Both the position numbers and the translations under genes were made by a program. From positions 1-64,000 of the IMG/VR virus record IMGVR_UViG_3300046820_001050: a stretch of 64,000 nucleotides of DNA. One strand, given 5' to 3'. Under the pieces are notes generated by a model. It was given only the letters and a program-made list of their open reading frames with translations. It ran no database searches and was not told the origin of the DNA. The first letter of the stretch is position 1. Each line of letters begins with the position of its first letter. Below are positions 1-64,000 of the stretch, piece by piece. Origin of the DNA: a virus.

Positions 1-96
1 TGACGAGTATCACAATGAGCCTAAGCAAATAAGTGCCCAATTTGTCAGCCCCCTCTGTTAAACTTACTATACAAACAAACGAAAGGTAGTCAATAA

Positions 97-282
97 ATGA
101 CATACACTATAACACTCGAAACCTTTAGCGGTTCGACTAAGAAAATCAACCTCGCCTCTCGTGGTGCGGTTGCTCAATTCATCTCAACATACCCAACACA
201 ATTACCTGTTGGCGTATCTGTTAAAGTCGCTTGCGACTCTCTTGGTATTCGTGGAACTCTTAGAGGTAAGGCGGTCTTATAG
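97..282 (+). CDS. hypothetical early protein
   Basis: 61-aa ORF with SD GAAAGG, behind a TGTCAG-N10-TAAACT promoter. Confidence 0.75.
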   Translation: MTYTITLETFSGSTKKINLASRGAVAQFISTYPTQLPVGVSVKVACDSLGIRGTLRGKAVL

Positions 283-399
283 TGCAACTCTTTATCTGCG
301 ACTCATGCGATACCCTCGCAATTTTGTCAGTGGTAGGCGATACAATTAAATTAACAAAATGCTCATGTCAAACAAACTAAGAATAGGAAAACTAAAACA

Positions 400-606
400 A
401 TGGTAAAAATCCCACACGCTTTGCACTTTGTAACAGAAGTAGACGAAACTCATCCAACAGGTAAGCAATTACTTGAACTAAATCATGAAATGCAAATTAC
501 TTTGCTTGAAGGAATGCTAAAGGACCTGCTTGCGCCTGCACTAAAAGAGGCTTTGGCAACAATTAACGAAAACGGAACTTTCGCAATTCTTAAGGTGGCC
601 GACTAA
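400..606 (+). CDS. hypothetical early protein
   Basis: ORF with AGGA SD, behind promoter at 325-346. Confidence 0.75.
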   Translation: MVKIPHALHFVTEVDETHPTGKQLLELNHEMQITLLEGMLKDLLAPALKEALATINENGTFAILKVAD

Positions 607-788
607 TGATGACTCGTAAAGACTACATCGAAACTGCAAAAATTCTAAATCAATTTGCAAATGAAATTGATTCAAAAAATTTTCAAGATTTAATTTTTGA
701 ATTTAGCGAATGGTTTGCTTCAGATAATCCAAGATTTGACGAAAATAAATTTTGGGATGCTTGCGTTAAAGAATTAGCAAACGTATAA
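606..788 (+). CDS. conserved phage hypothetical protein (MTRKDY...DNPRFD..KF..AC type)
   Basis: TAATG coupling to upstream gene; recognisable small phage protein pattern. Confidence 0.8.
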   Translation: MMTRKDYIETAKILNQFANEIDSKNFQDLIFEFSEWFASDNPRFDENKFWDACVKELANV

Positions 789-791
789 AAA

Positions 792-819
792 AGATCCTGA
801 GCATGATTTCAAACTGCTC
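792..819 (+). ncRNA. repeated H-type pseudoknot motif, copy 1
   Basis: AGATC-CT-GAGCA-T-GATTT-CAAAC-TGCTC, 3 nt after a stop codon. Confidence 0.75.
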
Positions 820-844
820 AAATTTTTCCTAGGTGCCTAGGCCG

Positions 845-874
845 TTATCCACAGGTCAGACTAAGTTATCCACA
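845..874 (+). promoter_or_regulatory. two perfect DnaA boxes
   Basis: TTATCCACA at 845-853 and 866-874, within a GTTATCCACAGGTCA direct repeat. Confidence 0.7.
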
Positions 875-886
875 GGTCATTTAAGA

Positions 887-902
887 TGTGAGATTAAACA
901 CA
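887..902. promoter_or_regulatory. CRP/GlxR-like box (1 mismatch)
   Basis: TGTGA-GATTAA-ACACA. Confidence 0.5.
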
Positions 903-950
903 CCCAAAACCTGTCCACATTTTGAGATTTTAAGATTTTAATTTGATAAA

Positions 951-972
951 TGTCAGACCCCCATGATAGGAT
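951..972 (+). promoter_or_regulatory. TGTCAG-N10-TANNNT promoter (representative of 7 copies)
   Basis: TGTCAG acccccatga TAGGAT; same spacing at 43, 325, 2378, 3698, 4467, 5106. Confidence 0.75.
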
Positions 973-1014
973 TACAGAGTAATAAAGTAAATAAACAAAC
1001 GAAAGAGGTTGCTC

Positions 1015-1227
1015 ATGTCAGCAAATGTCTATACAATAGAAAACCTACTTGTAGGAAAAACTTATAAGTCTCGTACACTTACGGGAGAAATTATTGATGC
1101 AGAAAAAACAAATGATGTATGGTATGCAAATTGCGATACATACAGAGTGCAGGTACGCCCCCACTACTCAGCACCACTTAACTTAAAAGATACTTACCGC
1201 TATTTAGCAGTAAAGACAGGAGAATAA
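1015..1227 (+). CDS. small beta-rich hypothetical protein
   Basis: SD AGAGG before ATG at 1015. Confidence 0.7.
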   Translation: MSANVYTIENLLVGKTYKSRTLTGEIIDAEKTNDVWYANCDTYRVQVRPHYSAPLNLKDTYRYLAVKTGE

Positions 1228-1229
1228 TA

Positions 1230-1406
1230 ATGAACACATGGAATTGCATGGAATGCTATGATGAGGGCGTACTATTTTGGGGTAGCACTAATGGCGAATA
1301 CGATACAGACTTTTGTGAGTGTAACAAGGGTGTTATGCTTTACAACGAATACACCGCATGGTATGCTGAGAACGAATTAAACGAATACACATTGGAGAAC
1401 GCATAA
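1230..1406 (+). CDS. 58-aa Cys-containing hypothetical protein (not in ORF track)
   Basis: MNTWNCMECYDEG...FCECNKG; SD AGGAG; stop overlaps next ATG. Confidence 0.7.
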   Translation: MNTWNCMECYDEGVLFWGSTNGEYDTDFCECNKGVMLYNEYTAWYAENELNEYTLENA

Positions 1407-1627
1407 TGAATAATGAATACCTATACTCAATAACAGTAACCTATGACTCAGGCACTAAGCCTAATTGGACAGGTCGCTACTCAGATGCTTTAACTGCCGT
1501 GGAAGCATACCAGCGCTTTGTTGATGTCGGGTTTGCTAACGAATACACAACAATTAATTTATCAGAGCCGTCAGGCAAAATGCATACAAAAATAATTGAC
1601 CGCATGGGAAAGGTAACAACACGATAA
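1406..1627 (+). CDS. hypothetical protein
   Basis: coupled ORF with GGAG SD. Confidence 0.75.
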   Translation: MNNEYLYSITVTYDSGTKPNWTGRYSDALTAVEAYQRFVDVGFANEYTTINLSEPSGKMHTKIIDRMGKVTTR

Positions 1628-1899
1628 TGGGAAGCGTAACAGCATTGGGAATACAAGATAGCGTACTTGATTTAGAAACTCAGATTGCTTATCACTTACA
1701 GGGTAATCACTATCCACCCGTTCCACTAAGCATGGTGCAACCTTGCATTGACGCTATTGATGCATACTATGATGAGGACTATGACCGATTTATTGCTATG
1801 CCTGAAGGCGTATTCTATAAGGGCATGAGTCATGCACCAGCAAGCGCAGTAATTGAACAACACCACTTATCTTTTTGGTTACCAGAAAACGAGGGGTGA
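1627..1899 (+). CDS. conserved actinophage-type hypothetical protein
   Basis: HLQGNHYPPVP...C..AI...HHL pattern; coupled ORF. Confidence 0.75.
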   Translation: MGSVTALGIQDSVLDLETQIAYHLQGNHYPPVPLSMVQPCIDAIDAYYDEDYDRFIAMPEGVFYKGMSHAPASAVIEQHHLSFWLPENEG

Positions 1900-1903
1900 G
1901 TAA

Positions 1904-2143
1904 ATGTCTGATACAATGATAAGCATGGAATTGATACACGCTGATAACTTAACCGCAGATCAAATCATGATTGGTGATTTAATCAAGATTGATAATGACA
2001 TCGTTGAAGTTATTTTTATTGAAAGCGATTCAACAGGTGATAACTATGACATACAAACGCAAAATGAGTTTGGTGAAAAAGAAGTTACACAGTATGCATA
2101 CACTGATTTAATTCCGTTGTATGTTTTTACTGAAGAAGAATAG
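1904..2143 (+). CDS. acidic hypothetical protein
   Basis: ORF with GAGG SD. Confidence 0.7.
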   Translation: MSDTMISMELIHADNLTADQIMIGDLIKIDNDIVEVIFIESDSTGDNYDIQTQNEFGEKEVTQYAYTDLIPLYVFTEEE

Positions 2144-2216
2144 TAAAAGTATTTTTATGCACTTCCCCGCATAAAAATGCCTAGGCATTTTACCTAGCGT
2201 GTCGTTTTGTTTTTGA

Positions 2217-2272
2217 TGTGAGATTGATCACTTTACGTAGCATTTGACATTTTTTCCCAAGTCTGCTAAGAT
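2217..2272 (+). promoter_or_regulatory. CRP-like box plus sigma-A promoter driving a leaderless gene
   Basis: TGTGA-N6-TCACT (2217-2232); TTGACA(2244)-17-TAAGAT(2267); ATG 7 nt downstream. Confidence 0.65.
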
Positions 2273-2278
2273 TAATTT

Positions 2279-2419
2279 ATGAAAAAAAATAAAGAGGAAT
2301 TACGTAGGCTTATGGAACTCCGTAGGTCTAACGCTGCCTCTGCCGTACCCAATAAGAAAAAGTATAACCGTAAAAAATGTCAGTCCCTTATGTTAGAATT
2401 AAAGAAAGAAAGAGAGTAG
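2279..2419 (+). CDS. 46-aa basic peptide (leaderless, not in ORF track)
   Basis: MKKNKEELRRLMELRRSNAASAVPNKKKYNRKK... Confidence 0.6.
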   Translation: MKKNKEELRRLMELRRSNAASAVPNKKKYNRKKCQSLMLELKKERE

Positions 2420-2425
2420 CCCACC

Positions 2426-2536
2426 ATGGATTTTTATGACGATTACTATGAAACAGACATGCTACGCCCAAGCGCTAAGGCATGCTATTGTAAACTCCAT
2501 TCAATTTGCGCTAACTGCAAGGAGAGTTACAACTAA
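2426..2536 (+). CDS. 36-aa Cys-rich peptide
   Basis: MDFYDDYYE...CYCKLHSICANCKESYN; coupled to next gene. Confidence 0.55.
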   Translation: MDFYDDYYETDMLRPSAKACYCKLHSICANCKESYN

Positions 2537-3258
2537 TGACTAAATTACTAAGATCTAAAGATAGAAAGGTGGCTAACCTTGTCACACCCAACGGGAAACA
2601 AGCAAGTATTGCTAACACATTCGGACTACCTGCAGGAAAGTCTTATTCATGTCCTGGCGCAACGTCTGTCTGCGAGAGTGTTTGCTACGCAGGCAAATTG
2701 GAAAAGGTCTTTCCAACAGTAAAGAAAAACCTATTGCACAATTGGTCATTGCTTAAAGACGCAGACGGCGAAACCATGGTGCGTCTAATTAATGAAATGA
2801 TCACAGAATTCAAGGCTGATTGTGTAAAGCGTGAGGCACCTATGCTATTCCGTATCCATTGGGACGGAGATTTCTTTAACGATACTTATACATATGCGTG
2901 GAAAGTAGTTATTGATAAGCACCCTGACATTCAATTTTGGGTATACACTCGTGTGAAGAGTGCTGCACTTATTCTTAAGGATGTATCTAATCTATCATTG
3001 TATTTTTCTGCTGACAGTGAGAATGTTAAAACTGCCGTTGATCTAAAAATTAATAGTGGCGTACGTATGGCATACCTTGCTAAGAATTTTGCTATAGGTC
3101 AAGCAGATGTAAAAGAAATGATTGGCCGTCCTGCTGCTAAGTGTCCTGAGAATAATAAGCAAATTCCACTTATCTCAACTAATGGTAGCGCTTGCGTTTC
3201 TTGTTCATTGTGTGTATACTCTAAGAGTGACATAATTTTTTCTGCCACTAAGAAATGA
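2536..3258 (+). CDS. Gp88-like Cys-cluster protein (radical-SAM-like)
   Basis: CPGATSVCESVCYA, FRIHWDGDF, FWVYTR and C-terminal C..C..C, typical of the phage gene product 88 family. Confidence 0.75.
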   Translation: MTKLLRSKDRKVANLVTPNGKQASIANTFGLPAGKSYSCPGATSVCESVCYAGKLEKVFPTVKKNLLHNWSLLKDADGETMVRLINEMITEFKADCVKREAPMLFRIHWDGDFFNDTYTYAWKVVIDKHPDIQFWVYTRVKSAALILKDVSNLSLYFSADSENVKTAVDLKINSGVRMAYLAKNFAIGQADVKEMIGRPAAKCPENNKQIPLISTNGSACVSCSLCVYSKSDIIFSATKK

Positions 3259-3389
3259 GACAAGATGTTTGATATAGTTATTTTATTTTTAACTGCAATA
3301 TTTTTATATGCAATGTTTGCAAGCCCGTTGTGAAATGGGCACCTAGGCGCAAAACTTTTTCATTGTCAAGTTTAGACACGCACAAACTA

Positions 3390-3405
3390 TGTGATTAAGG
3401 TCACA
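3390..3405. promoter_or_regulatory. perfect CRP/GlxR box
   Basis: TGTGA-TTAAGG-TCACA upstream of -10 TATACT at 3449. Confidence 0.65.
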
Positions 3406-3488
3406 CACAAAAAACCTCGCTAAATTGGTATTTTTGACATTTTTTTGCTATACTTAATACATACCCAAAAACGAAAGGAAGTCCCCAC

Positions 3489-3659
3489 ATGACACTCCAC
3501 GGATACACTTACCAAATTGGTGACCTATTTACAACAAGCAAGACAGGCATTACAGGTCGTATTGCAGGTTTTGCCCCAATGTCTAATAAGGTTACCAGAG
3601 TTAGTCTTGTTTTGGCAAATGGCTCTCGTCGCCTTGCTATGGTCAAGACCTCTAAATAA
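3489..3659 (+). CDS. 56-aa SH3-like small protein (not in ORF track), paralog of next gene
   Basis: YQIGDLFTTSKTGITGRI aligns with YKVGDTYTTQKSKVTGVI; SD AAAGGAAG. Confidence 0.75.
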   Translation: MTLHGYTYQIGDLFTTSKTGITGRIAGFAPMSNKVTRVSLVLANGSRRLAMVKTSK

Positions 3660-3757
3660 TCTCATAATTTGAGATTTATCCCCTACGATTTGTAAAATGT
3701 CAGTAGGAAATGTTATACTTAATACATAAGCAACCAACTAATAGAAAAGGAAATAAA

Positions 3758-3925
3758 ATGTCAGTAGCAACAGCAACATACAAGGTAGGCGATACCTACA
3801 CAACTCAGAAGTCAAAGGTAACAGGCGTTATCACAGAAATCACACCTAACGCAAATGGTCAATCAGTTCGTGTTAAGTTAGATGTAAATGGACAGGCTCG
3901 TTACACAACTTGGACGGCTAAGTAA
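3758..3925 (+). CDS. 55-aa SH3-like small protein
   Basis: SD AAAGGA before ATG 3758; promoter 3698-3719. Confidence 0.75.
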   Translation: MSVATATYKVGDTYTTQKSKVTGVITEITPNANGQSVRVKLDVNGQARYTTWTAK

Positions 3926-3936
3926 TTTAATTACTA

Positions 3937-3963
3937 ATTCCTGAGCAAGAATACAAACTGCTC
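3937..3963 (+). ncRNA. pseudoknot motif, copy 2
   Basis: ATTC-CT-GAGCA-A-GAAT-ACAAAC-TGCTC. Confidence 0.75.
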
Positions 3964-3998
3964 AAACCAACCCCCTAACAGTAAAGGAACAGACCCAC

Positions 3999-4421
3999 AT
4001 GGCAAGAGGAAAAGCAATCTCAGTAAAAATCGCAACACCAAAGGTAATCAAGGCTCTCGAAGGCGCACTCGCAAAGTTAGAACTTGACTACACATCACAA
4101 GAAGCAAACGAAGCAAAGTATGAGAAGGCAAGACAGAAGTGGCAGAAGGAACTTAGTGACTATGCCGTTGCCAACATCAAGAAGGCAGAAAACTTCCGCA
4201 CATCTTATCGCTCATGGAACAATACACTAAACATTGACTATGACTTAACAGTTGCAGAGAAGGATTTGCCTAAAGAGCCTCAGCGTGACTTTGTTGTTAT
4301 GCACCAGCATACATACAATGACCAAAAAGAGGAAATGCTTAACGCAATTCGTATTCTCAAGATGACAGATGAGGAAACAGTCAATACCAGCACTTACAAT
4401 GCGGTTGCTCGTTATCTCTAA
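3999..4421 (+). CDS. conserved actinophage-type hypothetical protein
   Basis: 140-aa ORF, SD AAGGA, strongly biased codon usage. Confidence 0.8.
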   Translation: MARGKAISVKIATPKVIKALEGALAKLELDYTSQEANEAKYEKARQKWQKELSDYAVANIKKAENFRTSYRSWNNTLNIDYDLTVAEKDLPKEPQRDFVVMHQHTYNDQKEEMLNAIRILKMTDEETVNTSTYNAVARYL

Positions 4422-4433
4422 TTAGATAGTAAA

Positions 4434-4460
4434 CGACCTGAGTATGTCGCTAAACTGCTC
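4434..4460 (+). ncRNA. pseudoknot motif, copy 3
   Basis: CGAC-CT-GAGTA-T-GTCG-CTAAAC-TGCTC. Confidence 0.75.
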
Positions 4461-4520
4461 ACAATTTGTCAGCGGTACATAGTACAATTAAATTAAACCA
4501 ACTAACAGAAAGAGGCCCCC

Positions 4521-4940
4521 ATGGACCAGGTAACAAAAGTAGACAATCACTACATGACACGAGAGTTTTTAGAAACTCAGTTAGTAGAAAACAAAAGTCG
4601 TATTGAACAATTAGAAAAGCACATTCAAACGGTAACCCAACGCTCATATGGCGAGGCTGCAGAACGTTCACGTATGCGTAATGAAATGCAAGAGTGGACC
4701 TTAGAAAACTTAAGCGACGGCACCCTTTCAGAAGGTACTGCAGAAGAGATTGCAAACATTTGTGGATTTGAGTTAACACAAGAATTTGAATTAGAAGTTA
4801 CAGTTCAATATTCAATTACAGTCAATGCACGTAATGAAGAAGAAGCACAGAATTTAATTCATGATATTGATTTTGATTCTGTATCAGAGCCACAAGGCGT
4901 AACATACCTGTCATCCAGCGTGGACCGTATAGATATTTAG
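4521..4940 (+). CDS. acidic coiled-coil hypothetical protein
   Basis: ORF with AGAGG SD, behind promoter 4467-4488. Confidence 0.75.
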   Translation: MDQVTKVDNHYMTREFLETQLVENKSRIEQLEKHIQTVTQRSYGEAAERSRMRNEMQEWTLENLSDGTLSEGTAEEIANICGFELTQEFELEVTVQYSITVNARNEEEAQNLIHDIDFDSVSEPQGVTYLSSSVDRIDI

Positions 4941-4954
4941 TAGGGGGCTACTAA

Positions 4955-4982
4955 TAAACCTGAGCATGTTTAAAAACTGCTC
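4955..4982 (+). ncRNA. pseudoknot motif, copy 4
   Basis: TAAAC-CT-GAGCA-T-GTTTA-AAAAC-TGCTC, preceded by hairpin TTAGTAG-GGGG-CTACTAA. Confidence 0.75.
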
Positions 4983-5158
4983 CTCATTGCCCAAAAATTT
5001 CCTAGGTGGCCTGTGGATAACTTTGTCAAGTCGACACGCTGAAATGTATGGTCATAGTTTACGATCTGTCCGTTTTGTCCCCGTATAACTATCCTGATTT
5101 GCATTTGTCAGCCCGTCCTGTTATACTTAAATAATCAACAACAAAAAGGAGAAAACTC

Positions 5159-6175
5159 ATGGCACATGAACTCGAAACACAAAATGGCGTTGCATCATTT
5201 GCATCATTTCGTGAACCCGCTTGGCATGGATTGGGTACCGTATTTACAGAAGAAAAAACAACAAGCGAAATGCTTGCTGCTGCCAATCTAAATAATTGGA
5301 ATGTTCGTCTGGAAGATTTGGAAACCCCATCACATTTAACAAGCGACAAGGCGTACCAGTATGTCTTGCGTACTAACCCTACTGATAACTCTCAGACCGA
5401 CATTCTTGGTGTCGTTGGTGAGCGTTACCATGTAATGCAGAATGAAGATTTATTCTCATTCGGTGATAACATTCTTGATGGTGGTGGTCGTTGGGAAACG
5501 GCTGGCTCAATCAAGGGTGGTCGTGTCGTATTCGGTGCGTTAGCATTAGAGCGTGAAACAATTCTTGACCCTAACGGTGTCGCAGATAAGGTAAAGACTT
5601 ATTTGCTTATTAACACATCACATGATGGCTCAATCGCTATTCAAGCAAGCATTACACCTGTTCGTGTTGTGTGCGCTAATACTCTTAACCTTGCATTGAA
5701 TACAACTAAGCGCAAGGGTGGCGTTAAGCAATCTTTCAAGATTCGTCACACACAGACCGCACAAGGCAAGATTCAAGTTGCTCGTGAGACTCTTGGTCTT
5801 GCACATAAGTACATGGATTCTTTTGACCTTATGGCAAAAGCAATGATTGAAACAGAAGTTAATGCTAAGCAATTTAACGACATCATTCTTGCTGCATACC
5901 CAAAGCCTGAAAAAGACTCTAAGGGTGCTTTCAAGAAATGGGAAAACAAGGTAGATGTTATCAATGACATCTACACAGGTGAGTTTAATGGTATGATTGC
6001 TGGTAACGCATGGGGTGCTTTCAATGCACTAACAGAGCGTTTAGATTGGTACCGTTCTGCTCGTGGTGGTTCTAACGAATCTATCCTTGCATCTGCAAGT
6101 GGTTTTGACCCTGCTATCAATGCAGAAAAAAATCGTTTGCTGAAAGTTGTGCAAAGCACTTTGCAAATTGCATAA
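5159..6175 (+). CDS. DUF932/DUF945 family protein (LGT_TIGR03299-like)
   Basis: MAHELE...PAWHGLG...LGVVGERY...QN...ETAGS..GG...SHDGS...TPVRVVCANTL...IRHT. Confidence 0.9.
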   Translation: MAHELETQNGVASFASFREPAWHGLGTVFTEEKTTSEMLAAANLNNWNVRLEDLETPSHLTSDKAYQYVLRTNPTDNSQTDILGVVGERYHVMQNEDLFSFGDNILDGGGRWETAGSIKGGRVVFGALALERETILDPNGVADKVKTYLLINTSHDGSIAIQASITPVRVVCANTLNLALNTTKRKGGVKQSFKIRHTQTAQGKIQVARETLGLAHKYMDSFDLMAKAMIETEVNAKQFNDIILAAYPKPEKDSKGAFKKWENKVDVINDIYTGEFNGMIAGNAWGAFNALTERLDWYRSARGGSNESILASASGFDPAINAEKNRLLKVVQSTLQIA

Positions 6176-6182
6176 TTAAAAA

Positions 6183-6210
6183 AATTCCTGAGTAAGAATT
6201 AAAACTGCTC
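6183..6210 (+). ncRNA. pseudoknot motif, copy 5 (just 5' of tRNA-Asp)
   Basis: AATTC-CT-GAGTA-A-GAATT-AAAAC-TGCTC. Confidence 0.75.
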
Positions 6211-6217
6211 ACCATTA

Positions 6218-6291
6218 GGTCCGTTAGAATAGTTGGTTAGTTCGCCACCCTGTCACGGTGGAGGTCACGGGTTCAAGTCCCGTACGGATCG
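6218..6291 (+). tRNA. tRNA-Asp(GTC)
   Basis: cloverleaf: GGTCCGT/ACGGATC acceptor, CCACC-CTGTCAC-GGTGG anticodon arm, TTCAAGT T-loop; no encoded CCA. Confidence 0.95.
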
Positions 6292-6443
6292 CAAAAAATT
6301 CCTAGGTGATCTAGTTAGTCTAGGTGTCCGATATGTCCGAATTGACATTTTTAATAATATCTATTAAGATCATCAAATAATATTTCCTGGATTTTCCGAT
6401 TACGATACTTGACATTTATCTCCCAAACCCCTATAATTAGTAT

Positions 6444-6608
6444 ATGACCCAAACAAAACCTTACACAATAGATGAACTAATGCAAAAAATATATGATGAG
6501 AATTTTTCTCATTTTGATTTCATGGATAACATGAATGGTGGAGAGTGTGATTGTAATCTCCATGTGGCTATGGATTTAATGTATGAGTATGGGGGTGGAC
6601 TATGTTAG
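6444..6608 (+). CDS. 54-aa hypothetical protein (leaderless)
   Basis: TTGACA...TATAAT-6nt-ATG. Confidence 0.6.
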   Translation: MTQTKPYTIDELMQKIYDENFSHFDFMDNMNGGECDCNLHVAMDLMYEYGGGLC

Positions 6609-6757
6609 GCTATACCGTTGATGATTTAGATGAAATGATTAGGGCTGTTGTCCTATCTAAGAAATCAGTACCAAGCACACAACTTAGAATCCATGCTGGA
6701 TTAGATAAAGCAGAGGAGTTCCTTAAAGGACTATGGGCAGAAGGGTACTTTGACTAA
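6602..6757 (+). CDS. 51-aa hypothetical protein
   Basis: MLGYTVDDLDEM...GLWAEGYFD; overlapping start/stop chain. Confidence 0.65.
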   Translation: MLGYTVDDLDEMIRAVVLSKKSVPSTQLRIHAGLDKAEEFLKGLWAEGYFD

Positions 6758-6936
6758 TGAATCGTATTAGAGTGACTCTTGAGTTAGATATTGATTTAGA
6801 TTCCTGGAAAGAAATGGGTATGGAGATAGCAGAGGATGATGCTGAGGACTTTGCTAAAGAAGAATTCATGGAGTGGATTCATGCTATGAGTGATACAGAT
6901 ATTTATGAGTGTATGGAGACTAAGTATGTGGACTAA
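6757..6936 (+). CDS. 59-aa acidic hypothetical protein
   Basis: coupled ORF MNRIRVTLELDIDL... Confidence 0.6.
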   Translation: MNRIRVTLELDIDLDSWKEMGMEIAEDDAEDFAKEEFMEWIHAMSDTDIYECMETKYVD

Positions 6937-7141
6937 GTATGATTATCTATGTACTGATTGTGATGCTCTTATAGAGATTACTGCTTGTGCTGATAAGGTT
7001 CTTGATCCCGCCTGTATTTGCGGGGGATTAGGAATAGTTATCCTATTATCACAGGGAGATGGAACAGGACCTCTCCTGGAGCCTGTGACGAAGGTCACAC
7101 CCGCTGGACTTGTAAAAATCAACACCAACCCGTATAATTAA
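6926..7141 (+). CDS. zinc-ribbon protein
   Basis: YDYLCTDCD...PACICG. Confidence 0.6.
   Translation: MWTKYDYLCTDCDALIEITACADKVLDPACICGGLGIVILLSQGDGTGPLLEPVTKVTPAGLVKINTNPYN
7084..7138 (+). promoter_or_regulatory. perfect CRP box plus sigma-A promoter (leaderless ATG at 7145)
   Basis: TGTGA-CGAAGG-TCACA; TTGTAA-17-TATAAT. Confidence 0.65.
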
Positions 7142-7144
7142 TAT

Positions 7145-7309
7145 ATGGACCTAAATACACTTAAAGAATATATCAGACTACATGCTATCTCCCTTGAACA
7201 GGACTTAGCCCACACACTGGAGCATGAGGACAATGCTGACGACATAACCTTTTACCTTGAAGGTTCTATTGATGTATGCAACCACCTATTGGAGGTTATC
7301 AGTGAGTGA
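7145..7309 (+). CDS. 54-aa hypothetical protein (leaderless)
   Basis: MDLNTLKEYIRLH... Confidence 0.6.
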   Translation: MDLNTLKEYIRLHAISLEQDLAHTLEHEDNADDITFYLEGSIDVCNHLLEVISE

Positions 7310-7553
7310 GAAGTATCCCTTTATCCCCGAACATTTGGAGAAGGGCTTAGAGGATATCTCTATCCCACTAATAGATTTATTACATGGTCACTTGAAGGTA
7401 GCCATGCTTGAATCAGAAATTAAATTAGAACGCTGTGAAGGTGATGAGCGTGAGTGGCTTGACGGCTATATGCAAGCCTTGACAGAACTATACTGCTTGA
7501 CATATAATTTATCTATAGACCGCAAGCATATTGAGGAGAAGTACTATGCCTAA
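7302..7553 (+). CDS. hypothetical protein
   Basis: GTG start with GGAGG SD, inside tracked ORF 7257-7553. Confidence 0.6.
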   Translation: MSEKYPFIPEHLEKGLEDISIPLIDLLHGHLKVAMLESEIKLERCEGDEREWLDGYMQALTELYCLTYNLSIDRKHIEEKYYA

Positions 7554-7911
7554 TAATTTTATTGAACTTACCTTTGAAGAAGCAGATGAGCAATTCAAAT
7601 TTATGGTTAATAACTATGATGAGAATGCCTCCTTTGATGGTTTAATGTTTGAGACCTATGGCGATGAGGTAGAGTTTGTTAAGTCTCAATCCCCTGCCAA
7701 TATCTGGATGTATGGCGAGGGAGACGATGGTGGCCTCTACATTTGGTCTGGCTGGGGCTTTGTTAATAGGATTGGCTATTTTATTAGTGAGAACCCCGTG
7801 CCTGATAATACTACTATTCAGATTCAGGTTGCAGAGCCTGACTTGACATGTGATGACTGTGATGATATTATTGATATAGATGAAACCCACAAATGCGAGG
7901 AGCAAAAATGA
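7546..7911 (+). CDS. hypothetical protein
   Basis: GAGGAG SD; FETYG.E.EFV...G.GFVNRIGY phage pattern. Confidence 0.7.
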   Translation: MPNNFIELTFEEADEQFKFMVNNYDENASFDGLMFETYGDEVEFVKSQSPANIWMYGEGDDGGLYIWSGWGFVNRIGYFISENPVPDNTTIQIQVAEPDLTCDDCDDIIDIDETHKCEEQK

Positions 7912-8237
7912 AAACAGAAAGTATGACTCTTATTGGACAGTTTTTTGTAGATAGCGGACAAGCCATTGTTGGCGACCCATGTTATTTAGATGAGTGGCAG
8001 AATTGGGATAGTGATGTAGAACCATACGAAAACAATCTTAATAAGGTTGGAGAGTACGGATATCTTGGTGCATGTAATGCTACAGGTGGCAAGGGCTTTG
8101 GACAATTGGGCGGTATGAATGCCGTTGCATTTTCCACGGGATACGGAGACGGGCATTACCCTGTCTATGCAGACATCAATGAGGACGGACGAGTAACTAT
8201 GATTGTTATTCCTTTTATTAATGAGGAGGACAACTAA
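7908..8237 (+). CDS. DUF4241-like protein
   Basis: VDSG..GDPCY...STGYGDG.YPVY. Confidence 0.7.
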   Translation: MKTESMTLIGQFFVDSGQAIVGDPCYLDEWQNWDSDVEPYENNLNKVGEYGYLGACNATGGKGFGQLGGMNAVAFSTGYGDGHYPVYADINEDGRVTMIVIPFINEEDN

Positions 8238-8599
8238 TGGGAGCACGGATTAACTATGTATTTAAAGACTCACTAACGCACCCTTCAGTTGTACTTTATA
8301 GTCATTGGGGAGAGACCGAATGGCAGCGAGACATCGCCATGGCCTTAGAGCATGCTAAACCACGATGGATTGATGCGTCATACTGTACCCGCATGATGAT
8401 TAGTTATCTTATTCAAGACTGTGTGCTTGAAGAAACAGGGTTTGGTATTTATGCAGTCAACGGTCCTAACTACGAACTAATGGAGACCACTGTAGTTATC
8501 GACATGAATAACAAGACTGTCTATGAGGTGGGCTCAGACGTACATGTTCGATGGAATGATTTCATCGCAGCATATGCACCACAAAATATTAGCGCTTAG
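8237..8599 (+). CDS. hypothetical protein
   Basis: coupled ORF, MGARINY...LYSHWG. Confidence 0.7.
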   Translation: MGARINYVFKDSLTHPSVVLYSHWGETEWQRDIAMALEHAKPRWIDASYCTRMMISYLIQDCVLEETGFGIYAVNGPNYELMETTVVIDMNNKTVYEVGSDVHVRWNDFIAAYAPQNISA

Positions 8600-8720
8600 C
8601 GCAGCATATATCAGTGTGGATGGGTCCCTCACTGATTAACTAAATAAGGATAGGGAAGGCGTAGCCTGTGGGGGTTGCGCCTCCCTTCCCCTTCCTGTAT
8701 AATAGATAAAGAGGAGAGGC

Positions 8721-8963
8721 ATGACTTACAGCGTTCGCAGAAAACCCGAAAGCACAAAAGAAATACAGTTCTCAAACCGTTTAGCAAAGTTGCTAACTGA
8801 GGACATGGGACTCAACTTGGAAGCACTTGGCTTTCATTTAGTACATAACCACCCTGTTATCGTATCACGCAGACTCGAAGTCGTTGCATTGACGGCGGGG
8901 GAAGAGTATGATAAACTTATGACAGGATACTTAGGAGAGGATTACACAGCACTATGGAAGTAG
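8721..8963 (+). CDS. hypothetical protein
   Basis: GAGGAG SD; promoter TTGCGC-17-TATAAT. Confidence 0.7.
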   Translation: MTYSVRRKPESTKEIQFSNRLAKLLTEDMGLNLEALGFHLVHNHPVIVSRRLEVVALTAGEEYDKLMTGYLGEDYTALWK

Positions 8964-9250
8964 ACTTTGCAGATAGATGTGCCATTTTAGGACAGTTTTG
9001 GTATGAATACAGAGATGATGAGGAGTTAAAGCCTTTCATCTCATACAACGATGTGGGCTTGCCGCTTGCATGGTTTATTTCAACGGGAGTTGTAACAGCA
9101 CTGCCAATGTCAGAGGACTATGTTAATGAAACATTTGCCATGTTCCTTGATGCTTTAGAAGTTACAGAAGATGATGTTATCGATGTTGATAACCTTGAAG
9201 ATTTGCTTGCAATCGCAGAACAAAAGAAAAGCGAAAGAGAAGCAGAGTAG
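8954..9250 (+). CDS. acidic hypothetical protein
   Basis: overlapping ORF, YNDVGLPLA pattern. Confidence 0.7.
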   Translation: MEVDFADRCAILGQFWYEYRDDEELKPFISYNDVGLPLAWFISTGVVTALPMSEDYVNETFAMFLDALEVTEDDVIDVDNLEDLLAIAEQKKSEREAE

Positions 9251-9258
9251 CCACGGCT

Positions 9259-9274
9259 GCACCCTTCGGGGTGC
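9259..9274 (+). terminator. C(UUCG)G hairpin ending the early operon
   Basis: GCACCC-TTCG-GGGTGC 9 nt after a stop codon; no U tract. Confidence 0.55.
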
Positions 9275-9299
9275 GCCTAGGCGATCTAGAAAATATACC

Positions 9300-10100
9300 A
9301 CATATATCAAACCTTGTCAAACCTCATAGCAATGTATTACGAACCAATCTAAAAATTTCCCAGAAATAGATTACGATGGTTTGAAAATTTTTCCCAGAAG
9401 TTTACCATATCAAACCTTATTTGTCAAACCTTCATATCTAGGTGTATAATAAAGGTATGTCCCCTAGACACTTTGCTAACTATGCTAAGAATAACCCACA
9501 AGACTATCAGTCTTTCTCAGATAACGTATGGAACTCTTTTGTTACTGTTACTCATACTATAGGTTTGAATAGGTTCTTTACTTTTACCCCCGATTTTTTG
9601 CAGGACAAGAAAGTTGAGCAGGCCACAGGCCGCTTCGCCGCAGGCGAAATCCCAGGGGATCAAGCAAAGCAATAACAATACCCCCTATATAAGGTATTAC
9701 GAACCTTTGATTATTTTTCCCAGAGTTTTGGGATATTTTCCAAACCTTTATAAACTTTTATAAGGTTTTTTAAAAAGATTAAGATCCTTTCGTAAAAAAT
9801 CGCTGAACTTTTTAGGGCAAATCATGCATAAAAGATACTTGACAAACCATGGTTTTGCATGTATAATGCCCAAACCTTATATAATGGTTTGACACTATGG
9901 GGGATATGTGGTATAAGAGGTTTGGGGATAAGAGGTTTGATGGTTTGGCATTACGAACGCCGTCTATAAAAGCGCTCCCTACTCCACTATCCTCCACTTC
10001 ACTCCACTTCCACCCTATCTACTTATACTATCAGTAACATTTATCTGTGGATAACTTGTGGATAACTATGACATTTTTAGCCTATTGTCCTGTGGATAAC
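9300..10100. repeat. short-repeat array with three DnaA boxes: candidate origin or terminal-repeat boundary
   Basis: 13 CAAACC/GGTTTG, 4 ATTACGA, 3 TTTCCCAGA, tandem CTCCACT; TGTGGATAA at 10046, 10057, 10091. Confidence 0.6.
9457..9675 (+). CDS. hypothetical protein (leaderless)
   Basis: TATAAT-6nt-ATG. Confidence 0.45.
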   Translation: MSPRHFANYAKNNPQDYQSFSDNVWNSFVTVTHTIGLNRFFTFTPDFLQDKKVEQATGRFAAGEIPGDQAKQ

Positions 10101-10130
10101 TATCACAACACCCTATGATAGAATAGACAT

Positions 10131-10730
10131 ATGGACTATTTCATAGAAAGCCCTGACTACTCTATAGTCACAATTCCAAGGGTTGGCTCTAACTATCTTC
10201 AAGATAGAATCTTCCAACACACTGGTATATTTGTACAAAAATATCACAAAGTTCAAGATAACAAAATGATAACGGTAGTGAGAGACCCTATTGAACTACT
10301 TACATCAGAGTTGGCTATGGGTGTTTTCTATGATCCTGAAGGCAAGAAGATAAATGATAAACAAAAAAAACTCTGGGATGTGGAACTTCAAAGAGACTAT
10401 ATGAAGTATCTTTCAGACTCAGATGACATGGCAGTAATTGATGATTTCCACACAGTTATAGACTATAGAACCCTAATAGACTTTCCATATGAAACCACTC
10501 AGGCTATAGCCTCAATAATGGGTATTGAGATAATCCAAAGGGATTACACAAACACAAGACTTAGGGATTATTCAGAGTATAACCATATCCTATCAAGTAA
10601 AAAAGTCAAGGAGTATGATGAAATTAAGGCTCACCTACAAACTATGGATCTATCAAGAATGTATGAGTTCTATCATGAAATGCTTAAAAGATGTATAGAC
10701 ATTCCTGGCACAACTAGCCAGGGTATATAA
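10131..10730 (+). CDS. sulfotransferase-like P-loop protein
   Basis: TIPRVGSNYL (5'-PSB-like) and VRDP (3'-PB-like); leaderless start. Confidence 0.55.
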   Translation: MDYFIESPDYSIVTIPRVGSNYLQDRIFQHTGIFVQKYHKVQDNKMITVVRDPIELLTSELAMGVFYDPEGKKINDKQKKLWDVELQRDYMKYLSDSDDMAVIDDFHTVIDYRTLIDFPYETTQAIASIMGIEIIQRDYTNTRLRDYSEYNHILSSKKVKEYDEIKAHLQTMDLSRMYEFYHEMLKRCIDIPGTTSQGI

Positions 10731-10733
10731 AGA

Positions 10734-11054
10734 TTACGACACATCCTTTATAGCCTTATTGACCATACGGATCAAGGCCCTACGGGTTATCTTTGAAGCA
10801 TCAAAGGTCTCTGTGTATCCGTTTTGAGGCATATCCGCCTTATTCAGAAAATGTCCATGTCTTTCCCTTAGTGTTTTTAGTACTATAGATTCGACCTGTC
10901 TTGCCATATCCCGTTCGAAAAAATGCCAATACTTGACGAGTATCCATCCCTTGGTCCTATGGCTTGCAAACCTTCTTCCTGATATATCTGATATCCCTAC
11001 CTTGACAGCCTTATGTAGTGGGCTATATAGTATATATAAGACTGTTGATTCCAT
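10734..11054 (-). CDS. GIY-YIG / T5orf172-like nuclease
   Basis: LYIL...VKVGIS...RR...H...E...GYTETF; leaderless ATG at 11054. Confidence 0.65.
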   Translation of the reverse strand: MESTVLYILYSPLHKAVKVGISDISGRRFASHRTKGWILVKYWHFFERDMARQVESIVLKTLRERHGHFLNKADMPQNGYTETFDASKITRRALIRMVNKAIKDVS

Positions 11055-11118
11055 AGGATCATTATACTTGACATACCCTGCCAAATATGGGATACTTAAA
11101 GTATGAAAGAAGATAATA

Positions 11119-11460
11119 ATGCCTAACAAAAAAAATAAAAAGATAGACTGGTCAAATCCAGATAGAAAGATAGATTGGACAAACGCTATAGCCAAGGCTG
11201 AGCGTCAATTGGGTAGGAATAAGGCTGCTATTGAATCATCTGTCATGGGTACCCCATCAAACTGGTCAAGACCTAACTATAACAAACCTATGGTTGCTCC
11301 AGATCAATCCCCTCCAGATGAGAAGGTTAAGAAGCCTAAGAAACTAAGTAAGAAACAACGCAGAGCACACAATAAGGTCTTTGTCCCTCAACAAAAGCAA
11401 AAGGCTAAGAGGTCTACGGAAAACCAGGGTTTGCCAATAGTGAAGAAAGTTAACCAATAG
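11119..11460 (+). CDS. basic disordered hypothetical protein
   Basis: Lys-rich ORF with KIDW repeat. Confidence 0.5.
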   Translation: MPNKKNKKIDWSNPDRKIDWTNAIAKAERQLGRNKAAIESSVMGTPSNWSRPNYNKPMVAPDQSPPDEKVKKPKKLSKKQRRAHNKVFVPQQKQKAKRSTENQGLPIVKKVNQ

Positions 11461-11554
11461 TGCCCGTTTAGGGCATAGGGTGGTTTATTACTTCTATTTT
11501 GCGCCGAACTTTAAACCCATTTTTTGCCGAATCTAATATGCTATAATCTTTTAT

Positions 11555-12154
11555 ATGGACTATAAAATAAATGGAATAGGTGTTGGCAGGGATCCAAATA
11601 GCATAGAAAGAAAAGACTCGTACAGTGTCAATTTTGAAAAAATAGGAAACTCTAAAGATAACATCAAAGTGTTTAACAACTTCATATCAGATGATATTTG
11701 TGATGAACTTTTATCAGTCAAAGGGCTTCCACACAAGAATGAATCAGAATTTTGGTCCAATAGAGTATTTGCTAACAGACATATCAATGTGATTGCTGAT
11801 ACATTTAGAGAAAAAATAAGACTTATCATTGAAAAAGAATATAAAGTTGATATTTCACCTATAGCACCTGCTCAATCACAAATTAATCCAGCAATAATCT
11901 CATGGCATCCAGGAATCGATATGGGCTTACATGTTGATGACTTGGGCACTGAAGATTATCATATGGCAGCACTTATATATCTTAATGATAATTTTATTGG
12001 TGGGGAAATTTCTTTTCCAACGCATGGTATAGAAATTAAGCCTAAAAGTGGAGATCTTATTATATTCCCTGGAAATTTGAACTATGCACATAAGATAGAT
12101 CCTATTATTTCTGGTAACAGATATACCATGCCATTTTGGTTTAAGTACGAATAA
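11555..12154 (+). CDS. 2OG-Fe(II) oxygenase (prolyl-4-hydroxylase-like)
   Basis: LHVDD...YLNDNFIGGE...YAH...RY. Confidence 0.9.
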   Translation: MDYKINGIGVGRDPNSIERKDSYSVNFEKIGNSKDNIKVFNNFISDDICDELLSVKGLPHKNESEFWSNRVFANRHINVIADTFREKIRLIIEKEYKVDISPIAPAQSQINPAIISWHPGIDMGLHVDDLGTEDYHMAALIYLNDNFIGGEISFPTHGIEIKPKSGDLIIFPGNLNYAHKIDPIISGNRYTMPFWFKYE

Positions 12155-12186
12155 TTGACAAAGATATCATATGATATACTTGGTCT

Positions 12187-12834
12187 ATGATAGAAAATAA
12201 CAAAGAGTTTACTGGCGCAGTCGATGGAGTCTATGTAGTCAGAAATGCAGTTGTTGGAAATCGCCCAGACATGATACCAAGAGAAAAAAGTTATTTAGAT
12301 TTTTTGAATAAAGTTGGCGACTCTACGGAAAACATTAAAATAATTCCTAACTTTATAGGTGAAGAAGAAATTAAAGACCTTATGTCTCAGGTAGAAGTAA
12401 CAAAGGTAACAAGTTTTGTTTCTCAGAAAGATGCTAATGGTGAGCCAATAAACTGGATGCATACATATATGGGCATACATGATAGATTTAGCATAATCGA
12501 CAGAGTAACAAAAGAAATCAAAGATGCATACGGTTTTGATAACATAAGAGCAAAAGAACCACATCTTCATGTTGTACGATGGGACGAAGGTTCTGCACTA
12601 AAACTTCATGTAGATGACCTTGGGTACGTTACAGATAATAATATAGCAACACTAATCTATCTTAATGATGACTATGAAGGTGGAGAGATTTCTTTTGAAC
12701 AGCACAATCTTTCGGTTAAGCCCAAGACTGGTACACTACTTATATTTCCTGGAAATTTAAACTATGCACATGAAGTTAAAGAAGTTTTGTCTGGCAAAAG
12801 ATATACAGCACCTATCTGGTTTACGATAGTTTAA
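12187..12834 (+). CDS. 2OG-Fe(II) oxygenase (prolyl-4-hydroxylase-like)
   Basis: LHVDD...YLNDDYEGGE...YAHEV...RY. Confidence 0.9.
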   Translation: MIENNKEFTGAVDGVYVVRNAVVGNRPDMIPREKSYLDFLNKVGDSTENIKIIPNFIGEEEIKDLMSQVEVTKVTSFVSQKDANGEPINWMHTYMGIHDRFSIIDRVTKEIKDAYGFDNIRAKEPHLHVVRWDEGSALKLHVDDLGYVTDNNIATLIYLNDDYEGGEISFEQHNLSVKPKTGTLLIFPGNLNYAHEVKEVLSGKRYTAPIWFTIV

Positions 12835-12872
12835 GGTATAATTTAATAGTGACAACCAACTTAGAGGGAAAT

Positions 12873-13115
12873 ATGAACAAAAGAAAACTTTTAGATGGAT
12901 CTGAAGTTAATGATTACGATTATCCAATTGATTTAATACTACACACAAAGGCACCTGGCAAATGGAAGTTGATCGATCTTGAAACTGGACAAGAGTATCT
13001 TGGATCAGAAATATCTCATGATACATTCGCTGAACTTTTAAGAAGCAAAGTTTCCTACTCTAAGATAGGATCTTGGTTTAAAACTAAAGGAAGAGTAAAT
13101 AATAATGCAAAATAA
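12873..13115 (+). CDS. hypothetical protein
   Basis: GAGGG SD; TKAPGKWKLIDLETGQEY phage pattern. Confidence 0.7.
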   Translation: MNKRKLLDGSEVNDYDYPIDLILHTKAPGKWKLIDLETGQEYLGSEISHDTFAELLRSKVSYSKIGSWFKTKGRVNNNAK

Positions 13116-14547
13116 TAACAGACCAATAACCTTTCACTGGATGTGGAGAAGACACTGGCAAATAACTGACAGCATTGAGCACTTGGACCTTAACGGCATT
13201 ATGCAAATGGCAAAAGAGTTGGATGGGGCAGGAGTAAAGTCTGTTTTGCTTCCATATGGTCCAGGAGGTATTGATTTTTCATTAGTCATAAAGGAAGCAT
13301 TAGAAGAAACAAATAAACTAATAATGACAATTGCATTGCCAGCATATGGAACAAGTCCTGACTATGCTGCTAAGATTCTTGAAACTTTAAATAGATTTGC
13401 TCCTGGAAGAATTGGTGTAAACCTTGTCGCTGGAAGATGGGGTGATGAAGGAAATGGTCCTTCAGAAAAGTTAGTATTAGATCACTACATGCATGACTCA
13501 TCACTTATTGATACCCTTGAAAAAAGAGTAGGAGTATCTTCAGTTTGGATGGATAATGTTATGGACCTAATGAAAACCCATCAGCATAAAACACACATGG
13601 CTGTTGTTGGTTCTTCAGATACTACAATTGAAATAGCAAACAAGCATTGCGAATATATCTATGTAGATGATAATTTAGTTTATAGGGAACAGTTTAAGAA
13701 GATTGATCTTAGTCGTGTAAAGCCAATACTTATTATTGACCCACTTATTATTAATCATCCAGATGAAGAAAAAAATGCTACATACGATAAAAATGCAGCA
13801 CCAAGAAAACAACATCATCACGTAAAGGGTACAATAGCAGATGTTACTAGACAAATAAGAGAACTGTCAAATAAATTTGGCATATATGACTTTATGATAC
13901 ACACTGATCAAGAAGATATTAGCAAGTTACTAAAATTAGTAAAAGATTTTAACAATGTAGAACTGCCTCAGCAAAATCAGCAAAACTTTAAGAATGTTGT
14001 TACCTCTGAACTAACAAAGGAAAACTTTACTAACATTGGAAACCGTCCTGATAACATAAAGGTGTTTAACAACTATCTTAGTAAAGAAGAGTGTGCCAGC
14101 ATAATAGAACTAATTAACAAAACAGATACAAGCAACAACAGGTTATTGCAGTCAGACTCTTCTGGAAACCCAATCCTGTCCTTGTTGTACTACGATTCCC
14201 TTGATCTTTCTGAAAGATATATCCCTCAGATTAAGTCTTTCGTAGAACAAGAATACAACGTAAATCTTAAGCCAAGAAATTCTCGCTTTGCCCAATGGCA
14301 GCACATCGATAGCCATACAATACCAATAGATGACCTAGGACATAAGGACTCAAACCATTTGGCTGGCTGGGTATACTTAAACGATGACTATGAGGGTGGA
14401 GAACTATCCTTTATGCATCAGGATATATCGTTTAAGCCTAAGACTGGTGATTTGGTAATGTTCCCTGGGAATATTCACTACTGGTACAATGTAGGACCAA
14501 CAAATGGTTCAAGGTACATAATGCCTATCTGGTTTGATTTTATTTAA
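13105..14547 (+). CDS. luciferase-like (LLM) flavin monooxygenase fused to a degenerate 2OG-Fe(II) oxygenase domain
   Basis: N-terminal SsuD-like features (SPDYAAK..ETLNRFAPGRIGVNLVAG; VVGSS.TT..IA.KH.E); C-terminal YLNDDYEGGE domain lacking both metal-binding His. Confidence 0.75.
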   Translation: MQNNNRPITFHWMWRRHWQITDSIEHLDLNGIMQMAKELDGAGVKSVLLPYGPGGIDFSLVIKEALEETNKLIMTIALPAYGTSPDYAAKILETLNRFAPGRIGVNLVAGRWGDEGNGPSEKLVLDHYMHDSSLIDTLEKRVGVSSVWMDNVMDLMKTHQHKTHMAVVGSSDTTIEIANKHCEYIYVDDNLVYREQFKKIDLSRVKPILIIDPLIINHPDEEKNATYDKNAAPRKQHHHVKGTIADVTRQIRELSNKFGIYDFMIHTDQEDISKLLKLVKDFNNVELPQQNQQNFKNVVTSELTKENFTNIGNRPDNIKVFNNYLSKEECASIIELINKTDTSNNRLLQSDSSGNPILSLLYYDSLDLSERYIPQIKSFVEQEYNVNLKPRNSRFAQWQHIDSHTIPIDDLGHKDSNHLAGWVYLNDDYEGGELSFMHQDISFKPKTGDLVMFPGNIHYWYNVGPTNGSRYIMPIWFDFI

Positions 14548-14562
14548 TGATATAATAATTAG

Positions 14563-14688
14563 ATGAAAAAATCAAAATGTTTTTTTTGCACAAAAGATGC
14601 AACCCATTACGACATAGTCGTTGATCACGATGACTTTTTGGTTGCAGATGTATGTTTAGATCACCTATCTATGGGCCTAATATCTTGA
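14563..14688 (+). CDS. 41-aa C2CH zinc-finger peptide (leaderless)
   Basis: KCFFCTKDATH...DVCLDH. Confidence 0.55.
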   Translation: MKKSKCFFCTKDATHYDIVVDHDDFLVADVCLDHLSMGLIS

Positions 14689-14731
14689 TAATAAACTTGA
14701 CTAAACCACTACCTTAAGGTATACTAAATAT

Positions 14732-15016
14732 ATGGAACAATGGATGAATGACTATGCCTCATGGGTGCTTGTCATAAGTGGCGCAGCAGCCATGTTTACG
14801 ATTGGTCGTAAGAAGCGATGGGGTTGGCTTTGGTTTATATTTAATGAGTTTATGTGGACTGCCTACGCATTAATCACAAAACAATATGGATTTATTCTTG
14901 GTGCTATTCTATACGGAATAGTGGGAGTAAGGTCATACATGAGATGGAAAGATATATCATTAGACAAACACTCATGGAACAAGTTCCTTCGTTTAGTCTG
15001 GTCAAGCAATGATTAA
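14732..15016 (+). CDS. small PnuC-like membrane protein
   Basis: three hydrophobic segments, GRKKRWGWL...YA..TKQYGFI. Confidence 0.6.
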   Translation: MEQWMNDYASWVLVISGAAAMFTIGRKKRWGWLWFIFNEFMWTAYALITKQYGFILGAILYGIVGVRSYMRWKDISLDKHSWNKFLRLVWSSND

Positions 15017-15215
15017 CATGGAGATTCCTGATCCATTCCAAACCTTCGTAGCCAAAAAGTATGCTAACGCCAAAGGTTATGTTCATGACTTCTTTACTGG
15101 GGAATGGTCTTATAAGTGTAGTGCTTGTAAAGATGATCTTTATGCTCCATCCCGCAAAATTATGACAAAGATTAGATTATTTCATACACGCAACGAATGC
15201 CTTGGAGGGTACTGA
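15009..15215 (+). CDS. zinc-finger hypothetical protein
   Basis: YKCSAC...HTRNEC. Confidence 0.6.
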   Translation: MINMEIPDPFQTFVAKKYANAKGYVHDFFTGEWSYKCSACKDDLYAPSRKIMTKIRLFHTRNECLGGY

Positions 15216-15409
15216 TGAAGATAGGTCCATATACATTACGCAAACCATGGGTTAAGTATGTTAATATTGAATTAGATATTGAAGAACAAATGACCAGAGC
15301 AATTATGAACTCAATTAGATCAGATATTGTGGCAGACATTATCTCTTTAGATCTTTGTGATATAGATTGTGATGTGATTCACTACCTTGAAAAAACGGCA
15401 CGAGCATGA
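15215..15409 (+). CDS. hypothetical protein
   Basis: coupled ORF with GGAGG SD. Confidence 0.55.
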   Translation: MKIGPYTLRKPWVKYVNIELDIEEQMTRAIMNSIRSDIVADIISLDLCDIDCDVIHYLEKTARA

Positions 15410-15542
15410 GATACTTTACAAAGGGCTGGTTAAAGGGTGGTGTTACTGATTCCTGGGGTTTTGCAATTGAGTTCTACCCAAGAGAAAGATCATTGAGCAT
15501 TACTTTTATACATTGGTATTTAATTATTGAGAAGGATTACAC

Positions 15543-15731
15543 ATGAGCGATGCATTAACTATTTATATATCCCGCCAACAATTTGGCTGGGCTTCAGATA
15601 TATGGCGTGGAAGCGACAATATTGGTGGATGCACTGGTCCAACACTTGTTGGTGTAATTGACTTAACGCATGAAATAATTGCAGAGAGTGACCCAACATG
15701 GGCTGATTTTAATGCGAATGAGGACTTATGA
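15543..15731 (+). CDS. hypothetical protein
   Basis: AAGGA SD. Confidence 0.55.
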   Translation: MSDALTIYISRQQFGWASDIWRGSDNIGGCTGPTLVGVIDLTHEIIAESDPTWADFNANEDL

Positions 15732-15884
15732 CACACGATAAAGATTTAACAAAAGGAATGCTTAAGGGAATGGCAGTGACTGCTTTGATCTCGCCAGTAT
15801 TTGGTATTAGTTTTATGGTTCTATTATCATTCCCACTTACCTGGGTAATTTTTCAAGGTATTTATAACTTAGAAAGAGTAGACA

Positions 15885-16097
15885 ATGACACACGATGAAT
15901 TACTAATTGAAATCAATCGTAGGTTAGATGTTGCACTTTACAATGGTGATGCTCAATCAATACATGCGCTTCGTGCAGTAGTAGAATTGCATAAGCCAAC
16001 CGAGTATAGCGATTGTTCTCATTGTTTTGGGTTGCATAGTATGGGTGAAACTTATCCCTGCCCAACTGTTCAGGCTATTGAGAAGGAGTTGGGATGA
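15885..16097 (+). CDS. actinophage-type hypothetical protein
   Basis: ALRAVVELHKP...C..C...YPCPT..AI pattern. Confidence 0.7.
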   Translation: MTHDELLIEINRRLDVALYNGDAQSIHALRAVVELHKPTEYSDCSHCFGLHSMGETYPCPTVQAIEKELG

Positions 16098-16345
16098 TAA
16101 TCAAAATATTATGGCTTATCTGTTCATTGATTGTATTTAGGTACACACTAAAGAATATGATTAAAGAAGAATTAAAAATTTTTGGTGGGATAGATGCAAT
16201 CCTATTAGGAATATTTATTATCATGTCTATTATAATTGCTGCAGCAGGACCTATTGCAATAGTGGCGTTCCTTGTGTATAATGGACTTAAGGGGATTGCC
16301 AACGGTATTAGCGAAGGGTATCAAAATGAACGAAGCAGAGTTTGA
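16094..16345 (+). CDS. membrane protein
   Basis: hydrophobic segments; AAGGAG SD. Confidence 0.55.
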   Translation: MIIKILWLICSLIVFRYTLKNMIKEELKIFGGIDAILLGIFIIMSIIIAAAGPIAIVAFLVYNGLKGIANGISEGYQNERSRV

Positions 16346-16587
16346 CCAAGAGTTTAATTTAGAATACATTACGAACGCCATAGTTAATCAGGCTAAGGCT
16401 GATGTTAAGTCTAAGTTTGGTAATAAGAAACGGCATAGACAATAATGATAAACTTTCTGCCAAATTCTGATAGATCCGCCTATGACTCTGATGAAGAGTG
16501 GGAAAAAGCAATGGCTATTCATAAGGAGTTAGTAAAAATTAGTGCATCTTGGAACGTAGACAACAAAGATAACTATAAGGACTGGTA

Positions 16588-17025
16588 ATGATAGAAAGAC
16601 CAATCAAGTGGCATAAAGGCAAACAGGTTTGGGTTGGTAAAGATGAATATCTGTTATATTTAAAATCTAAAACATGGAGAAACAAAAAAAATAAATACAA
16701 AAAATCTGGGTTCCCAACATTTTGCTGGGCGTGTGAAGAAAAAGACAATATTCAATTTCATCACAGAACATACAATCGCTTGGGCTGGGAGCCAATGTCT
16801 GACATCATTCCTTTGTGTGCTTTATGTCATAATGAATTAAGCGATGAATATAAAACAAACAAAAGTCCTGACAAAAATAGTTTGTGGAATTTTACAACAC
16901 ACTATGTAAACAATAAAAGACTTTTGCTAAGTCTGACACCATTGTCTTTCAAACTTTTTAGTGAATCTTTGATTACAAAGCCTCATAATGTTATGCACAA
17001 GATTGTTGACAAATACTACGCTTAG
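16588..17025 (+). CDS. HNH endonuclease
   Basis: YLKSKTW...CWAC...HHRTY.RLG.E...LCALCH. Confidence 0.8.
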   Translation: MIERPIKWHKGKQVWVGKDEYLLYLKSKTWRNKKNKYKKSGFPTFCWACEEKDNIQFHHRTYNRLGWEPMSDIIPLCALCHNELSDEYKTNKSPDKNSLWNFTTHYVNNKRLLLSLTPLSFKLFSESLITKPHNVMHKIVDKYYA

Positions 17026-17273
17026 TAGTATAATATATTTATGATCTGTAAAACCTGCGGGATGGACAAAGAAAACATCAACTACTGGGATACTCATCAA
17101 ACTATGAGTGATTATAAGGTGTGGTGTGCCAAGAGAGCCTAAGATTACGAAGATGGACTGGAGAGCCTTGGGCTATTGGCCCGTCTATAAGGATGGGAAA
17201 AAGGTTTGGGAAAAGGATGATAAAGATAGTAATTCAAAGTAAAGAATTATTCCCTTTATGATATAATAAATAC

Positions 17274-18287
17274 ATGACTGATTTAACCAGAGATATTTTA
17301 AAATTTTACAAATACAATGAAAAAAATAGTTGGTACCTAACAAAATTTTTTTCAGAAACAAAAAATATTGGATACTATTCTCCATACCAAGAAGTAGGTA
17401 TCACTGGAACAAAAGAAGAAAATCAAAAGTACGCTGCAACTATAGATGAAGATAATACATATAAAATTAATGGTCTTGGTTTTCGTGGAAAAATTAATGA
17501 AGGTGCAGATGCACTTGGAGTTGGTTGCTCCATAACCTTTGGTCTTGGTGTTCCAGAATCAGGAAGATGGACAGACATATTAGCAAACAATCTTGGTAAA
17601 AGTGTTAACAATTTAGGAAGCCCTGGAGCCTCTGTAGCAACTATTTGCAAAAACATTATTCAATACTGCTTGATAAACGGAATGCCAAAAGAAATTTTTT
17701 GTTTGATGCCAGACTTTTTTAGAAGAATGGTAGTAGTAGACAAGGAATTTTACACATCTAAAAAAGGTACAGACAGAAATAGCCCTGGTAAAGGCGATCA
17801 CTTAGAGTTATTTTTTTGCAATCCAAGAGTTGCAAAATATGAAGACTCTATATTTATGGAAATAGAAGATAAAAAATATATAGAAGATTCAATTTCTCCA
17901 CATCAATTAATTTTAGATTCAGTAGAGTATCTCTATATTTTAGAATCCTTTTGTTTAACAAATGGAATAAAACTATACTGGACAACTTGGGATCGACCAA
18001 GTTCTTTAATCATGAACGAATTATCAAAAATTAAAGATTTTAAACTAAAAAGGTATACTAATCTTTTTTCAGAAACAACCGCATATGGCTATGACCCTTC
18101 ATTTAACAATACTTGCAACTCAGACCACAACTCTGAGTTTAAGGATAGTTCATGGTGGAGTCTTGGATCAGATTATTCAATTATAGATTATAAAAAAACA
18201 AATAAATATTCTCATCCAGGAATTCACTTTCATTATCACGTTTCAGATCTTTTCTATGAGTTACATAAAAAAGATTCAAACAACTAA
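17274..18287 (+). CDS. SGNH-hydrolase-like phage protein
   Basis: N.LGFRG...GCSITFG.G...W...NLGSPGAS...HPG; leaderless. Confidence 0.7.
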   Translation: MTDLTRDILKFYKYNEKNSWYLTKFFSETKNIGYYSPYQEVGITGTKEENQKYAATIDEDNTYKINGLGFRGKINEGADALGVGCSITFGLGVPESGRWTDILANNLGKSVNNLGSPGASVATICKNIIQYCLINGMPKEIFCLMPDFFRRMVVVDKEFYTSKKGTDRNSPGKGDHLELFFCNPRVAKYEDSIFMEIEDKKYIEDSISPHQLILDSVEYLYILESFCLTNGIKLYWTTWDRPSSLIMNELSKIKDFKLKRYTNLFSETTAYGYDPSFNNTCNSDHNSEFKDSSWWSLGSDYSIIDYKKTNKYSHPGIHFHYHVSDLFYELHKKDSNN

Positions 18288-18559
18288 AACTTGACACATA
18301 GGGTGTAAGAGTGTATAATATATATATGAGCATAGATGATATGAGTTTAAGAGAAGAAATAGCAAAGGCTATTGAGTCTATCCCAGTTGAGGAATCAGTT
18401 ACTAACGCAATTGGTATGCGTATCCTTGCTGCAAAGGTAGCAAGAGGAGACAATAACATTTTTGAGAGACAGGTGGATTTTGAATGATTAGTTTATTTTT
18501 TTTGATACCAGCATTTATTGCAGGATATATGGCATGTTACTTTATTATGACATACAGGG

Positions 18560-19018
18560 TTGATCAAAATTAAGCCGACAGCACACATCTATGACGTAGA
18601 TGGTACCTTGGCCAATGTAGACCCCTATCTACATCATGTTCGTGGCTCTAATAGGGATTACGATGCCTTTCATGGGGCCTCTATCAATGCCCTGCCAAAC
18701 ATAGAGGTGCTTGAAATGCTTAATAATTCTGTTAGTGATGGTCATTCTATTTTGGTCGTGACATCTCGTAAAGAAAAATATCGTGGACTTACATCTATGT
18801 GGCTTGCTAAAAATAACATTAGGTCTCATGGACTATTTATGAGAGCAGATAACGACAATAGGCCAGACTATGAGGCAAAAAAAGATATTCTTGATAAAAT
18901 AAGTGTACTGTGGGATGTAACTCATGCAGTAGACGACAATCCTAATGTAATAAAATTGTGGGAAGATCATGGTATTGCCACAACAAAAATAGGTAATTGG
19001 GATGGCAATAAAAGTTGA
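18560..19018 (+). CDS. HAD-family phosphatase (polynucleotide kinase phosphatase-domain-like)
   Basis: DVDGTLA, VTSR, LFMR...RPD..K, VDD. Confidence 0.85.
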   Translation: MIKIKPTAHIYDVDGTLANVDPYLHHVRGSNRDYDAFHGASINALPNIEVLEMLNNSVSDGHSILVVTSRKEKYRGLTSMWLAKNNIRSHGLFMRADNDNRPDYEAKKDILDKISVLWDVTHAVDDNPNVIKLWEDHGIATTKIGNWDGNKS

Positions 19019-19510
19019 CTTATAACTAAGAGGATGGTATGATTAATACATGAGCAAACGAATTAAAAAGATATACAAATGTAGTCAGTGCGAAACTATG
19101 ATCACTATTGTAACAAAGGTTCACGAACTTCCAGAATCAATTATTTGTCCTTGTGACAATGTAGCAGAAAATCAGGGGTCAAAATGAAAAAGTCAAACAA
19201 CAAAGTATCTCAGCACAAGATTAAAAGAGCAAATAAGAATAAGAAAAGAACTCAGGCAAAGCCACAGTTGTCAAGGTTTGAGCGAAAGCAGGCTTTCTTG
19301 AGAGAACAGATTATTCTTCACTCATTGCAGCATTCAACTCAAAACTCTTAAGGAGTTAAAATGATTGATCACGATAAGTTAAAACGAATTCCAGAAGAAA
19401 TTAAGTTATATATAATAAAAGAGCATATAAAGAAACAGTACTATTGGACTGTAGGAATTTTGTGTTTTCTTCTTGGCACATTCTTTGGATTACTAATTAA
19501 ATAAGGACTA

Positions 19511-19585
19511 GCACCAGTAGCCAAGTTGGTTAAGGCACCGAACTCATAATTCGGCTATTCGTAGGTTCAAGTCCTACCTGGTGTA
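19511..19585 (+). tRNA. tRNA with CAT anticodon (elongator Met or Ile2)
   Basis: GCACCAG/CTGGTGT acceptor; CCGAA-CTCATAA-TTCGG; lacks initiator GGG/CCC. Confidence 0.9.
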
Positions 19586-19644
19586 CTTGACATACCGTGC
19601 CAAAATCGGTATAATTATCATATAACTACTAACAAAGGATAAAA

Positions 19645-20022
19645 ATGAAGAAAGTAATCGTATCTCTATTAGTTGCAGGACTATGTATTTTTTCTGTTGT
19701 TCCATCGCAGGCTGCTGTAAGTAAGGCAAATAAGGTTGCATGTACTCAGACCATGGGTCTAATCGCTCAAATGTATATGTCAAATATGGCTTCTGATACA
19801 CCAACTGTTCATGATGCAAAATGGGAAAAGAGTGTTAAGTTAAAGGCTACGAAATTACGCTCATATGCAAAACCAGCAACAGGCAAAATTAAGTCACAAA
19901 TCAATTCTATGGCAGCAACTTTTGATAAGGCTATTAAGTTAAAGAATGACGAAGATGCTTCTTTTGAAAATTCTTTAAATTTACTTACACAGTCAAATGT
20001 ACTTGAAGTGTTGTGCAAATAA
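19645..20022 (+). CDS. secreted helical protein
   Basis: signal peptide MKKVIVSLLVAGLCIFSVVPSQA; AAGGA SD. Confidence 0.7.
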   Translation: MKKVIVSLLVAGLCIFSVVPSQAAVSKANKVACTQTMGLIAQMYMSNMASDTPTVHDAKWEKSVKLKATKLRSYAKPATGKIKSQINSMAATFDKAIKLKNDEDASFENSLNLLTQSNVLEVLCK

Positions 20023-20168
20023 TGTACGAAGACGATAGTATATTCTCAGATTACGATAACGATACCTACGACCATAACCCTTTCTTAGGACCAAGAGATG
20101 TAATTGGATCAGAAGATAATTGGGGAATAAACGCTCCTGATTGGGCATAATCGGGTAGTTAAAGGTTT

Positions 20169-20242
20169 ACATCTGTAACTCAGTTGGTTAGAGTACCTGC
20201 CTTATATGCAGAGAGCCGAAGGTTCAAGTCCTTCCAGATGTA
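20169..20242 (+). tRNA. tRNA-Ile(TAT)
   Basis: ACATCTG/CAGATGT acceptor; CTGC-CTTATAT-GCAG; TTCAAGT. Confidence 0.9.
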
Positions 20243-20246
20243 CTGT

Positions 20247-20319
20247 GTCTCCATCGTCTAGTGGCCTAGGACTCTGCCCTTTCACGGCAGCAACACGGAT
20301 TCGAATTCCGTTGGAGATA
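20247..20319 (+). tRNA. tRNA-Glu(TTC)
   Basis: GTCTCCA/TGGAGAT; CTGCC-CTTTCAC-GGCAG. Confidence 0.92.
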
Positions 20320-20323
20320 CTAT

Positions 20324-20395
20324 ACCTCTGTAACTCAGCGGAAGAGTAGCGGACTTCTAATCCGTTTGTCGCAGGTTCGATTCCTGCCAGGGGTG
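20324..20395 (+). tRNA. tRNA-Arg(TCT)
   Basis: ACCTCTG/CAGGGGT; GCGGA-CTTCTAA-TCCGT. Confidence 0.92.
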
Positions 20396-20525
20396 CTTTA
20401 CTTTTTAGGATGCTTTGGTTCGTATGGTGCAATCTTAGACTTAATGCGACCATCTTTATATAATCTAACAATCCATCCATCTTTAATCTGAATAGGATTA
20501 AACGCTAATGATTTTTTCTTTGGCA

Positions 20526-21593
20526 TTATAGTGAGTGTCTTTCTGTTCGGTTTCTTGTATAATCTTTTCCAAAATCAGCAAACAAGGCTTTATCTTTTTC
20601 ACGATTAACAATTCCTCTTGACCAAGAGAATCCTGCATCTCCACCCCATGCCAACCACATGATGTATCCGTTAGATGGGTTTGCCTGGTTGCCCCAGTCT
20701 TTGCCCTTCTTGTCTACCTCATGACGTGAGAAGTATGAATACATTCTCTTAACAGTACTAAGAGAGATTGACTCTCCTCTTGCTAACTGCCCTGCACGAG
20801 TCCAACCAACTGCAGTTCCTGCACCAGTTGCTTTGCCATCTTCTTTAAACTTAATTGCTTTTCTTGCTGCTGCTCTTGCTCCTGCTGGAGGAGAGTATCC
20901 TTCTGCTTTTGCTACTGAGTCTGTTTCATACTCAACAGTATCATCGTCTTCCCATAAGTCATCTGCTTTTGCAGCAGGTACGCAATTAGGAACTGGCTTA
21001 CCATTATCTCCTGGCTTCATTCCACGCTGGACATAACCATCCCAACAAGGTGCTTGCTTAGAAATTTCTTCAGGGCAACATTCTGATTTGCCAATTGATG
21101 AGTCATACATTGCCATTGCAACTTCTGGATCTAGTTGTGATTCATTTTCAACAGTCTCTACTTCTAAAGCAAGAGGCTCTATCTTAGTAACCATCTTTGA
21201 TTCTGCTCCCACTAAGTATTCTGATTCTTCCCAGATACCTTCGTCTCCCTCAAGTTCAAGCATGCGAACTAGTACTACTGGATTTTCCATAGATGCTTCA
21301 AGGGCATAATCAGATGATGCAATTCCAAACATTCCTTCTGTCATAACATACTGAACAATGCCAATATATATTTCATCTTCGGATGCAACAATAACAAAGT
21401 CACCCTCTAAGACCATATCTTTTAGCAGTGTTGATGTGTCTATTGACTTGCTACCACGATACTTTTTCTTTTTCTTTCCAGCCTTTAGTGGACCAGGCTT
21501 TCTCATTCCAACGGTTGGGTTTATAGAGTCTGATGGGTTTTCTGGTGTGGCTGATGTTGATATAGAGGCTTCGCTTTTGTATAGATTTGTCAT
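20526..21593 (-). CDS. multi-domain phage protein, possibly head-associated
   Basis: CWDGY...GK.VPNCVP module plus C-terminal GT.VGW.RA.QLA...TVKRMYSYFSRH...WLAWGGDAG module seen in phage head proteins. Confidence 0.6.
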   Translation of the reverse strand: MTNLYKSEASISTSATPENPSDSINPTVGMRKPGPLKAGKKKKKYRGSKSIDTSTLLKDMVLEGDFVIVASEDEIYIGIVQYVMTEGMFGIASSDYALEASMENPVVLVRMLELEGDEGIWEESEYLVGAESKMVTKIEPLALEVETVENESQLDPEVAMAMYDSSIGKSECCPEEISKQAPCWDGYVQRGMKPGDNGKPVPNCVPAAKADDLWEDDDTVEYETDSVAKAEGYSPPAGARAAARKAIKFKEDGKATGAGTAVGWTRAGQLARGESISLSTVKRMYSYFSRHEVDKKGKDWGNQANPSNGYIMWLAWGGDAGFSWSRGIVNREKDKALFADFGKDYTRNRTERHSL

Positions 21594-21611
21594 ATTATCA
21601 GTATACCATAA

Positions 21612-21881
21612 CTATTGTCCAGTTAGCCTGTTATGAGTTCTTATCCTATGACAATTAGCACAGACTACCTCACACTTTTCAATCTCTTTCTTAATAGCCT
21701 TCCAGGAAAACCCATCATGGATCATTCTGGATATGTTATATTTTTTGTCTCTTATGTGGTCAAAATCTAAGATAATGTGGTTGCTTATTCCACAATCTGC
21801 ACAGCCAGAATCTTCTTTTATTTTAGCAAGCATCTTTTTATACTGTTGCTTATTATAATGGTCTAACTCTTTGTCAGTCAT
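21612..21881 (-). CDS. small HNH endonuclease
   Basis: CADCG...LDFDH...EIEKCEVVCANCHRIRT; own TATAAT promoter. Confidence 0.85.
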   Translation of the reverse strand: MTDKELDHYNKQQYKKMLAKIKEDSGCADCGISNHIILDFDHIRDKKYNISRMIHDGFSWKAIKKEIEKCEVVCANCHRIRTHNRLTGQ

Positions 21882-21908
21882 TGTTATTATTATACCGCCA
21901 AATGTTAG

Positions 21909-21992
21909 GTCCCACACAAGCAATTCACCTGACTTGCGCCACGGTCTCTATCCAATGGGTAACTAATCCATCACTAAGGTCCTGTGTGGGAC
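21909..21992 (-). ncRNA. putative 84-nt structured ncRNA
   Basis: 12-bp terminal helix GUCCCACACAGG/CUUGUGUGGGAC, GCAA tetraloop; 5' G lies 7 nt after TG-C-TACAAT. Confidence 0.65.
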
Positions 21993-22015
21993 AATTATAT
22001 TGTAGCATAGGAAAT

Positions 22016-22128
22016 GAGCAGTTTATAGACGACTGCTCAGGTCTATTAGCCACGAAGATTTAACTCCTGCTAACTCTCTTCTCATAAGAGCATCCGTTGC
22101 AAAACCTTTTAAAGTCTTATAGCGGAAT
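22016..22128 (-). ncRNA. putative ~113-nt ncRNA: three hairpins plus pseudoknot copy 6
   Basis: follows TATAAT (22141-22136); ends in ATAGAC-CT-GAGCAGT-C-GTCTAT-AA-ACTGCTC. Confidence 0.6.
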
Positions 22129-22172
22129 AGTATCTATTATACTACCTAGTTTTACATGATATACTGTTAAGC

Positions 22173-22847
22173 ATGAACGGTAAAAAAATAATAAGAGGCC
22201 AATTAGGATACAATGAAGAAAAAACATATGGAAGCGATGAAATAGAAATGGCATTTCCCATATCGCAAAATCAGTTAAATAATGCAAGACTGTTTACATC
22301 TAAAGATGAGTACGCAAAAACCCTAAATAAAAATCTATCCTATTTAGAGGTAGGCGTTGCTTGGGGCTATTCTGCTCAAATATTTATAAATACAACAAGC
22401 GCTAAAAGTGCTGACCTTGTAGACTTTTATAACAGTGCTTATGGAATTGCAGTACAAGAAGACCGTCCTTTAGAAAACATTTCAATAACACATGAACAAT
22501 ATATAAAAAATAAATTTTTGTACCACCCTAATATAAATGTAATAAAGGGAGATGCAAAAGACATAATTCCAACACTGGATAAAAGGTATGACCTTATTCT
22601 ATTAGACATGGACACAGATAGATTATTAATAAGGAACCTGCTGAGACATTGCTCTAAATTAACTAATGTTGGTGGAGTTGTGGGCCTAACTTCTTATATA
22701 AACTATGACAGTATTTTGTATAATCATCCAGTAGGGGTATTCCAAAGTGTAAATGAATTTTTACATTTTAATAGTAACTGGTCTGTAGATGCAATGGTTT
22801 TAAATGATCTTGGATTTCATGATATATACATAAAGAAAAATTCATAA
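22173..22847 (+). CDS. class I SAM-dependent methyltransferase (Methyltransf_24-like)
   Basis: YLEVGVAWGYSA, IKGDA, YDLILLD, GV..SVNEF; lone + strand gene, leaderless. Confidence 0.75.
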   Translation: MNGKKIIRGQLGYNEEKTYGSDEIEMAFPISQNQLNNARLFTSKDEYAKTLNKNLSYLEVGVAWGYSAQIFINTTSAKSADLVDFYNSAYGIAVQEDRPLENISITHEQYIKNKFLYHPNINVIKGDAKDIIPTLDKRYDLILLDMDTDRLLIRNLLRHCSKLTNVGGVVGLTSYINYDSILYNHPVGVFQSVNEFLHFNSNWSVDAMVLNDLGFHDIYIKKNS

Positions 22848-22865
22848 AAAATTATTGAAGCATAG

Positions 22866-22895
22866 AAAAGCAGGCCTGTAAATAAACAAGCCTGC
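22866..22895 (-). terminator. intrinsic terminator between convergent genes
   Basis: GCAGGC...GCCTGC stem followed by TTTT on - strand. Confidence 0.6.
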
Positions 22896-22910
22896 CAGTC
22901 TATAGTAAAA

Positions 22911-23207
22911 TTACTTTACTTGGTTGATCTTTCCACCACCAGATGACTTCTTTGCAGGAGCCTTCTTAGCGGTCTTCTTAACAACCTTTGCAGACTTAAC
23001 TGCCTTATCAACTTCTTCAACGGAAGGCATTCTACCGAATGCTGCATCTGCTGGATTGGCTGCTCTTAATACTACTGGAACCAGTGCACCAAGTAGTGCA
23101 TATGCTAGTGTCTGTGGATCTGTTACTCCAGATGCGTACAACGCTGTTGCTGCACCAAGAACTGATCTTCCGTATGACGCTAGTACTGCTTTAATTTGTT
23201 CATTCAT
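22911..23207 (-). CDS. holin-like membrane protein with basic C-terminal tail
   Basis: ASYGRS..GA...two TM segments...LRAANP.D.AFGR, an actinophage holin-like pattern; SD AAGGAG. Confidence 0.65.
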   Translation of the reverse strand: MNEQIKAVLASYGRSVLGAATALYASGVTDPQTLAYALLGALVPVVLRAANPADAAFGRMPSVEEVDKAVKSAKVVKKTAKKAPAKKSSGGGKINQVK

Positions 23208-23208
23208 T

Positions 23209-23367
23209 TTATTTCTCCTTATTTTGTGTTGCTTCACTATAGTGTAGATCACACAGATCAACAATTCTGCTTTCAGAATTTGCCCATATCTGTGTACTTT
23301 CATCTTTGCACAACTCTTCCTCGCATATAAATAGGCTGAGATTGCTTATGCTTTTTAGGATGATCAT
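23209..23367 (-). CDS. 52-aa zinc-finger peptide (leaderless)
   Basis: CEEELC...DLCDLH; TAGAAT-6nt-ATG. Confidence 0.55.
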   Translation of the reverse strand: MIILKSISNLSLFICEEELCKDESTQIWANSESRIVDLCDLHYSEATQNKEK

Positions 23368-23395
23368 TATTCTATTCTATCATAGTCTTTTGTGT

Positions 23396-23959
23396 CTACT
23401 TATTCAATTTTTTATATTCATTTATATTTAGACGAATAGGCGAGCCATTAAAATTAAACCACAGGGTAGAAGAGTATCTTTCTTTGCCAATATTTTCAAG
23501 CACTTCATGCGGGTAGTCCTCATTGCTAGGGAATGTGACAAAACTGTTAGCCTTTGGCTTAATTTTTAAATTATGATTTGGAAAATTTATTTCTCCCCCC
23601 TCATAGTCATCGTTAATATAGTATATTACTGCAAAGTCTCCAGTGGTATCGGTGTGTTCATTCATTTTATGTCCTTTTTCAAATTTAATTAGATGAACTT
23701 CATTTCTTTCAAAAACACGAAGTTTTGCATCATAAATTTCTGTGCACTTGTCATAAGCAATTCTGAAAACTTTTTCTAATGAATCAACAATTTCTTTTGG
23801 CATTTCTTTTGATAGAAAGAACTTGACTCCCCATGGCTGAACCTGCCAGGAGTCAATAGCCTTTGCATAATCAAGCAGTTGTCTGTGTTCTGCTTCAGAC
23901 AAAACATTTTCTGTGAGTTGTATATTATTTGCAGAGTTTTCTAAATTTGATTTTATCAT
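23396..23959 (-). CDS. 2OG-Fe(II) oxygenase
   Basis: EHTD...YINDDYEGGE...YPHEV...RY. Confidence 0.9.
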   Translation of the reverse strand: MIKSNLENSANNIQLTENVLSEAEHRQLLDYAKAIDSWQVQPWGVKFFLSKEMPKEIVDSLEKVFRIAYDKCTEIYDAKLRVFERNEVHLIKFEKGHKMNEHTDTTGDFAVIYYINDDYEGGEINFPNHNLKIKPKANSFVTFPSNEDYPHEVLENIGKERYSSTLWFNFNGSPIRLNINEYKKLNK

Positions 23960-23962
23960 ATT

Positions 23963-24565
23963 TCAAGTATACCATTGTTTCTTTTTGTTAAAAGTGGATC
24001 CAGTAAACTGAAACCATAGAGATGAACTATATCTTTCTCCCTCTAAAATTCTAAATACTTCATGTGTATAGTTTTCATTTCCAGGAAAAATAATCAGACT
24101 GTTAGGCTTTGGCTTAATTTGAATATTGTGATCTATTAAACTTATTTCTCCACCTTCGTACTCATCATTGATGTAATAAATTGATGCAATATGCAGCGAT
24201 TCATTTGAGTTAACGTCTGCGTGTGGATGCAAAACAAAATCTTTTTCAAATTTAATTAAGTTAAATCTGTCCTTTGAAAAAATGTCAATTGGCACGTTAT
24301 AGACATCTTTGGCTTTTTCGTAAGCAATCGTAAATACCTCTTCTAATGAATCAATAACTTTGTCAGACATCTGGTCTAGCCCAATAGTCTTAGCATCCCA
24401 TGGCTGCAGCACCCAGAACTTACGACGAGTTACAAAATCAAGTATCTCATTGTGCTTATCTTTGTCCAAAACATTTTCTATATATATTACGTTTTCTGCG
24501 GAGTTTCCTATTTTAGCAACATTTGCTAAATAGATTTCATCTTTTTCAGAATAATCTTCACTCAT
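23963..24565 (-). CDS. 2OG-Fe(II) oxygenase
   Basis: PHAD...YINDEYEGGE...YTHEV...RY. Confidence 0.9.
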   Translation of the reverse strand: MSEDYSEKDEIYLANVAKIGNSAENVIYIENVLDKDKHNEILDFVTRRKFWVLQPWDAKTIGLDQMSDKVIDSLEEVFTIAYEKAKDVYNVPIDIFSKDRFNLIKFEKDFVLHPHADVNSNESLHIASIYYINDEYEGGEISLIDHNIQIKPKPNSLIIFPGNENYTHEVFRILEGERYSSSLWFQFTGSTFNKKKQWYT

Positions 24566-25181
24566 AGTTCATCCTTTGACGAGTTGTTGTTGGTCCTAAA
24601 AATGTAGATCCAGTAAAAACAAACCTTGCGCCAAAAGTATATCTAAATCCTTCTAAAACTTCAAGTACTCCGTGAACGTAGTTTTCATTACCAGGAAACA
24701 TAACTAAACTATTTGACTTGGGTTTAATTTTTAAATCATAATCTGGAAAAAATATTTCTCCTCCTTCATAATTATCGTTAATATAATACATACACACAAT
24801 ATGTTGGTGTTTTTGAGCATCTGTGTCTATATGCGGCTTCATATTGCTGCCCTTGCGCCACTTAGTCAAAAAATATTGACCCATCAAATCACTATCCACT
24901 TCTATGTCATAATAACTAATACAGTCGAGTCTAGCAGTTTTAAATATTTTTTTTAAAATTTCAACAGAATCCTCTGGCATTGCTTCAACAGGAATTCTTT
25001 CGGTAGTCCATGGCTCTTGAATCCAAGGAATATGATCTGAATTATTTACAAAATTAGATAATGTTTGATATTCTTTATCTGGTAAAAAATTATCTATAAC
25101 ATATATGTTTTTTGCAGAACTTCCTAATTTAGCGACATTTGCTAAATAGATATCATCTTTTTCAGAGTCGTGTTCCATCAT
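24558..25181 (-). CDS. 2OG-Fe(II) oxygenase
   Basis: PHID...YINDNYEGGE...YVHGV...RY. Confidence 0.9.
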   Translation of the reverse strand: MMEHDSEKDDIYLANVAKLGSSAKNIYVIDNFLPDKEYQTLSNFVNNSDHIPWIQEPWTTERIPVEAMPEDSVEILKKIFKTARLDCISYYDIEVDSDLMGQYFLTKWRKGSNMKPHIDTDAQKHQHIVCMYYINDNYEGGEIFFPDYDLKIKPKSNSLVMFPGNENYVHGVLEVLEGFRYTFGARFVFTGSTFLGPTTTRQRMNYE

Positions 25182-25606
25182 GTATCCATTTTACCATAAT
25201 CTTTTGGCAAAACTTTCTTTAATTCTTTGTAGGCCATAGATATTTTTTTCATTGAGTGGTAGTGTGGATAAGCAGAGCCAACCTCTCCATACTCGTCAAA
25301 GTATGATATCTCAGGCTCAATATCAGTAATAAAACTATTTAATGATTCTTGGACACCCTCAATGTATTGATAGGCCCAGTCTCTAGAATCTGAAACAAAT
25401 TTTAAAAAAGCATCTGAGTCTGTTTCTTTTTTTAATAAATTACGTGCCGATGCTTCAAAGAGTTTTTCGGCCAAAATTGTTTTGTCTATGTGTGCTTGAA
25501 TTAACTCTTTAGATATAAAAGAAAGTTTAAAACTAAACCTAATGTTATTTATTATTAAAGCAAAAAATAGCAATATAAAAACTATAAATGAAATAAACTC
25601 AATCAT
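25178..25606 (-). CDS. membrane-anchored hypothetical protein
   Basis: N-terminal TM segment; FLKFVSDSRDWAYQYIE. Confidence 0.7.
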   Translation of the reverse strand: MIEFISFIVFILLFFALIINNIRFSFKLSFISKELIQAHIDKTILAEKLFEASARNLLKKETDSDAFLKFVSDSRDWAYQYIEGVQESLNSFITDIEPEISYFDEYGEVGSAYPHYHSMKKISMAYKELKKVLPKDYGKMDT

Positions 25607-25839
25607 AGATCTTTGCCCCCTTCTCTTACTAATAAAACAATTGCTCCGTTTTCTTCAAGTGCTTTTTTTGTTCTAATCATGTACTCTACAGCCTCTTTTC
25701 TTTCTTCTCCAGAAAGGCTCATAAATTGCTTTTCACTTGCCTTGACTGTTAAAAAGTTATCATGGTCAAGTATTTGAAGTTGAAAACCTTTTGGCCCTTT
25801 AATAGAATGAAATGCACGTTTCATAGATTCAGTATACAT
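25603..25839 (-). CDS. hypothetical protein
   Basis: coupled ORF. Confidence 0.7.
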   Translation of the reverse strand: MYTESMKRAFHSIKGPKGFQLQILDHDNFLTVKASEKQFMSLSGEERKEAVEYMIRTKKALEENGAIVLLVREGGKDL

Positions 25840-25840
25840 T

Positions 25841-26125
25841 TTATGAATCCACCGTCAATCTTTGCCAAGTATTTGCCCAATCTGATTTAGACTTGTGTTT
25901 TGAAAACTCTTTAGATATTTGTCCACCCTCCAAGTATACACCACCCCAAATTCCCCACTCTTTTTGCGAAACTCCAACTGCAAAACACATTTTTGATACT
26001 GGGCACATTGAGCATAGTTTATCTATTGCTGGTCTTAATAGTTCATCATCTTCGTACTTTTCAAAAAATAAATTTGTATCATAGTCCAAGCACAAAGCAT
26101 CATCTTTCCATTCATGTTTTGGCAT
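25841..26125 (-). CDS. whiB: WhiB family Fe-S transcription factor
   Basis: W...ALC...D..LFF...C..CPV..C...GIWGG. Confidence 0.92.
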   Translation of the reverse strand: MPKHEWKDDALCLDYDTNLFFEKYEDDELLRPAIDKLCSMCPVSKMCFAVGVSQKEWGIWGGVYLEGGQISKEFSKHKSKSDWANTWQRLTVDS

Positions 26126-26126
26126 A

Positions 26127-26336
26127 TTAACTCACAAACTTATCTGGTATATCCCATCCACTCTTAGAAGGCACAAAACGACGTTGCAGATGCCACTTAC
26201 CATCTACAAATGCTCCCTGCTGGGATGTTCTACCCTTCTCAGAAGGATAAGAGTTTATGACTGTCCAACCATCCCAAACCAAAGACTTGTTTTTGTTTAC
26301 AATCTTTTCCATTTGTTCTAATGATTTAATTTGCAT
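26127..26336 (-). CDS. hypothetical protein
   Basis: WDGW...G.W pattern. Confidence 0.7.
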   Translation of the reverse strand: MQIKSLEQMEKIVNKNKSLVWDGWTVINSYPSEKGRTSQQGAFVDGKWHLQRRFVPSKSGWDIPDKFVS

Positions 26337-26350
26337 TGTTATTCTTTCTG

Positions 26351-26701
26351 TTAGTATCTGAAAATGCCGTATTCGACATTATTATTTTTTGCTTCATCAA
26401 CAAGTTTAGAAACCTGTTCTCTTTCTTTACTTAAGAAAGCAAAGTAGTTTATGTCTAGAATATTTTCTGCAACCCAAGAAGGAGGAACAGCCCTATACTT
26501 AATACTTTTACCACGAGCCTTTAGCCCTCGCTCTGAAAGGTTTGCAAACTCCATAGCCATAGAGTTAATGTTTGCAGGCCCTGCAGAATAAATATAAAAA
26601 TATGGATCTTCTTCTTTCAAAGAAGACATTGTAACTGCCATCGCTCTAAGGAAAACCTGGTAGTCGTCAAAACTATTAGTTCCTTGAATCCCCACTATCA
26701 T
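26351..26701 (-). CDS. SLOG-like hypothetical protein
   Basis: IQGT.SFDDY..F pattern. Confidence 0.5.
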   Translation of the reverse strand: MIVGIQGTNSFDDYQVFLRAMAVTMSSLKEEDPYFYIYSAGPANINSMAMEFANLSERGLKARGKSIKYRAVPPSWVAENILDINYFAFLSKEREQVSKLVDEAKNNNVEYGIFRY

Positions 26702-27095
26702 TTTTCTTCCCATCTCTAAGTTGATCCATTATAAAAAGCATTTTATCTAATTGTACCTTATCCATACCCATTGTGTCAACTACAGTTGCACTGTACTTAT
26801 CGATAGCATCACCATTGACATCTGCACAATAGAAACTGCCATCTTTAACAAAGTATGCCTTTTTATCAAATATTACAACCTTGATATTTATTTTTTCATC
26901 GTGTTTACTAGATTGAGTAATAGTTTTTTTCTTGTAGACCTTAAGATCTGGAAGAAGCGGCATTACTAAAGTATGTATATGGCTTTGGCTATATCTAAAA
27001 TTATTTGTTTTATTTTTTAGTGTGCGTGGCAATACTAGCCTTGTCGTAATAAACATGGCTAACATCGTTATAGCAGATCCTAAAAAATATTCCAT
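26676..27095 (-). CDS. membrane-anchored hypothetical protein
   Basis: N-terminal TM segment; GGAG SD. Confidence 0.65.
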   Translation of the reverse strand: MEYFLGSAITMLAMFITTRLVLPRTLKNKTNNFRYSQSHIHTLVMPLLPDLKVYKKKTITQSSKHDEKINIKVVIFDKKAYFVKDGSFYCADVNGDAIDKYSATVVDTMGMDKVQLDKMLFIMDQLRDGKKNDSGDSRN

Positions 27096-27115
27096 ATTTC
27101 TCCAAAACAATTATA

Positions 27116-27454
27116 CTACCTATCTGACGAGATAATTCTTATTATTTCTTTTAAAGTATACTGCTTGTCTTTATTTAGGCTTGCAACGGCTATCTCATCC
27201 AATGCCTTTTGTGTAAGCCTTACTGTTGGATTCTTTTCAGTAATATCCATATCTAGGAAGCCTTCTTGCCATAAAAACATTGTTTCATTTGAAAAATATG
27301 TCGACACTTCTGTATGAAGTTCTGGACTTACATCTATAAGTTTTTCAGTAAAATTGTATACTGGCTCACCAGTATCCATATCTATGCCAGCAATCTCAAG
27401 TGCTCCAGCCAAAATTAATTGATCTATTGCATCATCTTCATCTTTAAAGTTCAT
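27116..27454 (-). CDS. hypothetical protein, paralog of upstream gene
   Basis: L.L.GA.E..GID..TGE..Y..T.K...VSPE shared with 27451-27681. Confidence 0.7.
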   Translation of the reverse strand: MNFKDEDDAIDQLILAGALEIAGIDMDTGEPVYNFTEKLIDVSPELHTEVSTYFSNETMFLWQEGFLDMDITEKNPTVRLTQKALDEIAVASLNKDKQYTLKEIIRIISSDR

Positions 27455-27681
27455 AAGCGAATCCTCCATGTCATCCTTGTAGGACCCTGATCAATTAATT
27501 GAAACATGTGATGCTCGTACTGATCTTTTAGTTCTTTATAGATTTCTGGACTTACTTCTTTCATTTTGTCTGTAATCATATACATCATTTCACCAGTGAT
27601 ATCATCAATACCCTGAAATTCTACAGCACCTTGAAGCATCAAATGCTCAAGCATTGCCTGACTTTTTAGGTCATGACTCAT
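27451..27681 (-). CDS. hypothetical protein, paralog of downstream gene
   Basis: same shared motif; ATGA overlap. Confidence 0.7.
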   Translation of the reverse strand: MSHDLKSQAMLEHLMLQGAVEFQGIDDITGEMMYMITDKMKEVSPEIYKELKDQYEHHMFQLIDQGPTRMTWRIRL

Positions 27682-28319
27682 TTTACAGGCACCACCAAAA
27701 TCTTTTGCTTCTTGCAAGATTTTAGGTTTGACTCTATTGCAGACTTCTCTACCTTATCTACTGTCAAAGACCATCGAACCTTAACAGATACCCATGTTGT
27801 TAGATACTCACAGGTATATGCTTTATTGGTAGGTAGCCACTCTGCTGGATCACGATCAGATTTAGATCTATTAGATCCCCCAGTTACCGCAATTAGGTGT
27901 CGTGGATCCGTTTGGTCATTAGCATACATCTCACGCTTTTCTGCAGTCCATGATGATGCGCCTGAATCCCAGGATTCTGCAAGTGGAACAAAATGATCTA
28001 CATCCAACTTTCCTGCTTCTGTAACTACAACATTATCGTAAATACTTAGCCATTCGCCACCCTTGATTACGCAACCTTTTTCAATGGTTGGTTTCTTTAC
28101 GGCTTCGGATATAATGACTGCCTTGCGAGAGTCACATCCATTACCTGCTCCAGTCCAGTGCTTAAACTTTGTGCGTACATATCCTGTGCGTGATTCATCT
28201 GCAACCTTAAGAGTATTAAGTGCTGTGATCTGATCCCTATAAACAACTGGTCCTGCTGCTTGGGCTGTTCCCCCAATAAGTGCAACACTGATGATTGCAG
28301 ATGTTAACATTTTTTTCAT
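27678..28319 (-). CDS. secreted HNH-fold nuclease (DUF1524 family)
   Basis: signal peptide; GY.R..F.HW...DVDH.VPLAE.W.SGA..W...AND...N.SKSD.DPAEWLP. Confidence 0.88.
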   Translation of the reverse strand: MKKMLTSAIISVALIGGTAQAAGPVVYRDQITALNTLKVADESRTGYVRTKFKHWTGAGNGCDSRKAVIISEAVKKPTIEKGCVIKGGEWLSIYDNVVVTEAGKLDVDHFVPLAESWDSGASSWTAEKREMYANDQTDPRHLIAVTGGSNRSKSDRDPAEWLPTNKAYTCEYLTTWVSVKVRWSLTVDKVEKSAIESNLKSCKKQKILVVPVK

Positions 28320-28522
28320 TATTTTCTCCCCCATTGGATATAGTTCCATCCACGCTCATGTGCGTAGTATAGAATAAAGTTAATTGTATTTGTTAGTACC
28401 GTGACTTGCAGCGCCTGCACTTCTTCTCCAGTGATCCACAAAGCAGAAACAAATGTGGTTATTAGTGCAAACACTCTCCACGTTAAGGACTTAATTAGTG
28501 ATCTTGACTTAGAAACTATCAT
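28319..28522 (-). CDS. DUF2061 membrane protein
   Basis: RSLIKSLTWR...YY.HER.W..I.WG. Confidence 0.85.
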   Translation of the reverse strand: MIVSKSRSLIKSLTWRVFALITTFVSALWITGEEVQALQVTVLTNTINFILYYAHERGWNYIQWGRK

Positions 28523-28794
28523 GGCAGCAGTTCTGGCCCTGGTCCTGTTTGAATTTTTGCACGAGTACCCTGCCAATAAATCTTTCCGTCGCAGGCAATG
28601 TTCATCTTTTGATCACCATTGGCAATACTTGATTCTCCGTACACATAACCATGAATTTCAATATGGCTTGCAAGCGTTTCCTCGCCATCAACTATTACAC
28701 GCCAATGCAAATCTCCATCGCCAACCTTAGTGTTGTATCTTACTTGTATATGTTGATTTGGTTTAAAGAACCACTTCTTAAACTTATCTATCAT
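28519..28794 (-). CDS. hypothetical protein
   Basis: VRYNTK...WRV..DG.E pattern; coupled. Confidence 0.7.
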   Translation of the reverse strand: MIDKFKKWFFKPNQHIQVRYNTKVGDGDLHWRVIVDGEETLASHIEIHGYVYGESSIANGDQKMNIACDGKIYWQGTRAKIQTGPGPELLP

Positions 28795-29552
28795 ATACCC
28801 ATTTCCTTACGCTTTTGCGTAGCAGAAATAGCATGAATCTCTGCCCCCAAATCTACTTGCTCAATCTTATATCCAACATCACGACCATAAACAATGTTGG
28901 TAATGTTTGGCAGTCTTAGTACTAATGCACCATCCATAAACTCATCCTTGGCAATATATTCTTTTACCTGATCAAACTTAAGGGGATCCTTTTCGCTTGT
29001 GTTGTATGTGTTGCGTACACCAAGTAGTACCTGATCAGTTCTCTTTCCAGCCTCTTTGTAAAGGGCATGGTGGCCTTCGTGCCATGGCTGGTAACGACCA
29101 AGCATCAGGGTTGTAGGTGCAGACCAATCATGCAATCCAAACTTTTCAATTATGTGAGATGACTTTGCTTCTGCATCCAAGTTGTGACTAATAAAAGATA
29201 CATCAAAATCTGTTGGTCGTTCAAACATTTTGTTGGTATCTTCAAATCGTCCTTCCGCTAAAGTGTCCATGAATACAAGTACATCTGGCTTACCAAATGC
29301 TGCACGAGTTATTTCAGTTGGGCATACAAAATCAACTATGACGGGAGCAACGCCCTGCTTGGCAATAATTCTAGCCATGTCTCCCATACGTCTTGCCTGC
29401 TCGATTCTATCTTCAGGGCTAAAGCCTAAGTCTGAGTTTACTGTTGCACGAACCTCATCTGCATTAAGATGAATGGCATTAATCCGTTCCTTTAGTGCCT
29501 TTGCTAGTTCTGTTTTTCCAGAACCTGGCAATCCTATAATCTGAATTATCAT
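28791..29552 (-). CDS. adenylyl-sulfate kinase-like domain fused to an HxGH nucleotidyltransferase domain
   Basis: GLPGSGKT, NADEVR...DLGFS.EDR, FVCP; then LGRYQPWHEGH...ISAT. Confidence 0.8.
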   Translation of the reverse strand: MIIQIIGLPGSGKTELAKALKERINAIHLNADEVRATVNSDLGFSPEDRIEQARRMGDMARIIAKQGVAPVIVDFVCPTEITRAAFGKPDVLVFMDTLAEGRFEDTNKMFERPTDFDVSFISHNLDAEAKSSHIIEKFGLHDWSAPTTLMLGRYQPWHEGHHALYKEAGKRTDQVLLGVRNTYNTSEKDPLKFDQVKEYIAKDEFMDGALVLRLPNITNIVYGRDVGYKIEQVDLGAEIHAISATQKRKEMGI

Positions 29553-29806
29553 TAGTATGATTCTCCCTTTGCCCTATTCTCAACAAGTTTTTCTCGCTCA
29601 TCTGTTACTGTTATTGCAAACTTCATCATCTTGCTGTACCCTGATGGATTTGACATAATCCTGTTATAGTGATGACCACAAAACATAAGGTCACCATTTA
29701 GTCCAGTAACCTGAACCAAGGCTTCTGCAGCACAAGAATCACACCTATCTGTAGCCTTTAGAACCCACTCTTTTACCTCTTCTGCAGTATTAATCATAGT
29801 CTTCAT
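29552..29806 (-). CDS. zinc-binding protein
   Basis: DRCDSCAAEA...FCGHH...DERE. Confidence 0.7.
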   Translation of the reverse strand: MKTMINTAEEVKEWVLKATDRCDSCAAEALVQVTGLNGDLMFCGHHYNRIMSNPSGYSKMMKFAITVTDEREKLVENRAKGESY

Positions 29807-29880
29807 AGTATACTCCTAATTATTAGTTTTTGTAATATATATAAATTATACACCAATACAACTACACTGTCAACATTGAA

Positions 29881-30495
29881 CTACACATAGGCTAGTCTTG
29901 ATGCTTCTTCAGCAATTGTAAATGTCATCCTAGATCTTTCATCTGCCTCTATCTCATGATAATCTTCGTATATCATTCCGTTATTATAGTATCTATAATA
30001 AGTTCTTCTAAAATGAAAATTACAATAAAAAATACTTTTTGAAATGTTGTTCCAATCTTCTATAAAAGTAAAAGTTACTTTTCCAACAGGAATTTTGATA
30101 GGCTTAACCTTTATCGTTGCCTCAGCAGTACAACCAGTACTTGGGTTAAAAGAATTAATTAGTGAGCACTTGTGACCAAGTGTTTCTGTAGTCGTTACAT
30201 TTTTTGCAAAGGTCTCTTTTACTCTTTCTCGTTCATCTATTATGAACTGTTGTACTTCTTTCCAAGTTCTGCCAGGATTTAGATACCCTTCTCGTGTCAT
30301 ATATATTTCATAGTGGTAATGATAGTCACATAAAAATTTTTTACCATGCGTTCCCTCTATGTAAACAAAAGCAGGAGCAGTACAGGATACATTGCAGTTG
30401 TCTTTAGCGTTGAAATCTTTTAATACTGATGGTGAGAAAATCATTTTTGCATCAAACGCTTGACAAATTTGTTCTTCTGGTATTTTTGTTATCAT
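29881..30495 (-). CDS. protein with two copies of the adjacent zinc-binding domain
   Basis: CTAPA...LCDYH...DERE and CTAEA...YCNFH...DERS. Confidence 0.6.
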   Translation of the reverse strand: MITKIPEEQICQAFDAKMIFSPSVLKDFNAKDNCNVSCTAPAFVYIEGTHGKKFLCDYHYHYEIYMTREGYLNPGRTWKEVQQFIIDERERVKETFAKNVTTTETLGHKCSLINSFNPSTGCTAEATIKVKPIKIPVGKVTFTFIEDWNNISKSIFYCNFHFRRTYYRYYNNGMIYEDYHEIEADERSRMTFTIAEEASRLAYV

Positions 30496-30677
30496 TTTTT
30501 TCTGTTGTCAGTAGAATAAAATCCACTACCGTTAAACACTGCTCCTACATTAGAGTATACACGAACCAGCGGTAGAGTGCAAAACTCACACTCATACCCT
30601 GGATCGGCATCTTTTATACTACGAACTTTAGTATAGTCTTTATTGCATGACTCACATATATATTCGTAGGCTGGCAT
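30492..30677 (-). CDS. FmdB-family zinc ribbon protein
   Basis: MPAYEY.C..C...C..C...F.GSGFYSTD. Confidence 0.85.
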   Translation of the reverse strand: MPAYEYICESCNKDYTKVRSIKDADPGYECEFCTLPLVRVYSNVGAVFNGSGFYSTDNRKK

Positions 30678-30783
30678 TACTTCTTTTTCTTTTCTTTTAC
30701 TGTCCAGATAGGGGCATTAAGTTTGTCCCCGCCCCATTCATAACCAAGTAGTCTTACTACCGCTCTAATTATTTTAATACGCA

Positions 30784-31002
30784 TTACTTGATACCTTTCC
30801 CGAACTTTGCCCAAACTCTTTCATGCAAGAAATATCCAAGTGCTTCCCAAGCAATATATCCAAGGGCACCAAGAGTCGCATACTCATACTCAACCTGACC
30901 AGTTAAAGCATATGTAACTATTGCAATAATTCCAGCAACACCAATAAGATGAAATGTTTCCCAACTTAATGTCTTAAGCAGTGTTCTTTTAGTTGATTCC
31001 AT
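30784..31002 (-). CDS. DUF2061 membrane protein (second copy)
   Basis: KRTLLKTLSW...YFLHERVW. Confidence 0.75.
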   Translation of the reverse strand: MESTKRTLLKTLSWETFHLIGVAGIIAIVTYALTGQVEYEYATLGALGYIAWEALGYFLHERVWAKFGKGIK

Positions 31003-31641
31003 TTATGCTACCTGATTTGACTTTCCGCCACCTGATGACTTCTTGGCTGCTGGCTTTGCAGCAGCCTTCTTTGGTGCAGGTGTTGATGTTGTTGCAGATG
31101 CTACAACCTTGTTTAGTAGTGGAGCATTCTCTTCACCAGCATACACTGGACGACCCCAACCAACAACAGCGTTAACCAACTTCTTTTTATTATTCTTTAC
31201 ATAACCACGAGTCTTCTCAACGCACATTCCTCCATTGCGCTGATCTCCCTTTGCAGTTCCCGAAGTATTTCCTTCAATAACCTGAATTGTTCCATCTCCA
31301 TTGTTCTTAATGCAAAGACCAACATGCGAAATACGATTTACACCGTCTTCTGGAAAATCAAAATAGATCCAGTCTCCTGGAGTTGGATCATCGTTACGAG
31401 CATCTGACCAACGCTCAGCCTTCTTGAACCATTCTGCTGCTGCAACTGTTGATGCAGTCTTTGGGAATGACTTTACTCCCGCAGTAAATGCTGACCAAGA
31501 AACAAATGACTGGCACCATGGTTGGAAGTTTACCTTGATCCATGCACCGTACTTTGTTTCGTTATCCTTTGGGCCTTCAATTGTGCCCACTTCCTTCTTT
31601 GCAACCTCAATGATTGCTTCTAGACTACCTTTTGCTGCCAT
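31003..31641 (-). CDS. CHAP-domain endolysin
   Basis: PWCQSFVSW...PGD.IYF...HVGL...IEGNT; SD AGGAGG. Confidence 0.88.
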   Translation of the reverse strand: MAAKGSLEAIIEVAKKEVGTIEGPKDNETKYGAWIKVNFQPWCQSFVSWSAFTAGVKSFPKTASTVAAAEWFKKAERWSDARNDDPTPGDWIYFDFPEDGVNRISHVGLCIKNNGDGTIQVIEGNTSGTAKGDQRNGGMCVEKTRGYVKNNKKKLVNAVVGWGRPVYAGEENAPLLNKVVASATTSTPAPKKAAAKPAAKKSSGGGKSNQVA

Positions 31642-31669
31642 TGTATTTCCTCCTATATTCATTATATCA

Positions 31670-32587
31670 TTATTCATTCTTTGTGTCAACTAGACCCAAA
31701 AGACCCTGTGCCCACCTGTAGTGATAGTAATAGCCATGGTGACTATCTCTTTTATTAAGTAATGTTTTCATTTTATAAGCATCTTCAATAAAAAAATCTC
31801 TACTTTCTAAAATAATTTCAGTCATAGTTGGTAAAGTTACAAAATTTTTAAAGACATTTAATGACTTATAATTATCGTGATCAGGTTCTGACCAGGTTGA
31901 CCAGACAAGTTTTATATTGTTAGAGATGCAATATTCTTCAAACAACTTTACCAAAATTATAAATGGCGGTATCATAGATCTTTGATCTTCTATTGTTTGC
32001 CTTGTTCTTTTTGTTCCATCTTTTTCTATAACATCATTCTTAGCCCAAAACGGAGTATACAGAACATGTCTGTATCGTTCAAAATCTTTTTCATCATCAA
32101 ACCATCTAAATTTTCTTCCAATATTTGGCAACAGCATATAAATTTTATCTGGTTTTCCGTATTTATTAATATACTCTATTACGTTTGGTATGATGGCTTC
32201 GTGTCCCCAACCAGCCCTTGATAAATTAAAAAATCCAGACAACTTTGTTTTTTTAGAAAGTTCTGTATAAATAATATGTGACCAAGCAGCATCTATGTTA
32301 CCACCGACACCTTCTCCCTCTGAGCAACCAGTGAACAAAACATGTTCTCCGTCATGACTTTCTATAAATTCGTCAGACCTAAAACCCATGGAGTTAAAGT
32401 AGTATCTTACATCATTATCATTCTCAAACCCAGAATACATTTTTTCTCCGCTGACCTGAAACTCTTCTTCTGGCAATCTATGCTGTGTGTCCATCTTATT
32501 AAAAAATGTTGCATGATTGTTCCACTCATCCTTTACTGGCTTCATCAAATAGTCAGTTACGTCTTTTTGCATAAAATATTTTCTCAT
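31670..32587 (-). CDS. SGNH-hydrolase-like protein
   Basis: NSMGFRSDEF...GCS..EG.G...W...NLS..G...RD.HHG. Confidence 0.7.
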   Translation of the reverse strand: MRKYFMQKDVTDYLMKPVKDEWNNHATFFNKMDTQHRLPEEEFQVSGEKMYSGFENDNDVRYYFNSMGFRSDEFIESHDGEHVLFTGCSEGEGVGGNIDAAWSHIIYTELSKKTKLSGFFNLSRAGWGHEAIIPNVIEYINKYGKPDKIYMLLPNIGRKFRWFDDEKDFERYRHVLYTPFWAKNDVIEKDGTKRTRQTIEDQRSMIPPFIILVKLFEEYCISNNIKLVWSTWSEPDHDNYKSLNVFKNFVTLPTMTEIILESRDFFIEDAYKMKTLLNKRDSHHGYYYHYRWAQGLLGLVDTKNE

Positions 32588-32638
32588 ACACTAGCCTATA
32601 TTTTTAATTATAGACATTCCTTTCTTTTATTCATTATA

Positions 32639-33532
32639 TCATGCTTTGTCTTTGTGGTAAGTTTGATCTAAAAATCTTTTTGACCAAATGTGGTGGTATA
32701 GATACCCATGATGTCCGTCTCTTTTTTTAAGTAAATACTTTTTCTTTGATTCATCATTTGTTACAAAGGTTTTGCTTTCTAAAAAAACATCCCCGTCGTC
32801 TGGAAGTGTAATAAAACTATTAAACACATTTAAATTTTTATAGTTTTTCCCATCTTCTTGTGACCATGTTGCCCATCGCAAGTCTATGCTATTGGATATA
32901 CAATACTCTTCAAATAGTTTTACCAAAATTATAAATGATGGAATCATATTCCTTTGATGCTCTATGGTCTGTCTTTTTCTATTTTCTCCATTGAGTTCTT
33001 TTAAGTCTTTTTTTGACCAGTGTGGCGTTAGTTGTATATGTCGATATTTTTCTAAGTTTTCTGACTGCCCAACATACTCAAATATTCTTGAAAGATTTGG
33101 CAACAGCATGTAAATCTTATCTGGTTTGCCATACATATTAATATATTGAATAATGTTTGCTATTATTATTTCATTTCCCCATCCGCCTCTTGAGAGATTA
33201 AAGAATCCAGATAGTTTTTCTGTTTTACAAAGTTCTGTGTAAACCATATGTGGCCAGGAAAATTCTAAATTACCACCAAAGCCTTCTGTCTCTGAGCAAC
33301 CAGCAAATAGAACGTGTGTACGTTTGTGTGTTTTTGTAAACTCATCTGAGCGAAAGCCTAAAGAGTTAAAGGAATAACGTACGCTATCGTCTCCTTCAAA
33401 TTCTGGCAATATTGTTTCACCGTTGATTAAAAACTCTTCCTCTTTTGATCTTTTAAAATCATCTATTTCATTAAAGAACAGTGCCTTCATGTTTACAGAT
33501 TTTGCAATTTTTTTCATTAAATATTCTTGCAT
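32639..33532 (-). CDS. SGNH-hydrolase-like protein (tandem paralog)
   Basis: same motifs; long stretches shared with 31670-32587. Confidence 0.7.
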   Translation of the reverse strand: MQEYLMKKIAKSVNMKALFFNEIDDFKRSKEEEFLINGETILPEFEGDDSVRYSFNSLGFRSDEFTKTHKRTHVLFAGCSETEGFGGNLEFSWPHMVYTELCKTEKLSGFFNLSRGGWGNEIIIANIIQYINMYGKPDKIYMLLPNLSRIFEYVGQSENLEKYRHIQLTPHWSKKDLKELNGENRKRQTIEHQRNMIPSFIILVKLFEEYCISNSIDLRWATWSQEDGKNYKNLNVFNSFITLPDDGDVFLESKTFVTNDESKKKYLLKKRDGHHGYLYHHIWSKRFLDQTYHKDKA

Positions 33533-33535
33533 ACG

Positions 33536-34969
33536 CTACCCTATAATTTTTGTATTATAGGTATCCTCCCAAGCAACAATATCTATCTCATCATTTAAAA
33601 GTGGTTGTCCTTTAATGTTTAGGCTTGTATTTAATAAAACTGGAACACCAGTTTCAAGATAAAATTTATTTAAAACCCTGTATAGTCCACGATGCTGTTC
33701 TCTATTTACAGTTTGCACTCTTGATGTTCCGTCAGCATGAACCACAGAAGGTATCTTTTCTGGCTGTAGGCATTTAACTGTATACTGCATGTAGGGGCTT
33801 GTAAAGTCCATATCAAACCACTTAGATGCACACTCCTCCATAACTACTGGAGCAAACGGTCTAAACAACTCTCTTTGTTTAATTAAATTAACTTTGTCTT
33901 TAATATTGGGATCTCTTGGATCAGCAAGAATACTTCTATTTCCCAATGCTCTTGGACCGTACTCTGCTCTACCTGCTGCTACTGCTACTATTCCATCCTT
34001 TAATATACCCTCCACAATTTGCTGAACTGGATACTCTCCACCAAGGTCATAACCAAGATATGGGGTCTTCCAGTTAAGGTGCTTTCCGTATAGTGCTGCA
34101 GCAGCCCCTAAAGAACTGCCAGCATCTCCAGGGTTTGGCATAATCCAAATCATATCAAAGATGTTCCATAGCGTCGTGTTTGCTGAAGAATTAAGAGCAC
34201 ACCCACCCATAAACACTAAGTTATTTTTGCCAGTTAAATCTTTAGCCATTTTCATAAACTCTGCAAGCCTTAGTTCATAAACATATTGTACTGCTGCCGC
34301 TATGTCAAACTTATCCTGCTCTGTGATTGGTTCATTCCAGTCAATGATGCCTTTATGAAAATTGTATTTTTGCATATCATGTCTAAGAAAGTAGTTAGAT
34401 ACTTTGGCTGAATACCTTTCTGGATTTCCATAGGCTGCCATTCCCATCATAATGTACTCTTCTTGGTTAGGCATTAAGCCTATTAATTGAGTAAATGCTG
34501 AGTAAAATAGCCCAAAAGATACTGGATAGTTTTTTTTGTACTTTAACCTTATCTTTTCACCTTCACCAACCCAAATTGTAGATGTATTAAATTCACCAAT
34601 TGCATCTAATACCACGATACAAGCATCATTAAATGCGCTTGTGTAGTATCCTGCTGCAGCATGAGAATAGTGATGACCAAAGTTTTTTCTTGGAAGATCA
34701 TCTAATTCTGTACCTTCAAACCATGGAGTACCTCCACCAAAACCACCCCTAGTCTTTACTCTAAGTTTTTTAAGCAAAGGCTTTTCATAGTATGCAATTT
34801 GGTCTGGATATCCGTACTGAAGAGCATCTTTAATAAGTTCTCTGTTTGTAAACCAGTCATTTTTTTGCTTACTATATCTTTCTGCATGCCCTGCAAAAAG
34901 TATCTCACCATTTTTTATTAGGGATACTGAAGCATCATGGGTGGTTTCATTTATACCAAGAATTATCAT
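33536..34969 (-). CDS. carbamoyltransferase (NodU/CmcH family)
   Basis: HDAS, ERYS..K, HHYSHAA, DAIGE, GGCALN, GDAGSSLGAA, EYGPRALGNRS, RPFAP, HADGTSRVQTV, NTSLN. Confidence 0.95.
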   Translation of the reverse strand: MIILGINETTHDASVSLIKNGEILFAGHAERYSKQKNDWFTNRELIKDALQYGYPDQIAYYEKPLLKKLRVKTRGGFGGGTPWFEGTELDDLPRKNFGHHYSHAAAGYYTSAFNDACIVVLDAIGEFNTSTIWVGEGEKIRLKYKKNYPVSFGLFYSAFTQLIGLMPNQEEYIMMGMAAYGNPERYSAKVSNYFLRHDMQKYNFHKGIIDWNEPITEQDKFDIAAAVQYVYELRLAEFMKMAKDLTGKNNLVFMGGCALNSSANTTLWNIFDMIWIMPNPGDAGSSLGAAAALYGKHLNWKTPYLGYDLGGEYPVQQIVEGILKDGIVAVAAGRAEYGPRALGNRSILADPRDPNIKDKVNLIKQRELFRPFAPVVMEECASKWFDMDFTSPYMQYTVKCLQPEKIPSVVHADGTSRVQTVNREQHRGLYRVLNKFYLETGVPVLLNTSLNIKGQPLLNDEIDIVAWEDTYNTKIIG

Positions 34970-35637
34970 TCTGCACCATACGACTCTCTTTTTTCATCAA
35001 ATTTTATATTATGATACCAGTTTGGTAGAGCATATCTTGGTCCTTTTGTAACTGGGTGAACCTCATGAACATATAGGAAGTTGGATGGAAAAAATAAAAT
35101 GCTGCCAGCCTTTGGTTTTATCTTAATTCCAGAGTGCTTAAACTCTATCTCTCCACCCTCATAGTCATCATTTAAATAAAGCAAAACGGAAAGCACACGA
35201 CTGCTAACCCCTTGATCTTGATGTGCTGGCAGGTATCCACTTTCCTGATACTTTAATATATGCATTTTTGATTCTCTAGATTTAATATTTTTTTCTGCAA
35301 ATGGATATAGTTCAGTAGAATAGTGGCTAAGTGTTTTTTCTAGTGCTCCAAAAAGTTGATCGGATATACTTTTTTGCTCTTCATAATAAGGATCTTTTAA
35401 GTCAATATTCTCAACTTGTGGTATAAACTTTTGCAAACAAAACATTAGTTCATTTTTACCCTTGCCAAAAGTTCTAGGGATCCAAGGCTTAACACATGTA
35501 TCTTTGTAATTTTCTGATACACACTTACTATCTAATTCTTCTATTTGCTTAATTAAAAAATCTGGATTTTCTATTACATTTGTATAGTATACCAACCCTA
35601 GGTCAAGCACCTCACAGTTAAAATCTGGCATGTCCAT
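34966..35637 (-). CDS. 2OG-Fe(II) oxygenase
   Basis: AHQD...YLNDDYEGGE...YVHEV...RY. Confidence 0.9.
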   Translation of the reverse strand: MDMPDFNCEVLDLGLVYYTNVIENPDFLIKQIEELDSKCVSENYKDTCVKPWIPRTFGKGKNELMFCLQKFIPQVENIDLKDPYYEEQKSISDQLFGALEKTLSHYSTELYPFAEKNIKSRESKMHILKYQESGYLPAHQDQGVSSRVLSVLLYLNDDYEGGEIEFKHSGIKIKPKAGSILFFPSNFLYVHEVHPVTKGPRYALPNWYHNIKFDEKRESYGAE

Positions 35638-35748
35638 GTCCCTTCTTAACTAGTAGATAAAGTTATTATCTCTAGGATTTTTTCTAATTTTTCTTTTAAT
35701 AAAATAATATCTTATAGTTCTGATTATTTTTTTCATAATTTTCTCCCA

Positions 35749-36312
35749 CTAGTTTAAATCTGGATCTATTGTAACATAGCCCTTTGGATGCTCTGTTTGA
35801 GTTGTATGCATATAAAGCAGTGTTGATCTGTGTCCACTTTCTATTGGAGATATTCCATGCCTCCACAATTCCCCATCACTTGGGAAAAATACTCCATCAT
35901 ATTTTTTTGGTTTATAAGTAAAATTAAGTGCTGGAAAATATAAATCTCCACCAGTAAAATTGTCATCAAGATATATTACAGTGCTATACTCTATAAATTC
36001 CTCTGGCGGTTGATCATCAACGTGTGCATCTCCCTGCATTCCTGTTTGCCAGACCGAACCAAATGACTTGAATGTCTTTATTTTTTTTGTTTCTTCTGGA
36101 TGCAGTCTATGGTGAACATCAATAGATAGTAAAGAATATTTTTTTTGAATAGCAAGAACAGTCTTGTTGTATGGATAGGCAGTTCCTCCGTACCTAGTGC
36201 TGTAGTATTCTGGGTATGGATTTTTTTCTGAAGGGCTTTTTATTTCACTCAATAAAATATCAGCATCTGCAGGACTAATAAAATTCTCAATTATAACTGG
36301 CTGCTTTATCAT
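35749..36312 (-). CDS. 2OG-Fe(II) oxygenase
   Basis: AHVD...YLDDNFTGGD...HGI...R. Confidence 0.85.
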   Translation of the reverse strand: MIKQPVIIENFISPADADILLSEIKSPSEKNPYPEYYSTRYGGTAYPYNKTVLAIQKKYSLLSIDVHHRLHPEETKKIKTFKSFGSVWQTGMQGDAHVDDQPPEEFIEYSTVIYLDDNFTGGDLYFPALNFTYKPKKYDGVFFPSDGELWRHGISPIESGHRSTLLYMHTTQTEHPKGYVTIDPDLN

Positions 36313-36345
36313 TTCTTTCTCCCTAAACTAATTATAGCACAGACA

Positions 36346-37179
36346 TCAATAAATACTTTTTTGCACTTCATGAAATCTTCTTTCGGACATGCCGTCTAGA
36401 TTTGTTAGTGGTACATACTCAACATCATCCATAGGGTATGGAAAATATGCCAACCTGCTGAAATCATAATCAATAATTTTCATAAGTTGATCAACCCCTA
36501 AAATATCAGAACTCTTATTTTTAAAAGAGTCTATGATTTTTGAATAGTTGTGTCGCAATGCAAATGGTACAAAATCTTTTTCCAGTATACTAGGTTCTTC
36601 ATCATTGACTAAACTAGTCGCAACTGATAGGATTGGAATGCTTTCATGTGCAGCAAACATAGACAAACACTCCTCAACCCCATAGTACTTAAACATTGAT
36701 ATATCTGGCAACCTTTTAAATAATCCAAAAGGAATAAAGAAAAACTCTTTAACTAGCCAATTGGTTAGTGTTGCTGAGCCTGTCTCTATCTTTTTATATT
36801 CTGGATAAAACTTGTAATTGTTTTTATCAAATACAATATTATGATTGCCAGATATAATTATCTCTGCTTGATTACTGTTTAACAATAATTCAGAATCCCA
36901 ATTTTTTTCAAACATTTTAGCGCCATCAATATACATAAAAAAATCAAAGCCTTTTCTTTTCTTTAAGTAATTTAAATGTATAAATCTAGATATTAAACTG
37001 TCCCAGTGTATATGGTTATATTCTATGTCTAAAAATTTATCTGGCCTTGATACATTTGTCTGATCATATACGATGATATGAACAGAGTTTTCACCACTTT
37101 GATTTTTTATAAGTTGCTCTACTGCTTGTGGTAACAACTTACTTTTGTAGCCATAAAAATAAACCAGTATACTTTTCAT
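36346..37179 (-). CDS. divergent GT-A glycosyltransferase (GT60/Gnt1-like)
   Basis: FFMYIDG..MFEKNWD..L and YYGVEE.LS resemble Gnt1-family motifs; DxH is degenerate. Confidence 0.5.
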   Translation of the reverse strand: MKSILVYFYGYKSKLLPQAVEQLIKNQSGENSVHIIVYDQTNVSRPDKFLDIEYNHIHWDSLISRFIHLNYLKKRKGFDFFMYIDGAKMFEKNWDSELLLNSNQAEIIISGNHNIVFDKNNYKFYPEYKKIETGSATLTNWLVKEFFFIPFGLFKRLPDISMFKYYGVEECLSMFAAHESIPILSVATSLVNDEEPSILEKDFVPFALRHNYSKIIDSFKNKSSDILGVDQLMKIIDYDFSRLAYFPYPMDDVEYVPLTNLDGMSERRFHEVQKSIY

Positions 37180-37180
37180 T

Positions 37181-37846
37181 TTACAACAATGGTATCCAGT
37201 GCTGCTCGATTGTTTGATCTCCACCTCTAAGTAAAGACTCTAAAGGCTGAATGTCATAGGCAACTGTAATTCTTGATCCAGACCAGTCCCAATCACCCTG
37301 TGCATGCGGATGACCCATTTCAGAAACAATCATCCTATTGTCAATATTATGATTTGCAACTTCTTTGTTTGGATCCCCATAAAGTCTATAGTATGTTATT
37401 GATGGCTCAGCCTTTACACAATAATACCCATGAAAATTAGGAGCACCAGGTGCGCCGTGATCATGCCAGTTTAACTTTCCATTTCCTGCTTTATTTATAT
37501 TGAACCAACCCTGAACGTAGTACTGTTGCTTTTCAAAATCTACACCATAATATTCGCAGGCTTCCTTAACAGTTTTTGACAGTTCAGAATACAACTTGTA
37601 TAAAGAAGGATGGTAAAGTTGAAATACATTATATTCTCTCCACTTTACAGTTGACAAACTTCCAGACTCTAGCCAGTACCCTGGATCATTTTCCATTGTT
37701 TCAACGCCACGAAGTTTTGCGTTTTCAATCAGTTTGTACTTTTCTTCTAAAAACCTAGCCAGTTCTTCTAGATCATTGTCTAGATATTTTTCAAAAAACT
37801 TATGTTCTTTGTTGTTTCTTAACATAGGCCCGTTTGAGTTTAGCAT
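37181..37846 (-). CDS. 2OG-Fe(II) oxygenase-like (DSBH) protein
   Basis: GWFNIN...WHDH...GYY...HPH...RITVAYDI. Confidence 0.7.
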   Translation of the reverse strand: MLNSNGPMLRNNKEHKFFEKYLDNDLEELARFLEEKYKLIENAKLRGVETMENDPGYWLESGSLSTVKWREYNVFQLYHPSLYKLYSELSKTVKEACEYYGVDFEKQQYYVQGWFNINKAGNGKLNWHDHGAPGAPNFHGYYCVKAEPSITYYRLYGDPNKEVANHNIDNRMIVSEMGHPHAQGDWDWSGSRITVAYDIQPLESLLRGGDQTIEQHWIPLL

Positions 37847-38610
37847 TACTTATCTCCTTTATTATTTACTTGCTCTTTATTGTATTTTGCATATTCTTTT
37901 TTTCTCCATGCAAATTTTCTGTAGTGTGCAGTTATATCAGACCTTCTGTTTTCTGATCTTAACTGATGCTTTTCTATAGAATCAGATGAGTCATCAACTA
38001 CCAGATTCCAAGGCTCTCTTTTGATTGGAATCATTTGAAACACTGGTGTTCCCATAGGTATTACTCCTTCAAAATCTTTTTTTATAAAGAATGGTATAAA
38101 TGCAGGCAGTCCCCAAATATCTGAGTCTACTAATCCAGAAGGAACCCAAAACGGTAGATCTGGTCTGTTTATTGGCATTGTTAGCAATATAGAATATCCT
38201 TCAGGTGTTTCATAAAACCAATTCATCTTTACACCAAAATGTATTGGATGAACATCTTTTGGAATTGCCATATCAACATTTGGTCTTTTGTCCATCAACA
38301 TAAAATCTTTTTTCCAAGACAGAGAAGGCTTTCCGTGTAAATCTAGTTTTACCTCTAGATCATCTTCTAGTACATACATATACCCAAGAGACATTGCATC
38401 CTGGAATGGTAAACAAAGTTTTGTAGAAACATTTGATCCATCCCCACCTCTATCATTTACTGGGTGCAAATCTTTTAAGTCATTGCTGTTAAAATGTTTT
38501 GCTAAATCTCTATACCACTGAGGTATTTTTTTATATGACGGCTCTGGAGATATAAAATTGTCAATGTTCCCGCTTGGAATAAAGGTTAACTCTAAATCAT
38601 TGTTTTCCAT
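37846..38610 (-). CDS. conserved phage protein (DUF6065-like beta protein)
   Basis: IPQWY...TK.C.PF.DAM..GY...TPEGYS...P.N...G.VD.D...G.P..Q.IP.KRE.W. Confidence 0.6.
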   Translation of the reverse strand: MENNDLELTFIPSGNIDNFISPEPSYKKIPQWYRDLAKHFNSNDLKDLHPVNDRGGDGSNVSTKLCLPFQDAMSLGYMYVLEDDLEVKLDLHGKPSLSWKKDFMLMDKRPNVDMAIPKDVHPIHFGVKMNWFYETPEGYSILLTMPINRPDLPFWVPSGLVDSDIWGLPAFIPFFIKKDFEGVIPMGTPVFQMIPIKREPWNLVVDDSSDSIEKHQLRSENRRSDITAHYRKFAWRKKEYAKYNKEQVNNKGDK

Positions 38611-39256
38611 AATCTTCTTTTAACCTTTCTATCTCTTCATCACTTAAAATAACAGACATGTCATACATTGGAGTATTCTTACTAATGATAGCATACTTTT
38701 CTTTTAGATGATATACACCAGTATTTTTAATTTTAAAATCAACAAATTCTGTATTTGCGTATGGGACATTGCTTTCGACTATTTTTCCCTTAAAAATTTT
38801 TTGAACTACATAAAAAGGAGTTTGCTCATCCATCACTGGATCAATAATAATATTAGCATTCTTATTTATAAACCAGGGTACATAAAATTTATATGTTGGC
38901 TTAAAGCATTCATTACTTTCTAGATTATTTTCAGAAGGATAGAACTGTCTTTGATTGCATTTGTCTAAGGCGTATATGACATCTTTGTCTTTTTCCTCAA
39001 CCCATATCTCTGCGTGAGTTCTTTGTCTAAAAGTAACCAAATTATTATCTATTTTTAATATTGTTGGCCTTGTGTATAAACTAAATGCATATCTGTTTAT
39101 TGGGTGCAAAACACTTTTGATATTTTGCATGTATCCTGAGTCATACCTGGCCCAATGATCTGGCATTTTTGATTGACGGACTATTACTGAAAAAGGTAAG
39201 TTTTCAGAATTAAGCCACCATTCAGATCCTGAAATATAATTCTTGCTTTTTATCAT
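38597..39256 (-). CDS. hypothetical protein
   Basis: ORF in the same operon. Confidence 0.65.
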   Translation of the reverse strand: MIKSKNYISGSEWWLNSENLPFSVIVRQSKMPDHWARYDSGYMQNIKSVLHPINRYAFSLYTRPTILKIDNNLVTFRQRTHAEIWVEEKDKDVIYALDKCNQRQFYPSENNLESNECFKPTYKFYVPWFINKNANIIIDPVMDEQTPFYVVQKIFKGKIVESNVPYANTEFVDFKIKNTGVYHLKEKYAIISKNTPMYDMSVILSDEEIERLKEDYGKQ

Positions 39257-39303
39257 TTTCCCTTATTCTAAAATATTAATACAATAATTATACACCACTC
39301 TTG

Positions 39304-39376
39304 CTGCCCCACCTGGCCTCGATCCAGGGACATCCGAATTAACAGTTCGGCACTCTACCAACTGAGTTATAGGGCA
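39304..39376 (-). tRNA. tRNA-Asn(GTT) with atypical T-loop
   Basis: TGCCCTA/TGGGGCA; CCGAA-CTGTTAA-TTCGG; T-loop ATCGAGG. Confidence 0.88.
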
Positions 39377-39379
39377 ATA

Positions 39380-39406
39380 GGGCAGTTTTAAGTCATGCCT
39401 AGGACT
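39380..39406 (-). ncRNA. pseudoknot motif, copy 7 (between S8 stop and tRNA-Asn)
   Basis: AGTC-CT-AGGCA-T-GACT-TAAAAC-TGCCC; compensatory change in stem 2. Confidence 0.7.
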
Positions 39407-39411
39407 ATTTT

Positions 39412-40311
39412 TTAATTACGAATATATGATGCAGAACCAATCAAAATCTTTGGCAGAGAAGTTAGATAATCTCCAAAAGTTTTGTCTGTATTTCTACTCA
39501 CGTATGATGCTGCTGATACCACGGTTGCTACAGAACTTCCAGCAGTATCTGTTGTTGAGCCATTGTACTTGGTAATAGTTACCTTTCCAGGTGCAACCAT
39601 ATCAAGTCCAGGACCTGTATTTGTTGCTGTCTCTAGTTGCGTTGCAATAGAAAAAGGTCCTGAAACAGTATTAGCCAAAGCACCAACACCAATTACTCCC
39701 TCAATACATGCAGGAAATCCAACAATATCTCTTCGTCTGTCATTGCCTGTTGCAACAAATACTGGGATATTGCTCTTACCTAAAGATGCTACTGCATTAA
39801 TAGCGACTGTGTTTGTTGAGCATAGTGCAAGGTTACCTGCACTGACTGAAGACTGACTAATCGATAGAGCATCAATGCTGTACTTTGCTGCGTTCTGTGA
39901 TACCCAATTCATTGCTGAAACTAATGATGTTACCTGGCTAGAAAGCATATTTTGATTTCCATTTTTGTCTGTATTTGAAATTCTTATGAATACAATTTTA
40001 ATATTGGGGTTAGCAGTAAGGGCAGACTTAACCATCTGATCTCCATGATAAATTCCATTATTAATAGATGTTGGCCATGCTACTGCTGCTGCACCTTTGC
40101 CTTCCATAAAAGTGTTGCCGTTGGGACATGCTACTGGATTTGCAATCACATTTTGTCCTGTAAAACAAACCTCATGAATAATTGATGGAAAGTTATTTGA
40201 GTTAATAGCAGAGTCAATGACTGCTAATACTCTTTCATCTTGTGCTTGCGCTGGCTGAATTGCTGTAAATGCAATTGTAATTGATAGTAGTGCTAGTAGT
40301 AACTTCTTCAT
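39412..40311 (-). CDS. secreted subtilisin-like (S8) serine peptidase
   Basis: signal peptide; AVIDS (Asp), YHG (His), ATGND (Asn), AGSS.AT (Ser). Confidence 0.8.
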   Translation of the reverse strand: MKKLLLALLSITIAFTAIQPAQAQDERVLAVIDSAINSNNFPSIIHEVCFTGQNVIANPVACPNGNTFMEGKGAAAVAWPTSINNGIYHGDQMVKSALTANPNIKIVFIRISNTDKNGNQNMLSSQVTSLVSAMNWVSQNAAKYSIDALSISQSSVSAGNLALCSTNTVAINAVASLGKSNIPVFVATGNDRRRDIVGFPACIEGVIGVGALANTVSGPFSIATQLETATNTGPGLDMVAPGKVTITKYNGSTTDTAGSSVATVVSAASYVSRNTDKTFGDYLTSLPKILIGSASYIRN

Positions 40312-40331
40312 TATTTTCTCCTTGTTATTAT

Positions 40332-40550
40332 TTATTGTTTGATTTTTAAAACTAATTGGCATGGGTCTCCGCCTTCTTCCCACTCTTGCTGTTCTTCTTT
40401 AGTCATGTAAGGATCTCCTTCATGTGTATTGCAGAATGGCTCTGTTATCCATCCCCGCTCAATTCCATTTTCAAGCCAGATCTCAAACTCATCAAAGTCT
40501 GACTCCATATTCTGAATGTCCTTTAGGATCTCTTCAAATTCTTCGTTCAT
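40332..40550 (-). CDS. acidic hypothetical protein
   Basis: W...G...GW...C.THEG...EEW..GGDPC. Confidence 0.7.
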   Translation of the reverse strand: MNEEFEEILKDIQNMESDFDEFEIWLENGIERGWITEPFCNTHEGDPYMTKEEQQEWEEGGDPCQLVLKIKQ

Positions 40551-40565
40551 ATACTAAGTATACTC

Positions 40566-41090
40566 CTAAGCGCTTATGATGTCAACTGGGCCCATGCATG
40601 ACGGGTTAAATTTGATTGCTGCAGAAACTGCTTGATTAACTCTGTTCCTTGCATTTTTTTGCTTATCTGTTGCATATAAAACCCCATATGCATACTCTGA
40701 TCCAGAGCCAATAGAAACATATGGCAATGAGTATTTAGATAATGACATATCTCCAGAACTGTGCTCATAGATTTCACCACGAATACCAATAATTAAACTA
40801 AGTTCGCCCTCTTTTGATGTGTCAATCCAGAACTCGTTGTAAAACTCACGAAGTTCTTTGATAAACTTTGTATGCATAAATTTATCTGTATCTTTAATGT
40901 TGGGTGCTGATGGTCTAAAGTTGTGTCTAATTCTGTCGCCATCCATTGATCCAGCATAACCAATTAGATATGGACCGACTCTCCAAACCTTTGGGGATTC
41001 AAGTGAAAGAATAACTCCATCATCTGATGCTCCACGATCTCCAGCCATATAAATCTTATCTTCATGGCGCAAAGCAACAATACAGGTCAT
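40566..41090 (-). CDS. HslV/proteasome-beta-like Ntn protease
   Basis: N-terminal Thr (MTCIV), MAGD, K, IGYAGS, IGSGS.YA.G. Confidence 0.8.
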   Translation of the reverse strand: MTCIVALRHEDKIYMAGDRGASDDGVILSLESPKVWRVGPYLIGYAGSMDGDRIRHNFRPSAPNIKDTDKFMHTKFIKELREFYNEFWIDTSKEGELSLIIGIRGEIYEHSSGDMSLSKYSLPYVSIGSGSEYAYGVLYATDKQKNARNRVNQAVSAAIKFNPSCMGPVDIISA

Positions 41091-41167
41091 GACAAAGCCC
41101 TCTCCAGATAGGTGATACTTAAGTATACCATTGCCCAGAGAGGGCTGTCAACTACCGTCAATAATGA

Positions 41168-41452
41168 CTAATTAGCCTTTTTGTCTACCGTCTTAAACGC
41201 ATCATTGATCTCTGCCAATGTGAGTTTTCCATCGTCCAAAAAAGCCCTTGCAAGCCTTTCAATAACGGTGGCTACTCCTAATAGTCCTGCAAGCATTACT
41301 GCCTGAATTGTATCAATTCCAACTACTGCTCCAGCACCAAGTACTGATAGACCAGATGCTGCGAACACTGCTACAATTCTCATTAGTACATTTGTTAATG
41401 CCTTCTGTGGGTGCTCCTTCTTAGGAGGCTCTACTACCTTTTTAGTTGCCAT
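41168..41452 (-). CDS. membrane protein
   Basis: two TM segments, DDGKL...EI; GGAGG SD. Confidence 0.7.
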   Translation of the reverse strand: MATKKVVEPPKKEHPQKALTNVLMRIVAVFAASGLSVLGAGAVVGIDTIQAVMLAGLLGVATVIERLARAFLDDGKLTLAEINDAFKTVDKKAN

Positions 41453-41454
41453 AT

Positions 41455-41661
41455 TTAGTCCTCCTTTCTTAGCGGGATTGTGATAAGCCAAATTACTGTG
41501 GTTGCAAGTACTGCAATACCAACAATGTCTCTTGCTGATCCCGTCAAAGTTAGCCATGCGATGAAGAAGCCAAGGAGAGTAAAGGCCTGTGCAATCACTT
41601 CCACCCCTGCATCTTTAAGCCATGTGAAGAATCCCTTCACAACCTTTTTGATTATTTTCAT
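41455..41661 (-). CDS. small two-TM membrane protein
   Basis: hydrophobic segments; GAGGAGG SD. Confidence 0.7.
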   Translation of the reverse strand: MKIIKKVVKGFFTWLKDAGVEVIAQAFTLLGFFIAWLTLTGSARDIVGIAVLATTVIWLITIPLRKED

Positions 41662-41663
41662 TT

Positions 41664-43799
41664 TTACCTCCTCATCCCAATCATTACATTTGCAATCTGT
41701 GAAACAATGATTACTGGGATAATGACTTCCTGGGCTTTTTCTCTCTGATCGTCTGTCATGTCCATACCCAACTCAGAGAAATTGGATAGGAGTTCTGTAA
41801 CATCCACATTGAATACTGCTCCAAGTGGATCTTCAAGAAATGCTTCTGTTTGTACTTCTGTTACTGCGTCTGCTAATGTAAATGGCATTGGGGTTTCTCC
41901 TGCATCCCCTGCTCTTTCTGCGAACTCAACAAACGCTGAAGCAAGTGCTGGATTGCCCTTCATCTGCTCAGCAATCTGTGCGACTTCTGATGCCTTGATA
42001 CCAAGGTCTCCAGCAATTTCTGCCTTTGCTTCTTGTGTTAAAGACTTTAGAGTTTGGCTAACTGCTGCTACCTGCTCTGCAGAAAGTTTAACTAATTTGT
42101 TATCCTTGCTTGTAAGGTTAGCAATAACTCCAGATAAATCTTCTGATGTACCAGTTCCCTTTTCAGGAATAAGTGCAGCAAGTTCTTCATCCTTTATTTC
42201 AGGATTCTTTTCTGGCTCTGGTGTTGGTTCTGGCAATGGCTCTGGAGAAGGCTCTATAGAAGGCTCTATGGTAGGCTCTGGCTTTGGCTTAGGCTCTTCT
42301 GTAGGTGTTGGCTTTGGCTCCTCTGGCTTTGTAGGTTCAGGCTTTGGATTCTCTGTTGGATCTGGCTTAGGGCCTGGCTGTGTTGGCTTTGGACCTGGCT
42401 CTTCTGTTCCAGTAACATTAGTTGGCTTTGGCTCTGGTTTATCTGTTGGTGGTGTAGAAGGCTTTGGCTTTTCTGGTTCAACAGTAGGCTTTGGTGAAGG
42501 CTCTGGCTTAGGTTGATTTGCTGCAGCGTTTGCTGCTGCTTGCGCTATAGCCATTTGAATTTCTCTTTGCAACTGCTTGTCATAATAATTCCAGGCATCT
42601 TGAATTGCATTATTAACATCATTAACTGCTTCATTAAAATCATTTATCGCATTATCTTTTTCAGACAAAGCATCTGCTGTATTATTTACTGCGTTGTCGT
42701 ACTCAGATTCTTTGTTTATTAGTGTTTGATTCAAGGAGTTTAGTATTGCGACTTCTTGGTTGTATACATTTAACTTATCATTATATTCTGACAAGGCATT
42801 ATTATAATCTTGTTGTGCTGCATTTCGTGTTGCAAGTGCTTGATTATAGGCATCTATTTCTGACTGTGTTGGTCCTGATCCAGATGAGAATGTATTAAGA
42901 TTACAAGAGAATCCTACTCCCCATCCACCAGTATAATCACAACCTGCTCCAGTCCACCCTCCAGGTATTGCCCATCCAAGATGATAAGATCCTGGTCCGC
43001 CTCCGTTATACCACCATACCTCTACATTTAAAGTTTTGTTTTGACTTACATCATATACTGGAGAGTATGCACTCCATGTTGCCCCTTGCTCACGCCAGTT
43101 ATTAACTGCAAGATTTCCATTAACAAACATTCTAAAACCATCGTCTGTGTATCCTGCAAAATATGTTGATGTCCAGTGATTCGGCACTGTTATTTGTCCA
43201 GTAAACTTAACTATAAAATTTTGATATCTATTTCCACAAACTGGAAGTTGCATTGAGTTAGAGTTCCAAGTTCCTTCGCATAGCACAGATCCTGGGGTAG
43301 CGACATTACCCTGTCTAACAAGAGTATAAACAGTGTATGCCAAACCTGGACCTCCAGAAGACTGCATATTAGACTGTGTGGTTTGGAGATTGATGTTGGC
43401 TATATTCAGAGAATCCTGGGCATCGTTCTTATCCTTAAAGGCATTGTTTCTATTCTCAAGAGCAATTGCTACTGTGGCTGTCTGCCCATCTACATTTGAC
43501 TGGGCAAGTTCTACTTCTTCTAATGCTAATTCTTCTGCTTCTACTGCATCTTCATAGTCTTTAATTGAGGCATCTCTTACATCCAGCAGATTTTTGGCGT
43601 ACATAAACTTGTTCTCTGCTATGTCAATCATGTCTATTAGACCATCTTTATAGTCTAATTTATCTACTGCGCTATTGAGGTTTTCAATCTGCTTGGCTGC
43701 AACAGTTAGAGGGTCGTCAGAATGAGCCTCTGTAGGGGCTATTATGAGCCATCCAAAGGCTAATATTGTAGCGATTGCTATGCGTGATAATCGTTTTAT
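41664..43799 (-). CDS. surface protein: signal peptide, coiled coil, PA14 domain, Pro/Glu/Lys-rich stalk, C-terminal TM anchor (probable ATA start)
   Basis: frame is open 56 codons upstream of the tracked ATG and encodes KRLSRIAIATILAFGWLIIAPTEAHS; TDDGFRMFVNG...WWYNGGG PA14 motifs. Confidence 0.75.
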   Translation of the reverse strand: MKRLSRIAIATILAFGWLIIAPTEAHSDDPLTVAAKQIENLNSAVDKLDYKDGLIDMIDIAENKFMYAKNLLDVRDASIKDYEDAVEAEELALEEVELAQSNVDGQTATVAIALENRNNAFKDKNDAQDSLNIANINLQTTQSNMQSSGGPGLAYTVYTLVRQGNVATPGSVLCEGTWNSNSMQLPVCGNRYQNFIVKFTGQITVPNHWTSTYFAGYTDDGFRMFVNGNLAVNNWREQGATWSAYSPVYDVSQNKTLNVEVWWYNGGGPGSYHLGWAIPGGWTGAGCDYTGGWGVGFSCNLNTFSSGSGPTQSEIDAYNQALATRNAAQQDYNNALSEYNDKLNVYNQEVAILNSLNQTLINKESEYDNAVNNTADALSEKDNAINDFNEAVNDVNNAIQDAWNYYDKQLQREIQMAIAQAAANAAANQPKPEPSPKPTVEPEKPKPSTPPTDKPEPKPTNVTGTEEPGPKPTQPGPKPDPTENPKPEPTKPEEPKPTPTEEPKPKPEPTIEPSIEPSPEPLPEPTPEPEKNPEIKDEELAALIPEKGTGTSEDLSGVIANLTSKDNKLVKLSAEQVAAVSQTLKSLTQEAKAEIAGDLGIKASEVAQIAEQMKGNPALASAFVEFAERAGDAGETPMPFTLADAVTEVQTEAFLEDPLGAVFNVDVTELLSNFSELGMDMTDDQREKAQEVIIPVIIVSQIANVMIGMRR

Positions 43800-43856
43800 T
43801 TGCCTTCCCCCTTGCAGACGACATGTCTGATAGGATGATTATACCATTTTATTGCA

Positions 43857-43890
43857 CAAAAAAAGGGCTACCGTAATTGGTAACCCCTTT
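43857..43890 (-). terminator. intrinsic terminator
   Basis: GGGTTACC-AATTAC-GGTAGCCC followed by T8. Confidence 0.75.
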
Positions 43891-43903
43891 AATGTTGGAC
43901 TAA

Positions 43904-45043
43904 TTACTTAACAAGAGTAACCTTAGCCTTTGGATTCTTTGCATTCCATTGGCGAGCCAACTTGTTGAAAGCATCCTTAAGTGACTTGATTGCTGCAGCA
44001 TTATCTGCTGTCAACTTAGCAACGACTGCATCATGTGCAACCTTTACATCAGCAAGTGCCTTATCTGAAGCAACCTTTGCATCTGCTAGTGCCTTTGCTG
44101 AAGCAGCCTTCTCTGCTGCTAGAGCAGCATCTGAAGCAACCTTTGCAGCAGCAGCATCCACAGCAGCCTTTAGAACTGCAGCATCTGCTACAGCCTTAGC
44201 AGCAAGTGCTGCATCCTTAGCAGCCTTTTCTGCAGCAAGTTCTGTGATTAGATCACGAACAGCAATTTCTGCAAATGGTGCAAGTGTACGAGCAGTTAGA
44301 CCTACTACGTCTGCAGAAGCAGCATCAGAAGATGTTGTTGGTGCAAATGTGATAAGTGCTCGTGAGCCAGTTGTTGGAAGAGTTGCCTTGAAGGTTGCTG
44401 TTCCAAAATCTGCAAGTGTAGCACCAGTTGTTACTGTTGCTGTGTCTAGTGTTGCTGTTGCAGCAAAGACTGTTGCAGTAATTGACTTACCAGATACCTT
44501 ATTACCAAATGCATCTGTTGCAGTTACTGTAATGTCCTGCTTTGTTCCTGCTGCACCTGATGTAGGTGCTGCAACTGTTAGGTTATTAATCTTTCCAGCA
44601 GTTCCCTGTACATAGTATGTAAGGGTTGTTCCACCGTTGTTGATTACAACTGTACCAATTGCTGTTGTCTTTGTGTAGACAAAAAATGTTGCAGTTGTTC
44701 CAGTACCTGTTGCAATTGTCAAAGATGATGATCCTGACGATGCTCCTACTGGTGCTGCTGATGTGTTTAGTGCTGATACGATTGTTGCGTTAGTTGCTAC
44801 TGCAGAAACTGATGTTCCTGCTGCTACTGTTGCTACAAAACGCAATGCATCTGTTGCATCAATTACGTTATCTTCTGGGACTGGCAATGCAGCAGGTGTA
44901 GCAATTACACCGTTAGTGGTGTTTGCTGTACCATTTAGCGTTACTGCGACTGTCATTACTGTAGCATTTGCAGGTGCTACTGCGACCATGCCCAAAGTCA
45001 TGGCTGCAACCACGGCTAGTGCGATCTTCTTGAATGAATTCAT
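43904..45043 (-). CDS. secreted Ala/Thr-rich surface-layer-like protein (Ig-like domain plus coiled coil)
   Basis: signal peptide ...VAPANA; ATDAFGN.VSG Ig-like motif; Ala-rich helix; strong codon bias. Confidence 0.75.
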   Translation of the reverse strand: MNSFKKIALAVVAAMTLGMVAVAPANATVMTVAVTLNGTANTTNGVIATPAALPVPEDNVIDATDALRFVATVAAGTSVSAVATNATIVSALNTSAAPVGASSGSSSLTIATGTGTTATFFVYTKTTAIGTVVINNGGTTLTYYVQGTAGKINNLTVAAPTSGAAGTKQDITVTATDAFGNKVSGKSITATVFAATATLDTATVTTGATLADFGTATFKATLPTTGSRALITFAPTTSSDAASADVVGLTARTLAPFAEIAVRDLITELAAEKAAKDAALAAKAVADAAVLKAAVDAAAAKVASDAALAAEKAASAKALADAKVASDKALADVKVAHDAVVAKLTADNAAAIKSLKDAFNKLARQWNAKNPKAKVTLVK

Positions 45044-45059
45044 TCGTATTTCTCCTTAT

Positions 45060-46841
45060 TTATAGTAGATTAAATCTATCCAGATAATCTTTTACATCAT
45101 CTGGCATAGGTTTATATTGTATCACGTTGTCAGGTAGTTCGTCAACTCGCTTAGATCTATCTCTAAAAGTGTGAACCTCTACCTCAGTGTCTATATTTTT
45201 AGGGGTATGAGATATAGCCCCAAAAATAGCACCACACACAGCATCAGCCAAGTCCTTTGACTTTTTGCGTGGGTGGTCAACTCTATCATTTTTCATAATT
45301 TTTAACTGTGTTAGTTCATCAAATAATAAATCAATTGCTGGCATGGCAAGTCTTTCCTCGTAAACAAGCATAGCCATATCTTCGTAGTGCTTCTTAGCAA
45401 CAGAAACAGTATCTGTTCTCATTCCAACCTGCTTCAACTCATTCTGAATATCAAAGGATTGCCAGCGGTCAAAAGAAACCATGCCAATATCAAACCCAAG
45501 TCTTCTAAGGTTCTGAATCCACTGTTTAACCTCAGATAGGTTAACTGGGCCCTCAACCTTTGGCTCCCACCATGCTACTGCATCTACTACTACTATAGGG
45601 GCCACCTGTTCATAATTGTTAATTACTTGAATGTTTACCCATTTTTCTACATGTGCAATTGCTACGGCACACTTGTCATGCTTTTGTGCAAGGTCAGCGT
45701 GTACATAATATTTCTTAGTTGGGTCTGGTTTAAATGCTTCATCAAACCTTTTAAATGTATCTACTGGGTTTCTTAATGTCATGCAGGCTCTTACTTTATC
45801 TGCCTGCTTAAAGAATGCATCCGATGCAAATGTTGGTACACATGCAAAACGCATCATTGCATCACCAAGGTCTGTCATGAATGCAATCATGAAATCATCT
45901 ATCTTACGAGTAGGGTTTACTTCCCATGTAGGTCTCTTTAGTGCAAATACTCCAGGATATTTGTATGATGTAATCTGATCTTCATCCCACGAAATTTCAA
46001 ATGTGTTGTCTGGGCTATCTTCTGGAAGCAATGGATTAATAGTAAACTTGTGTGTTCTTTCTATTACTTCCTTTTCAGCAACAACATCATCATATCTTTC
46101 TGAAATAAAGTCACCTGGATAGCGTGGGAATGAAAGCAAAACAACCTTGCCAAGGTCTGGGAATCGAGAGTCTACTGATCCACGGAAAGCCTTGTAGATA
46201 TTATCAGCAGTCTTTCCTTGTTCATTGCCTGTTCCGACCTCAGATGCAAAACCAGAAATCTCATCAAGCACTGCAAGAAGAAGGTTCAAGCCCTCATGTG
46301 ATTCACGCTCTGAGTGACCAGAGTAAACAGTAATTGATTTATCAAATTCAATTGAGTCAGCCTTTGCATAATACTTTCCAGCAAACCAAGGAGATCTTTC
46401 AATCTTTGATTTAAAACCTTTAAAGAAAACATTCTTAGCCTGTTGAGCGTTAATCGCTACGTTAATCAAGTCAATAGCATCTCCAGAGGGCTTACCAAAA
46501 TACTTTGCTGGGTCTTTAAGGCATAGAAGTTTATATACGATATATGAACAGGCTACAGTTGATGTGAAGTCTTTTCCAGATCCCTTGCCAAGTTGCAGGA
46601 TAATCTCGTTCTTTGTGTACTTATTATAGTACTGGGTTCCTTTTTCTTCCCCCATAATATTTATCAAATCCTCTTTGCGGTAGATCTGACTCATTGCTTC
46701 TACGATATCGTATTGAATATCAGAAAGTGGGGGCTGTCCAAGGTATGCTTCACCTTCTACAAACGTTCTTGCATCTACTGGGGTCTCATTAAAATGATCA
46801 TCCTGTAGTGCCTCTAAGAACTCATTGAACATCGTGGACAA
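45060..46841 (-). CDS. terL: terminase large subunit
   Basis: LGKGSGKD Walker A, VLDEISGF Walker B, HADLA..HD and SKDLADAV nuclease motifs. Confidence 0.88.
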   Translation of the reverse strand: MSTMFNEFLEALQDDHFNETPVDARTFVEGEAYLGQPPLSDIQYDIVEAMSQIYRKEDLINIMGEEKGTQYYNKYTKNEIILQLGKGSGKDFTSTVACSYIVYKLLCLKDPAKYFGKPSGDAIDLINVAINAQQAKNVFFKGFKSKIERSPWFAGKYYAKADSIEFDKSITVYSGHSERESHEGLNLLLAVLDEISGFASEVGTGNEQGKTADNIYKAFRGSVDSRFPDLGKVVLLSFPRYPGDFISERYDDVVAEKEVIERTHKFTINPLLPEDSPDNTFEISWDEDQITSYKYPGVFALKRPTWEVNPTRKIDDFMIAFMTDLGDAMMRFACVPTFASDAFFKQADKVRACMTLRNPVDTFKRFDEAFKPDPTKKYYVHADLAQKHDKCAVAIAHVEKWVNIQVINNYEQVAPIVVVDAVAWWEPKVEGPVNLSEVKQWIQNLRRLGFDIGMVSFDRWQSFDIQNELKQVGMRTDTVSVAKKHYEDMAMLVYEERLAMPAIDLLFDELTQLKIMKNDRVDHPRKKSKDLADAVCGAIFGAISHTPKNIDTEVEVHTFRDRSKRVDELPDNVIQYKPMPDDVKDYLDRFNLL

Positions 46842-47358
46842 CGGTAATCACCTCATTGTTTTTTGCAAATGAAGATAGCCTACGCATAATCTCATCACGA
46901 ACCTGTGGGTACTCTGAGGCAATATCTTTTAGAATAAGAACAAGGATCTCTTGACGCTTTTCAATTTCCATCATCTCTTCTGCAAGTTCTTTATTCTCAA
47001 GAAGTCCAGCCTTTTGTAGCATGTCAATACGCTTAGACTCAATGTCCATTACAAGTTTGATGGCAGCAGTCTTTGCGCTAAGGTTATTTGTCATAGACGC
47101 TTCATCAATAACTTCGTATGTACGAGACACTAACTTGCTATAGTGTGTGTCTGCTGCTGCTAGTGCCTCTTTAGCACGAGCACGGATAGCATCGTTAGCA
47201 GATGCCATAACCTTCCACTCATTGATAAGTGTAACGACTCTTTGTCTTGGAATATCAAGTTGTTTTGAAATTACAGTTGGGTCGTTGCCCTTTAGGTATT
47301 CTTCTACTACTTGATTAACTTGGTCAAGGTGCTTAACTAAATCATCTTCAGTTGACAT
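46822..47358 (-). CDS. HTH helical protein, candidate terminase small subunit
   Basis: N-terminal HTH; overlaps terL start. Confidence 0.5.
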   Translation of the reverse strand: MSTEDDLVKHLDQVNQVVEEYLKGNDPTVISKQLDIPRQRVVTLINEWKVMASANDAIRARAKEALAAADTHYSKLVSRTYEVIDEASMTNNLSAKTAAIKLVMDIESKRIDMLQKAGLLENKELAEEMMEIEKRQEILVLILKDIASEYPQVRDEIMRRLSSFAKNNEVITVVHDVQ

Positions 47359-47590
47359 ACTTGCCCTCTAGCCTATTTATTTCATCTTTTATGTAGAAGA
47401 TTGCTTTCTCAAGATCCTGAATGGTTTTTGATTCATCCTTGATTCCTGCTCTCCATAAATACTTAAATGCATTTCCAATGTTGAAGTTGCGATGTCTTGT
47501 TATCTGAATACACTCTACACCAGAAGGATCTGTTGTGTAGTGAGTTGGATGATTGACTTGATCAACAGTTATATTTAGGCTCTCACTCAT
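47348..47590 (-). CDS. DUF3310 protein
   Basis: VNHP.HY...ECI...GNA.KYLWRAG.K...DL.KA..Y. Confidence 0.9.
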   Translation of the reverse strand: MSESLNITVDQVNHPTHYTTDPSGVECIQITRHRNFNIGNAFKYLWRAGIKDESKTIQDLEKAIFYIKDEINRLEGKYVN

Positions 47591-47701
47591 CGTCTTCCTC
47601 CCAATCAAACTCCTGTGGCATATTCCGCAGTGTTGCAGTTGCATACGAAATACCAACTGCTGCTACCAATGATAATACAAAAAGAATGTACTTAATCTTT
47701 T

Positions 47702-47857
47702 TCATCGCTTTGATTTCCTTAATCCAAATTTAGCAAGGTAAACATAGACAGTTTCTAATGAGCATCCACATTCCTTTGCAATATCTTCTGGTGTTTTTTT
47801 ATCCATAAGATATCTCTTACGCATAAATGTTTCACTTGTATATAGTTTAGCACCCAT
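47702..47857 (-). CDS. small HTH protein
   Basis: KTPEDIAKECGCSLETVYVYL.KFGL. Confidence 0.7.
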   Translation of the reverse strand: MGAKLYTSETFMRKRYLMDKKTPEDIAKECGCSLETVYVYLAKFGLRKSKR

Positions 47858-47868
47858 GAGATTAATTG

Positions 47869-48507
47869 TCAAGCCTCCATCTCATTAATTTCATAATTGA
47901 ATCTGTCAGAGTTTTCTAAGATCCATTTATCCTGATTTTCAACGTCATATTTTCTTTCATTAATTATTCTATCAATCAAGTATTCTTTTTCAAGGGTAAA
48001 TGAAGGCTCATAAATACGCACTCTATTGTTAGGTTGAATCGCAAAGTTTCCGTCATCTCTTTGTATTACGTGTCCACACTTATGATCTGCAGGGCTTTCA
48101 GAGTATCCGTCATCTAAAACATTTGTATCTGGATTGTGCCAGTCTAATGTAAATAGATATGTACCCTTGTGCATTGTCTTTGTTCTGTCAATGTAAGACA
48201 TTCTAAGATTTGTTAGATTTTCAAATCTTGTTACAGCAATGTGATGACTGAAAGAATTCCATAATACCAGGTTGTGTAGGTCTGGCTCAGGTATACCTGG
48301 CTCTGTGCAAAAGGCAGAGATAGGAAGTCTCCACCAAAGACCACCATCTGGCATCATAATATGAAATAGTGGGCTTCTAGACTTTAAACTTGATACGCCA
48401 AAGACGACACACTCAAAGTATTTGTCATGACTATCTTGGTGATTTCTTAAATAATTTCCTCTTACATAGCAATGTATTGGTGGTATGTTTGCATTTAACT
48501 CTGGCAT
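47869..48507 (-). CDS. conserved phage hypothetical protein
   Basis: LNANIPP...RLPISAF...YLFTLDW...HKCGH...GNFA.QPNNR. Confidence 0.8.
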   Translation of the reverse strand: MPELNANIPPIHCYVRGNYLRNHQDSHDKYFECVVFGVSSLKSRSPLFHIMMPDGGLWWRLPISAFCTEPGIPEPDLHNLVLWNSFSHHIAVTRFENLTNLRMSYIDRTKTMHKGTYLFTLDWHNPDTNVLDDGYSESPADHKCGHVIQRDDGNFAIQPNNRVRIYEPSFTLEKEYLIDRIINERKYDVENQDKWILENSDRFNYEINEMEA

Positions 48508-49103
48508 TATTCAGTCCCTCCTACTGCTTTATTCCAATTCTTCATTGCCCAGTGGCCAATACCACAGGCATCTGCTACATCATTATCTGTAATTGTTCTA
48601 TCGTATTGCATGTTAATAAAACTAATCGTTCTTTGCTTTCGTATTTCTCTTTCGTAAGACTTGAGCCATGACTCTGACTTCCCTGGATTTTGTGACTTAA
48701 TAAATAGTTTTTCATCTTTAGAAATCTTCTTGTTTCCAATAAAGTTCTGCCAAGTAATTGGTGCTACCTTGCCTATAATCTTAGTACCAGACTGTCCTGC
48801 TGCTCCAAGTATTGCACCCTGAACAAGAGCAAGATCTGCAGCAGTCTTAGGGCTATTCATAAATACTGTGTGCTCAATAACGATAGCCTCAAAGCCTTCA
48901 TATATATCAAGGAAAGCCTTTACTTTTTGTCCAGCATCCATAACCTTTTCGTAGGTATTCTTGCCTTTAAAATTAATCTTGCCTACCGACTTTAATGTTT
49001 TTTCTTGAGTATTGAAAATAGCAAAGGCAAGACTATTAGTGCTTGCATCTATAGCACAAATAGTTTTTGGAGGTTTATTTCCTATTGCCTCTGCTAGTTT
49101 CAT
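48507..49103 (-). CDS. RuvC-like resolvase
   Basis: AIDAST, IVIE, DVADA.GIG. Confidence 0.8.
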   Translation of the reverse strand: MKLAEAIGNKPPKTICAIDASTNSLAFAIFNTQEKTLKSVGKINFKGKNTYEKVMDAGQKVKAFLDIYEGFEAIVIEHTVFMNSPKTAADLALVQGAILGAAGQSGTKIIGKVAPITWQNFIGNKKISKDEKLFIKSQNPGKSESWLKSYEREIRKQRTISFINMQYDRTITDNDVADACGIGHWAMKNWNKAVGGTE

Positions 49104-49375
49104 TTTAAATTATCCTTTATTTCTTTTAGTGCTTTTGCTACGTCAGAAGGATTTACATTACACTTTACACAAAGACTTTCATCATTATATATTGACAAAG
49201 GTTCTTTGCATGACTTGCAAGTTCTTTCCTTCCCCTTTCTTTTTTGTCGTCTATAAATTATATACCTTGCAGCAATTTTTTCTTTAGTAGACATATCTCT
49301 ACATTCAGGTGAACAATATATCTGATAAGTTATATCTGTTTTAAATTGTTTGTCACACCATTGACAATGTTTCAT
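49100..49375 (-). CDS. Cys-rich zinc-finger protein
   Basis: four Cys pairs. Confidence 0.7.
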   Translation of the reverse strand: MKHCQWCDKQFKTDITYQIYCSPECRDMSTKEKIAARYIIYRRQKRKGKERTCKSCKEPLSIYNDESLCVKCNVNPSDVAKALKEIKDNLK

Positions 49376-50153
49376 CTAGTGGCTCCAAGGACTTTAGTTT
49401 AAAGTCTCCCTTACCAGCATCTGCACAAGCCTTTTTAATAGGACATGATTTGCAAATTTTTGAATTTGAGCGATAGTTCTTTTCAGGAAGGGTTCTGTCG
49501 ACCCAAGCCTTACGAACTGATCTCATCCATTCAAACGTCTGGTCTACCCACCGACGATAATAATCATTTACTTCTACTGGAAGGATTAGCAACTCATGGT
49601 TATTTTTATTCTCATAAATAAGAACTGCCTTAGCCTTCTTCAGAATTTTCATATAAATTAACAACTGAATAAGGTGACCGCTCTTAGGCTTATTGTGTGC
49701 CTTGCGGTATTCAAACCCTTCGTTCATCATTGTTTTAATTTCACCAAGGAGTTCTTCTCCCTGCCAATTAACAATAACATCTCCATAGCCAAAGATTGGT
49801 GGATCATTATGTGTGATCTTAAATTCAGAATCTACAAGGAAGTCTGGAACATTACCCATTGCTTCTTGAATTCTTTCGTGTGACTTTGTTCCTGCAGTCA
49901 TGTTTGCTGCGCTGTATGGTGTTGCATCATCTTCAAACATTTGTCCATCAAAAGCAAGGTACCAGTATCTTGGGCACTCTCCATGCCCATAGGCAATGGT
50001 TGATGGAGCAAAGGTTTTCTTTTGTGTTTGCTTGTCTATGCGGGTTACAGTATAGCCAGACTGAATTTTTTCAGTAAGACCAGCAACATCTATTGCGTGT
50101 ACTGGTGGCTTTTCCTGCTTAACCATAATCTGCTGTAATAAACTTTTTGTCAT
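49353..50153 (-). CDS. Cas4-like PD-(D/E)xK exonuclease
   Basis: CPR, GT..H, GD, EIKT, Q...Y, C..CP...C. Confidence 0.85.
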   Translation of the reverse strand: MTKSLLQQIMVKQEKPPVHAIDVAGLTEKIQSGYTVTRIDKQTQKKTFAPSTIAYGHGECPRYWYLAFDGQMFEDDATPYSAANMTAGTKSHERIQEAMGNVPDFLVDSEFKITHNDPPIFGYGDVIVNWQGEELLGEIKTMMNEGFEYRKAHNKPKSGHLIQLLIYMKILKKAKAVLIYENKNNHELLILPVEVNDYYRRWVDQTFEWMRSVRKAWVDRTLPEKNYRSNSKICKSCPIKKACADAGKGDFKLKSLEPLDETLSMV

Positions 50154-50188
50154 GTTTTACTCGTTTCTATTAGTATAAGTATAGCAGA

Positions 50189-50494
50189 TTAACGTGTGAT
50201 GTACTTGAGTGCAGACACCAAATTATTAAGCGACTCTGCTGCCGTATAATAAAGATTCTTCTTTCCACGATCCGATTTGTCTACATTAGCCATCCATGTT
50301 GCCTTAAATGCCATCTTTGCTGCGATGGCCTGCAATCTTACAATCTCCACGTGGGCAACATTGATTGGAATATCTGGCTTTATAATTAGTTTAGCAATCA
50401 TTGTTAGTGCTATTGTTAATTCTTCGTCTTGCATATAGTCTGCAATCTCTGACAAACCATTTACCATATCAATTGTAGTATTTTCGTTTTGCAA
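50189..50494 (-). CDS. conserved helical phage protein
   Basis: ORF in replication operon; start uncertain. Confidence 0.7.
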   Translation of the reverse strand: MQNENTTIDMVNGLSEIADYMQDEELTIALTMIAKLIIKPDIPINVAHVEIVRLQAIAAKMAFKATWMANVDKSDRGKKNLYYTAAESLNNLVSALKYITR

Positions 50495-50549
50495 TTTTTT
50501 TCCGATCTAGTAGTTATTTTAAATTATTATAAATTATTTACCGATATTG

Positions 50550-51218
50550 TTATTGTAAAGACTGTTCTTTTTTACTAAAGTCTTCTTTATATTTTGCAAA
50601 TACTGGATCTGCATTCCATTTATCAAGTCTTTCTTTTCTTGCTTCTGGAGATCTAGCAGGAAGGTTTAATTCTTCAAAGTCTTTCTTTGTTGAAAAATGC
50701 ATAGTCAAAACCTCAGTGTTGTTTCCTTCTTTAAAAAGCACTGGCTCTCTCCAATGTGCCTGACCTGCACCCCAAAAAACAAGAAGGTCTCCATACTGAA
50801 GATTAAAACTTTCATCTTCAATTACTATTGGCCAATCAATATTTGCGTCTAACTGATAGTCCATTGTTAGTTTAGAAAAATAATTATCTGAATCATAGTG
50901 CACTGGAAGTTTTGGATTTACTCCTGGACTATGCTCTTGATTATAACTAAGGTAACTATTGTGGTACATAAAAACATCTTCTCCAACTAATGTTGAAGCA
51001 AACTTTTCAAGTTTTCTACGTATGTGCTCTGGGTACATAACTTCTATTTGCATTCTTGCCATAGTTGGCAAAACAAGTGGAGAATAAAACTCACTTAAAT
51101 CTTTAGCATTTTTTTGATACTTAATAATTGCAAGAAGAACTTCTATTTCTTCATCAGTAAAAAAGTTTTTAACAATGTGTGGAACTATCTTATTTTTTGG
51201 TTCATGTCCTGTATTCAT
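50550..51218 (-). CDS. 2OG-Fe(II) oxygenase-like protein
   Basis: LPVHYD...WPI...L.YGD...HWREP; leaderless insertion into replication operon. Confidence 0.7.
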   Translation of the reverse strand: MNTGHEPKNKIVPHIVKNFFTDEEIEVLLAIIKYQKNAKDLSEFYSPLVLPTMARMQIEVMYPEHIRRKLEKFASTLVGEDVFMYHNSYLSYNQEHSPGVNPKLPVHYDSDNYFSKLTMDYQLDANIDWPIVIEDESFNLQYGDLLVFWGAGQAHWREPVLFKEGNNTEVLTMHFSTKKDFEELNLPARSPEARKERLDKWNADPVFAKYKEDFSKKEQSLQ

Positions 51219-51225
51219 AATACTA

Positions 51226-51513
51226 TTATACACCATCCTCTGAAAGTTGTTCTAAAATGCTCATCTCAATTATAGCAAGTCTTACCTTTGCATTCCCCTC
51301 GCCTATTACTACAACAATGGCTGGATCTTTTCCGTTCTTCATAGCATCTGTTGTGGCCTTAGCCCAAACCTCTTTATTCAAAGTAAAAGATTTTCCAACC
51401 TCTTTAAAGTCTACAACAAAGTTTTTCCAGGATGCATCACCCTTTTGAGTATTACGACCAGAATTCTTATGCTGCTTAGCACCTATTCTCTTGGACTCAC
51501 TCTTCTCTGTCAT
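51226..51513 (-). CDS. Holliday-junction-resolvase-like PD-(D/E)xK protein
   Basis: NSGR..KGDA...VDFKE..KSF. Confidence 0.7.
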   Translation of the reverse strand: MTEKSESKRIGAKQHKNSGRNTQKGDASWKNFVVDFKEVGKSFTLNKEVWAKATTDAMKNGKDPAIVVVIGEGNAKVRLAIIEMSILEQLSEDGV

Positions 51514-51665
51514 TACCCTTCCATTTCTGCTTTCCAAACTTAACACTGCTTAGGTGTTTGCTGGGGCACATCCATGTTGCAGTCTTTGTGTCTGCATAAA
51601 GTCTTAAAGATCTTACCTCTGCCTTGCACTCGTGGCATGTAAACTTGCCAGTATATACTGTGTAA

Positions 51666-52676
51666 CTAGCCATTTAGTTTTGCCTTGATTGATTCTTGCA
51701 AGTCAAGATCCTCTCTTACACGATTAACGAATGCTTCTTTACCCTGGACCTTTGACCCATCAGGAAGTATGTACCAAGCACCTGTGCGCTCCACGATGCC
51801 GTTTAGTTCTGCTGTAGTAACCAGATCACCAATGGTATCAAGACCAATATTGTCACCTCTAAAGTAAAAATCATACTCACCAGACTGGAACCCTGGAGAG
51901 GTTTTGGAGAACTGGAGTTCCCACTTAATAGTTCTACCAATTTTTTCTTCAATTAATTTATCTCCTACCTTGATCTTGCCCTTAATCGCTTGATTGTCTG
52001 ACTCTGAAGAAAAGAGTTTAACAATACATGAGGAATAAAACTTAGTAGCCTGACCACCAGAAGGCTGCTGGCTAGTATACATAGCATTAATATTATTACG
52101 AGACTGAGAAATGAGAACAAGCAAAGTTGGCTTAACTTTATTGTTTGCATAGTTAAGCATTTTCCATGCGTTACTAAAGTCACGGGATTCTGCTCCAATC
52201 TGTTTTGTATTTTCTAATGCTTTCATTTCATCTGTATCTTTTTCAAAATAAATTGCTGGAAGCATTGATGTAATAGAGTCTACCACAATTAGGTCAACGC
52301 CAGCGTTCATTAATCCAACACCTACATCCACCATGTCGCTAATAGTTCTTGCTTGCGAATAGATTAGTTTTTCTGGATCTACCCCAAGAGTTCTGGCCCA
52401 GTCTTCTGAGTATGACATCTCTGAGTCAATCCACGCACACAGTTTGCCATCTGCCTGTGCAAGAGCAATCATCTGAAGGCACATAGAAGACTTTGCAGAA
52501 GACTTAGAGCCCCAGATCAGTACCTGCCTTCCATAAGGAAGACCACCACCAAGAGCACGGTTTAATCCAAAACTAGGAGTAGGTTGGTATTCATAGTTAA
52601 CACCAACCCCACTACCCAATCTCTTTCTTAACTTAGGGTCTAACTGTGCTAATGCTTCTTCGATACTAACTGACAT
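51666..52676 (-). CDS. recA: RecA-like recombinase
   Basis: ALGGGLPYGR, GSKSSAKS, WIDSE, IVVDS, ISQ.R, GAWY. Confidence 0.92.
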   Translation of the reverse strand: MSVSIEEALAQLDPKLRKRLGSGVGVNYEYQPTPSFGLNRALGGGLPYGRQVLIWGSKSSAKSSMCLQMIALAQADGKLCAWIDSEMSYSEDWARTLGVDPEKLIYSQARTISDMVDVGVGLMNAGVDLIVVDSITSMLPAIYFEKDTDEMKALENTKQIGAESRDFSNAWKMLNYANNKVKPTLLVLISQSRNNINAMYTSQQPSGGQATKFYSSCIVKLFSSESDNQAIKGKIKVGDKLIEEKIGRTIKWELQFSKTSPGFQSGEYDFYFRGDNIGLDTIGDLVTTAELNGIVERTGAWYILPDGSKVQGKEAFVNRVREDLDLQESIKAKLNG

Positions 52677-55600
52677 GTACATCCTCCAATGTTACTGTTC
52701 CGTCTTTAGTCTTGCCAAAATCAAACTTATAAGATTTGCCTTCTTCAATATGCATATACGCTTTTGCAAAAGATGTAGGAAATACTGTAATAGAATGTAG
52801 GTCTCTACTTGTATCTGCAAGTGTAAGTGATGCCATTTTCTTTCCAGTCTTTGTAATTCTTGGTTTAAAAGAAACTACAAACATTTCATCATCTTTATAT
52901 GGAAGTTGCTTATAACTTAAGAACTTCACAAGAGCATGGGATGATTCTTTTATCTCATCTGAAGGTATGAAAGAAACAATCCTGTTATCATTACACAGAA
53001 CCAGATAAGAGCGACCTGTCTCAATAGTTGTATTTTCATCATCAAATATACCGACACTGCCAGTTTTGTCCAAAATTTCAACTCGTGACCATCCTGTTCC
53101 TCGTTTAATAGATTTTACCATACCCATAAAAATGTATGATCCTTTTTCTTCAAAGTCTACAATATCTTGAATAAATGCATAGTAGTGAGAGGGAATAGTA
53201 ATATTAAACTCTGGAAGGTTTAAGTATTCATACAGGTTCTCTTTAATCTCCTGGTCATTTCTAGGATTGTCATTAAATGTTGCTGCACCAATGACCCTTA
53301 GTGCTTGTAGTGCACGACTGTTTACTCCGTTTCCTTTTGTAAAGGTAAACTCTTCAAGTTCTTTATATGAACTAAATGGTCGTGCTGATATATATCTTTC
53401 ACCAATTTTGTCAGATATAAACTTGATAGCGCTGAGTCCAAACCGAATACCTTTACCCTCAATCTTAAAATCAATATCCGAATCATTAATGTGAGGCAAC
53501 TTAATGCTAATGCCCATTCTCTTTGCTTCAATAAGATATTCAGTTCTTGCATCTTTATCCTTTTCGTTCTTTAGCACTGAGTACATAAACTCAAGTGGGT
53601 AATAATACTTTAGCCATGCTGTCCAATAGGATAGCGTTGAGTATGCTACTGCGTGAGATTTGTTAAATGAATACCCTGCGTGAGCCTCAAAGTCATGCCA
53701 TAGATCACGAGCAGCATTAGGAGCAATAAACTTAGATGCTCCCTCTACGAACTTCTCTTTAAACTGATCAAATTCTTTAGCATCCTTTTTCTTTCCAATG
53801 ATCTTTCTAACTTTATCTGCTTCCGACATGGACATACCGCCAAGGTGTACGCATGCTTGCATAACCTGTTCCTGGTAAAGAATACAGCCATAAGTGTCCT
53901 CCGTAAATTGTTTTAGTACTTGGTGTGTATAAGATATGTTTTGACGACCATGTTTACGATCAACATAGTCCTTTCCGATAGTGTTCATTGCACCTGGACG
54001 GACAAGAGCATTAGATGCTGCAAGTTCATTTAAATTCTTTACACCCATCTTAACAAGAAGGTTTGTATATGGTGCTGCTTCACACTGGAATACGCCCTTA
54101 GTGTATCCATCTGAAAGCATCTGATAAACATTTGCATCATCCATCTTGATTTTAAGAAGGTCAATCTTCTTGCCGTCTCTTTCTTTAATAATATCAATTG
54201 TGTTCTTGAGAACAGACAATGTTTTCAGTCCCAAAGCATCAATCTTGATTAGACCAATTCTTTCAGCCTCTTCCATGTCAACACCAACTACTGGAATTCT
54301 TTCGTCAGATCCAGTAGACGATCTTGTTTCAAGTGGTGCATATCTAAAGATTGGTTCCTTTGCAGTCACAACACCTGCTGCGTGGATACCTGTACCACGG
54401 ATACGACCACGAAGTTGTTCTCCGTAAATCTCTACCTCTGGATACTTCTCACGAAACTCTCTTGTTGATTTAGATGTGCAGAAATCATCCCATGTATCTA
54501 CGGTTTTTAACACCTTATTTACATCTGATAGAGGAATATTTAATACTCGTGCAACATCTCTAACAATTCCCTTGCCTGTAAACTCAAGAAAGGTAGCGAT
54601 AGATGCAACATGTCTATACTGTCTAACAAGATAGTCTTTTACTTCTTCACGACGAGTATCCTGAATGTCTGTGTCAATATCTGGAAAGTCATTACGCTCT
54701 GGATTAATAAAGCGAAAGAACAAAAGGTTGTGCTCAATAGGATCAATGTCTGTAATCTTTAGTGCATAACAAACAAGAGAGCCAGCAGATGATCCACGAC
54801 CAGGACCAACCATGATCTCTTCTTTCTTAGCCCAGTTGATCATGTTACTCACAACAAGGAAGTATGGAGCAAACTTCTTATCTTTAATGATCTTTAACTC
54901 TTCTTCAAGTCTATCAAGATACTCTTGATTTTCTGACAAACCTCGCTCTGCCAAACCTTCCAATGCAGCCTTTGCAAGTTCCTTGTCAGGACTCTTATAC
55001 TGTACTGGTAAAAGGTTTAATCCTTCTTGAATGCCATAGTCTCCTACTGTCTCTGCTAATAGGAGTGTGTTTGAATATATGTCAGGTCGATCAATACCCT
55101 GCGCTTCCATGGCTGCTTTAATCTCTTCATATGAGAGCAGGTGTATGTCAAACTTGTTAAATGTAATCTGACGGTCTTCGCCATAAAGGTAGTCAAGGCG
55201 TTCCATCATGCTGCCCTTTTTCTTTGACTTTTCATATGTTGCATCTTTTACGAACTTGCCGTGTGTGTTCATGAGCAACTTAAACTCTTGAACTTCTTTT
55301 TGTGATGGATCAACATGGTGGCAGTCTGGTGTAACAATAACTTTAATACCAAACTCGTCTGCTAGTTCTATCAGATACTTATTAATGTGTGCTTCATTAT
55401 GAGGCATAACTTCAACGTAGTAGTCATCTCCAAAGCGTTCCTTGAACCAAGTTAAATACTTCTTGGCAAGAGCAAACTCTTCTTCTTCTAATGCTTTTAC
55501 AAGTACGCTACTTGGGCAAGCAGAGGATACGATAATCCCCTCTTTATACTTTTCTAGTATAGTAAAATCAAATCGTGGCTTCTTAAAGAAACCATCTGTC

Positions 55601-55941
55601 CAGGATAGTTCACTAATCTTGTTAAGGTTTTCTAAACCAATTTGATTCTTGGCTAGAAGGATAATGTGATTATAGACAAGATCTTGCTGACCTTCTCTTT
55701 CAGACTTATCTCGTGTGTCAGATATGTCTGCACACATGTATCCTTCTAGACCTAGAATTGGCTTAATGCCCTTTGCTTTTGCAATACGGTGCAGTTCCCT
55801 ATGCCCAGATAAAGTACCGTGGTCAGTGATGGCAATTGCTGGCATCCCTAACTCAACTGCACGGTCAACGTATTCTTCTGGAGTAGCAATCCCATCAAAT
55901 AAACTAAAATGGGTATGGACATGTAAGCCGACGTAGTTCAT
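52666..55941 (-). CDS. dnaE: DNA polymerase III alpha subunit
   Basis: HVHTHFS.FDG PHP domain, GRGS.AGSLV, PDIDTD, KID.LGL, YQEQVM, YSFNKSH. Confidence 0.97.
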   Translation of the reverse strand: MNYVGLHVHTHFSLFDGIATPEEYVDRAVELGMPAIAITDHGTLSGHRELHRIAKAKGIKPILGLEGYMCADISDTRDKSEREGQQDLVYNHIILLAKNQIGLENLNKISELSWTDGFFKKPRFDFTILEKYKEGIIVSSACPSSVLVKALEEEEFALAKKYLTWFKERFGDDYYVEVMPHNEAHINKYLIELADEFGIKVIVTPDCHHVDPSQKEVQEFKLLMNTHGKFVKDATYEKSKKKGSMMERLDYLYGEDRQITFNKFDIHLLSYEEIKAAMEAQGIDRPDIYSNTLLLAETVGDYGIQEGLNLLPVQYKSPDKELAKAALEGLAERGLSENQEYLDRLEEELKIIKDKKFAPYFLVVSNMINWAKKEEIMVGPGRGSSAGSLVCYALKITDIDPIEHNLLFFRFINPERNDFPDIDTDIQDTRREEVKDYLVRQYRHVASIATFLEFTGKGIVRDVARVLNIPLSDVNKVLKTVDTWDDFCTSKSTREFREKYPEVEIYGEQLRGRIRGTGIHAAGVVTAKEPIFRYAPLETRSSTGSDERIPVVGVDMEEAERIGLIKIDALGLKTLSVLKNTIDIIKERDGKKIDLLKIKMDDANVYQMLSDGYTKGVFQCEAAPYTNLLVKMGVKNLNELAASNALVRPGAMNTIGKDYVDRKHGRQNISYTHQVLKQFTEDTYGCILYQEQVMQACVHLGGMSMSEADKVRKIIGKKKDAKEFDQFKEKFVEGASKFIAPNAARDLWHDFEAHAGYSFNKSHAVAYSTLSYWTAWLKYYYPLEFMYSVLKNEKDKDARTEYLIEAKRMGISIKLPHINDSDIDFKIEGKGIRFGLSAIKFISDKIGERYISARPFSSYKELEEFTFTKGNGVNSRALQALRVIGAATFNDNPRNDQEIKENLYEYLNLPEFNITIPSHYYAFIQDIVDFEEKGSYIFMGMVKSIKRGTGWSRVEILDKTGSVGIFDDENTTIETGRSYLVLCNDNRIVSFIPSDEIKESSHALVKFLSYKQLPYKDDEMFVVSFKPRITKTGKKMASLTLADTSRDLHSITVFPTSFAKAYMHIEEGKSYKFDFGKTKDGTVTLEDVHVS

Positions 55942-55942
55942 A

Positions 55943-56596
55943 TTACCAATCAGCGTTAGTTGCTGAAGTGGCAGATGGGCCATCAAAGCCCAAGTAGAAC
56001 GCTTCTTGTTCTGCGTAAGGAACCTTGCGTAGTGCAGACTCTAGTGGGTAAGGCTTAATCTCTCCCCAGTTGAATGGCTCCTTGTCTGGTGCAGATGGAA
56101 TCAATGTGTAATTGGTTTCAGTTCCCTGTCCGTTACGCTTTAACTTCCACTGTACATTTGAGATGCTTCCTGTTTCAAGAGCATACTCACGAATTGTGTT
56201 GAATGATGATTGCTTACTGATACCCATTGACCAGATTGCAACATATGGTGCTTCGATGCCGTCGTCTACAAGAACGTTGCAGTAGAAACGAAGACGTGCT
56301 CTCCAGCCAGCCTTTGGATCCTTGCGGTGCATCTCTTCAGCCCAGTCACGACCTTCTGTATCCATTGTATCTACAGCCTTACGCTTGTAGTCCTTTGGGT
56401 TTGTATGTTCTGATACAACAATTGCTAGTCCACGCTCTGCGTTATAGTTTGCTGAATCTTCATCGAGTTCTTCTAAGAACCTAATCTTTACTGATTGTCC
56501 ATCGGCAAGTTTTAACCACTTAACCTTTGGGCCATCTCCACCCTTTGGGCCATCTAGTACTGGACCCATTTCCTTTATTCCTCTTAGTATTGCCAT
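55943..56596 (-). CDS. single-stranded DNA-binding protein (gp32-like)
   Basis: WLKL.DGQS.KIRF...KR.G.G.ET.Y; acidic/aromatic C-terminus; next to dnaE. Confidence 0.75.
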   Translation of the reverse strand: MAILRGIKEMGPVLDGPKGGDGPKVKWLKLADGQSVKIRFLEELDEDSANYNAERGLAIVVSEHTNPKDYKRKAVDTMDTEGRDWAEEMHRKDPKAGWRARLRFYCNVLVDDGIEAPYVAIWSMGISKQSSFNTIREYALETGSISNVQWKLKRNGQGTETNYTLIPSAPDKEPFNWGEIKPYPLESALRKVPYAEQEAFYLGFDGPSATSATNADW

Positions 56597-56621
56597 GTGT
56601 TTTCTCCTTTGTGTTGTTATG

Positions 56622-57566
56622 TTAGTTTAGCATAGACTGTATTGATTTGTCAAACTGGAAGTCCAGTTCTTGAATTGACTTATCGTCCATGTCGCCTATA
56701 TCTTTGTATTGTTTATTTAGTTGTATTACAGATACACGAGAACCAAGTTTTTCAACTATCTTAGTTTTCATATTTCCACCTGCTTCATCGTTGTCTGCAA
56801 TAACAATTATATCATTAAAGTACTTCTGAAGCAATTCTATTTGTATATTTGATACATTGGACCCAAGTGTTGCTACTGCAGCGAAACCACACTGGTCAAG
56901 CCTGATAGCATCAAATGATGACTCTACAACGTATACCTTGCCATAACTTTTTACTCTATGCAAATTAAACAGTGTTTTTGATTTTGGTAAGCCTGGAGTA
57001 TTCTTAAATTCTTTTCCTTCAATTGATCTTCCAACAAATCCAATTGGCAAACCTTCTGGGCTATGAACTGGAACTGTAACCATGTCTTGCTTGTCTGAGT
57101 ATCCCAAAGAAAACTTTGATGCAGAAGTCTTTGTTATTTTTCTATAATTAAAATAATCTTTTGCTCTATCAGATGAAAGAAGATTATTGTGCAAGCGCTT
57201 AAGAACTAATTCATCAAACATTGCAAACTCAGGCTTCTGATAAAGAGCCTTATCGATATCTGTTTCAATGCTTGTTTCTGTTTCTTTACTTTTGATAAAT
57301 CTTGCAGCCTCAAAGTAGGTCCTGTTAGACATATGCATAACAAATTCAATAAATCCAGTTACGTGATGACATGCAAAACAAAAAAATGTTCCGTTATTCT
57401 TATCTATTTCTCCTGCTGGGGTTCTGTTGTTATTGTGATATGGACAAAAAATAATATAGTCTGAGTCGACCTCAGACTCAATAGTTACACCTGTTCCTGT
57501 GAGAACTCTTTTGATTTGCTCTTTTGTGTATACACTACTTTGCTTCCGTCTATTCCTGCTATCCAT
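56622..57566 (-). CDS. dnaG: DNA primase (CHC2 zinc finger plus TOPRIM)
   Basis: CPYH...CFAC; GR; VVES.FD; DNDEAG; KDIGD. Confidence 0.9.
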   Translation of the reverse strand: MDSRNRRKQSSVYTKEQIKRVLTGTGVTIESEVDSDYIIFCPYHNNNRTPAGEIDKNNGTFFCFACHHVTGFIEFVMHMSNRTYFEAARFIKSKETETSIETDIDKALYQKPEFAMFDELVLKRLHNNLLSSDRAKDYFNYRKITKTSASKFSLGYSDKQDMVTVPVHSPEGLPIGFVGRSIEGKEFKNTPGLPKSKTLFNLHRVKSYGKVYVVESSFDAIRLDQCGFAAVATLGSNVSNIQIELLQKYFNDIIVIADNDEAGGNMKTKIVEKLGSRVSVIQLNKQYKDIGDMDDKSIQELDFQFDKSIQSMLN

Positions 57567-57811
57567 TCGCTTTGTTTTCTCCCCGTATATGTTCCGTGTA
57601 CTGTTAATTCAAATTCAAAATATTTTTTCTTATGGTTATAGTCTAATGTAAAATCTGGGTCTATATCAAGTCTTGGCACATATCCAGACAGGCGCATCTC
57701 AGACTCAAGTAGTCTGATATATTCCTGCTTAAGCCTGCCAAGTGCTGATTCATCATGAATGACTCCACTCAAGTTGAACTTCTTGATAGGCTTGTGGTGA
57801 TAGTTTGCCAT
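57485..57811 (-). CDS. hypothetical protein
   Basis: MR.SGYVP.LDIDPDF pattern; between helicase and primase. Confidence 0.7.
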   Translation of the reverse strand: MANYHHKPIKKFNLSGVIHDESALGRLKQEYIRLLESEMRLSGYVPRLDIDPDFTLDYNHKKKYFEFELTVHGTYTGRKQSEWIAGIDGSKVVYTQKSKSKEFSQEQV

Positions 57812-57825
57812 GTAACATATTATAC

Positions 57826-59046
57826 CTACTTATCTTCATAGTCTTTATATCTGTAGTATCCCTTGTCAAAATCGACCTGCACAAGGAAATCTCCCATAAA
57901 TCCATTACGGTTCTTTCTAAATGCACACTCAATGATGTCGCTATTAGAGGCTCTTCCCAAAGCAATAACCCAGTCAGCATCATAGGCAATTTGTCTTGAC
58001 CAAGCAGTCTGTCCAAGTGTTGGTACTCCGCTTAGGTCATTAACATCATCTGGTGTAGCAGATGAGATAGCAATAATAGGAACTTCTTCACCAATAGCCA
58101 TAAGTTTAAGTTCTCGTGAAAGGTTCTTCATTCTTACCGTTTCATTATCTGACTTCTGATTAGGAGCCATCAACTGTAGGTAGTCTACAATTACAAAGTC
58201 TGGCTTATACTGATCAATCTTTCCACGAAGGACAGATGGGTTGATTTCTCCACCTTGATCATTTGAGATGATGTGAAACTCTGGCTTGCCCTTTAGATGT
58301 CTTTCATGCCATGCCTTAAGTGTGTCTAACTCAACATCTCCGTTAGATAGTTTTCTATGTGACCAAAGACCTTCTCCCATAATTGTGAATACACGATTAC
58401 GAACTTCTGTTTCAGACATCTCAAGCGAGATTACGAGTGGTGTCTTTCCCTGCTTCCAAGCCTGTACAGCGAAGTATAGAGCCATCCATGACTTTCCTAT
58501 ACCTGGATATGCTAAGAAAACTCCTAACTGCCCTGGCATAATTCCAGATGGAAGATAGTTATCAAACCCTGGAAGATTAGTTTTAATGCCAACATGTCCT
58601 GCTGCTTGCTGAATCTTTAAGTTTTCAAAGTATGCAATTGCAGATTCAAGGTCTGTAACATCGATGTCTCGGATTGCAGAAGTGTTTTTCTTTAACTCTG
58701 ATGTTTGTGTAATTAAATCATTTAATGCAACATTGCCCTGATTATTCTGAACATTGGTTGCTGCTGATCTTAGAATATCTTTAAGGCTATCATTTAGATA
58801 TTCTCCCTGTAACTCTTCAAGGTGATGCTTTGTTGCACCGACATTATCTATTGGAGAAAAATCTCTAAACTTTTCTGTTACAAGTTCTGCAGGAGGAAGA
58901 GACTTATTATTTTCAAAGTAAAGCCTAATGAAGTTCCAGATATCTCCGTGTGTTCTAAGAAGGTTATCTACATTTGCCTGTAAAAGAACATGGATCTGCT
59001 TATCCTGAAGAACTGCAGTAATTAGTTTGGACTCTGTATTATTCAC
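57826..59046 (-). CDS. dnaB: replicative DnaB-like helicase
   Basis: AYPGIGKS, SLEM, IVDYLQLM, SRELK..A, YDAD, KNRNG. Confidence 0.93.
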   Translation of the reverse strand: MNNTESKLITAVLQDKQIHVLLQANVDNLLRTHGDIWNFIRLYFENNKSLPPAELVTEKFRDFSPIDNVGATKHHLEELQGEYLNDSLKDILRSAATNVQNNQGNVALNDLITQTSELKKNTSAIRDIDVTDLESAIAYFENLKIQQAAGHVGIKTNLPGFDNYLPSGIMPGQLGVFLAYPGIGKSWMALYFAVQAWKQGKTPLVISLEMSETEVRNRVFTIMGEGLWSHRKLSNGDVELDTLKAWHERHLKGKPEFHIISNDQGGEINPSVLRGKIDQYKPDFVIVDYLQLMAPNQKSDNETVRMKNLSRELKLMAIGEEVPIIAISSATPDDVNDLSGVPTLGQTAWSRQIAYDADWVIALGRASNSDIIECAFRKNRNGFMGDFLVQVDFDKGYYRYKDYEDK

Positions 59047-59347
59047 TTAGCCACTCCTTAGCCATTCTTCTACGCTCTGCTCTCTCTTCGTCGTCTCTTT
59101 TTTTATCTTTTTGTGCCTGCAATATTTTTTCTGCGTTGTATGCAAAGTAGTTCCATGATGGATTCTCTGAAACCTTAAAGTAATACTCAAGTATATCGTA
59201 ACAGCCAGATAGTCCGTATGACTCTACAAGGCCATCAGAGGCCCACTGCTCTACGTTTAGATTCAGAGATGGCTTTGATTCGTACCTTGCGGTATGATAC
59301 TTACTGTATCTTGAAAGCAAAGCCATACGGTCTTTGCGTTCAGCCAT
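59039..59347 (-). CDS. hypothetical protein (possible helicase loader)
   Basis: overlaps dnaB start. Confidence 0.6.
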   Translation of the reverse strand: MAERKDRMALLSRYSKYHTARYESKPSLNLNVEQWASDGLVESYGLSGCYDILEYYFKVSENPSWNYFAYNAEKILQAQKDKKRDDEERAERRRMAKEWLSE

Positions 59348-59553
59348 TACTCGTTGATTTCAGACTTTGCTTCGTTAATCTTTTCAGTTAACTTGTCTTC
59401 AACAAACTTATAGACTCGCTCAAATGCTTGGTCTGGGCTTTCACCATTCCGTCTTGAGTCAACAACTCCAAGGTCAAGTCTTAGTGATTGAAAATTGCCA
59501 AGGTTAAGTGTATATCCTAATGTAACAGATATCTTTGTGTCTTCGTTTTCCAT
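59347..59553 (-). CDS. conserved phage protein
   Basis: V.LGYTLNLGNFQSLRLD. Confidence 0.75.
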   Translation of the reverse strand: MENEDTKISVTLGYTLNLGNFQSLRLDLGVVDSRRNGESPDQAFERVYKFVEDKLTEKINEAKSEINE

Positions 59554-59566
59554 TTCATACCTTTCG

Positions 59567-60109
59567 TTAAATAGATTCAGACCAGATTGGAATGAATCGA
59601 CCATCTTCAGTTCTCGTATATGTAAGTATACCATCGCCCATTCTTCGTGTCAACTCTTGTTTGCTGGGCGTAATATCATTTGTAATTAAATTATCTTTTC
59701 TTGGTCTACCAATATGGTACGTAGCAAGTATATCACGAATCTCTCTTACTTGCGATTCTGAGTAATATGATCTTACTTGGAAGCCTCTTGCTCCACCTTT
59801 TTGAGATCCCATTGGGAAAGGAATAACTCCTCGTCTCATTAGTGATGGCATATATTTTTTATGACGATTAACTAAATCAGCAGTCTCTCTAACCGTGTAT
59901 GCTCTTTCACGTTTCTTTTTAAAATCAGAAATTAAACAACTTTCAATTTGATCTTTAGTGATATTATAAACAGACATAATTCCATTAGACTTATTGAGAT
60001 GATGTATTCTTACTAAGTCTCCATTTAAGAACCAAACCTTTTTATTCCCTGGAATTACAGGGAGGACATTGTAGCCTTCGCTCTCAATACTTCCCTTTTT
60101 AACAGCCAT
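59567..60109 (-). CDS. MerR-like HTH DNA-binding protein
   Basis: YTVRETADLVNRH...G.IP.P...YYSE..V. Confidence 0.65.
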   Translation of the reverse strand: MAVKKGSIESEGYNVLPVIPGNKKVWFLNGDLVRIHHLNKSNGIMSVYNITKDQIESCLISDFKKKRERAYTVRETADLVNRHKKYMPSLMRRGVIPFPMGSQKGGARGFQVRSYYSESQVREIRDILATYHIGRPRKDNLITNDITPSKQELTRRMGDGILTYTRTEDGRFIPIWSESI

Positions 60110-60246
60110 GACCCCTCCGTAGAACTTTCTGGTGGGTTATAAAAGTTTCGTGATCCACAAGACATGCAGTATGTTTCAAGGTGGCCGACTGTGCTGTATT
60201 GTCTATCAAGAAACATTCTCCCTTTGCATTTTATACACGTTAGCAT
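60055..60246 (-). CDS. zinc-ribbon protein
   Basis: C..C.GRMFLDR...C..CG. Confidence 0.65.
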   Translation of the reverse strand: MLTCIKCKGRMFLDRQYSTVGHLETYCMSCGSRNFYNPPESSTEGSWLLKREVLRAKATMSSL

Positions 60247-60689
60247 TAGTTTGGTACGCCAATGATAATAAGATTAACATCAACAGACACATCTCCAGAG
60301 GTGTTAAATCTAACGACCCCTTCAAGACCTGAAGTTGTTACGCTCTTAAGAACAACCGTTACATTTTTACCAGCAACTGTGTTTCCAGTATTAATTGGTG
60401 TGGCTGTTGCAATTGGGGAGTACTTAAACTCTCCTGGGAAAGAATATGTAAAGGATTTTTCCTCACCTGCTGTTATAGTCCCGCTATTAACAACACGAAC
60501 ATATCCACCAATTACTCTTGCCTCTGTTGCTTTAATGTTTTGCTTACCAGCGTTAGGAGTGTCTATAGAAGTATACTTATAGGTTGATGGAGATATTGCT
60601 GTTGACAATTCATTGACTGCCTGGGCCAACTGAGAAATATAAGTAACATCTAAAGGTTGTCCTCTTTCGGGTAAAGGTATTTTTGCCAT
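60246..60689 (-). CDS. putative tail-associated protein
   Basis: beta-rich H-lectin/gp53-like C-terminus (F.Y.P...AT...VN.IIIG). Confidence 0.55.
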   Translation of the reverse strand: MAKIPLPERGQPLDVTYISQLAQAVNELSTAISPSTYKYTSIDTPNAGKQNIKATEARVIGGYVRVVNSGTITAGEEKSFTYSFPGEFKYSPIATATPINTGNTVAGKNVTVVLKSVTTSGLEGVVRFNTSGDVSVDVNLIIIGVPN

Positions 60690-60707
60690 GGTTATATAAT
60701 TATACCA

Positions 60708-61139
60708 CTAAACCGCTATTGGCGATGAGGTAAATAATGCAGCCCCAGAGAAATATTGCTTAGGATATGTTGGAAGTTGCACAGCAACACGCAGAGTTGA
60801 GACTGAATCTGCAATCAAGGTTGAAAACTGGGTTGATGATGAACTTGATATGTATGCCCAATCAGCACTATCTAATTTAAAATAAATATCATATTGCTTA
60901 ATTGCTGAGCCTGTAGGCTGCTTCCAAACCATATTTACTACATTTGCAGTTACCGTTACAGAACATTCTAATTGCTCTGGAGATGGATTTGATACATAAT
61001 AATATGGCGACCAATGAGAGGATCTGTTCTTGTCTTCTGAGATTATTCTATATCTTACAGAGTGCTTCTGTGTGGTTCCATTAAATGCTGGAAGATCTTC
61101 CTTTTTGATAACTACCTTTTTTATTTGTGAGTCTGCCAC
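60708..61139 (-). CDS. putative virion protein (FN3-like)
   Basis: VRYRI.SEDKNR.SHWSP; beta-sandwich composition. Confidence 0.55.
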   Translation of the reverse strand: MADSQIKKVVIKKEDLPAFNGTTQKHSVRYRIISEDKNRSSHWSPYYYVSNPSPEQLECSVTVTANVVNMVWKQPTGSAIKQYDIYFKLDSADWAYISSSSSTQFSTLIADSVSTLRVAVQLPTYPKQYFSGAALFTSSPIAV

Positions 61140-62257
61140 TATAGAACATCCATCCCAAACCTAAACTCAATATGATTAGTTGTATTAGCAGTCTTAGTAA
61201 TCGTCTCTGCATTTTTATTTTTAATGACTGAGTATCCTGTTAAACCATAGACTGGGTTTGAAGATGTAGTATTTTCTAATCGCAACGCATCTAAGCATAC
61301 GTAGTAATCATTTGATACTGCGCCATTCTTAATTACTGCAACATAAAACTTTACAACATCAACTACGCTCCAAGTAAAACCATTGCTCTTGTATAAATCT
61401 TGGAATGACTTCTGTGAAACAAAATATCTGTTAGTTGCAAAATCTATACCAGCATCAGACTCTTTAACTACTGTCTCAAACCTTGCCCATTCTCCAGTTC
61501 CATGAACATCAGACTCTGCAAACTCTATCATTATTCTAACCTCATCTGGCTGAACATTTGATTCTCCGTCTTTGTTGACTACAGAAAATGCAAGTCTGAG
61601 ATCATCTGTTGGTGCATTCTTATTAAAGTCAAGTGCTGCGCCAGTAAGGTGTATATGCTTTGAGGCAGGTGGAACAACTAAATGGCCACCAGATACAGAA
61701 AGATTTGTCATATCTCCTCTTATAACCATAATGTTATTTAAGAATCTGCATCTTTCATACCTGTTCACACGTTCTTGGTTTGTAAAAATCTTGTTGTTTG
61801 CATTTGTTTGAAACACTTGATCCGTAATATTGATAATGTTGTCGTCTGAATCTAACGGTGTATAGTATACGGGAATCGCTGTTGCTGTTGTTGTTCCATG
61901 GTATTCCCAGTTTTCATTTGAAGTAAATGAATAAATGTTCTTGCTATCATATGCTCCTGCTGTTGGATTTGATCCCGCAGACCAAACACCAACCTCTGTA
62001 ATCTCATATCTTTCTGCCGTAGGAAGTTCTGCAGTAAAGACTATCTTTGACTGTCCGCCCTCTGTAACATAGCCACGAGATGTAATTGGCACACGAAACA
62101 TTTCAAAATCTAATGCTTGTTTGCCTGAGTAGTCTCCAAGAGTTGCGTCTGTGTTTAGTGGCTTTGCTCCACAGCCTATGGCAATATATGAAGCATATGC
62201 AGGTGCTTGACCTACAAGATACTTTGCCAGAATGTTCTTACCTGTATTAGTTATCAT
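61139..62257 (-). CDS. putative baseplate/tail protein
   Basis: MITNTGK..LAKYL...YIAIG.G...L.FE..R.PI...ITEVGV. Confidence 0.65.
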   Translation of the reverse strand: MITNTGKNILAKYLVGQAPAYASYIAIGCGAKPLNTDATLGDYSGKQALDFEMFRVPITSRGYVTEGGQSKIVFTAELPTAERYEITEVGVWSAGSNPTAGAYDSKNIYSFTSNENWEYHGTTTATAIPVYYTPLDSDDNIINITDQVFQTNANNKIFTNQERVNRYERCRFLNNIMVIRGDMTNLSVSGGHLVVPPASKHIHLTGAALDFNKNAPTDDLRLAFSVVNKDGESNVQPDEVRIMIEFAESDVHGTGEWARFETVVKESDAGIDFATNRYFVSQKSFQDLYKSNGFTWSVVDVVKFYVAVIKNGAVSNDYYVCLDALRLENTTSSNPVYGLTGYSVIKNKNAETITKTANTTNHIEFRFGMDVL

Positions 62258-62260
62258 TTT

Positions 62261-62755
62261 TTATACCGCCCCATATATTGTACCATTAAGTATCTCACCG
62301 TTGTTTACTATTTGAACCTCTATTTGCTCATCTGAATCAAGGTTAGTTACATTGATTACCAAGTCACCTGTTGCTTGATCTATATAGACTATCTGTCCAG
62401 CAGGTCCTGAGCCTACTGATGGTATCTTGTTCTCAAGTCTAATTGGAAAGTTCTTAAAATAAGTATCTGCTGTGTTCTCAAGTTTAATTATATTGTTAGG
62501 GTTGTATTCTAAGTAAAGGCTTTGCAGGTTTTTAATTGGGCTATACAAAACATCCTGTCCATTAATGATGTCATTTCTTGATATGTTAATTAATTCTTGG
62601 CCTCCTATATTTTCAAATATAAGATCTGACATAATATCAATTTCAAGTGGTGGGTTGCTAAGAGCAATCAAGGAAGGAGTTGCAACCTTAACCGCTGGAT
62701 TAACTACTGGCTTTGCCTGGGACGCTGGTTGATTTGCTACTGAATCAGTTGCCAT
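62261..62755 (-). CDS. putative virion protein
   Basis: position in tail module. Confidence 0.55.
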   Translation of the reverse strand: MATDSVANQPASQAKPVVNPAVKVATPSLIALSNPPLEIDIMSDLIFENIGGQELINISRNDIINGQDVLYSPIKNLQSLYLEYNPNNIIKLENTADTYFKNFPIRLENKIPSVGSGPAGQIVYIDQATGDLVINVTNLDSDEQIEVQIVNNGEILNGTIYGAV

Positions 62756-64000
62756 TAAACTACCTCACTTAAAAATAATGTCATTTCTGGACCATCTTTT
62801 TCTTTAGAATATTCTATATTATATACCACAAACCTTGCGTCTTTAGATCCGATCTTATCTATTTGATTTTCAACGTAGTCAACAGATACAATGTCTCCAA
62901 GTTGAATCATTGGGTTTGCAAAAACCTTAACGCCTATAGACTTTCTTGGCTTCATTATTTTTTTAATTACCCAAGCCAAAAGGTTTTCTGCGTCATCGTG
63001 TGACTGAATATATGGAGCCTCTAATGAAAAATCCTTTTTGCCATAAGTCATGCGACTTAATTTTATGTCCTCATAATCTTTTGCAATTTTATTAGGATAT
63101 GATACTAGCGAATTACCAACAAACTGTGGGTCTGCTAAATTGCTATTCTTTGAAAAGTATTCGTCAACAGTAAGATCGTTGTTTGATTGCTGAGTAAATG
63201 TAATGCCTTGAATTCTTAGATAGTTTCCGCTTGTCTCATCAAGGCTGAGTGCTGTGTCTGTAGAATTAAATATTAAAAATTCTGCTCCATATGCCCCTGC
63301 TCTAAATCCTGAAATAGCATAACCCTTTAATCTATTAAATGTTGGAGATAACTTTGCATACAAAGCAGGATATGCCTTGTCATATTTAAAATTAAATGAT
63401 GCTGCTTCTCTCATTATTGTTCCAAACTCTTCAAAGTACATGCTAAACTTTGGAGGCTCAGCAGAACTAATACCAGTAAGATAGGTTGATTGAACTGCAC
63501 CTGACATGGCGTATTTCATAAATGAATCGTTTGCATTTATTTCAGAATCTCCAAATGCTGAACTAATCGGTGCATCAATTTGAAACGCTGTATTTTGTGA
63601 ATAGTTGTTTGCCAATGCATAGATATTTTCAAACATAACTCTTGAAGATCCACGAACAAACAATGACATATTGTTATATATTGGAAGCGGGTCAGTGTCA
63701 TCTATTGTAGCGATTAGGTTATTGTTTAGATACAGAAAGAACCTTCTGCGTGAGCCTATCTCTTGATACTCAACTGCTAAGTCATATACTGTTGGGTTTT
63801 CTTCTGCAGCCATTCTGTACTGTCCCGTGAATTTTCCATCGTCTACAATTATGTTTGTAAGTCCTTCATACAGTTTTACTGGCACTGCAGATGTAGTTGC
63901 TGTTCCAGTAGTAGCAGCCTTTAGTTTATAGAATATAACATTATGAACATTGTCTTGCTCAGAATTATTAAGGTTGTTTGCTCCCAGCGCAATGATTTCA
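62755..64000 (-). CDS. C-terminal part of a large minor tail protein (runs off the window)
   Basis: frame open to the window edge; YGK...YIQS...NP.IQLGDIV host-specificity-like ending. Confidence 0.7.
   Translation of the reverse strand, partial: EIIALGANNLNNSEQDNVHNVIFYKLKAATTGTATTSAVPVKLYEGLTNIIVDDGKFTGQYRMAAEENPTVYDLAVEYQEIGSRRRFFLYLNNNLIATIDDTDPLPIYNNMSLFVRGSSRVMFENIYALANNYSQNTAFQIDAPISSAFGDSEINANDSFMKYAMSGAVQSTYLTGISSAEPPKFSMYFEEFGTIMREAASFNFKYDKAYPALYAKLSPTFNRLKGYAISGFRAGAYGAEFLIFNSTDTALSLDETSGNYLRIQGITFTQQSNNDLTVDEYFSKNSNLADPQFVGNSLVSYPNKIAKDYEDIKLSRMTYGKKDFSLEAPYIQSHDDAENLLAWVIKKIMKPRKSIGVKVFANPMIQLGDIVSVDYVENQIDKIGSKDARFVVYNIEYSKEKDGPEMTLFLSEVV

Follow-up and report, generated by a model that had tools for sequence, protein, structure and literature searches.

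A pseudoknot repeated in a phage genome

A short motif recurs after stop codons and just upstream of tRNA genes in the viral record IMGVR_UViG_3300046820_001050. Does it act as DNA or as RNA, and what does it do at the ends of genes? The original prediction, made on the window (the first 64,000 nucleotides of the 98,649-bp record), was of seven dispersed copies of an H-type RNA pseudoknot. The pattern CTGAGYA-N(5–9)-AAACTGCTC matches at 797–819, 3941–3963, 4438–4460, 4960–4982 and 6188–6210 on the plus strand and at 22016–22040 on the minus strand, that is, six times versus none in 100 dinucleotide shuffles. A covariance model trained on 103 copies, all from other IMG/VR contigs, recovered the same seven copies from the whole record and none besides. 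Six of them have E-values from 8e–12 to 3e–9 and the seventh, a variant, has 0.002; the next-best matches have E ∼2 or worse. Copy number and positions are confirmed. The sense orientation of all seven copies, the stem 1 (S1) sequences, the CU and AAAC loops, and the distance of 3–14 nt from the stop codon to the first S1 base are also as predicted.

The five plus-strand copies lie close together. Copy 1 (792–819; model E-value 3e–10) pairs 792–796 with 805–809 in S1 and 799–803 with 815–819 in stem 2 (S2), with loops L1 (CU, 797–798), L2 (804) and L3 (810–814). It follows an ORF at 606–788 with its TAA at 786–788, is directly adjoined by a T-rich 8-mer, and leads into AAAUUUUU, beyond which lies a CCUAG hairpin. 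Copy 2 (3937–3963; S1 3937–3940/3949–3952, CU 3941–3942, S2 3943–3947/3959–3963) lies between an ORF at 3710–3925 and another that starts at 3999, and no promoter is seen before the latter; we therefore consider this copy operon-internal. Copy 3 (4434–4460; S2 GAGUA/UGCUC with one U.G wobble) follows the ORF at 3999–4421 and precedes a promoter-like site at 4466–4494, while copy 4 (4955–4982) comes after an ORF at 4521–4940 and has the motif CCTAGG at 5001 and another promoter-like site (5098–5127) on its downstream side. Pattern and model agree on both, as they do on copy 5 (6183–6210; S2 GAGUA), which follows a DUF932 gene (5159–6175) and is separated by ACCAUUA from tRNA-Asp(GUC) at 6218–6292. 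The same order of gene, pseudoknot and tRNA-Asp is found in about 12 other contigs.

The two remaining copies are on the minus strand. Copy 6 (22016–22046; S1 AUAGAC/GUCUAU, a 3-nt L2, GUC) can alternatively fold as a plain 8-bp hairpin. A conserved ncRNA of ∼120 nt ends in this copy. The body of that RNA (22047–22135, minus strand) is immediately preceded by a dedicated TAGTATAAT promoter and contains three hairpins with covariation across at least seven IMG/VR contigs. Copy 7 (39380–39406; S2 AGGCA/UGCCC) follows an ORF at 39412–40383 and has tRNA-Asn(GUU) (39303–39376, minus strand) directly on its 3′ side. The predicted gaps to the two tRNAs, 7 nt for tRNA-Asp and 3 nt for tRNA-Asn, are correct. 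The change from A-U to G-C that had been described in S2 of copy 7 is real at pair 2, but pair 1 of the same stem becomes an A.C mismatch.

The motif is conserved as RNA

The element is an H-type pseudoknot of about 28 nt, both interleaved helices of which are backed by covariation. S1 comprises 3–5 bp of any sequence with C-G at the top, L1 is CU, S2 has 5 bp (mostly GAGYA/UGCUC), L2 is a single nucleotide that accepts inserted hairpins, and L3 is N(0–2)AAAC. For S1 we counted 159 double-sided covarying cells versus 55 in shuffles, with none of 500 shuffles reaching the observed value. In S2, a G-to-A change is partnered by U 85 times and by C 6 times at pair 1, and 41 and 3 times, respectively, at pair 3; pair 2 is compensated in 87 cases and mismatched in 2, and pair 4 occurs as C-G, U.G or U-A. 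Wobble U.G pairs make up 129 of 2030 S2 cells and would be A.C on the opposite strand. The CU and AAAC loops are conserved even when left unconstrained, the U directly 5′ of G1 is invariant, and some 15 of the 28 nt are conserved in sequence. The weak energies of the individual stems (–0.4 to –6.5 kcal/mol, each stem alone) fit a fold that depends on conserved tertiary contacts. Two-stem covariation, sense-only G.U pairs and conserved loops together uphold the proposal of a conserved RNA read on the sense strand rather than a DNA operator.

We compared the sequence with Rfam 15 to find potential matches to known families. The only matches that pass the gathering thresholds are six tRNAs; the pseudoknot is not among them. 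With E up to 10, the element has no match in regions 700–6400 and 21800–22250, including to preQ1-I, hammerhead, twister, pistol, hatchet and HDV-like models, and the ncRNA region (21800–22250) is likewise unmatched; text searches of the literature did not find the element described. The claim that it belongs to no known family holds against Rfam 15 and the texts searched. Its carriers are hundreds of unrelated phages, among them cultured phages of Synechococcus (S-RIM4), Paracoccus and Aeromonas, the thermophilic phage D6E, and contigs binned with many bacterial phyla; the carriers include one Kyanoviridae phage and one Autographiviridae phage. Given this diversity, some copies lie in units that are probably transcribed by different polymerases, and a dedicated partner is not likely. 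Genes adjoining the copies show no relation to one another, and most are of unknown function.

Placement relative to genes, tRNAs and U-tracts

An ORF on the same strand ends within 80 nt upstream of the element in 115 of 158 copies. The distance from stop codon to CU has a sharp wall at 9 nt: only 10 of 364 copies are closer, and the counts at 9, 10, 11, 12 and 13 nt are 59, 34, 22, 20 and 20. The gap to the next start varies widely above a minimum of ∼20 nt, and in 81 of 257 cases the next gene starts 20–39 nt past the knot. Both limits are just outside ribosome footprints. This hard wall on either side of the element is a new observation.

A tRNA of one of eight types starts 2–13 nt downstream in 29 of 406 copies (7%), and two small RNAs have the element as their 3′ end. 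A T-rich 8-mer directly follows 107 of 406 copies (26%), about four times the control rate (21–32 at four of five control offsets and 4 at the fifth; ∼28 at random positions). Canonical terminators are found between stop codon and knot at 16 of 406 loci and downstream of the knot at 6 of 406, the latter no more often than at random. The 3′ flank is G-poor and single-stranded: the 30 nt past the knot have a mean MFE of –2.2 versus –3.1 and –3.7 in controls, and a hairpin begins at offset 0 in only 21 of 406 copies. After UGCUC, the first nucleotide is A in 70% of copies, the second C in 48% and the third C in 41%; ACC occurs in 28 of 153 (18%) and ACCA in 17 of 153 (11%), versus ∼1% expected. 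Open reading frames that span the element are not in excess (23 on the same strand versus 31 on the opposite one).

A candidate guard of RNA 3′ ends

Overall, this context favours a role in protecting mRNA 3′ ends, including those that would be released by tRNA processing. We suggest, at a little short of an even chance, that the element is an autonomous gene-end module that protects the 3′ ends of upstream RNAs and acts as a terminator hairpin where a U-tract follows. It would work in cis at the end of a gene. The knot could hardly be nearer to the stop codon without meeting a terminating ribosome, and would therefore stay folded during translation of the upstream gene. A 3′ end could then be created downstream through termination at a U-tract, present on a quarter of copies, through RNase P acting at a neighbouring tRNA, or through another cleavage within the flank, which is unstructured and poor in G. 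From there, exonucleases such as PNPase, RNase II or RNase R would trim it in the 3′-to-5′ direction back to the knot and halt, leaving the upstream message or small RNA with a defined, protected 3′ end. Fold, conservation, strand and placement are observed; the exonuclease blockage, the termination and the independence from any phage protein are inferred.

Protection is supported by the covariation of S1 and S2, the conserved loops, the tie to the upstream gene, and the presence of copies where 3′ ends arise, namely at tRNAs, U-tracts, small-RNA ends and single-stranded flanks. Several points argue against it. At the 16 loci with a terminator before the knot, terminated transcripts would be knot-free, and the 9-nt wall equally fits any role that needs a folded element beside the ribosome. 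Conservation of S2 sequence beyond pairing could point to a specific binding partner, and plain hairpins are usually enough as 3′ stabilisers. Should protection be the role, the element may be, more tentatively, the first class of exoribonuclease-resistant RNA from bacterial viruses, a 28-nt protein-independent pseudoknot guarding the 3′ ends of RNAs across hosts from many phyla. If so, 3′ ends would be defined whichever polymerase transcribed the RNA, and a knot bearing a U-tract would also serve as an intrinsic terminator of the pseudoknot type. In a bolder form, the A-CC(A) tail would make message ends resemble tRNA 3′ ends to the trimming and repair enzymes of the host.

Alternative roles

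The element could instead serve mainly as an intrinsic terminator, in which a pseudoknot takes the place of the GC-rich hairpin, with S2 forming inside the RNA exit channel directly ahead of a U-rich tract. The surplus of adjoining T-rich 8-mers (copy 1 included), the background-level frequency of canonical terminators past the knot, the loci where a hairpin-U terminator precedes a knot-U module, much like tandem terminators, and the A at +1, able to lengthen S2 to 6 bp, are all in line with this. Yet 74% of copies have no U-tract, positions +2 and +3 are C-rich, and the element also occurs in late regions of an Autographiviridae phage, presumably transcribed by a phage RNA polymerase. Moreover, next genes at 20–39 nt leave no space for a promoter and tRNAs follow at 2–13 nt, hence transcription must pass through the knot. 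The originally proposed terminator lacking a U-tract is not a general description: many copies are operon-internal, 20–39 nt before the next start, and 26% do have a U-tract. We consider termination as the main role unlikely. Mimicry of a tRNA acceptor, in which stacked S1 and S2 imitate the acceptor/T minihelix (G1-C72, U at –1, discriminator A and often CC(A)) and RNase P, RNase Z, the CCA-adding enzyme and RNase T would make or maintain the end, accounts for the nucleotides after UGCUC, the invariant U, the hairpin inserts in L2 (topologically the site of the D and anticodon arms) and the recurring tRNA neighbours. It appears improbable: ACC(A) is present in only ∼12–18% of copies, the stack has 8–10 bp and not 12, an RNase P cut at U|G would ruin the knot and expose the upstream mRNA, and the phage genome has no gene for a CCA-adding enzyme. 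There is also a simpler cause for avoiding G at +2 and +3, where it would lengthen S2 and compete with S1.

A roadblock on the 5′ side, akin to the xrRNAs of eukaryotic viruses, would halt 5′-to-3′ RNase J or sliding and re-initiating ribosomes and so shield or uncouple downstream RNA. The phage element is similar in architecture to coremin/xrRNA-WCC and BWYV-type knots, at which Xrn1 and ribosomes stall (PMC10520033, PMC10321173). It also lies right where the entry channel of a terminating ribosome has its edge. We rate this role as low as tRNA mimicry, since the position of the element is fixed to the upstream stop codon and not to the downstream start, what comes after many copies is a promoter or tRNA and not an mRNA in need of protection, S1, the stem facing 5′ attack, is short, AU-rich and variable, and the second hairpin needed by coremin is absent. 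One copy is in an Aeromonas phage, and gammaproteobacteria are not known to have RNase J. Less probable still is a binding site for a protein or small molecule, be it an aptamer of the riboswitch kind, a decoy or sponge, or an antitoxin mimic. Sequence conservation, a size and topology like those of preQ1-I aptamers, and many copies in abundant early transcripts speak for it, but there is no expression platform (the next ribosome-binding site is at least 20 nt away and no terminator follows), the neighbouring genes are unrelated, the very diverse carriers appear to have no evident specific protein in common, and no Rfam family matches; nothing favours the antitoxin mimic in particular. Small ribozymes are common in intergenic regions of phages and near tRNAs, and the knot has conserved unpaired nucleotides. 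Still, a self-cleaving ribozyme that separates cistrons is very improbable, as 28 nt is far smaller than any known self-cleaving class, all five ribozyme models are unmatched, and the core reads CUGAGYA and not CUGANGA as in the hammerhead. Hardly credible, finally, is a role at the DNA level, as an operator or a site of recombination or cassette shuffling with an incidental RNA fold. The element does flank small early-gene cassettes with their own promoters, an arrangement akin to the PeSL modules found in T4-type phages, and near-identical 23-nt cores across unrelated phages could act as microhomology; against this, S1 varies while keeping its pairing, the wobbles make sense on one strand only, the layout is interleaved and not palindromic, and orientation is always sense.

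Comparison with known systems

Among compact H-type pseudoknots, the luteovirus-type –1 frameshift stimulators of BWYV, PEMV-1 and ScYLV (as referenced in PMC10321173, refs 32–33) share with the phage element a length of ∼28 nt, short S1 and S2, a single junction nucleotide, a 2-nt L1 starting with C, an A-rich L3 ending in AAA(C) beside S2, and a spacer of 5–9 nt to the ribosome. Unlike them, the phage element is past a stop codon and not a slippery heptamer, has no overlapping –1 frame, has an S2 of 5 bp versus 3 and a weak, variable S1 versus a GC-rich one, and occurs in several copies per genome of DNA phages. As a frameshift stimulator it was rejected: a heptamer X XXY YYZ is found 5–9 nt upstream in 13 of 406 copies (11 and 9 in controls), and the element follows stop codons with no surplus of spanning frames. 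Coremin xrRNA-C/xrRNA-WCC (PMC6546385, PMC10520033, PMC10321173) similarly has a 4-bp hairpin closed by C-G whose loop pairs with a spacer bearing UUAAAC, its WCC form has a GAG/CUC equal to the distal part of the phage S2, and it is a small, protein-independent mechanical block. In contrast, the phage S2 has five canonical pairs, the likely direction of protection is opposite, and the host enzymes differ, bacteria having no Xrn1. Loop 1 of coremin is YGAD or YGNNAD (G-GAG in the WCC variant; PMC10520033), and a second hairpin (hp2) directly past the spacer is needed for exonuclease resistance. The phage loop CUGAGYAN (8 nt) has U and not G at position 2, and hp2 is absent, with a 3′ flank less structured than controls; we therefore do not assign the element to coremin.

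The preQ1-I aptamer (RF00522) is likewise an H-type pseudoknot of minimal size (∼30 nt) whose 3′ loop is rich in A, but the phage element has other conserved nucleotides, is not in 5′ UTRs of queuosine genes and does not overlap a ribosome-binding site. The pseudoknotted acceptor arm of plant-virus tRNA-like structures such as that of TYMV, the closest parallel for tRNA mimicry, shares with the phage element a terminal G-C pair and, for a minority of phage copies, a pseudoknot 3′ strand that runs on into A-CC(A); the phage element differs in being transcript-internal and not at a genome 3′ end, in its shorter stack, in having ACCA in only ∼11% of copies, and in its lack of D-arm or anticodon-arm analogues. 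Intrinsic-terminator hairpins, REP elements and RNase III site hairpins of T7 are, like the phage element, intercistronic or at gene ends, sense-oriented and sited where 3′ ends arise, with a U-tract on some copies. They are plain and often GC-rich hairpins, whereas the phage element is a pseudoknot with conserved loops and keeps one near-identical core across phages of many phyla.

Confirmation of the repeat

The original prediction described seven copies of an H-type RNA pseudoknot of about 28 nt, five on the (+) and two on the (–) strand, and all seven were confirmed in the window. The exact core pattern matches 6 times there versus 0 times in 100 shuffles. In a pattern scan of IMG/VR, 139 of the 146 matches listed have flanks that form stem 1 (S1) of at least 3 bp, and the junction loop (L2) is almost always 1 nt long. 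A covariance model built from 103 copies in other IMG/VR contigs finds exactly the seven window copies when the whole genome is searched. The expectation that the knot belongs to no known family also held, as Rfam gave no match at either gathering or permissive thresholds. Literature text searches with knot core strings, covering about 8.4 million papers, returned only unrelated primers. Topical searches found no description of the knot; the 8,495 unnamed IMG/VR candidate RNAs catalogued in 2023 may include it (PMC10690425).

Stems and loops

The top pair of S1 is C-G in 102 of the 103 copies, the second is U-A or A-U, the third takes every Watson-Crick type (G-C 41, A-U 24, C-G 21, U-A 17), and the fourth is formed in 81%. 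Stem 2 (S2, usually GAGYA/UGCUC) was assessed on natural mutants because the seed pattern had fixed its sequence: four extra IMG/VR scans were run with the partner base free in each, and only S1-validated matches were counted. Among the matches listed, a G to A change was compensated by U in 85 cases and mismatched with C in 6 at pair 1, with 41 and 3 cases, respectively, at pair 3; where the partner at pair 2 was C, it faced a compensating G 87 times and a mismatched A twice. Chance matches without S1 gave compensated-to-mismatched ratios of only 18:8, 38:25 and 16:9 among those listed. This ratio test is unbiased, whereas the 100% paired figure of alignment A3, which was picked for S2 pairing, is circular. 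Pair 4 varies between C-G, U.G and U-A, and one copy has an extra C-G pair inserted in S2. The junction A-U (pair 5) is almost invariant, with only 3 compensated examples among the matches listed, and we claim no covariation for it because natural variants are nearly absent.

When loop L1 was left free, CU returned in 47 of the 59 listed matches whose S1 has 4 bp or more, and the remaining 12 are scattered forms seen 1–2 times each; with L3 left free, AAAC returned 5' of S2 in 34 of 38 listed matches. L2 accommodates an entire inserted hairpin. Such hairpins, of 13–30 nt, occur at this single-nucleotide position in L081:6626-6673 and L089:3081-3143, and the position therefore points outward. 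The U.G wobbles can pair on the sense strand only. Each stem taken singly is marginal (–0.4 to –6.5 kcal/mol). Natural compensation in both stems, conserved loops and sense-only wobbles bear out the RNA reading: on comparative sequence grounds, the conserved-loop element is a genuine RNA pseudoknot of the H type.

In a sub-class of knots AAAAGGCUC(A) replaces AAACUGCUC, the pairing moves to UGAGC/GCUCA at the cost of the junction A-U pair. Its members lie at L049:3673-3705, L049:3323-3355, L016:11345-11377, L082:1975-2007, L071:2947-2967 and L096:4529-4549.

Placement relative to genes

Placement was analyzed on at least 406 non-redundant copies from at least 309 loci, with ORFs called mechanically; frequencies of S2 types depend on the search patterns chosen. 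Stop-to-CU distances have a sharp lower wall: 59, 34, 22, 20 and 20 of the copies listed lie at 9, 10, 11, 12 and 13 nt, and only 10 of 364 listed lie closer than 9 nt. An S1 of 3–4 bp thus starts 5–6 nt past the stop codon. In a ribosome with a stop codon in the A site, unwinding of the mRNA ends about 5–6 nt past that codon. Among the 257 cases listed, the next start led by a Shine-Dalgarno sequence never lies less than ∼20 nt downstream; it falls at 20–39 nt in 81 of them and is otherwise broadly spread. The wall on the stop side, together with the spread of the next starts, anchors the knot to the upstream gene. It is thus kept just beyond the footprints of terminating and initiating ribosomes, and often lies within an operon. 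The upstream genes encode DUF932 proteins in 17 of 102 listed cases, or are small ORFs without a Pfam match; structural genes are not the type found upstream among these 102. At L268:2437-3101, three knots of AAGCA/UGCUU type are spaced by ∼315 nt, which suggests tandem small-gene cassettes, each closed by a knot.

The phage genome and its small RNAs

The record (98,649 bp, an IMG/VR virus estimated to be ∼90% complete, with its first 64 kb as the window) encodes a mycobacteriophage-type GP88, a DnaE-type polymerase and a DUF932 protein with closest homologues in Streptomyces phages (52% identity). With a G+C content of 38%, its host is probably a low-G+C actinobacterium. The first 6.5 kb form an early-type region of small ORFs, several with sigma-70-like promoter matches upstream. 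Megablast of the region against 50,697 phage records found no relative. Neither Streptomyces phage Riptide, the source of the closest DUF932 homologue, nor phage T5 has a knot copy.

The sequence CCTAGG occurs at 12 sites genome-wide versus 11.8 expected. Seven of the 12 (window positions 828, 836, 2180, 3342, 5001, 6301 and 9276) are concentrated where early transcription units end and mostly take the form (A)nTTCCTAGGTG or that of a CCUAG hairpin 3' of a pseudoknot or of tRNA-Asp; they may serve as an early terminator or operator. Four tRNAs (Met, Ile-UAU, Glu, Arg-UCU) lie together at 19511-20396 (+), three of them spaced by only 3 nt, with no pseudoknot in front.

A conserved small RNA gene of ∼120 nt at 22016-22135 (–) has a pseudoknot copy (22016-22046) as its 3' end. 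Its TAGTATAAT promoter overlaps the upstream stop codon, and its three hairpins, one with a T-loop-like 7-nt loop, covary in at least 7 IMG/VR contigs. Directly after this knot lies a second promoter-driven structured RNA (21900-21992, –), with two hairpins inside a 12-bp closing stem GUCCCACACAGG/CUUGUGUGGGAC (MFE –31.8 kcal/mol, z = –3.0) and a near-identical copy in contig L059. Neither RNA has an Rfam match. In L105, L029 and L043, a unit located ∼70 nt 5' of the knot has a TATAAT box followed by two GC-rich hairpins and then the knot, with no ORF; from its sequence this unit is a second small-RNA-like family with the knot as predicted 3' end.

Distribution

Single copies are present in Cyanophage S-RIM4 (MK493321, 45611-45643), thermophilic phage D6E (GU568037, 3757-3789, in the portal-scaffold gene gap), Paracoccus phage ParKuw1 of the Autographiviridae (OQ376857, 28607-28639) and Aeromonas phage phiA050 (PP763568, 33592-33624). 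In a pattern scan of bacterial genomes, 85 of the 123 matches listed lack S1 and were rejected as chance. The scan yielded at least ∼22 canonical copies, mostly on MAG contigs that are possibly phage; the genome or MAG contigs concerned bear labels such as Saccharibacteria, Aminicenantes, Calothrix, Alistipes and Eubacteriales. Carriers thus comprise cyanobacterial and proteobacterial phages, a phage of a thermophile, probably also actinobacterial phages, and contigs binned with other phyla.

Possible functions

Its placement ties the knot to where the upstream RNA ends. The knot stands where 3' ends would be produced: upstream of tRNAs that RNase P cuts, ahead of a U-tract, and as the terminus of two small RNAs. 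With a single-stranded landing zone on its 3' side and itself out of reach of ribosomal unwinding, it would halt 3'-to-5' exonucleases and, if followed by a U-tract, double as the terminator hairpin. This self-contained predicted 3'-boundary module, exonuclease block plus U-tract terminator, is the best-supported model, although we hold it tentatively, at slightly less than an even chance. Among the 406 copies listed, the knot lies 2–13 nt (mode 4–5) upstream of a tRNA in 29, covering eight tRNA identities and several S2 variants. A barrier to 3'-side attack fits because the conserved S2, L1 and junction face 3', and S1, which faces 5', is weak and variable; the same polarity speaks against a 5'-side roadblock or insulator. 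Termination might instead be the main role: a T-rich 8-mer directly follows the knot in 107 of the 406 listed, versus 21–32 at four control offsets, 4 at a fifth offset and ∼28 at random positions. Canonical hairpin-plus-U terminators downstream show no excess (6 versus 6 at random), and 16 lie between stop codon and knot in the same 406.

The 3' flank has A at the first position after UGCUC (70%), then two pyrimidines (C 48% and 41%; G 1% and 5%), and is G-poor over ∼9 nt, with less structure than the controls show. G is avoided at the second and third positions because it would extend S2 over L1 and rival S1. Mimicry of a tRNA end would draw on ACC in 18% and ACCA in 11% of flanks, a C excess beyond what G avoidance explains; a CCA-adding enzyme, sought as the knot's partner, is not encoded in this phage genome. 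A ligand or protein site and a ribozyme are further, unlikely readings. No specific protein is evidently common to such diverse carriers, and some copies are probably in units transcribed by phage polymerases. This suggests that any partner is universal (ribosome, PNPase, RNase II/R, RNase P) or that there is none at all. A DNA-level site has to be set against stem compensation and the sense-only wobbles.

A near-invariant 28-nt knot in phages this diverse would imply an unusually universal, portable RNA part. As a 3'-boundary module, it could explain the independent, stable messages of small early-gene cassettes, show how messages outlast cutting at adjoining tRNAs, and provide synthetic biology with a 3' stabiliser or insulator that is very short and independent of the host. 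The evidence for the fold suffices for testing it directly by structural and enzymatic means, and a copy is available in each of four cultured phages.

Comparison with known systems

In bacteria and phages, the known message-end structures are for the most part plain hairpins, and tiny knots that mechanically block enzymes are known mainly from plant and animal viruses. The closest architectures are those of BWYV-type frameshift knots and of coremin/xrRNA-WCC, a motif found in eukaryotic RNA viruses. A –1 frameshift signal was ruled out, as there is no slippery heptamer at the knot, and so was a readthrough signal, as there are no extended frames. Membership of coremin/xrRNA-WCC was likewise rejected: the knot has another loop consensus and lacks the second hairpin that coremin requires. 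By analogy, the knot perhaps acts like an xrRNA while standing outside the xrRNA family.

Follow-up and report, generated by a model that had tools for sequence, protein, structure and literature searches.

JmjC-domain proteins without iron ligands, such as JARID2, act as scaffolds. A second group with a bearing on the locus described here is that of the bacterial and viral P4H-like 2OG-Fe(II) oxygenases, among them the P4H of Bacillus anthracis (PDB 5hv0/3itq) and cyanophage paralogs, which carry an HxD...H facial triad. A third group comprises the luciferase-like (LLM) enzymes SsuD, MsuD and SfnG, which are group C two-component FMNH2-dependent monooxygenases with a (beta/alpha)8 fold. In MsuD, flavin binding and O2 reactivity have been ascribed to the residues L46, T49, A75, R77, N104, V106, G108 and S177/S178, while the sulfonate-binding motif is made up of W195, R225, R296 and A/S299 (PMC8234197). 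Shorter LLMs have also been described, such as KvPepI, an F420H2-dependent ketoreductase of ~270 aa from pepstatin biosynthesis (PDB 9g64/9gm0; PMC12081711). With regard to viruses, ssuD, tauD and cysC have been listed as organosulfur auxiliary metabolic genes (AMGs) (bioRxiv 10.1101/2021.01.05.425418).

The locus described here joins an LLM barrel and a P4H-like domain in one gene (Table 1). It belongs to the virus of IMG/VR record IMGVR_UViG_3300046820_001050, of which positions 1 to 64,000, the whole stretch of DNA that was analysed, are referred to as the window. The preferred reading, with a probability of roughly 0.55, is that the fusion is a two-domain protein of freshwater actinophage-like siphoviruses in which the LLM is catalytic and the iron-less domain an accessory, within a hydroxylation/sulfation cassette. 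A literature search of incomplete coverage found no description of an LLM fused to a His-less oxygenase, which does not prove novelty. Against isolated phages, megablast of the region gave no match, and the only part matched by tblastn was the C-terminal ~70 residues, in cyanophage oxygenases. The fusion is genuine and not a product of assembly, since independent metagenomes yielded 171 distinct fused sequences. Apparent insertions of ~580 nt in the fusion gene at four loci (L022, L023, L038, L083) are adjacent 2OG paralogs that were merged in the tblastn report.

Table 1. Features of the fusion gene and its surroundings, with positions in the window.
Feature	Position	Strand	Evidence
PAPS-type sulfotransferase-like protein, 199 aa	10131..10730	+	PSB/PB-like motifs, profile matches, synteny
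Intact P4H-like 2OG-Fe(II) oxygenase, 199 aa; extra copy, largely window-specific	11555..12154	+	PF13640 E 2.4e-9; H-V-D...H...R present
Intact P4H-like 2OG-Fe(II) oxygenase, 215 aa; conserved module member	12187..12834	+	PF13640 E 3e-13; H-V-D...H...R present
s88, 88 aa, fold without assignment; overlaps the start of the fusion gene	12849..13115	+	Kept in 80/80 loci
Fusion ORF, 480 aa, two domains	13105..14547	+	
N-terminal domain of the fusion, aa 1-283: minimal luciferase-like TIM barrel, probable catalytic part	13105..13953	+	AF2, Foldseek, VIA-align, profile
Variable inter-domain linker, aa ~284-303	13954..14013	+	Low pLDDT, varying sequence/length, raised dN/dS
C-terminal P4H-like double-stranded beta-helix domain, aa ~304-480, without both iron-binding His	14014..14547	+	PF13640, paralogy
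Codons P407-I408-D409, position of the HxD motif	14323..14331	+	
Codon Y461, position of the distal iron-binding His	14485..14487	+	
Codon R470, 2OG C5-carboxylate-binding Arg of the fold	14512..14514	+	Arg in 181/181 distinct relatives
337-aa protein travelling with the cassette; weak GDSL/SGNH-like lead only	17274..18287	+	59 loci
APS-kinase-like P-loop protein; possible PAPS supplier for the sulfotransferase	28791..29552	-	PF01583

The original prediction had described the C-terminal domain as a paralog of the two oxygenases encoded upstream in which both iron-binding histidines are replaced, and the alignments agree on both points. In a search of the virus's own genome, which holds eight 2OG-oxygenase-like ORFs in total, residues ~304-480 match both upstream ORFs (E 3.0e-31 and 1.1e-29), with 33-39% identity and with the motifs IGN..DNIKVFNN, DDLG, YLNDDYEGGE, FPGN and RY.MP.WF common to all three. 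The three proteins pass the cut-off of Pfam 2OG-FeII_Oxy_3 (PF13640), the fusion with 33.0 bits over residues 400-477 against a cut-off of 27, and the profile of the domain matches the Bacillus anthracis P4H at E 4.4e-7. The C-terminal half is thus predicted from its sequence to be a P4H-like 2OG-oxygenase fold. It has the Y-L-N-D, G-G-E, F-P-G and R-Y..P.W core motifs and the 2OG-binding Arg in common with P4H-like oxygenases, whereas the iron-binding His are changed to Pro/Ser/Ala and to Tyr. The HxD site reads L-H-V-D-D-L-G in the paralogs and I-P-I-D-D-L-G in the fusion (Pro407), and the distal His site reads Y-A-H-[KE]-[IV] in the paralogs and Y-W-Y-N-V in the fusion (Tyr461). The window protein retains the Asp of the HxD motif (D409) and R470, and presents P407-x-D409...Y461 where an HxD/E...H facial triad would stand. 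R470 aligns with an Arg of both intact paralogs and is the predicted 2OG C5-carboxylate ligand on the last core strand. The AF2 model, with a pTM of 0.58 and a pLDDT of 34 at residues 291-300, does not fix the packing between the domains, and a complex prediction of the N-terminal (1-286) with the C-terminal domain (304-480) scored 0.00, a value that weighs neither way on binding. A second look with VIA-align returned a listing filled with matches of the N-terminal domain.

Among 181 distinct relatives, the canonical HxD...H is kept in only 2 and HxN...H is found in 18, the remainder having [P/S/A/R/T/Q/L/N]x[D/N]...[Y/H]. Position 407, which can be P, S, A, R, T, Q, L, N or H, varies the most among the ligand sites; position 409 has D or N, and at position 461 Tyr predominates among relatives of the window's clade and the HxN...H clade has His. 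The persistence of these HxD...H and HxN...H sequences indicates that the loss of the iron site is lineage-specific and came after the fusion arose. Activity may persist in the HxN...H clade, so that the word dead may not be apt for every member of the family. How many losses took place, and in which order, is uncertain, since the ligand states of the C-terminal domain are partly incongruent with the phylogeny of the N-terminal domain.

Ten relatives present a split form, with an LLM of 283-287 aa and a separate His-less protein of 180-184 aa. The two genes lie 1-2 nt apart in most cases and overlap in one (locus L113), and the stop and start codons fall inside the linker region. In the tree of the N-terminal domain, the split forms nest within the fused ones. 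The LLM family itself comprises 86 representative clusters, almost all of them stand-alone proteins of ~260-280 aa, and one LLM with 42% identity is encoded in a syntenic phage contig with no His-less domain adjacent; judging by these sequences, the LLM appears to predate the fusion. A search of viral contigs for relatives of P0122 found none.

Pairwise Nei-Gojobori dN/dS, calculated on 48-81 sequences, is 0.07-0.10 for the LLM domain, 0.10-0.13 for the His-less domain (0.12 for the C-terminal domain of the sister clade), 0.07-0.08 for s88, 0.16-0.21 for the intact neighbour oxygenase at 12187-12834, and 0.25-0.46 for the linker, which varies in sequence and length. The His-less domain is hence under purifying selection at least as strong as that on its catalytically intact neighbour. 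This selection, together with the invariant pocket Arg and the persistence of the domain as a gene of its own in the split forms, indicates that the domain is retained on purpose, as had been supposed. The related expectation that homologues would lack the triad under purifying selection holds for most relatives, which have no HxD...H and a low dN/dS, but not for the 2 HxD...H and 18 HxN...H sequences.

As the ligands were lost while the fold, the Arg470 pocket and the selection were kept, the C-terminal domain most likely has no oxygenase activity through Fe and 2OG, and its role is probably an accessory one. In the proposed course of events, the C-terminal half would have begun as an active P4H-like 2OG/Fe(II) oxygenase paralog, and one to three iron ligands would have been lost after the fusion in most lineages, while neither the fold nor the carboxylate-binding pocket (Arg470) was given up and purifying selection stayed strong. 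The domain would now be an obligate accessory module of the LLM, serving in ligand or substrate binding or as a scaffold or cap. The original prediction of a substrate-recognition or docking module is plausible. JARID2-type pseudo-oxygenases may offer a parallel, in that a 2OG-oxygenase fold appears to be selected after the loss of its metal ligands and to work with other catalytic partners. They differ in belonging to the JmjC rather than the P4H-like subfamily, whereas the present domain is phage-encoded and fused to an unrelated flavin-type barrel, and a scaffold role is suggested for it by analogy only.

A possible though rather unlikely alternative is that the His-less domain has gained a new catalytic function, either metal-independent, as in some cupin-fold epimerases/isomerases, or with a metal site rebuilt from His400, His418, Asp409/Asp410 and Tyr459/Tyr461, in which case the fusion would couple two active chemistries. 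The strong purifying selection and the invariant Arg470 in the pocket are consistent with this, as is the conservation within the His-less clade of H400 and H418 (96%), Y459 (100%), W460 and Y461 (93%), and D410 and N417 (100%). Of these, His400, His418, Asp410 and Tyr461, with Asp409, could together form a different metal or catalytic site. However, the intact paralog at 11555-12154 also has His at the positions aligned with 400 and 418, beside a full triad, which suggests second-shell or substrate residues rather than replacement ligands, and the HxN...H clade has Lys at position 400 and Asn at position 418. Furthermore, the first-ligand position varies freely among eight residue types, and the profile and Foldseek matches include no known metal-independent P4H-like enzyme.

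With regard to the N-terminal ~280 aa, the likeness to SsuD-type LLMs first noticed in the sequence is confirmed at the level of the fold, and this half is a luciferase-like TIM barrel. Residues 5-287 of the AF2 model align with CmoJ, LadA, MsuD, SfnG and BdsA with Z 21-23 and an rmsd of ~3 A over 253-268 residues (VIA-align), the Z for the SsuD, MsuD and SfnG group being 22-23. Foldseek gives E 1e-13 for MsuD/SsuD, and the profile of the domain family matches MsuD at E 1.3e-21. The Pfam family PF00296 (Bac_luciferase) gives 18.4-19.9 bits on the window protein, under the gathering cut-off of 27.9, and is matched at E <= 0.01 by 32 of the 40 members of the ~265-aa family (best E 3e-11). All 40 members match SsuD NCBIfam models, always below the cut-off, and 7-8 match F420 families; the scores are 35.5 bits for TIGR03565 (cut-off 518) and 37.4 bits for NF001939 (cut-off 510). 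SsuD, MsuD and SfnG are the best sequence and profile matches, and the sequence profiles place the domain closer to the SsuD and SfnG families than to the F420 families. At the level of the fold, VIA-align matches it to F420-dependent LLMs (Z 21-22) no less well than to FMN-dependent ones. F420 is commonly used by Actinobacteria, likely the host phylum. KvPepI is similar to the phage LLM in its minimal size and fold (Z 22 over ~240 residues; Foldseek target-normalised TM 0.72), but has only 13-16% identity to it.

In a direct alignment, L48, A77, N106, V108 and G110 correspond to the O2-pocket and ribityl residues L46, A75, N104, V106 and G108 of MsuD (PMC8234197), and S170-S171 fall on the G-S-S phosphate motif in the profile alignment; T49 is replaced by Tyr51 and the flavin-contacting R77 by Pro79. 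The phage LLM is ~100 residues shorter than SsuD, MsuD and SfnG, none of which has a DSBH domain fused to it or paired with it, and its lid and sulfonate-binding loop region is about half as long. The core sulfonate-binding R225 aligns with Ile210 in the profile alignment, W195 lies inside an insertion that the phage family lacks, and the loop region around R296 is shorter, the invariant Arg234 being a possible counterpart of R296. A search for a phage-encoded flavin reductase found none; a reductase is not encoded alongside the LLM, as expected for a two-component system like SsuD. The N-terminal half would be the catalytic part of the fusion, probably using reduced flavin with a reductase supplied by the host.

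It has to be considered whether the gene is a viral ssuD-type AMG, releasing sulfite from alkanesulfonates for host sulfur assimilation during infection, with the C-terminal domain incidental. SsuD, MsuD and SfnG are its nearest sequence relatives with known function, several homologues are named SsuD-like by JGI, and the listing of viral ssuD among the organosulfur AMGs (bioRxiv 10.1101/2021.01.05.425418) counts in its favour. This explanation is nonetheless improbable in view of the score of 37 bits where the SsuD model requires 510, the changes to R225, W195 and the halved loop region, and a neighbourhood of PAPS-consuming sulfotransferases and hydroxylases instead of sulfur-assimilation genes. 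Moreover, the strong selection on the C-terminal domain argues that it is not incidental.

The conserved module consists of one intact oxygenase, s88, the LLM and the His-less domain, and is flanked in relatives by one to four copies of PAPS-type sulfotransferases. The two intact paralogs first noted beside the fusion both have full ligands, but only 12187-12834 is conserved in relatives, with an orthologue at the same offset in 80/80 loci, on which the tblastn matches of 11555-12154 also land. Two upstream oxygenases are found in only 3 architectures. The s88 protein has a median identity of 83% across the loci and 39 invariant columns in its alignment, and is also found in the sister clade. 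Its only match is phrog_4098, to which no function is assigned; a profile search gave no PDB or Pfam match, the AF2 model, with a pLDDT of 50, is too poor to be of use, and the ESM Atlas neighbours are only unnamed viral clusters at 0.76. A D-Y-D-Y-P motif had raised the option of s88 as a tyrosine-sulfation substrate, which was rejected, since several orthologues have Phe in place of the Tyr and conservation runs through the entire protein, as in a folded subunit.

The sulfotransferase-like protein at 10131-10730 has a 5'-PSB-like P-R-x-G-S-x-Y-L and a 3'-PB-like R-D-P-x-D-x-x-x-S motif, both conserved in 13 paralogs, and its profile matches structures of cytosolic sulfotransferase (SULT) and CurM ST at E ~2e-6. 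In the comparison with the Pfam families of PAPS-dependent sulfotransferases (PF00685/PF13469), 7 of the 13 family members match Sulfotransfer_1 (PF00685; best E 1.3e-7), the window copy alone not being significant. The APS-kinase-like protein scores 55-57 bits for PF01583 against a cut-off of 21.1 and has a homologue 3 kb from the fusion in a sister-clade locus (L139). The protein at 17274-18287 mostly lies 2-3 kb downstream of the fusion; it has no Pfam match, and its ESM Atlas neighbours are unnamed viral clusters, the nearest named family being Lipase_GDSL (15% of members). Contigs of three freshwater metatranscriptome studies contain stretches identical to parts of the oxygenase and fusion genes, which is only a weak hint of transcription given the possible carry-over of DNA into RNA libraries.

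This composition bears on the pathway first proposed, in which one substrate, docked by the dead domain, would be oxidised three times in succession by the two intact paralogs and the fusion. The genes are indeed adjacent, paralogous and on the same strand, and the dead domain is retained. The proposal is not supported by the comparison of loci and is improbable, as 11555-12154 is absent from most related cassettes, the conserved partners are one oxygenase, s88 and the sulfotransferases, and five further 2OG paralogs elsewhere in the genome make the adjacency of paralogs a common occurrence. Finally, the idea that the His-less domain is a decaying remnant in the course of being lost, with which the missing catalytic ligands and the variable first-ligand position would agree, is effectively refuted by a dN/dS below that of the intact paralog, the lack of frameshifts or stops in the 181 relative sequences, the survival of the domain as a separate ORF after gene fission and ~50 columns that are at least 97% conserved.

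Returning to the preferred reading, that of a catalytic LLM with an iron-less accessory, the barrel of ~265-283 aa would be a relative of SsuD, MsuD and SfnG that has neither their lid nor the complete sulfonate-binding motif. The intact hydroxylase, the sulfotransferases and the APS-kinase-like protein point to the tailoring of a target by hydroxylation and sulfation, and the cassette would encode such a pathway. As a tentative extension, for which the odds are low, the fusion could be a composite enzyme, in which the former oxygenase pocket (Arg470 and its vicinity) grips the substrate by a hydroxylated or sulfated group, or senses 2OG/succinate, and presents the substrate to the flavin site of the lid-less barrel; the cassette, with s88, might then decorate a target on the virion or on the envelope of the host, among the abundant Actinobacteria of fresh water.

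The family offers a test case for the evolution of pseudoenzymes, with fused, split, intact and His-less states all present in nature, and with one oxygenase copy that lost its iron site after fusion and is yet more constrained than its active neighbour. Automated pipelines call the gene SsuD-like, and it may thus be counted as a viral sulfur-assimilation AMG, against which the non-conserved sulfonate-binding residues and the sulfotransferase context argue. P4H-like 2OG oxygenases occur in large, unexplained arrays in the genomes of phages, particularly of aquatic ones. If the cassette truly hydroxylates and sulfates a target, it would represent an unusual sulfation pathway in widespread freshwater phages.

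The source virus record is 98.6 kb long, about 90% complete and has a G+C content of about 37%. Pfam places both oxygenases of a four-gene head-to-tail array, and residues 400-477 of its fourth product, above the 2OG-FeII_Oxy_3 cut-off; the Bac_luciferase match at the N-terminus of that 480-aa protein is sub-threshold only. When the phage's own genome was searched with this protein, the two upstream neighbours were retrieved at E 3e-31 and 1e-29, together with five more paralogs, all Pfam-confirmed, which brings the 2OG-oxygenase ORFs to eight in a genome of ~99 kb. The five additional ORFs are P4H-like and lie in two clusters, the second adjoined by a carbamoyltransferase gene. In a three-way alignment, the iron-ligand positions read H-V-D...H...R in the paralogs vs P407-I-D409...Y461...R470 in the fusion. 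The original prediction of a two-domain fusion with both iron-binding histidines replaced, paralogous to the upstream oxygenases, was thus accurate, as the ORF coordinates, Pfam and own-genome searches also confirm.

Features of the window and of two related contigs (L133, L139)
Feature	Coordinates	Strand	Remarks
Sulfotransferase-like	10131-10730		single copy of the flanking type in the window
153-aa ORF	10734-11195	-	between sulfotransferase and first oxygenase, opposite strand
Oxygenase, 199 aa	11555-12154	+	first of four head-to-tail genes
Oxygenase, 215 aa	12187-12834	+	second gene
88-aa protein (s88)	12849-13115	+	third gene
Fusion, 480 aa	13105-14547	+	fourth gene
94-aa membrane protein	14732-15016	+	just downstream of fusion
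P4H-like oxygenases, first cluster	23396-25181	-	
GmrSD_C protein, 223 aa	27678-28349	-	adjoins APS-kinase-like gene
APS-kinase-like P-loop protein	28791-29552	-	PF01583
Carbamoyltransferase	33536-34969		
P4H-like oxygenases, second cluster	34966-36312	-	
DnaE-like DNA polymerase III alpha, 1105 aa	52666-55986	-	
Tryptophan-halogenase-family protein, 530 aa	L133:3508-5100	+	IMGVR_UViG_3300042864_001708
APS-kinase-like homologue	L139:10601-11359		sister clade, near fusion

The preferred reading, with a probability of about 0.55, is that the luciferase-like monooxygenase (LLM) barrel would be the catalytic part, that the former oxygenase would have become an iron-free accessory domain keeping its carboxylate pocket, and that both would act jointly within a predicted hydroxylation and sulfation tailoring cassette. 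The C-terminal domain was followed through 189 homologues from a protein search plus IMG/VR loci, giving 181 distinct sequences. The canonical HxD...H triad is present in two of these, HxN...H in 18 and HxD...Y in one, and the remaining 160 lack the first histidine (P, S, A, R, T, Q, L or N), with the second mostly replaced by tyrosine; Arg470 is kept in all 181. The HxD...H and HxN...H forms and the invariant arginine indicate, at the level of sequence, that the fusion started with an active oxygenase domain and lost the iron site later. Stand-alone LLMs served to root an N-domain tree of the 181 fusion or split sequences. On it, HxD...H and HxD...Y forms lie near the base, and His-less S-x-D...Y forms branch earlier still. 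The ligand states are not cleanly monophyletic on this tree, with HxN...H, QxD...H and NxN...H domains turning up within otherwise PxD...Y clades, a mixture which suggests several independent losses or the swapping of C-domains among lineages by recombination. Neofunctionalisation of the domain, or a rebuilt metal site, is the foremost alternative, albeit an improbable one; His400 and His418 are candidate ligands, but both also occur beside a full triad in the 199-aa paralog, which argues against rebuilding.

As for the N-terminal domain, the proposed catalytic barrel, an AF2 model of the fusion built on 25 homologues (mean pLDDT 80, pTM 0.58) presents residues ~5-287 as an eight-stranded beta/alpha barrel, with MsuD and SsuD as top Foldseek matches (E 1e-13). 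VIA-align superposes 253-268 residues on CmoJ, NTA monooxygenase, LadA, MsuD, SfnG and BdsA at Z 21-23 and rmsd ~3 A, and the F420-dependent KvPepI, Mer and FGD score almost equally (Z 21-22). When 1.84 billion representative proteins were searched exhaustively, 86 N-domain clusters were returned, nearly all of stand-alone proteins of 250-280 aa, the query's own cluster being the only fused one. A profile of 40 family members matches MsuD at E 1.3e-21; 32 of the 40 match PF00296, and all match SsuD NCBIfam models, far below cut-off. MsuD residues L46, A75, N104, V106 and G108, attributed to its O2 pocket and ribityl site (PMC8234197), are kept in a direct alignment, as is the G-S-S phosphate motif in the profile alignment. 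In contrast, the flavin-contacting R77 is replaced by proline, the core sulfonate-binding R225 aligns with isoleucine, W195 sits in an insertion absent from the family, and the region of the lid and sulfonate loop has about half the MsuD length. An SsuD identity was therefore rejected, and an SsuD-type sulfur-scavenging auxiliary metabolic gene is unlikely. The domain is thus a minimal LLM, predicted to work like a group C flavin monooxygenase. No flavin reductase gene was found encoded by the phage.

The genes around the fusion recur at ~80 loci in the order (sulfotransferase), intact oxygenase, 88-aa protein, LLM, His-less domain, (one to four sulfotransferases), 337-aa protein. The flanking proteins of ~170-265 aa carry both PAPS-binding motifs and match SULT and CurM ST structures (E ~2e-6). 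The APS-kinase-like proteins of the window and of L139 match only the first ~90 positions of PF01583 (55-62 bits) and have an additional C-terminal part of ~150 aa, with a weak cytidylyltransferase-like match there in the L139 homologue, so that the protein may not be a plain CysC. The neighbour of this gene in the window encodes a DUF1524-type nuclease domain (GmrSD_C, E 9e-12). In L133, a flavin-dependent tryptophan-halogenase-family gene (PF04820, E 8e-103) precedes the oxygenase-s88-LLM module by ~330 nt; such a gene is absent from the window's own genome. One syntenic phage contig encodes a more distantly related LLM (42% identity) that stands alone, with neither s88 nor a His-less partner. 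The 153-aa ORF, with no Pfam match, has a median identity of 73% in 50 related loci, and the membrane protein, with weak PnuC/NMN-transporter-like similarity (PF04973, E 8.6e-4; phrog_2421, E 1e-15), is found in 54, at variable distance.

The original prediction had also proposed that the dead domain is retained within a three-step oxidation pathway. Retention stands, given the constraint and split genes described below; the pathway is improbable, as the 199-aa oxygenase is an additional copy found in few relatives only. Pairwise Nei-Gojobori dN/dS in the window's clade (81 sequences, then 48 loci with all genes present) was 0.07-0.10 for the LLM, 0.10-0.13 for the His-less domain, 0.16-0.21 for the intact upstream oxygenase, 0.07-0.08 for the 88-aa gene and up to 0.46 for the linker; the sister-clade C-domain gave 0.12. 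In the C-domain, some fifty columns reach a conservation of 97% or more, the signature motifs of the fold among them. In ten relatives the halves are separate genes (LLM 283-287 aa, His-less protein 180-184 aa), mostly 1-2 nt apart and overlapping in the related locus L113, and these split forms sit inside fused forms on the N-domain tree. Decay of the domain is highly improbable, because it outlasts fission and is more tightly constrained than its catalytically intact paralog.

The closest DnaE-type polymerases (54% identity) belong to Streptomyces phages of ~127 kb, BillNye and Circinus among them, and the region is contained in freshwater metagenomes. Together these sequence matches and occurrences indicate a freshwater actinophage-like siphovirus, whose host is likely a low-GC freshwater actinobacterium. 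Contigs identical to pieces of the oxygenase and fusion genes occur in RNA libraries, a possible sign of expression.

The fusion is a new architectural variant made from two known superfamilies. Its moderate interest lies in the natural pseudoenzyme series that it provides, and it also serves as a caution against SsuD annotation.

Follow-up and report, generated by a model that had tools for sequence, protein, structure and literature searches.

RNA84, a conserved structured RNA of uncultured freshwater actinophages with a minimal HNH gene at its 3' edge

We describe here RNA84, an 84-nt RNA encoded on the minus strand of a phage genome, and are highly confident that it is a real structured RNA gene, since covariation and conservation among its relatives exclude a chance fold. 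Judged by sequence it is an undescribed family, confined as far as we have searched to uncultured freshwater actinophages of the WhiB type. RNA84 is among the most conserved sequences of a whole clade of uncultured lake actinophages, yet it matches nothing described. Taking the evidence together, we lean towards a free-standing phage small RNA gene with a homing-type HNH gene at its 3' edge. Freshwater actinobacteria, for example the acI lineage, belong to the most numerous bacteria of lakes, and hardly any of their phages have been cultured. When an RNA in a hypervariable accessory region is conserved as strongly as tRNA or rRNA, it usually makes contact with conserved host machinery.

The phage is represented by a 98.6-kb IMG/VR virus record which is about 90% complete, and the window, meaning the whole stretch of DNA that we analysed, is its first 64 kb (64,000 nucleotides). 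The GC content of the phage lies between 34 and 41%. Within the window there are genes for a DnaE-type polymerase, a DnaB-type helicase and a large terminase, together with six tRNAs found by ARAGORN, and the phage also codes for a PNKP-type phosphatase and tandem 2OG-Fe(II) oxygenases. It furthermore encodes a WhiB protein. Because whiB is a marker for recognising phages of Actinobacteria (PMC10914622), the host is expected to be an actinobacterium; the similarity of the WhiB protein itself was uninformative as a host clue, with matches of only about 40% identity. In at least 13 phage genes a TGnTATAMT box precedes the ATG by 6-7 nt and a Shine-Dalgarno sequence is missing, a geometry which points to leaderless mRNAs and which would fit an actinobacterial host. 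The phage is a WhiB-encoding freshwater actinophage with many leaderless genes. Among the cultured phages of INPHARED the RNA84 locus has no megablast or blastn match, and all the relatives discussed below are metagenomic contigs.

Fold of RNA84 and its conservation in relatives

According to RNAfold and the comparison with homologs, RNA84 has the following parts:

21909-21992, minus strand: RNA84, 84 nt, a three-way junction whose 5' and 3' ends pair to close it
21981-21992, minus strand: 5' arm of stem P1 (nt 1-12, GUCCCACACAGG), pairing with 21909-21920
21909-21920, minus strand: 3' arm of stem P1 (nt 73-84, CUUGUGUGGGAC), pairing with 21981-21992
21974-21980, minus strand: joiner J1/2, ACCUUAG (nt 13-19), family-invariant in alignment A2
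21953-21973, minus strand: hairpin P2 (nt 20-40), U-GAUGG, loop AUUAGUUAC, CCAUU-G, from RNAfold and the alignment
21946-21952, minus strand: linker J2/3, GAUAGAG (nt 41-47), not conserved in the divergent clade
21927-21945, minus strand: hairpin P3 (nt 48-66), ACC-g-UGGC, loop GCAA, GUCA-GGU, from the fold and the alignment
21921-21926, minus strand: joiner J3/1, GAAUUG (nt 67-72), family consensus G-R-A-(A)-U
21899-21908, minus strand: 3' tail CUAACAUUUG, where weak termination or trimming may take place; the 3' end of the RNA is a predicted one

An earlier note on this DNA had drawn a closed-stem RNA of 84 nt with hairpins, ACCU/AGGU segments and a GAUAGAG junction, and all of these are present in the minus-strand sequence as written there. 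In the window P1 has 12 pairs (10 Watson-Crick, one G-U and one G-C), including an exact 10-nt inverted repeat that we confirmed at the DNA level, and the loop of P2 has 9 nt. RNA84 is single-copy in the 98.6-kb genome, with no paralogs, and its GC content of about 0.5, against 0.37 for the genome, is typical for structured RNA genes. RNAfold gives a fold of -31 kcal/mol (z = -3.2), which 2 of 200 dinucleotide shuffles equal. Judged from the window alone this fold is suggestive and not decisive, since this DNA contains many AT-rich inverted repeats of 11-13 nt within 120 nt. Such repeats and the modest z-score are what a chance fold without function would predict, but conservation far above that of the flanking coding DNA and compensatory changes in P1 refute this explanation, whose remaining probability is negligible.

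The homolog search that the earlier note had proposed resulted in more than 300 fetched viral loci with RNA84, and structural conservation in the form of P1 covariation is indeed present among them. A pattern for the exact stem is found in 57 viral contigs and a pattern for the core in at least 119, while the HNH protein encoded next to RNA84 has more than 570 relatives in IMG/VR. Using a 73%-identical HNH protein as the query gave 80 further loci, and RNA84 was detected in 79 of them at 49-111 bits (model R1), about 30 nt upstream of the HNH gene in every case except L265, where the distance is 855 nt. Across 105 distinct combinations of RNA and HNH gene from close relatives, the interior of RNA84 (nt 13-72) is 99.5% identical, compared with 84% for the adjacent HNH DNA.

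Stem P1 is conserved as a pairing and not as a sequence. In alignment A2, which holds 42 distinct RNA84 sequences, six of its pairs change on both sides, pairs 2-12 contain no unpaired cells, and the observed values of the covariation measures were reached by none of 500 shuffles. One relative, L238, carries four double compensatory changes in P1 around an interior identical to that of the window. Where only a single step has been taken, the intermediate read on the minus strand is always G-U (9 cells at 5 pairs) and never A-C, which argues for selection on the RNA of the minus strand rather than on a DNA palindrome.

This last observation bears on the question whether the DNA itself might be the selected object, as a recognition or landing site for the HNH nuclease, maybe one related to helix 69-71 of 23S rDNA, or as the inverted ends of a mobile module. 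Such a role would be in line with the mosaic breakpoints that flank RNA84 on both sides, with its 10-12-nt inverted repeat, with the position of the HNH gene, where present, at its 3' edge, and with the resemblance of its 5' domain to 23S rDNA around helix 69. The large-subunit rDNA near positions 1917-1951 is a classic place for introns and homing-endonuclease sites. But the intermediates in P1 are of the G-U type only, P2 and P3 also make use of G-U pairs, RNA84 occurs once in the genome, its promoter geometry is conserved and its GC content stands out from that of the genome. We consider a purely DNA-level role very improbable.

The 5' domain behaves differently from P1. It reads GG-ACCUUAG-N-GAUGG-N(1-3)-UAGUUACC-CAUU and is invariant apart from the N positions and a few exceptions in the CAUU strand and the joiner. 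In the joiner ACCUUAG the only change is from A to G, at one position of one sequence (L261). The first one to three bases of the P2 loop vary in sequence and in number, and the following UAGUUAC is invariant. For the AUGG of GAUGG we ran four scans across IMG/VR (2.9 million viral contigs), changing each of the four bases in turn with the rest of the 5' domain intact, and none of them turned up a family member that departs from it. Variation does occur on the opposite strand of P2, with C to U in L261 and UU to AC in L248 and L300. Since AUGG never varies while its pairing partner does, the GAUGG strand seems to be read by its sequence and not only by its shape. P2 shows essentially no covariation, and the hairpin rests on its energy and its variable loop length. 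The pattern suggests that selection acts on pairing in P1, which is a scaffold, and on the sequence itself in one strand of P2.

Hairpin P3 can form in all 42 distinct sequences, with loops as different as GCAA, CUUCGU, UAUUGU, GUACGU, CUAGU and others, with differing lower stems, and with ACC and GGC as its only invariant bases. The linker GAUAGAG is replaced in the divergent clade by AU-rich linkers of other lengths. Because loop and linker vary in this way, the GCAA tetraloop and the purine junction are confined to a single subclade; neither they nor the ACCU/AGGU helix, all prominent in the earlier drawing, are conserved in the relatives.

These comparisons suggest how RNA84 could work. 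It would act in trans, with the invariant ACCUUAG, GAUGG, UAGUUACC and then ACC as its working surface, and P1, the linker and P3 would form a scaffold that is free to change. That RNA84 binds a partner in trans through its 5' domain is a reading we favour by a little. A freely covarying scaffold set against one never-changing strand provides a concrete and testable working surface. A decoy, which was among the roles first proposed for this RNA, is possible.

Promoter, 3' end and the neighbouring HNH gene

The surroundings of RNA84 contain four further features:

22016-22128, minus strand: a second structured RNA with a promoter of its own and a copy of a dispersed pseudoknot at its end; separable and not part of RNA84
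21999-22007, minus strand: extended -10-like element TGCTACAAT, recognised by its sequence and its kept spacing in relatives
21882-21896, minus strand: -10 of the HNH gene, GGTATAAT (hexamer 21894-21889), 7 nt before the ATG, of the leaderless type and conserved in relatives
21612-21881, minus strand: minimal HNH nuclease gene of 89 aa, matching phrog_2255 at 1.7e-23 and phrog_3106 at 1.3e-21

The earlier note placed the first G of the RNA exactly 7 nt after an extended -10, and this was confirmed: TGCTACAAT occupies 22007-21999, a 6-nt spacer follows at 21998-21993, and the G at 21992, the predicted start, comes seventh after the element. In the relatives a TACAAT, TATAAT, TATACT or TATGAT hexamer ends 6 nt before the first nucleotide of the RNA in at least six unrelated upstream contexts; the exceptions are L270 and L261, which have TAAAAT or TTAAAT 9 nt upstream. 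The contexts include the pseudoknot-ended RNA module that the window has, an hsp20 stop codon, a tRNA-Asn/tRNA-Asp pair (L238) and a 2OG-oxygenase gene (L233), among others. The geometry is the same as in the leaderless genes of the phage (TGnTATAMT-N6-7-ATG), with the first base of the RNA in the place of the A of the ATG.

RNA84 is likely to be its own transcription unit. The earlier suggestion of an independent small structured RNA with its own promoter holds up well in this respect, given the kept -10 spacing, the covariation of P1 and the occurrence of the RNA in front of genes other than HNH. Driven by a host-type extended -10 promoter, transcription would begin with the first base of P1 and yield a transcript of about 84-90 nt, which would fold into the three-way junction with its two ends tied by the GC-rich closing stem. 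P1 may shield these ends from attack, and the 3' end is probably defined by this stem together with the U-rich tail.

The upstream pseudoknot module is a separate entity, for which we see compensatory changes in L136. In many relatives it is absent or lies 0.5-1.2 kb from RNA84, and in many relatives the promoter, RNA84 and the HNH gene shift as a block relative to the upstream DNA.

A terminator scan of the window found none on the minus strand, and the tail CUAACAUUU makes a poor, non-canonical terminator. As the tail is not a canonical terminator, read-through from RNA84 into the HNH gene may occur in the window. In many alleles UUUU, UUUA or another U-rich tract directly follows P1. This raises the question whether RNA84 is a cis element, serving the upstream gene (often hsp20) as terminator or 3' stabiliser, or the downstream gene as leader or attenuator. 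In its favour are the GC-rich closing stem followed by U-rich sequence in these alleles, the position right after the hsp20 stop codon in many loci, and the missing terminator between RNA84 and the HNH gene in the window. However, the -10 spacing is kept whether a tRNA pair, an RNA module or an oxygenase gene lies upstream, an invariant interior of about 30 nt would be superfluous in a terminator, and the downstream genes differ, each having its own -10 for a leaderless start. Termination alone is insufficient to explain a conserved interior of 60 nt. A cis role appears quite improbable to us.

The HNH gene, like RNA84, is single-copy in the genome. Its protein is a bare HNH motif, and the match to the Pfam HNH family is weak. 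When loci are selected by the RNA, the HNH ATG lies 28-33 nt after RNA84 in 212 of 216 (98%). The four remaining loci (L199, L165, L237 and L210) have an identical RNA, intact and without HNH, which is followed by UUUU and a different leaderless gene with its own -10. There are further cases in which one of the two elements is damaged or displaced: in L034 the HNH gene is internally deleted, in L315 the HNH gene is intact and the RNA has lost its 5' third, and in L265 the two are far apart. Identity of the HNH protein and identity of the RNA interior are uncorrelated (r = -0.12, 120 pairs). For instance, 73%-identical HNH proteins flank identical RNA interiors, while 93%-identical ones flank 81%-identical RNAs.

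The earlier note considered RNA84 as a partner of this HNH protein and proposed to look at their co-occurrence. The adjacency is real, and one could suppose on its basis that RNA and protein form one functional unit, with the RNA as cofactor, guide, regulator, antidote or cassette marker of the nuclease. The nearly constant distance to the ATG, the presence of the RNA before HNH in 79 of the 80 loci of the second HNH clade and the joint movement of promoter, RNA and HNH as a block in many relatives are all in agreement with such a unit. The partnership is nevertheless not supported, as the RNA is intact in four loci without HNH, L315 keeps an intact HNH gene beside a truncated RNA, the pair in L265 is separated by 855 nt, and the two do not diverge together. 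Moreover, the protein is an 89-aa bare motif and its gene has its own promoter. We regard a functional unit of the two as improbable.

We think that HNH is probably a hitch-hiker rather than a partner of RNA84. The gene carries a nuclease motif and, next to a conserved gene, is present in some loci and absent from others at one fixed position, as is usual for homing genes. Loci with RNA84 and no HNH, the deletion in L034, the truncated RNA, the 855-nt gap and the lack of co-divergence all argue for a homing-type gene and not for a co-adapted pair. By these signs it looks like a free-standing homing-type endonuclease gene which sits at the 3' edge of RNA84 and recombines independently. In our proposed scenario the HNH gene, with its own leaderless promoter, would have landed at the 3' edge of RNA84, much like T4 SegB among tRNA genes, and would not be a cofactor. 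The homing endonuclease SegB sits among the T4 tRNA genes and gives a precedent for such genes beside small RNA genes (PMC2330249, PMC13096335), and it was shown recently that SegB amplifies adjacent anti-defence RNA genes (PMC13096335).

Comparison with known RNA classes

The family could not be assigned to any class covered by Rfam 15, whose models include HEARO, hammerhead, twister, pistol, hatchet, riboswitches, Y RNA and C4. At the gathering score the whole window matched only the six tRNAs, with nothing at RNA84. At E<=10 the region 21700-22250 gave five chance-level matches and no family; the only one overlapping RNA84 is snoZ278, with 15.3 bits against a gathering score of 36. The Rfam search suggested in the earlier note thus returned noise only. 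The statement in the same note that the RNA is not a tRNA or tmRNA agrees with our results. ARAGORN found neither at 21909-21992 in strict, relaxed, intron, mitochondrial and tmRNA modes, the output of the relaxed, intron and mitochondrial modes being noise, and the Rfam tRNA model RF00005 has no match at RNA84. Its tRNA-mimic and ribozyme ideas found no support in ARAGORN or Rfam either, and a reading as hammerhead fails as the core is absent.

C/D guide RNAs have a box C (RUGAUGA) and a box D (CUGA) joined by a terminal stem, with the guide upstream of D. In RNA84 only a C-like GUGAUGG is present, CUGA being found only in the divergent clade. The spacing from the boxes to P1 is 7 and 4 nt, and the rRNA-complementary blocks of RNA84, described below, include the C-like box itself. 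We rejected this reading, and we know of no C/D partner proteins of the L7Ae/fibrillarin type in bacteria. A riboswitch or cis leader was rejected as well: the conserved promoter GGTATAAT-N7-ATG lies between RNA84 and the HNH gene, and RNA84 also precedes unrelated genes that have their own -10.

Several known systems resemble RNA84 in part. The small stable RNAs from the tRNA region of phage T4, species 1 and 2 (rnaC/rnaD), are likewise phage-encoded, highly structured, of unknown function and in the company of tRNA genes, and in that region too a free-standing homing endonuclease gene is found beside very conserved RNA genes. There is however no sequence or Rfam relation between them and RNA84. 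The T4 RNAs are cut from a tRNA precursor, whereas RNA84 has its own predicted promoter. The T4 nuclease is of the GIY-YIG type and its host differs, whereas the neighbour of RNA84 is an HNH gene and the host actinobacterial.

Y RNAs and YrlA are of a similar size class, have their ends locked in one stem and contain a conserved internal module. They are bound by Ro60/Rsr, with the internal module presented to a partner, and Y RNAs are also present in some phages. In contrast to these, RNA84 has no Rfam match to Y_RNA or YrlA, and we found no TROVE/Ro60 partner gene in the phage. A Y RNA has a conserved Ro-binding helix, while the closing stem of RNA84 covaries freely and P1 is without a conserved bulge that could be a protein site. 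A reading as Y RNA was rejected on these grounds.

RNA84 also has features of trans-acting antisense RNAs such as the C4 RNA of phages P1 and P7, which combines a structured scaffold with an exposed seed. Both have a variable scaffold and invariant single-stranded or loop segments, and in P2 of RNA84 one strand is invariant while its partner tolerates change, as expected for an antisense seed. Unlike for C4 RNA, we find no target in the phage genome, and there is no Rfam match to C4.

Like RNA84, the HEARO or omega-RNA of IscB is a structured RNA directly upstream of an ORF with an HNH motif. But HEARO RNA has about 300 nt and accompanies IscB of about 400 aa (RuvC and HNH), whereas RNA84 has 84 nt and a neighbour of 89 aa with the HNH motif only, which is not IscB-type. 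As there is also no Rfam match, and RNA84 occurs without the ORF, this candidate was rejected too.

Search for a target and the helix 69 lead

No antisense target stands out in the phage genome, where complementary 8-11-mers occur at the rate expected by chance. On the host side, 151 sampled Actinomycetota genomes contained no homolog of RNA84 (model R2). A GTDB-wide scan for the invariant 5' domain returned two matches. The first lies in a coding region of a Bacteroidetes MAG and is in keeping with the two to three chance matches expected for the pattern. The second lies on the antisense strand of the 23S rRNA of an Actinomycetota MAG.

The second match reflects a complementarity between RNA84 and 23S rRNA. 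Within the helix 69 region, CUAAGGU, CCAUC, GGUAACUA and GGU form the colinear complements of the segments ACCUUAG, GAUGG, UAGUUACC and ACC, in blocks of 7+5+8 (+3) nt. In E. coli numbering this region is about 1903-1931 and comprises the loop of helix 69, its 3' strand and the following CUAAGGU. The variable positions of RNA84 fall at the interruptions of the duplex. The alignment has a score of 17, which 5 of 300 shuffles reach, giving a nominal p of about 0.017-0.02 in a search of 16S and 23S in both orientations; for the variant L275 the score is 20 and is reached by 1 of 300 shuffles (p 0.003). Duplex energy likewise ranks helix 69 first among the 23S sites, with a value reached by 6 of 200 shuffles, but further windows from the same intergenic region as RNA84 attain comparable energies against rRNA. 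Full-length RNAduplex predictions were uninformative owing to huge loops.

The complementary sequence is not universal in the presumed host group. Of the sampled Actinomycetota, 66 have a readable site, and 11 of these carry the CCAUC strand; the others have CGGUC or CCGUC. Leaving out genomes G049 and G089 the tally is 48 CGGUC, 11 CCAUC and 5 CCGUC, and the conclusion stays the same. A pairing free of bulges needs a 23S variant that has one additional base behind helix 69; this variant is rare, being found in one GTDB-representative genome and five metagenome contigs.

The host translation apparatus, and within it the helix 69 region of 23S rRNA, would be our best single guess for the target of RNA84. 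Ribosome targeting is the only guess with support from the sequence and is speculative, not a finding. We judge helix 69 itself an unlikely though not far-fetched target, and we are about as doubtful, or slightly more so, that RNA84 is aimed at the ribosomal subunit interface, where it might dock on free or nascent 50S subunits. If this were true, translation could be shifted toward leaderless phage mRNAs, the joining or recycling of subunits could be blocked, or the rRNA could be shielded from a host toxin; mycobacterial MazF toxins cut the nearby helix 70. To our knowledge RNA84 would then be without precedent among phage RNAs in targeting rRNA directly, and this would be a new mode of host take-over. 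If the rRNA lead is false, there is still a clear-cut new RNA family, along with a defined site for the homing of a minimal HNH nuclease.

Two similarities to 16S rRNA came up besides. Mimicry of 16S helix 27 (a GCAA loop and UGAAUUG) was discarded on account of the GCAA loop, which varies within the family. Mimicry of the 16S 790 loop by P2 (GGAUUAGUUACCC vs GGAUUAGAUACCC, 12 of 13 positions) was rejected as well, since 6% of shuffles do equally well against 16S and the chained-similarity score has a p of 0.16; we keep it as a side note to the helix 69 lead, as the 790 loop packs against the base of helix 69 in the ribosome.

A dispersed pseudoknot and the RNA module upstream of RNA84

An H-type pseudoknot, about 28-31 nt long, occurs seven times in the window.

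Pseudoknot copies in the window
792-819, plus strand
3937-3963, plus strand
4434-4460, plus strand
4955-4982, plus strand
6183-6210, plus strand
22016-22046, minus strand
39380-39406, minus strand

The sequence of stem 1 is different in each of the seven copies, and its pairing is kept in all of them. The loop GAGCA pairs with UGCUC downstream, with GGCA/UGCC instead in copy 7. Two copies stop 5-8 nt upstream of tRNA-Asp and tRNA-Asn, and one stops 23 nt upstream of the 84-nt putative small RNA gene RNA84. The copy at 22016-22046 also forms the 3' end of a second structured RNA.

22016-22128, minus strand: second structured RNA, putatively driven by a promoter with the box TAGTATAAT at about 22143-22135

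In the related viral locus L136, two stems of this module carry compensatory changes, and a 20-codon ORF within it shows many non-synonymous changes. In many relatives the distance between this module and RNA84 is 0.5-1.2 kb, and locus L086 has a second, 70%-identical copy.

RNA84 alleles and the 23S rRNA variant

In L238 (548-900, minus strand), tRNA-Asn and tRNA-Asp are directly followed by RNA84 after a spacer of only 23 nt, which contains TATGAT, and the closing stem P1 of this allele has four double compensatory changes. Two other relatives carry degenerate alleles. In L315 (1400-1500, plus strand) the 5' third is gone and the 3' end of hsp20, a gene often found directly upstream of RNA84, is joined into the RNA84 loop, a fusion that possibly arose via CCTAAG/CCTTAG microhomology; in L034 (downstream of 3765, minus strand) the HNH gene is internally deleted. 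Either allele could be an assembly artefact.

In an Actinomycetota MAG, the 23S rRNA carries one additional C next to helix 69, the speculative target of RNA84; it is placed between the helix and CUAAGGU. This variant is rare, being found in 1 of 66 sampled Actinomycetota and in five metagenome contigs.

L324:2685-2708, plus strand (the same site as G001:C5:18686-18719): extra-C 23S rRNA variant

Leaderless genes and neighbouring protein genes

Many mRNAs of the phage appear to be leaderless, above all in the accessory-gene region, because at least 13 genes in the whole genome have TGnTATA(A/C)T 6-7 nt upstream of the ATG, without a Shine-Dalgarno sequence.

Example leaderless-type promoter sites in the window
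12171-12186
17258-17273
21594-21609
22157-22172
23960-23975

Protein genes in the window
17274-18287, plus strand: 337-aa leaderless ORF, preceding the phosphatase gene
18560-19018, plus strand: PNKP-type HAD phosphatase, adjoining the tRNA cluster
23396-25181, minus strand: tandem array of three 2OG-Fe(II) oxygenase paralogs; every one has a leaderless-type promoter of its own
25841-26125, minus strand: WhiB-family protein (42 bits, exceeding the Pfam cut-off)

The PNKP-type phosphatase and the 337-aa ORF, which has no match in Pfam or PHROG, may form an RNA-repair pair. The WhiB-family protein marks the phage as an actinophage.
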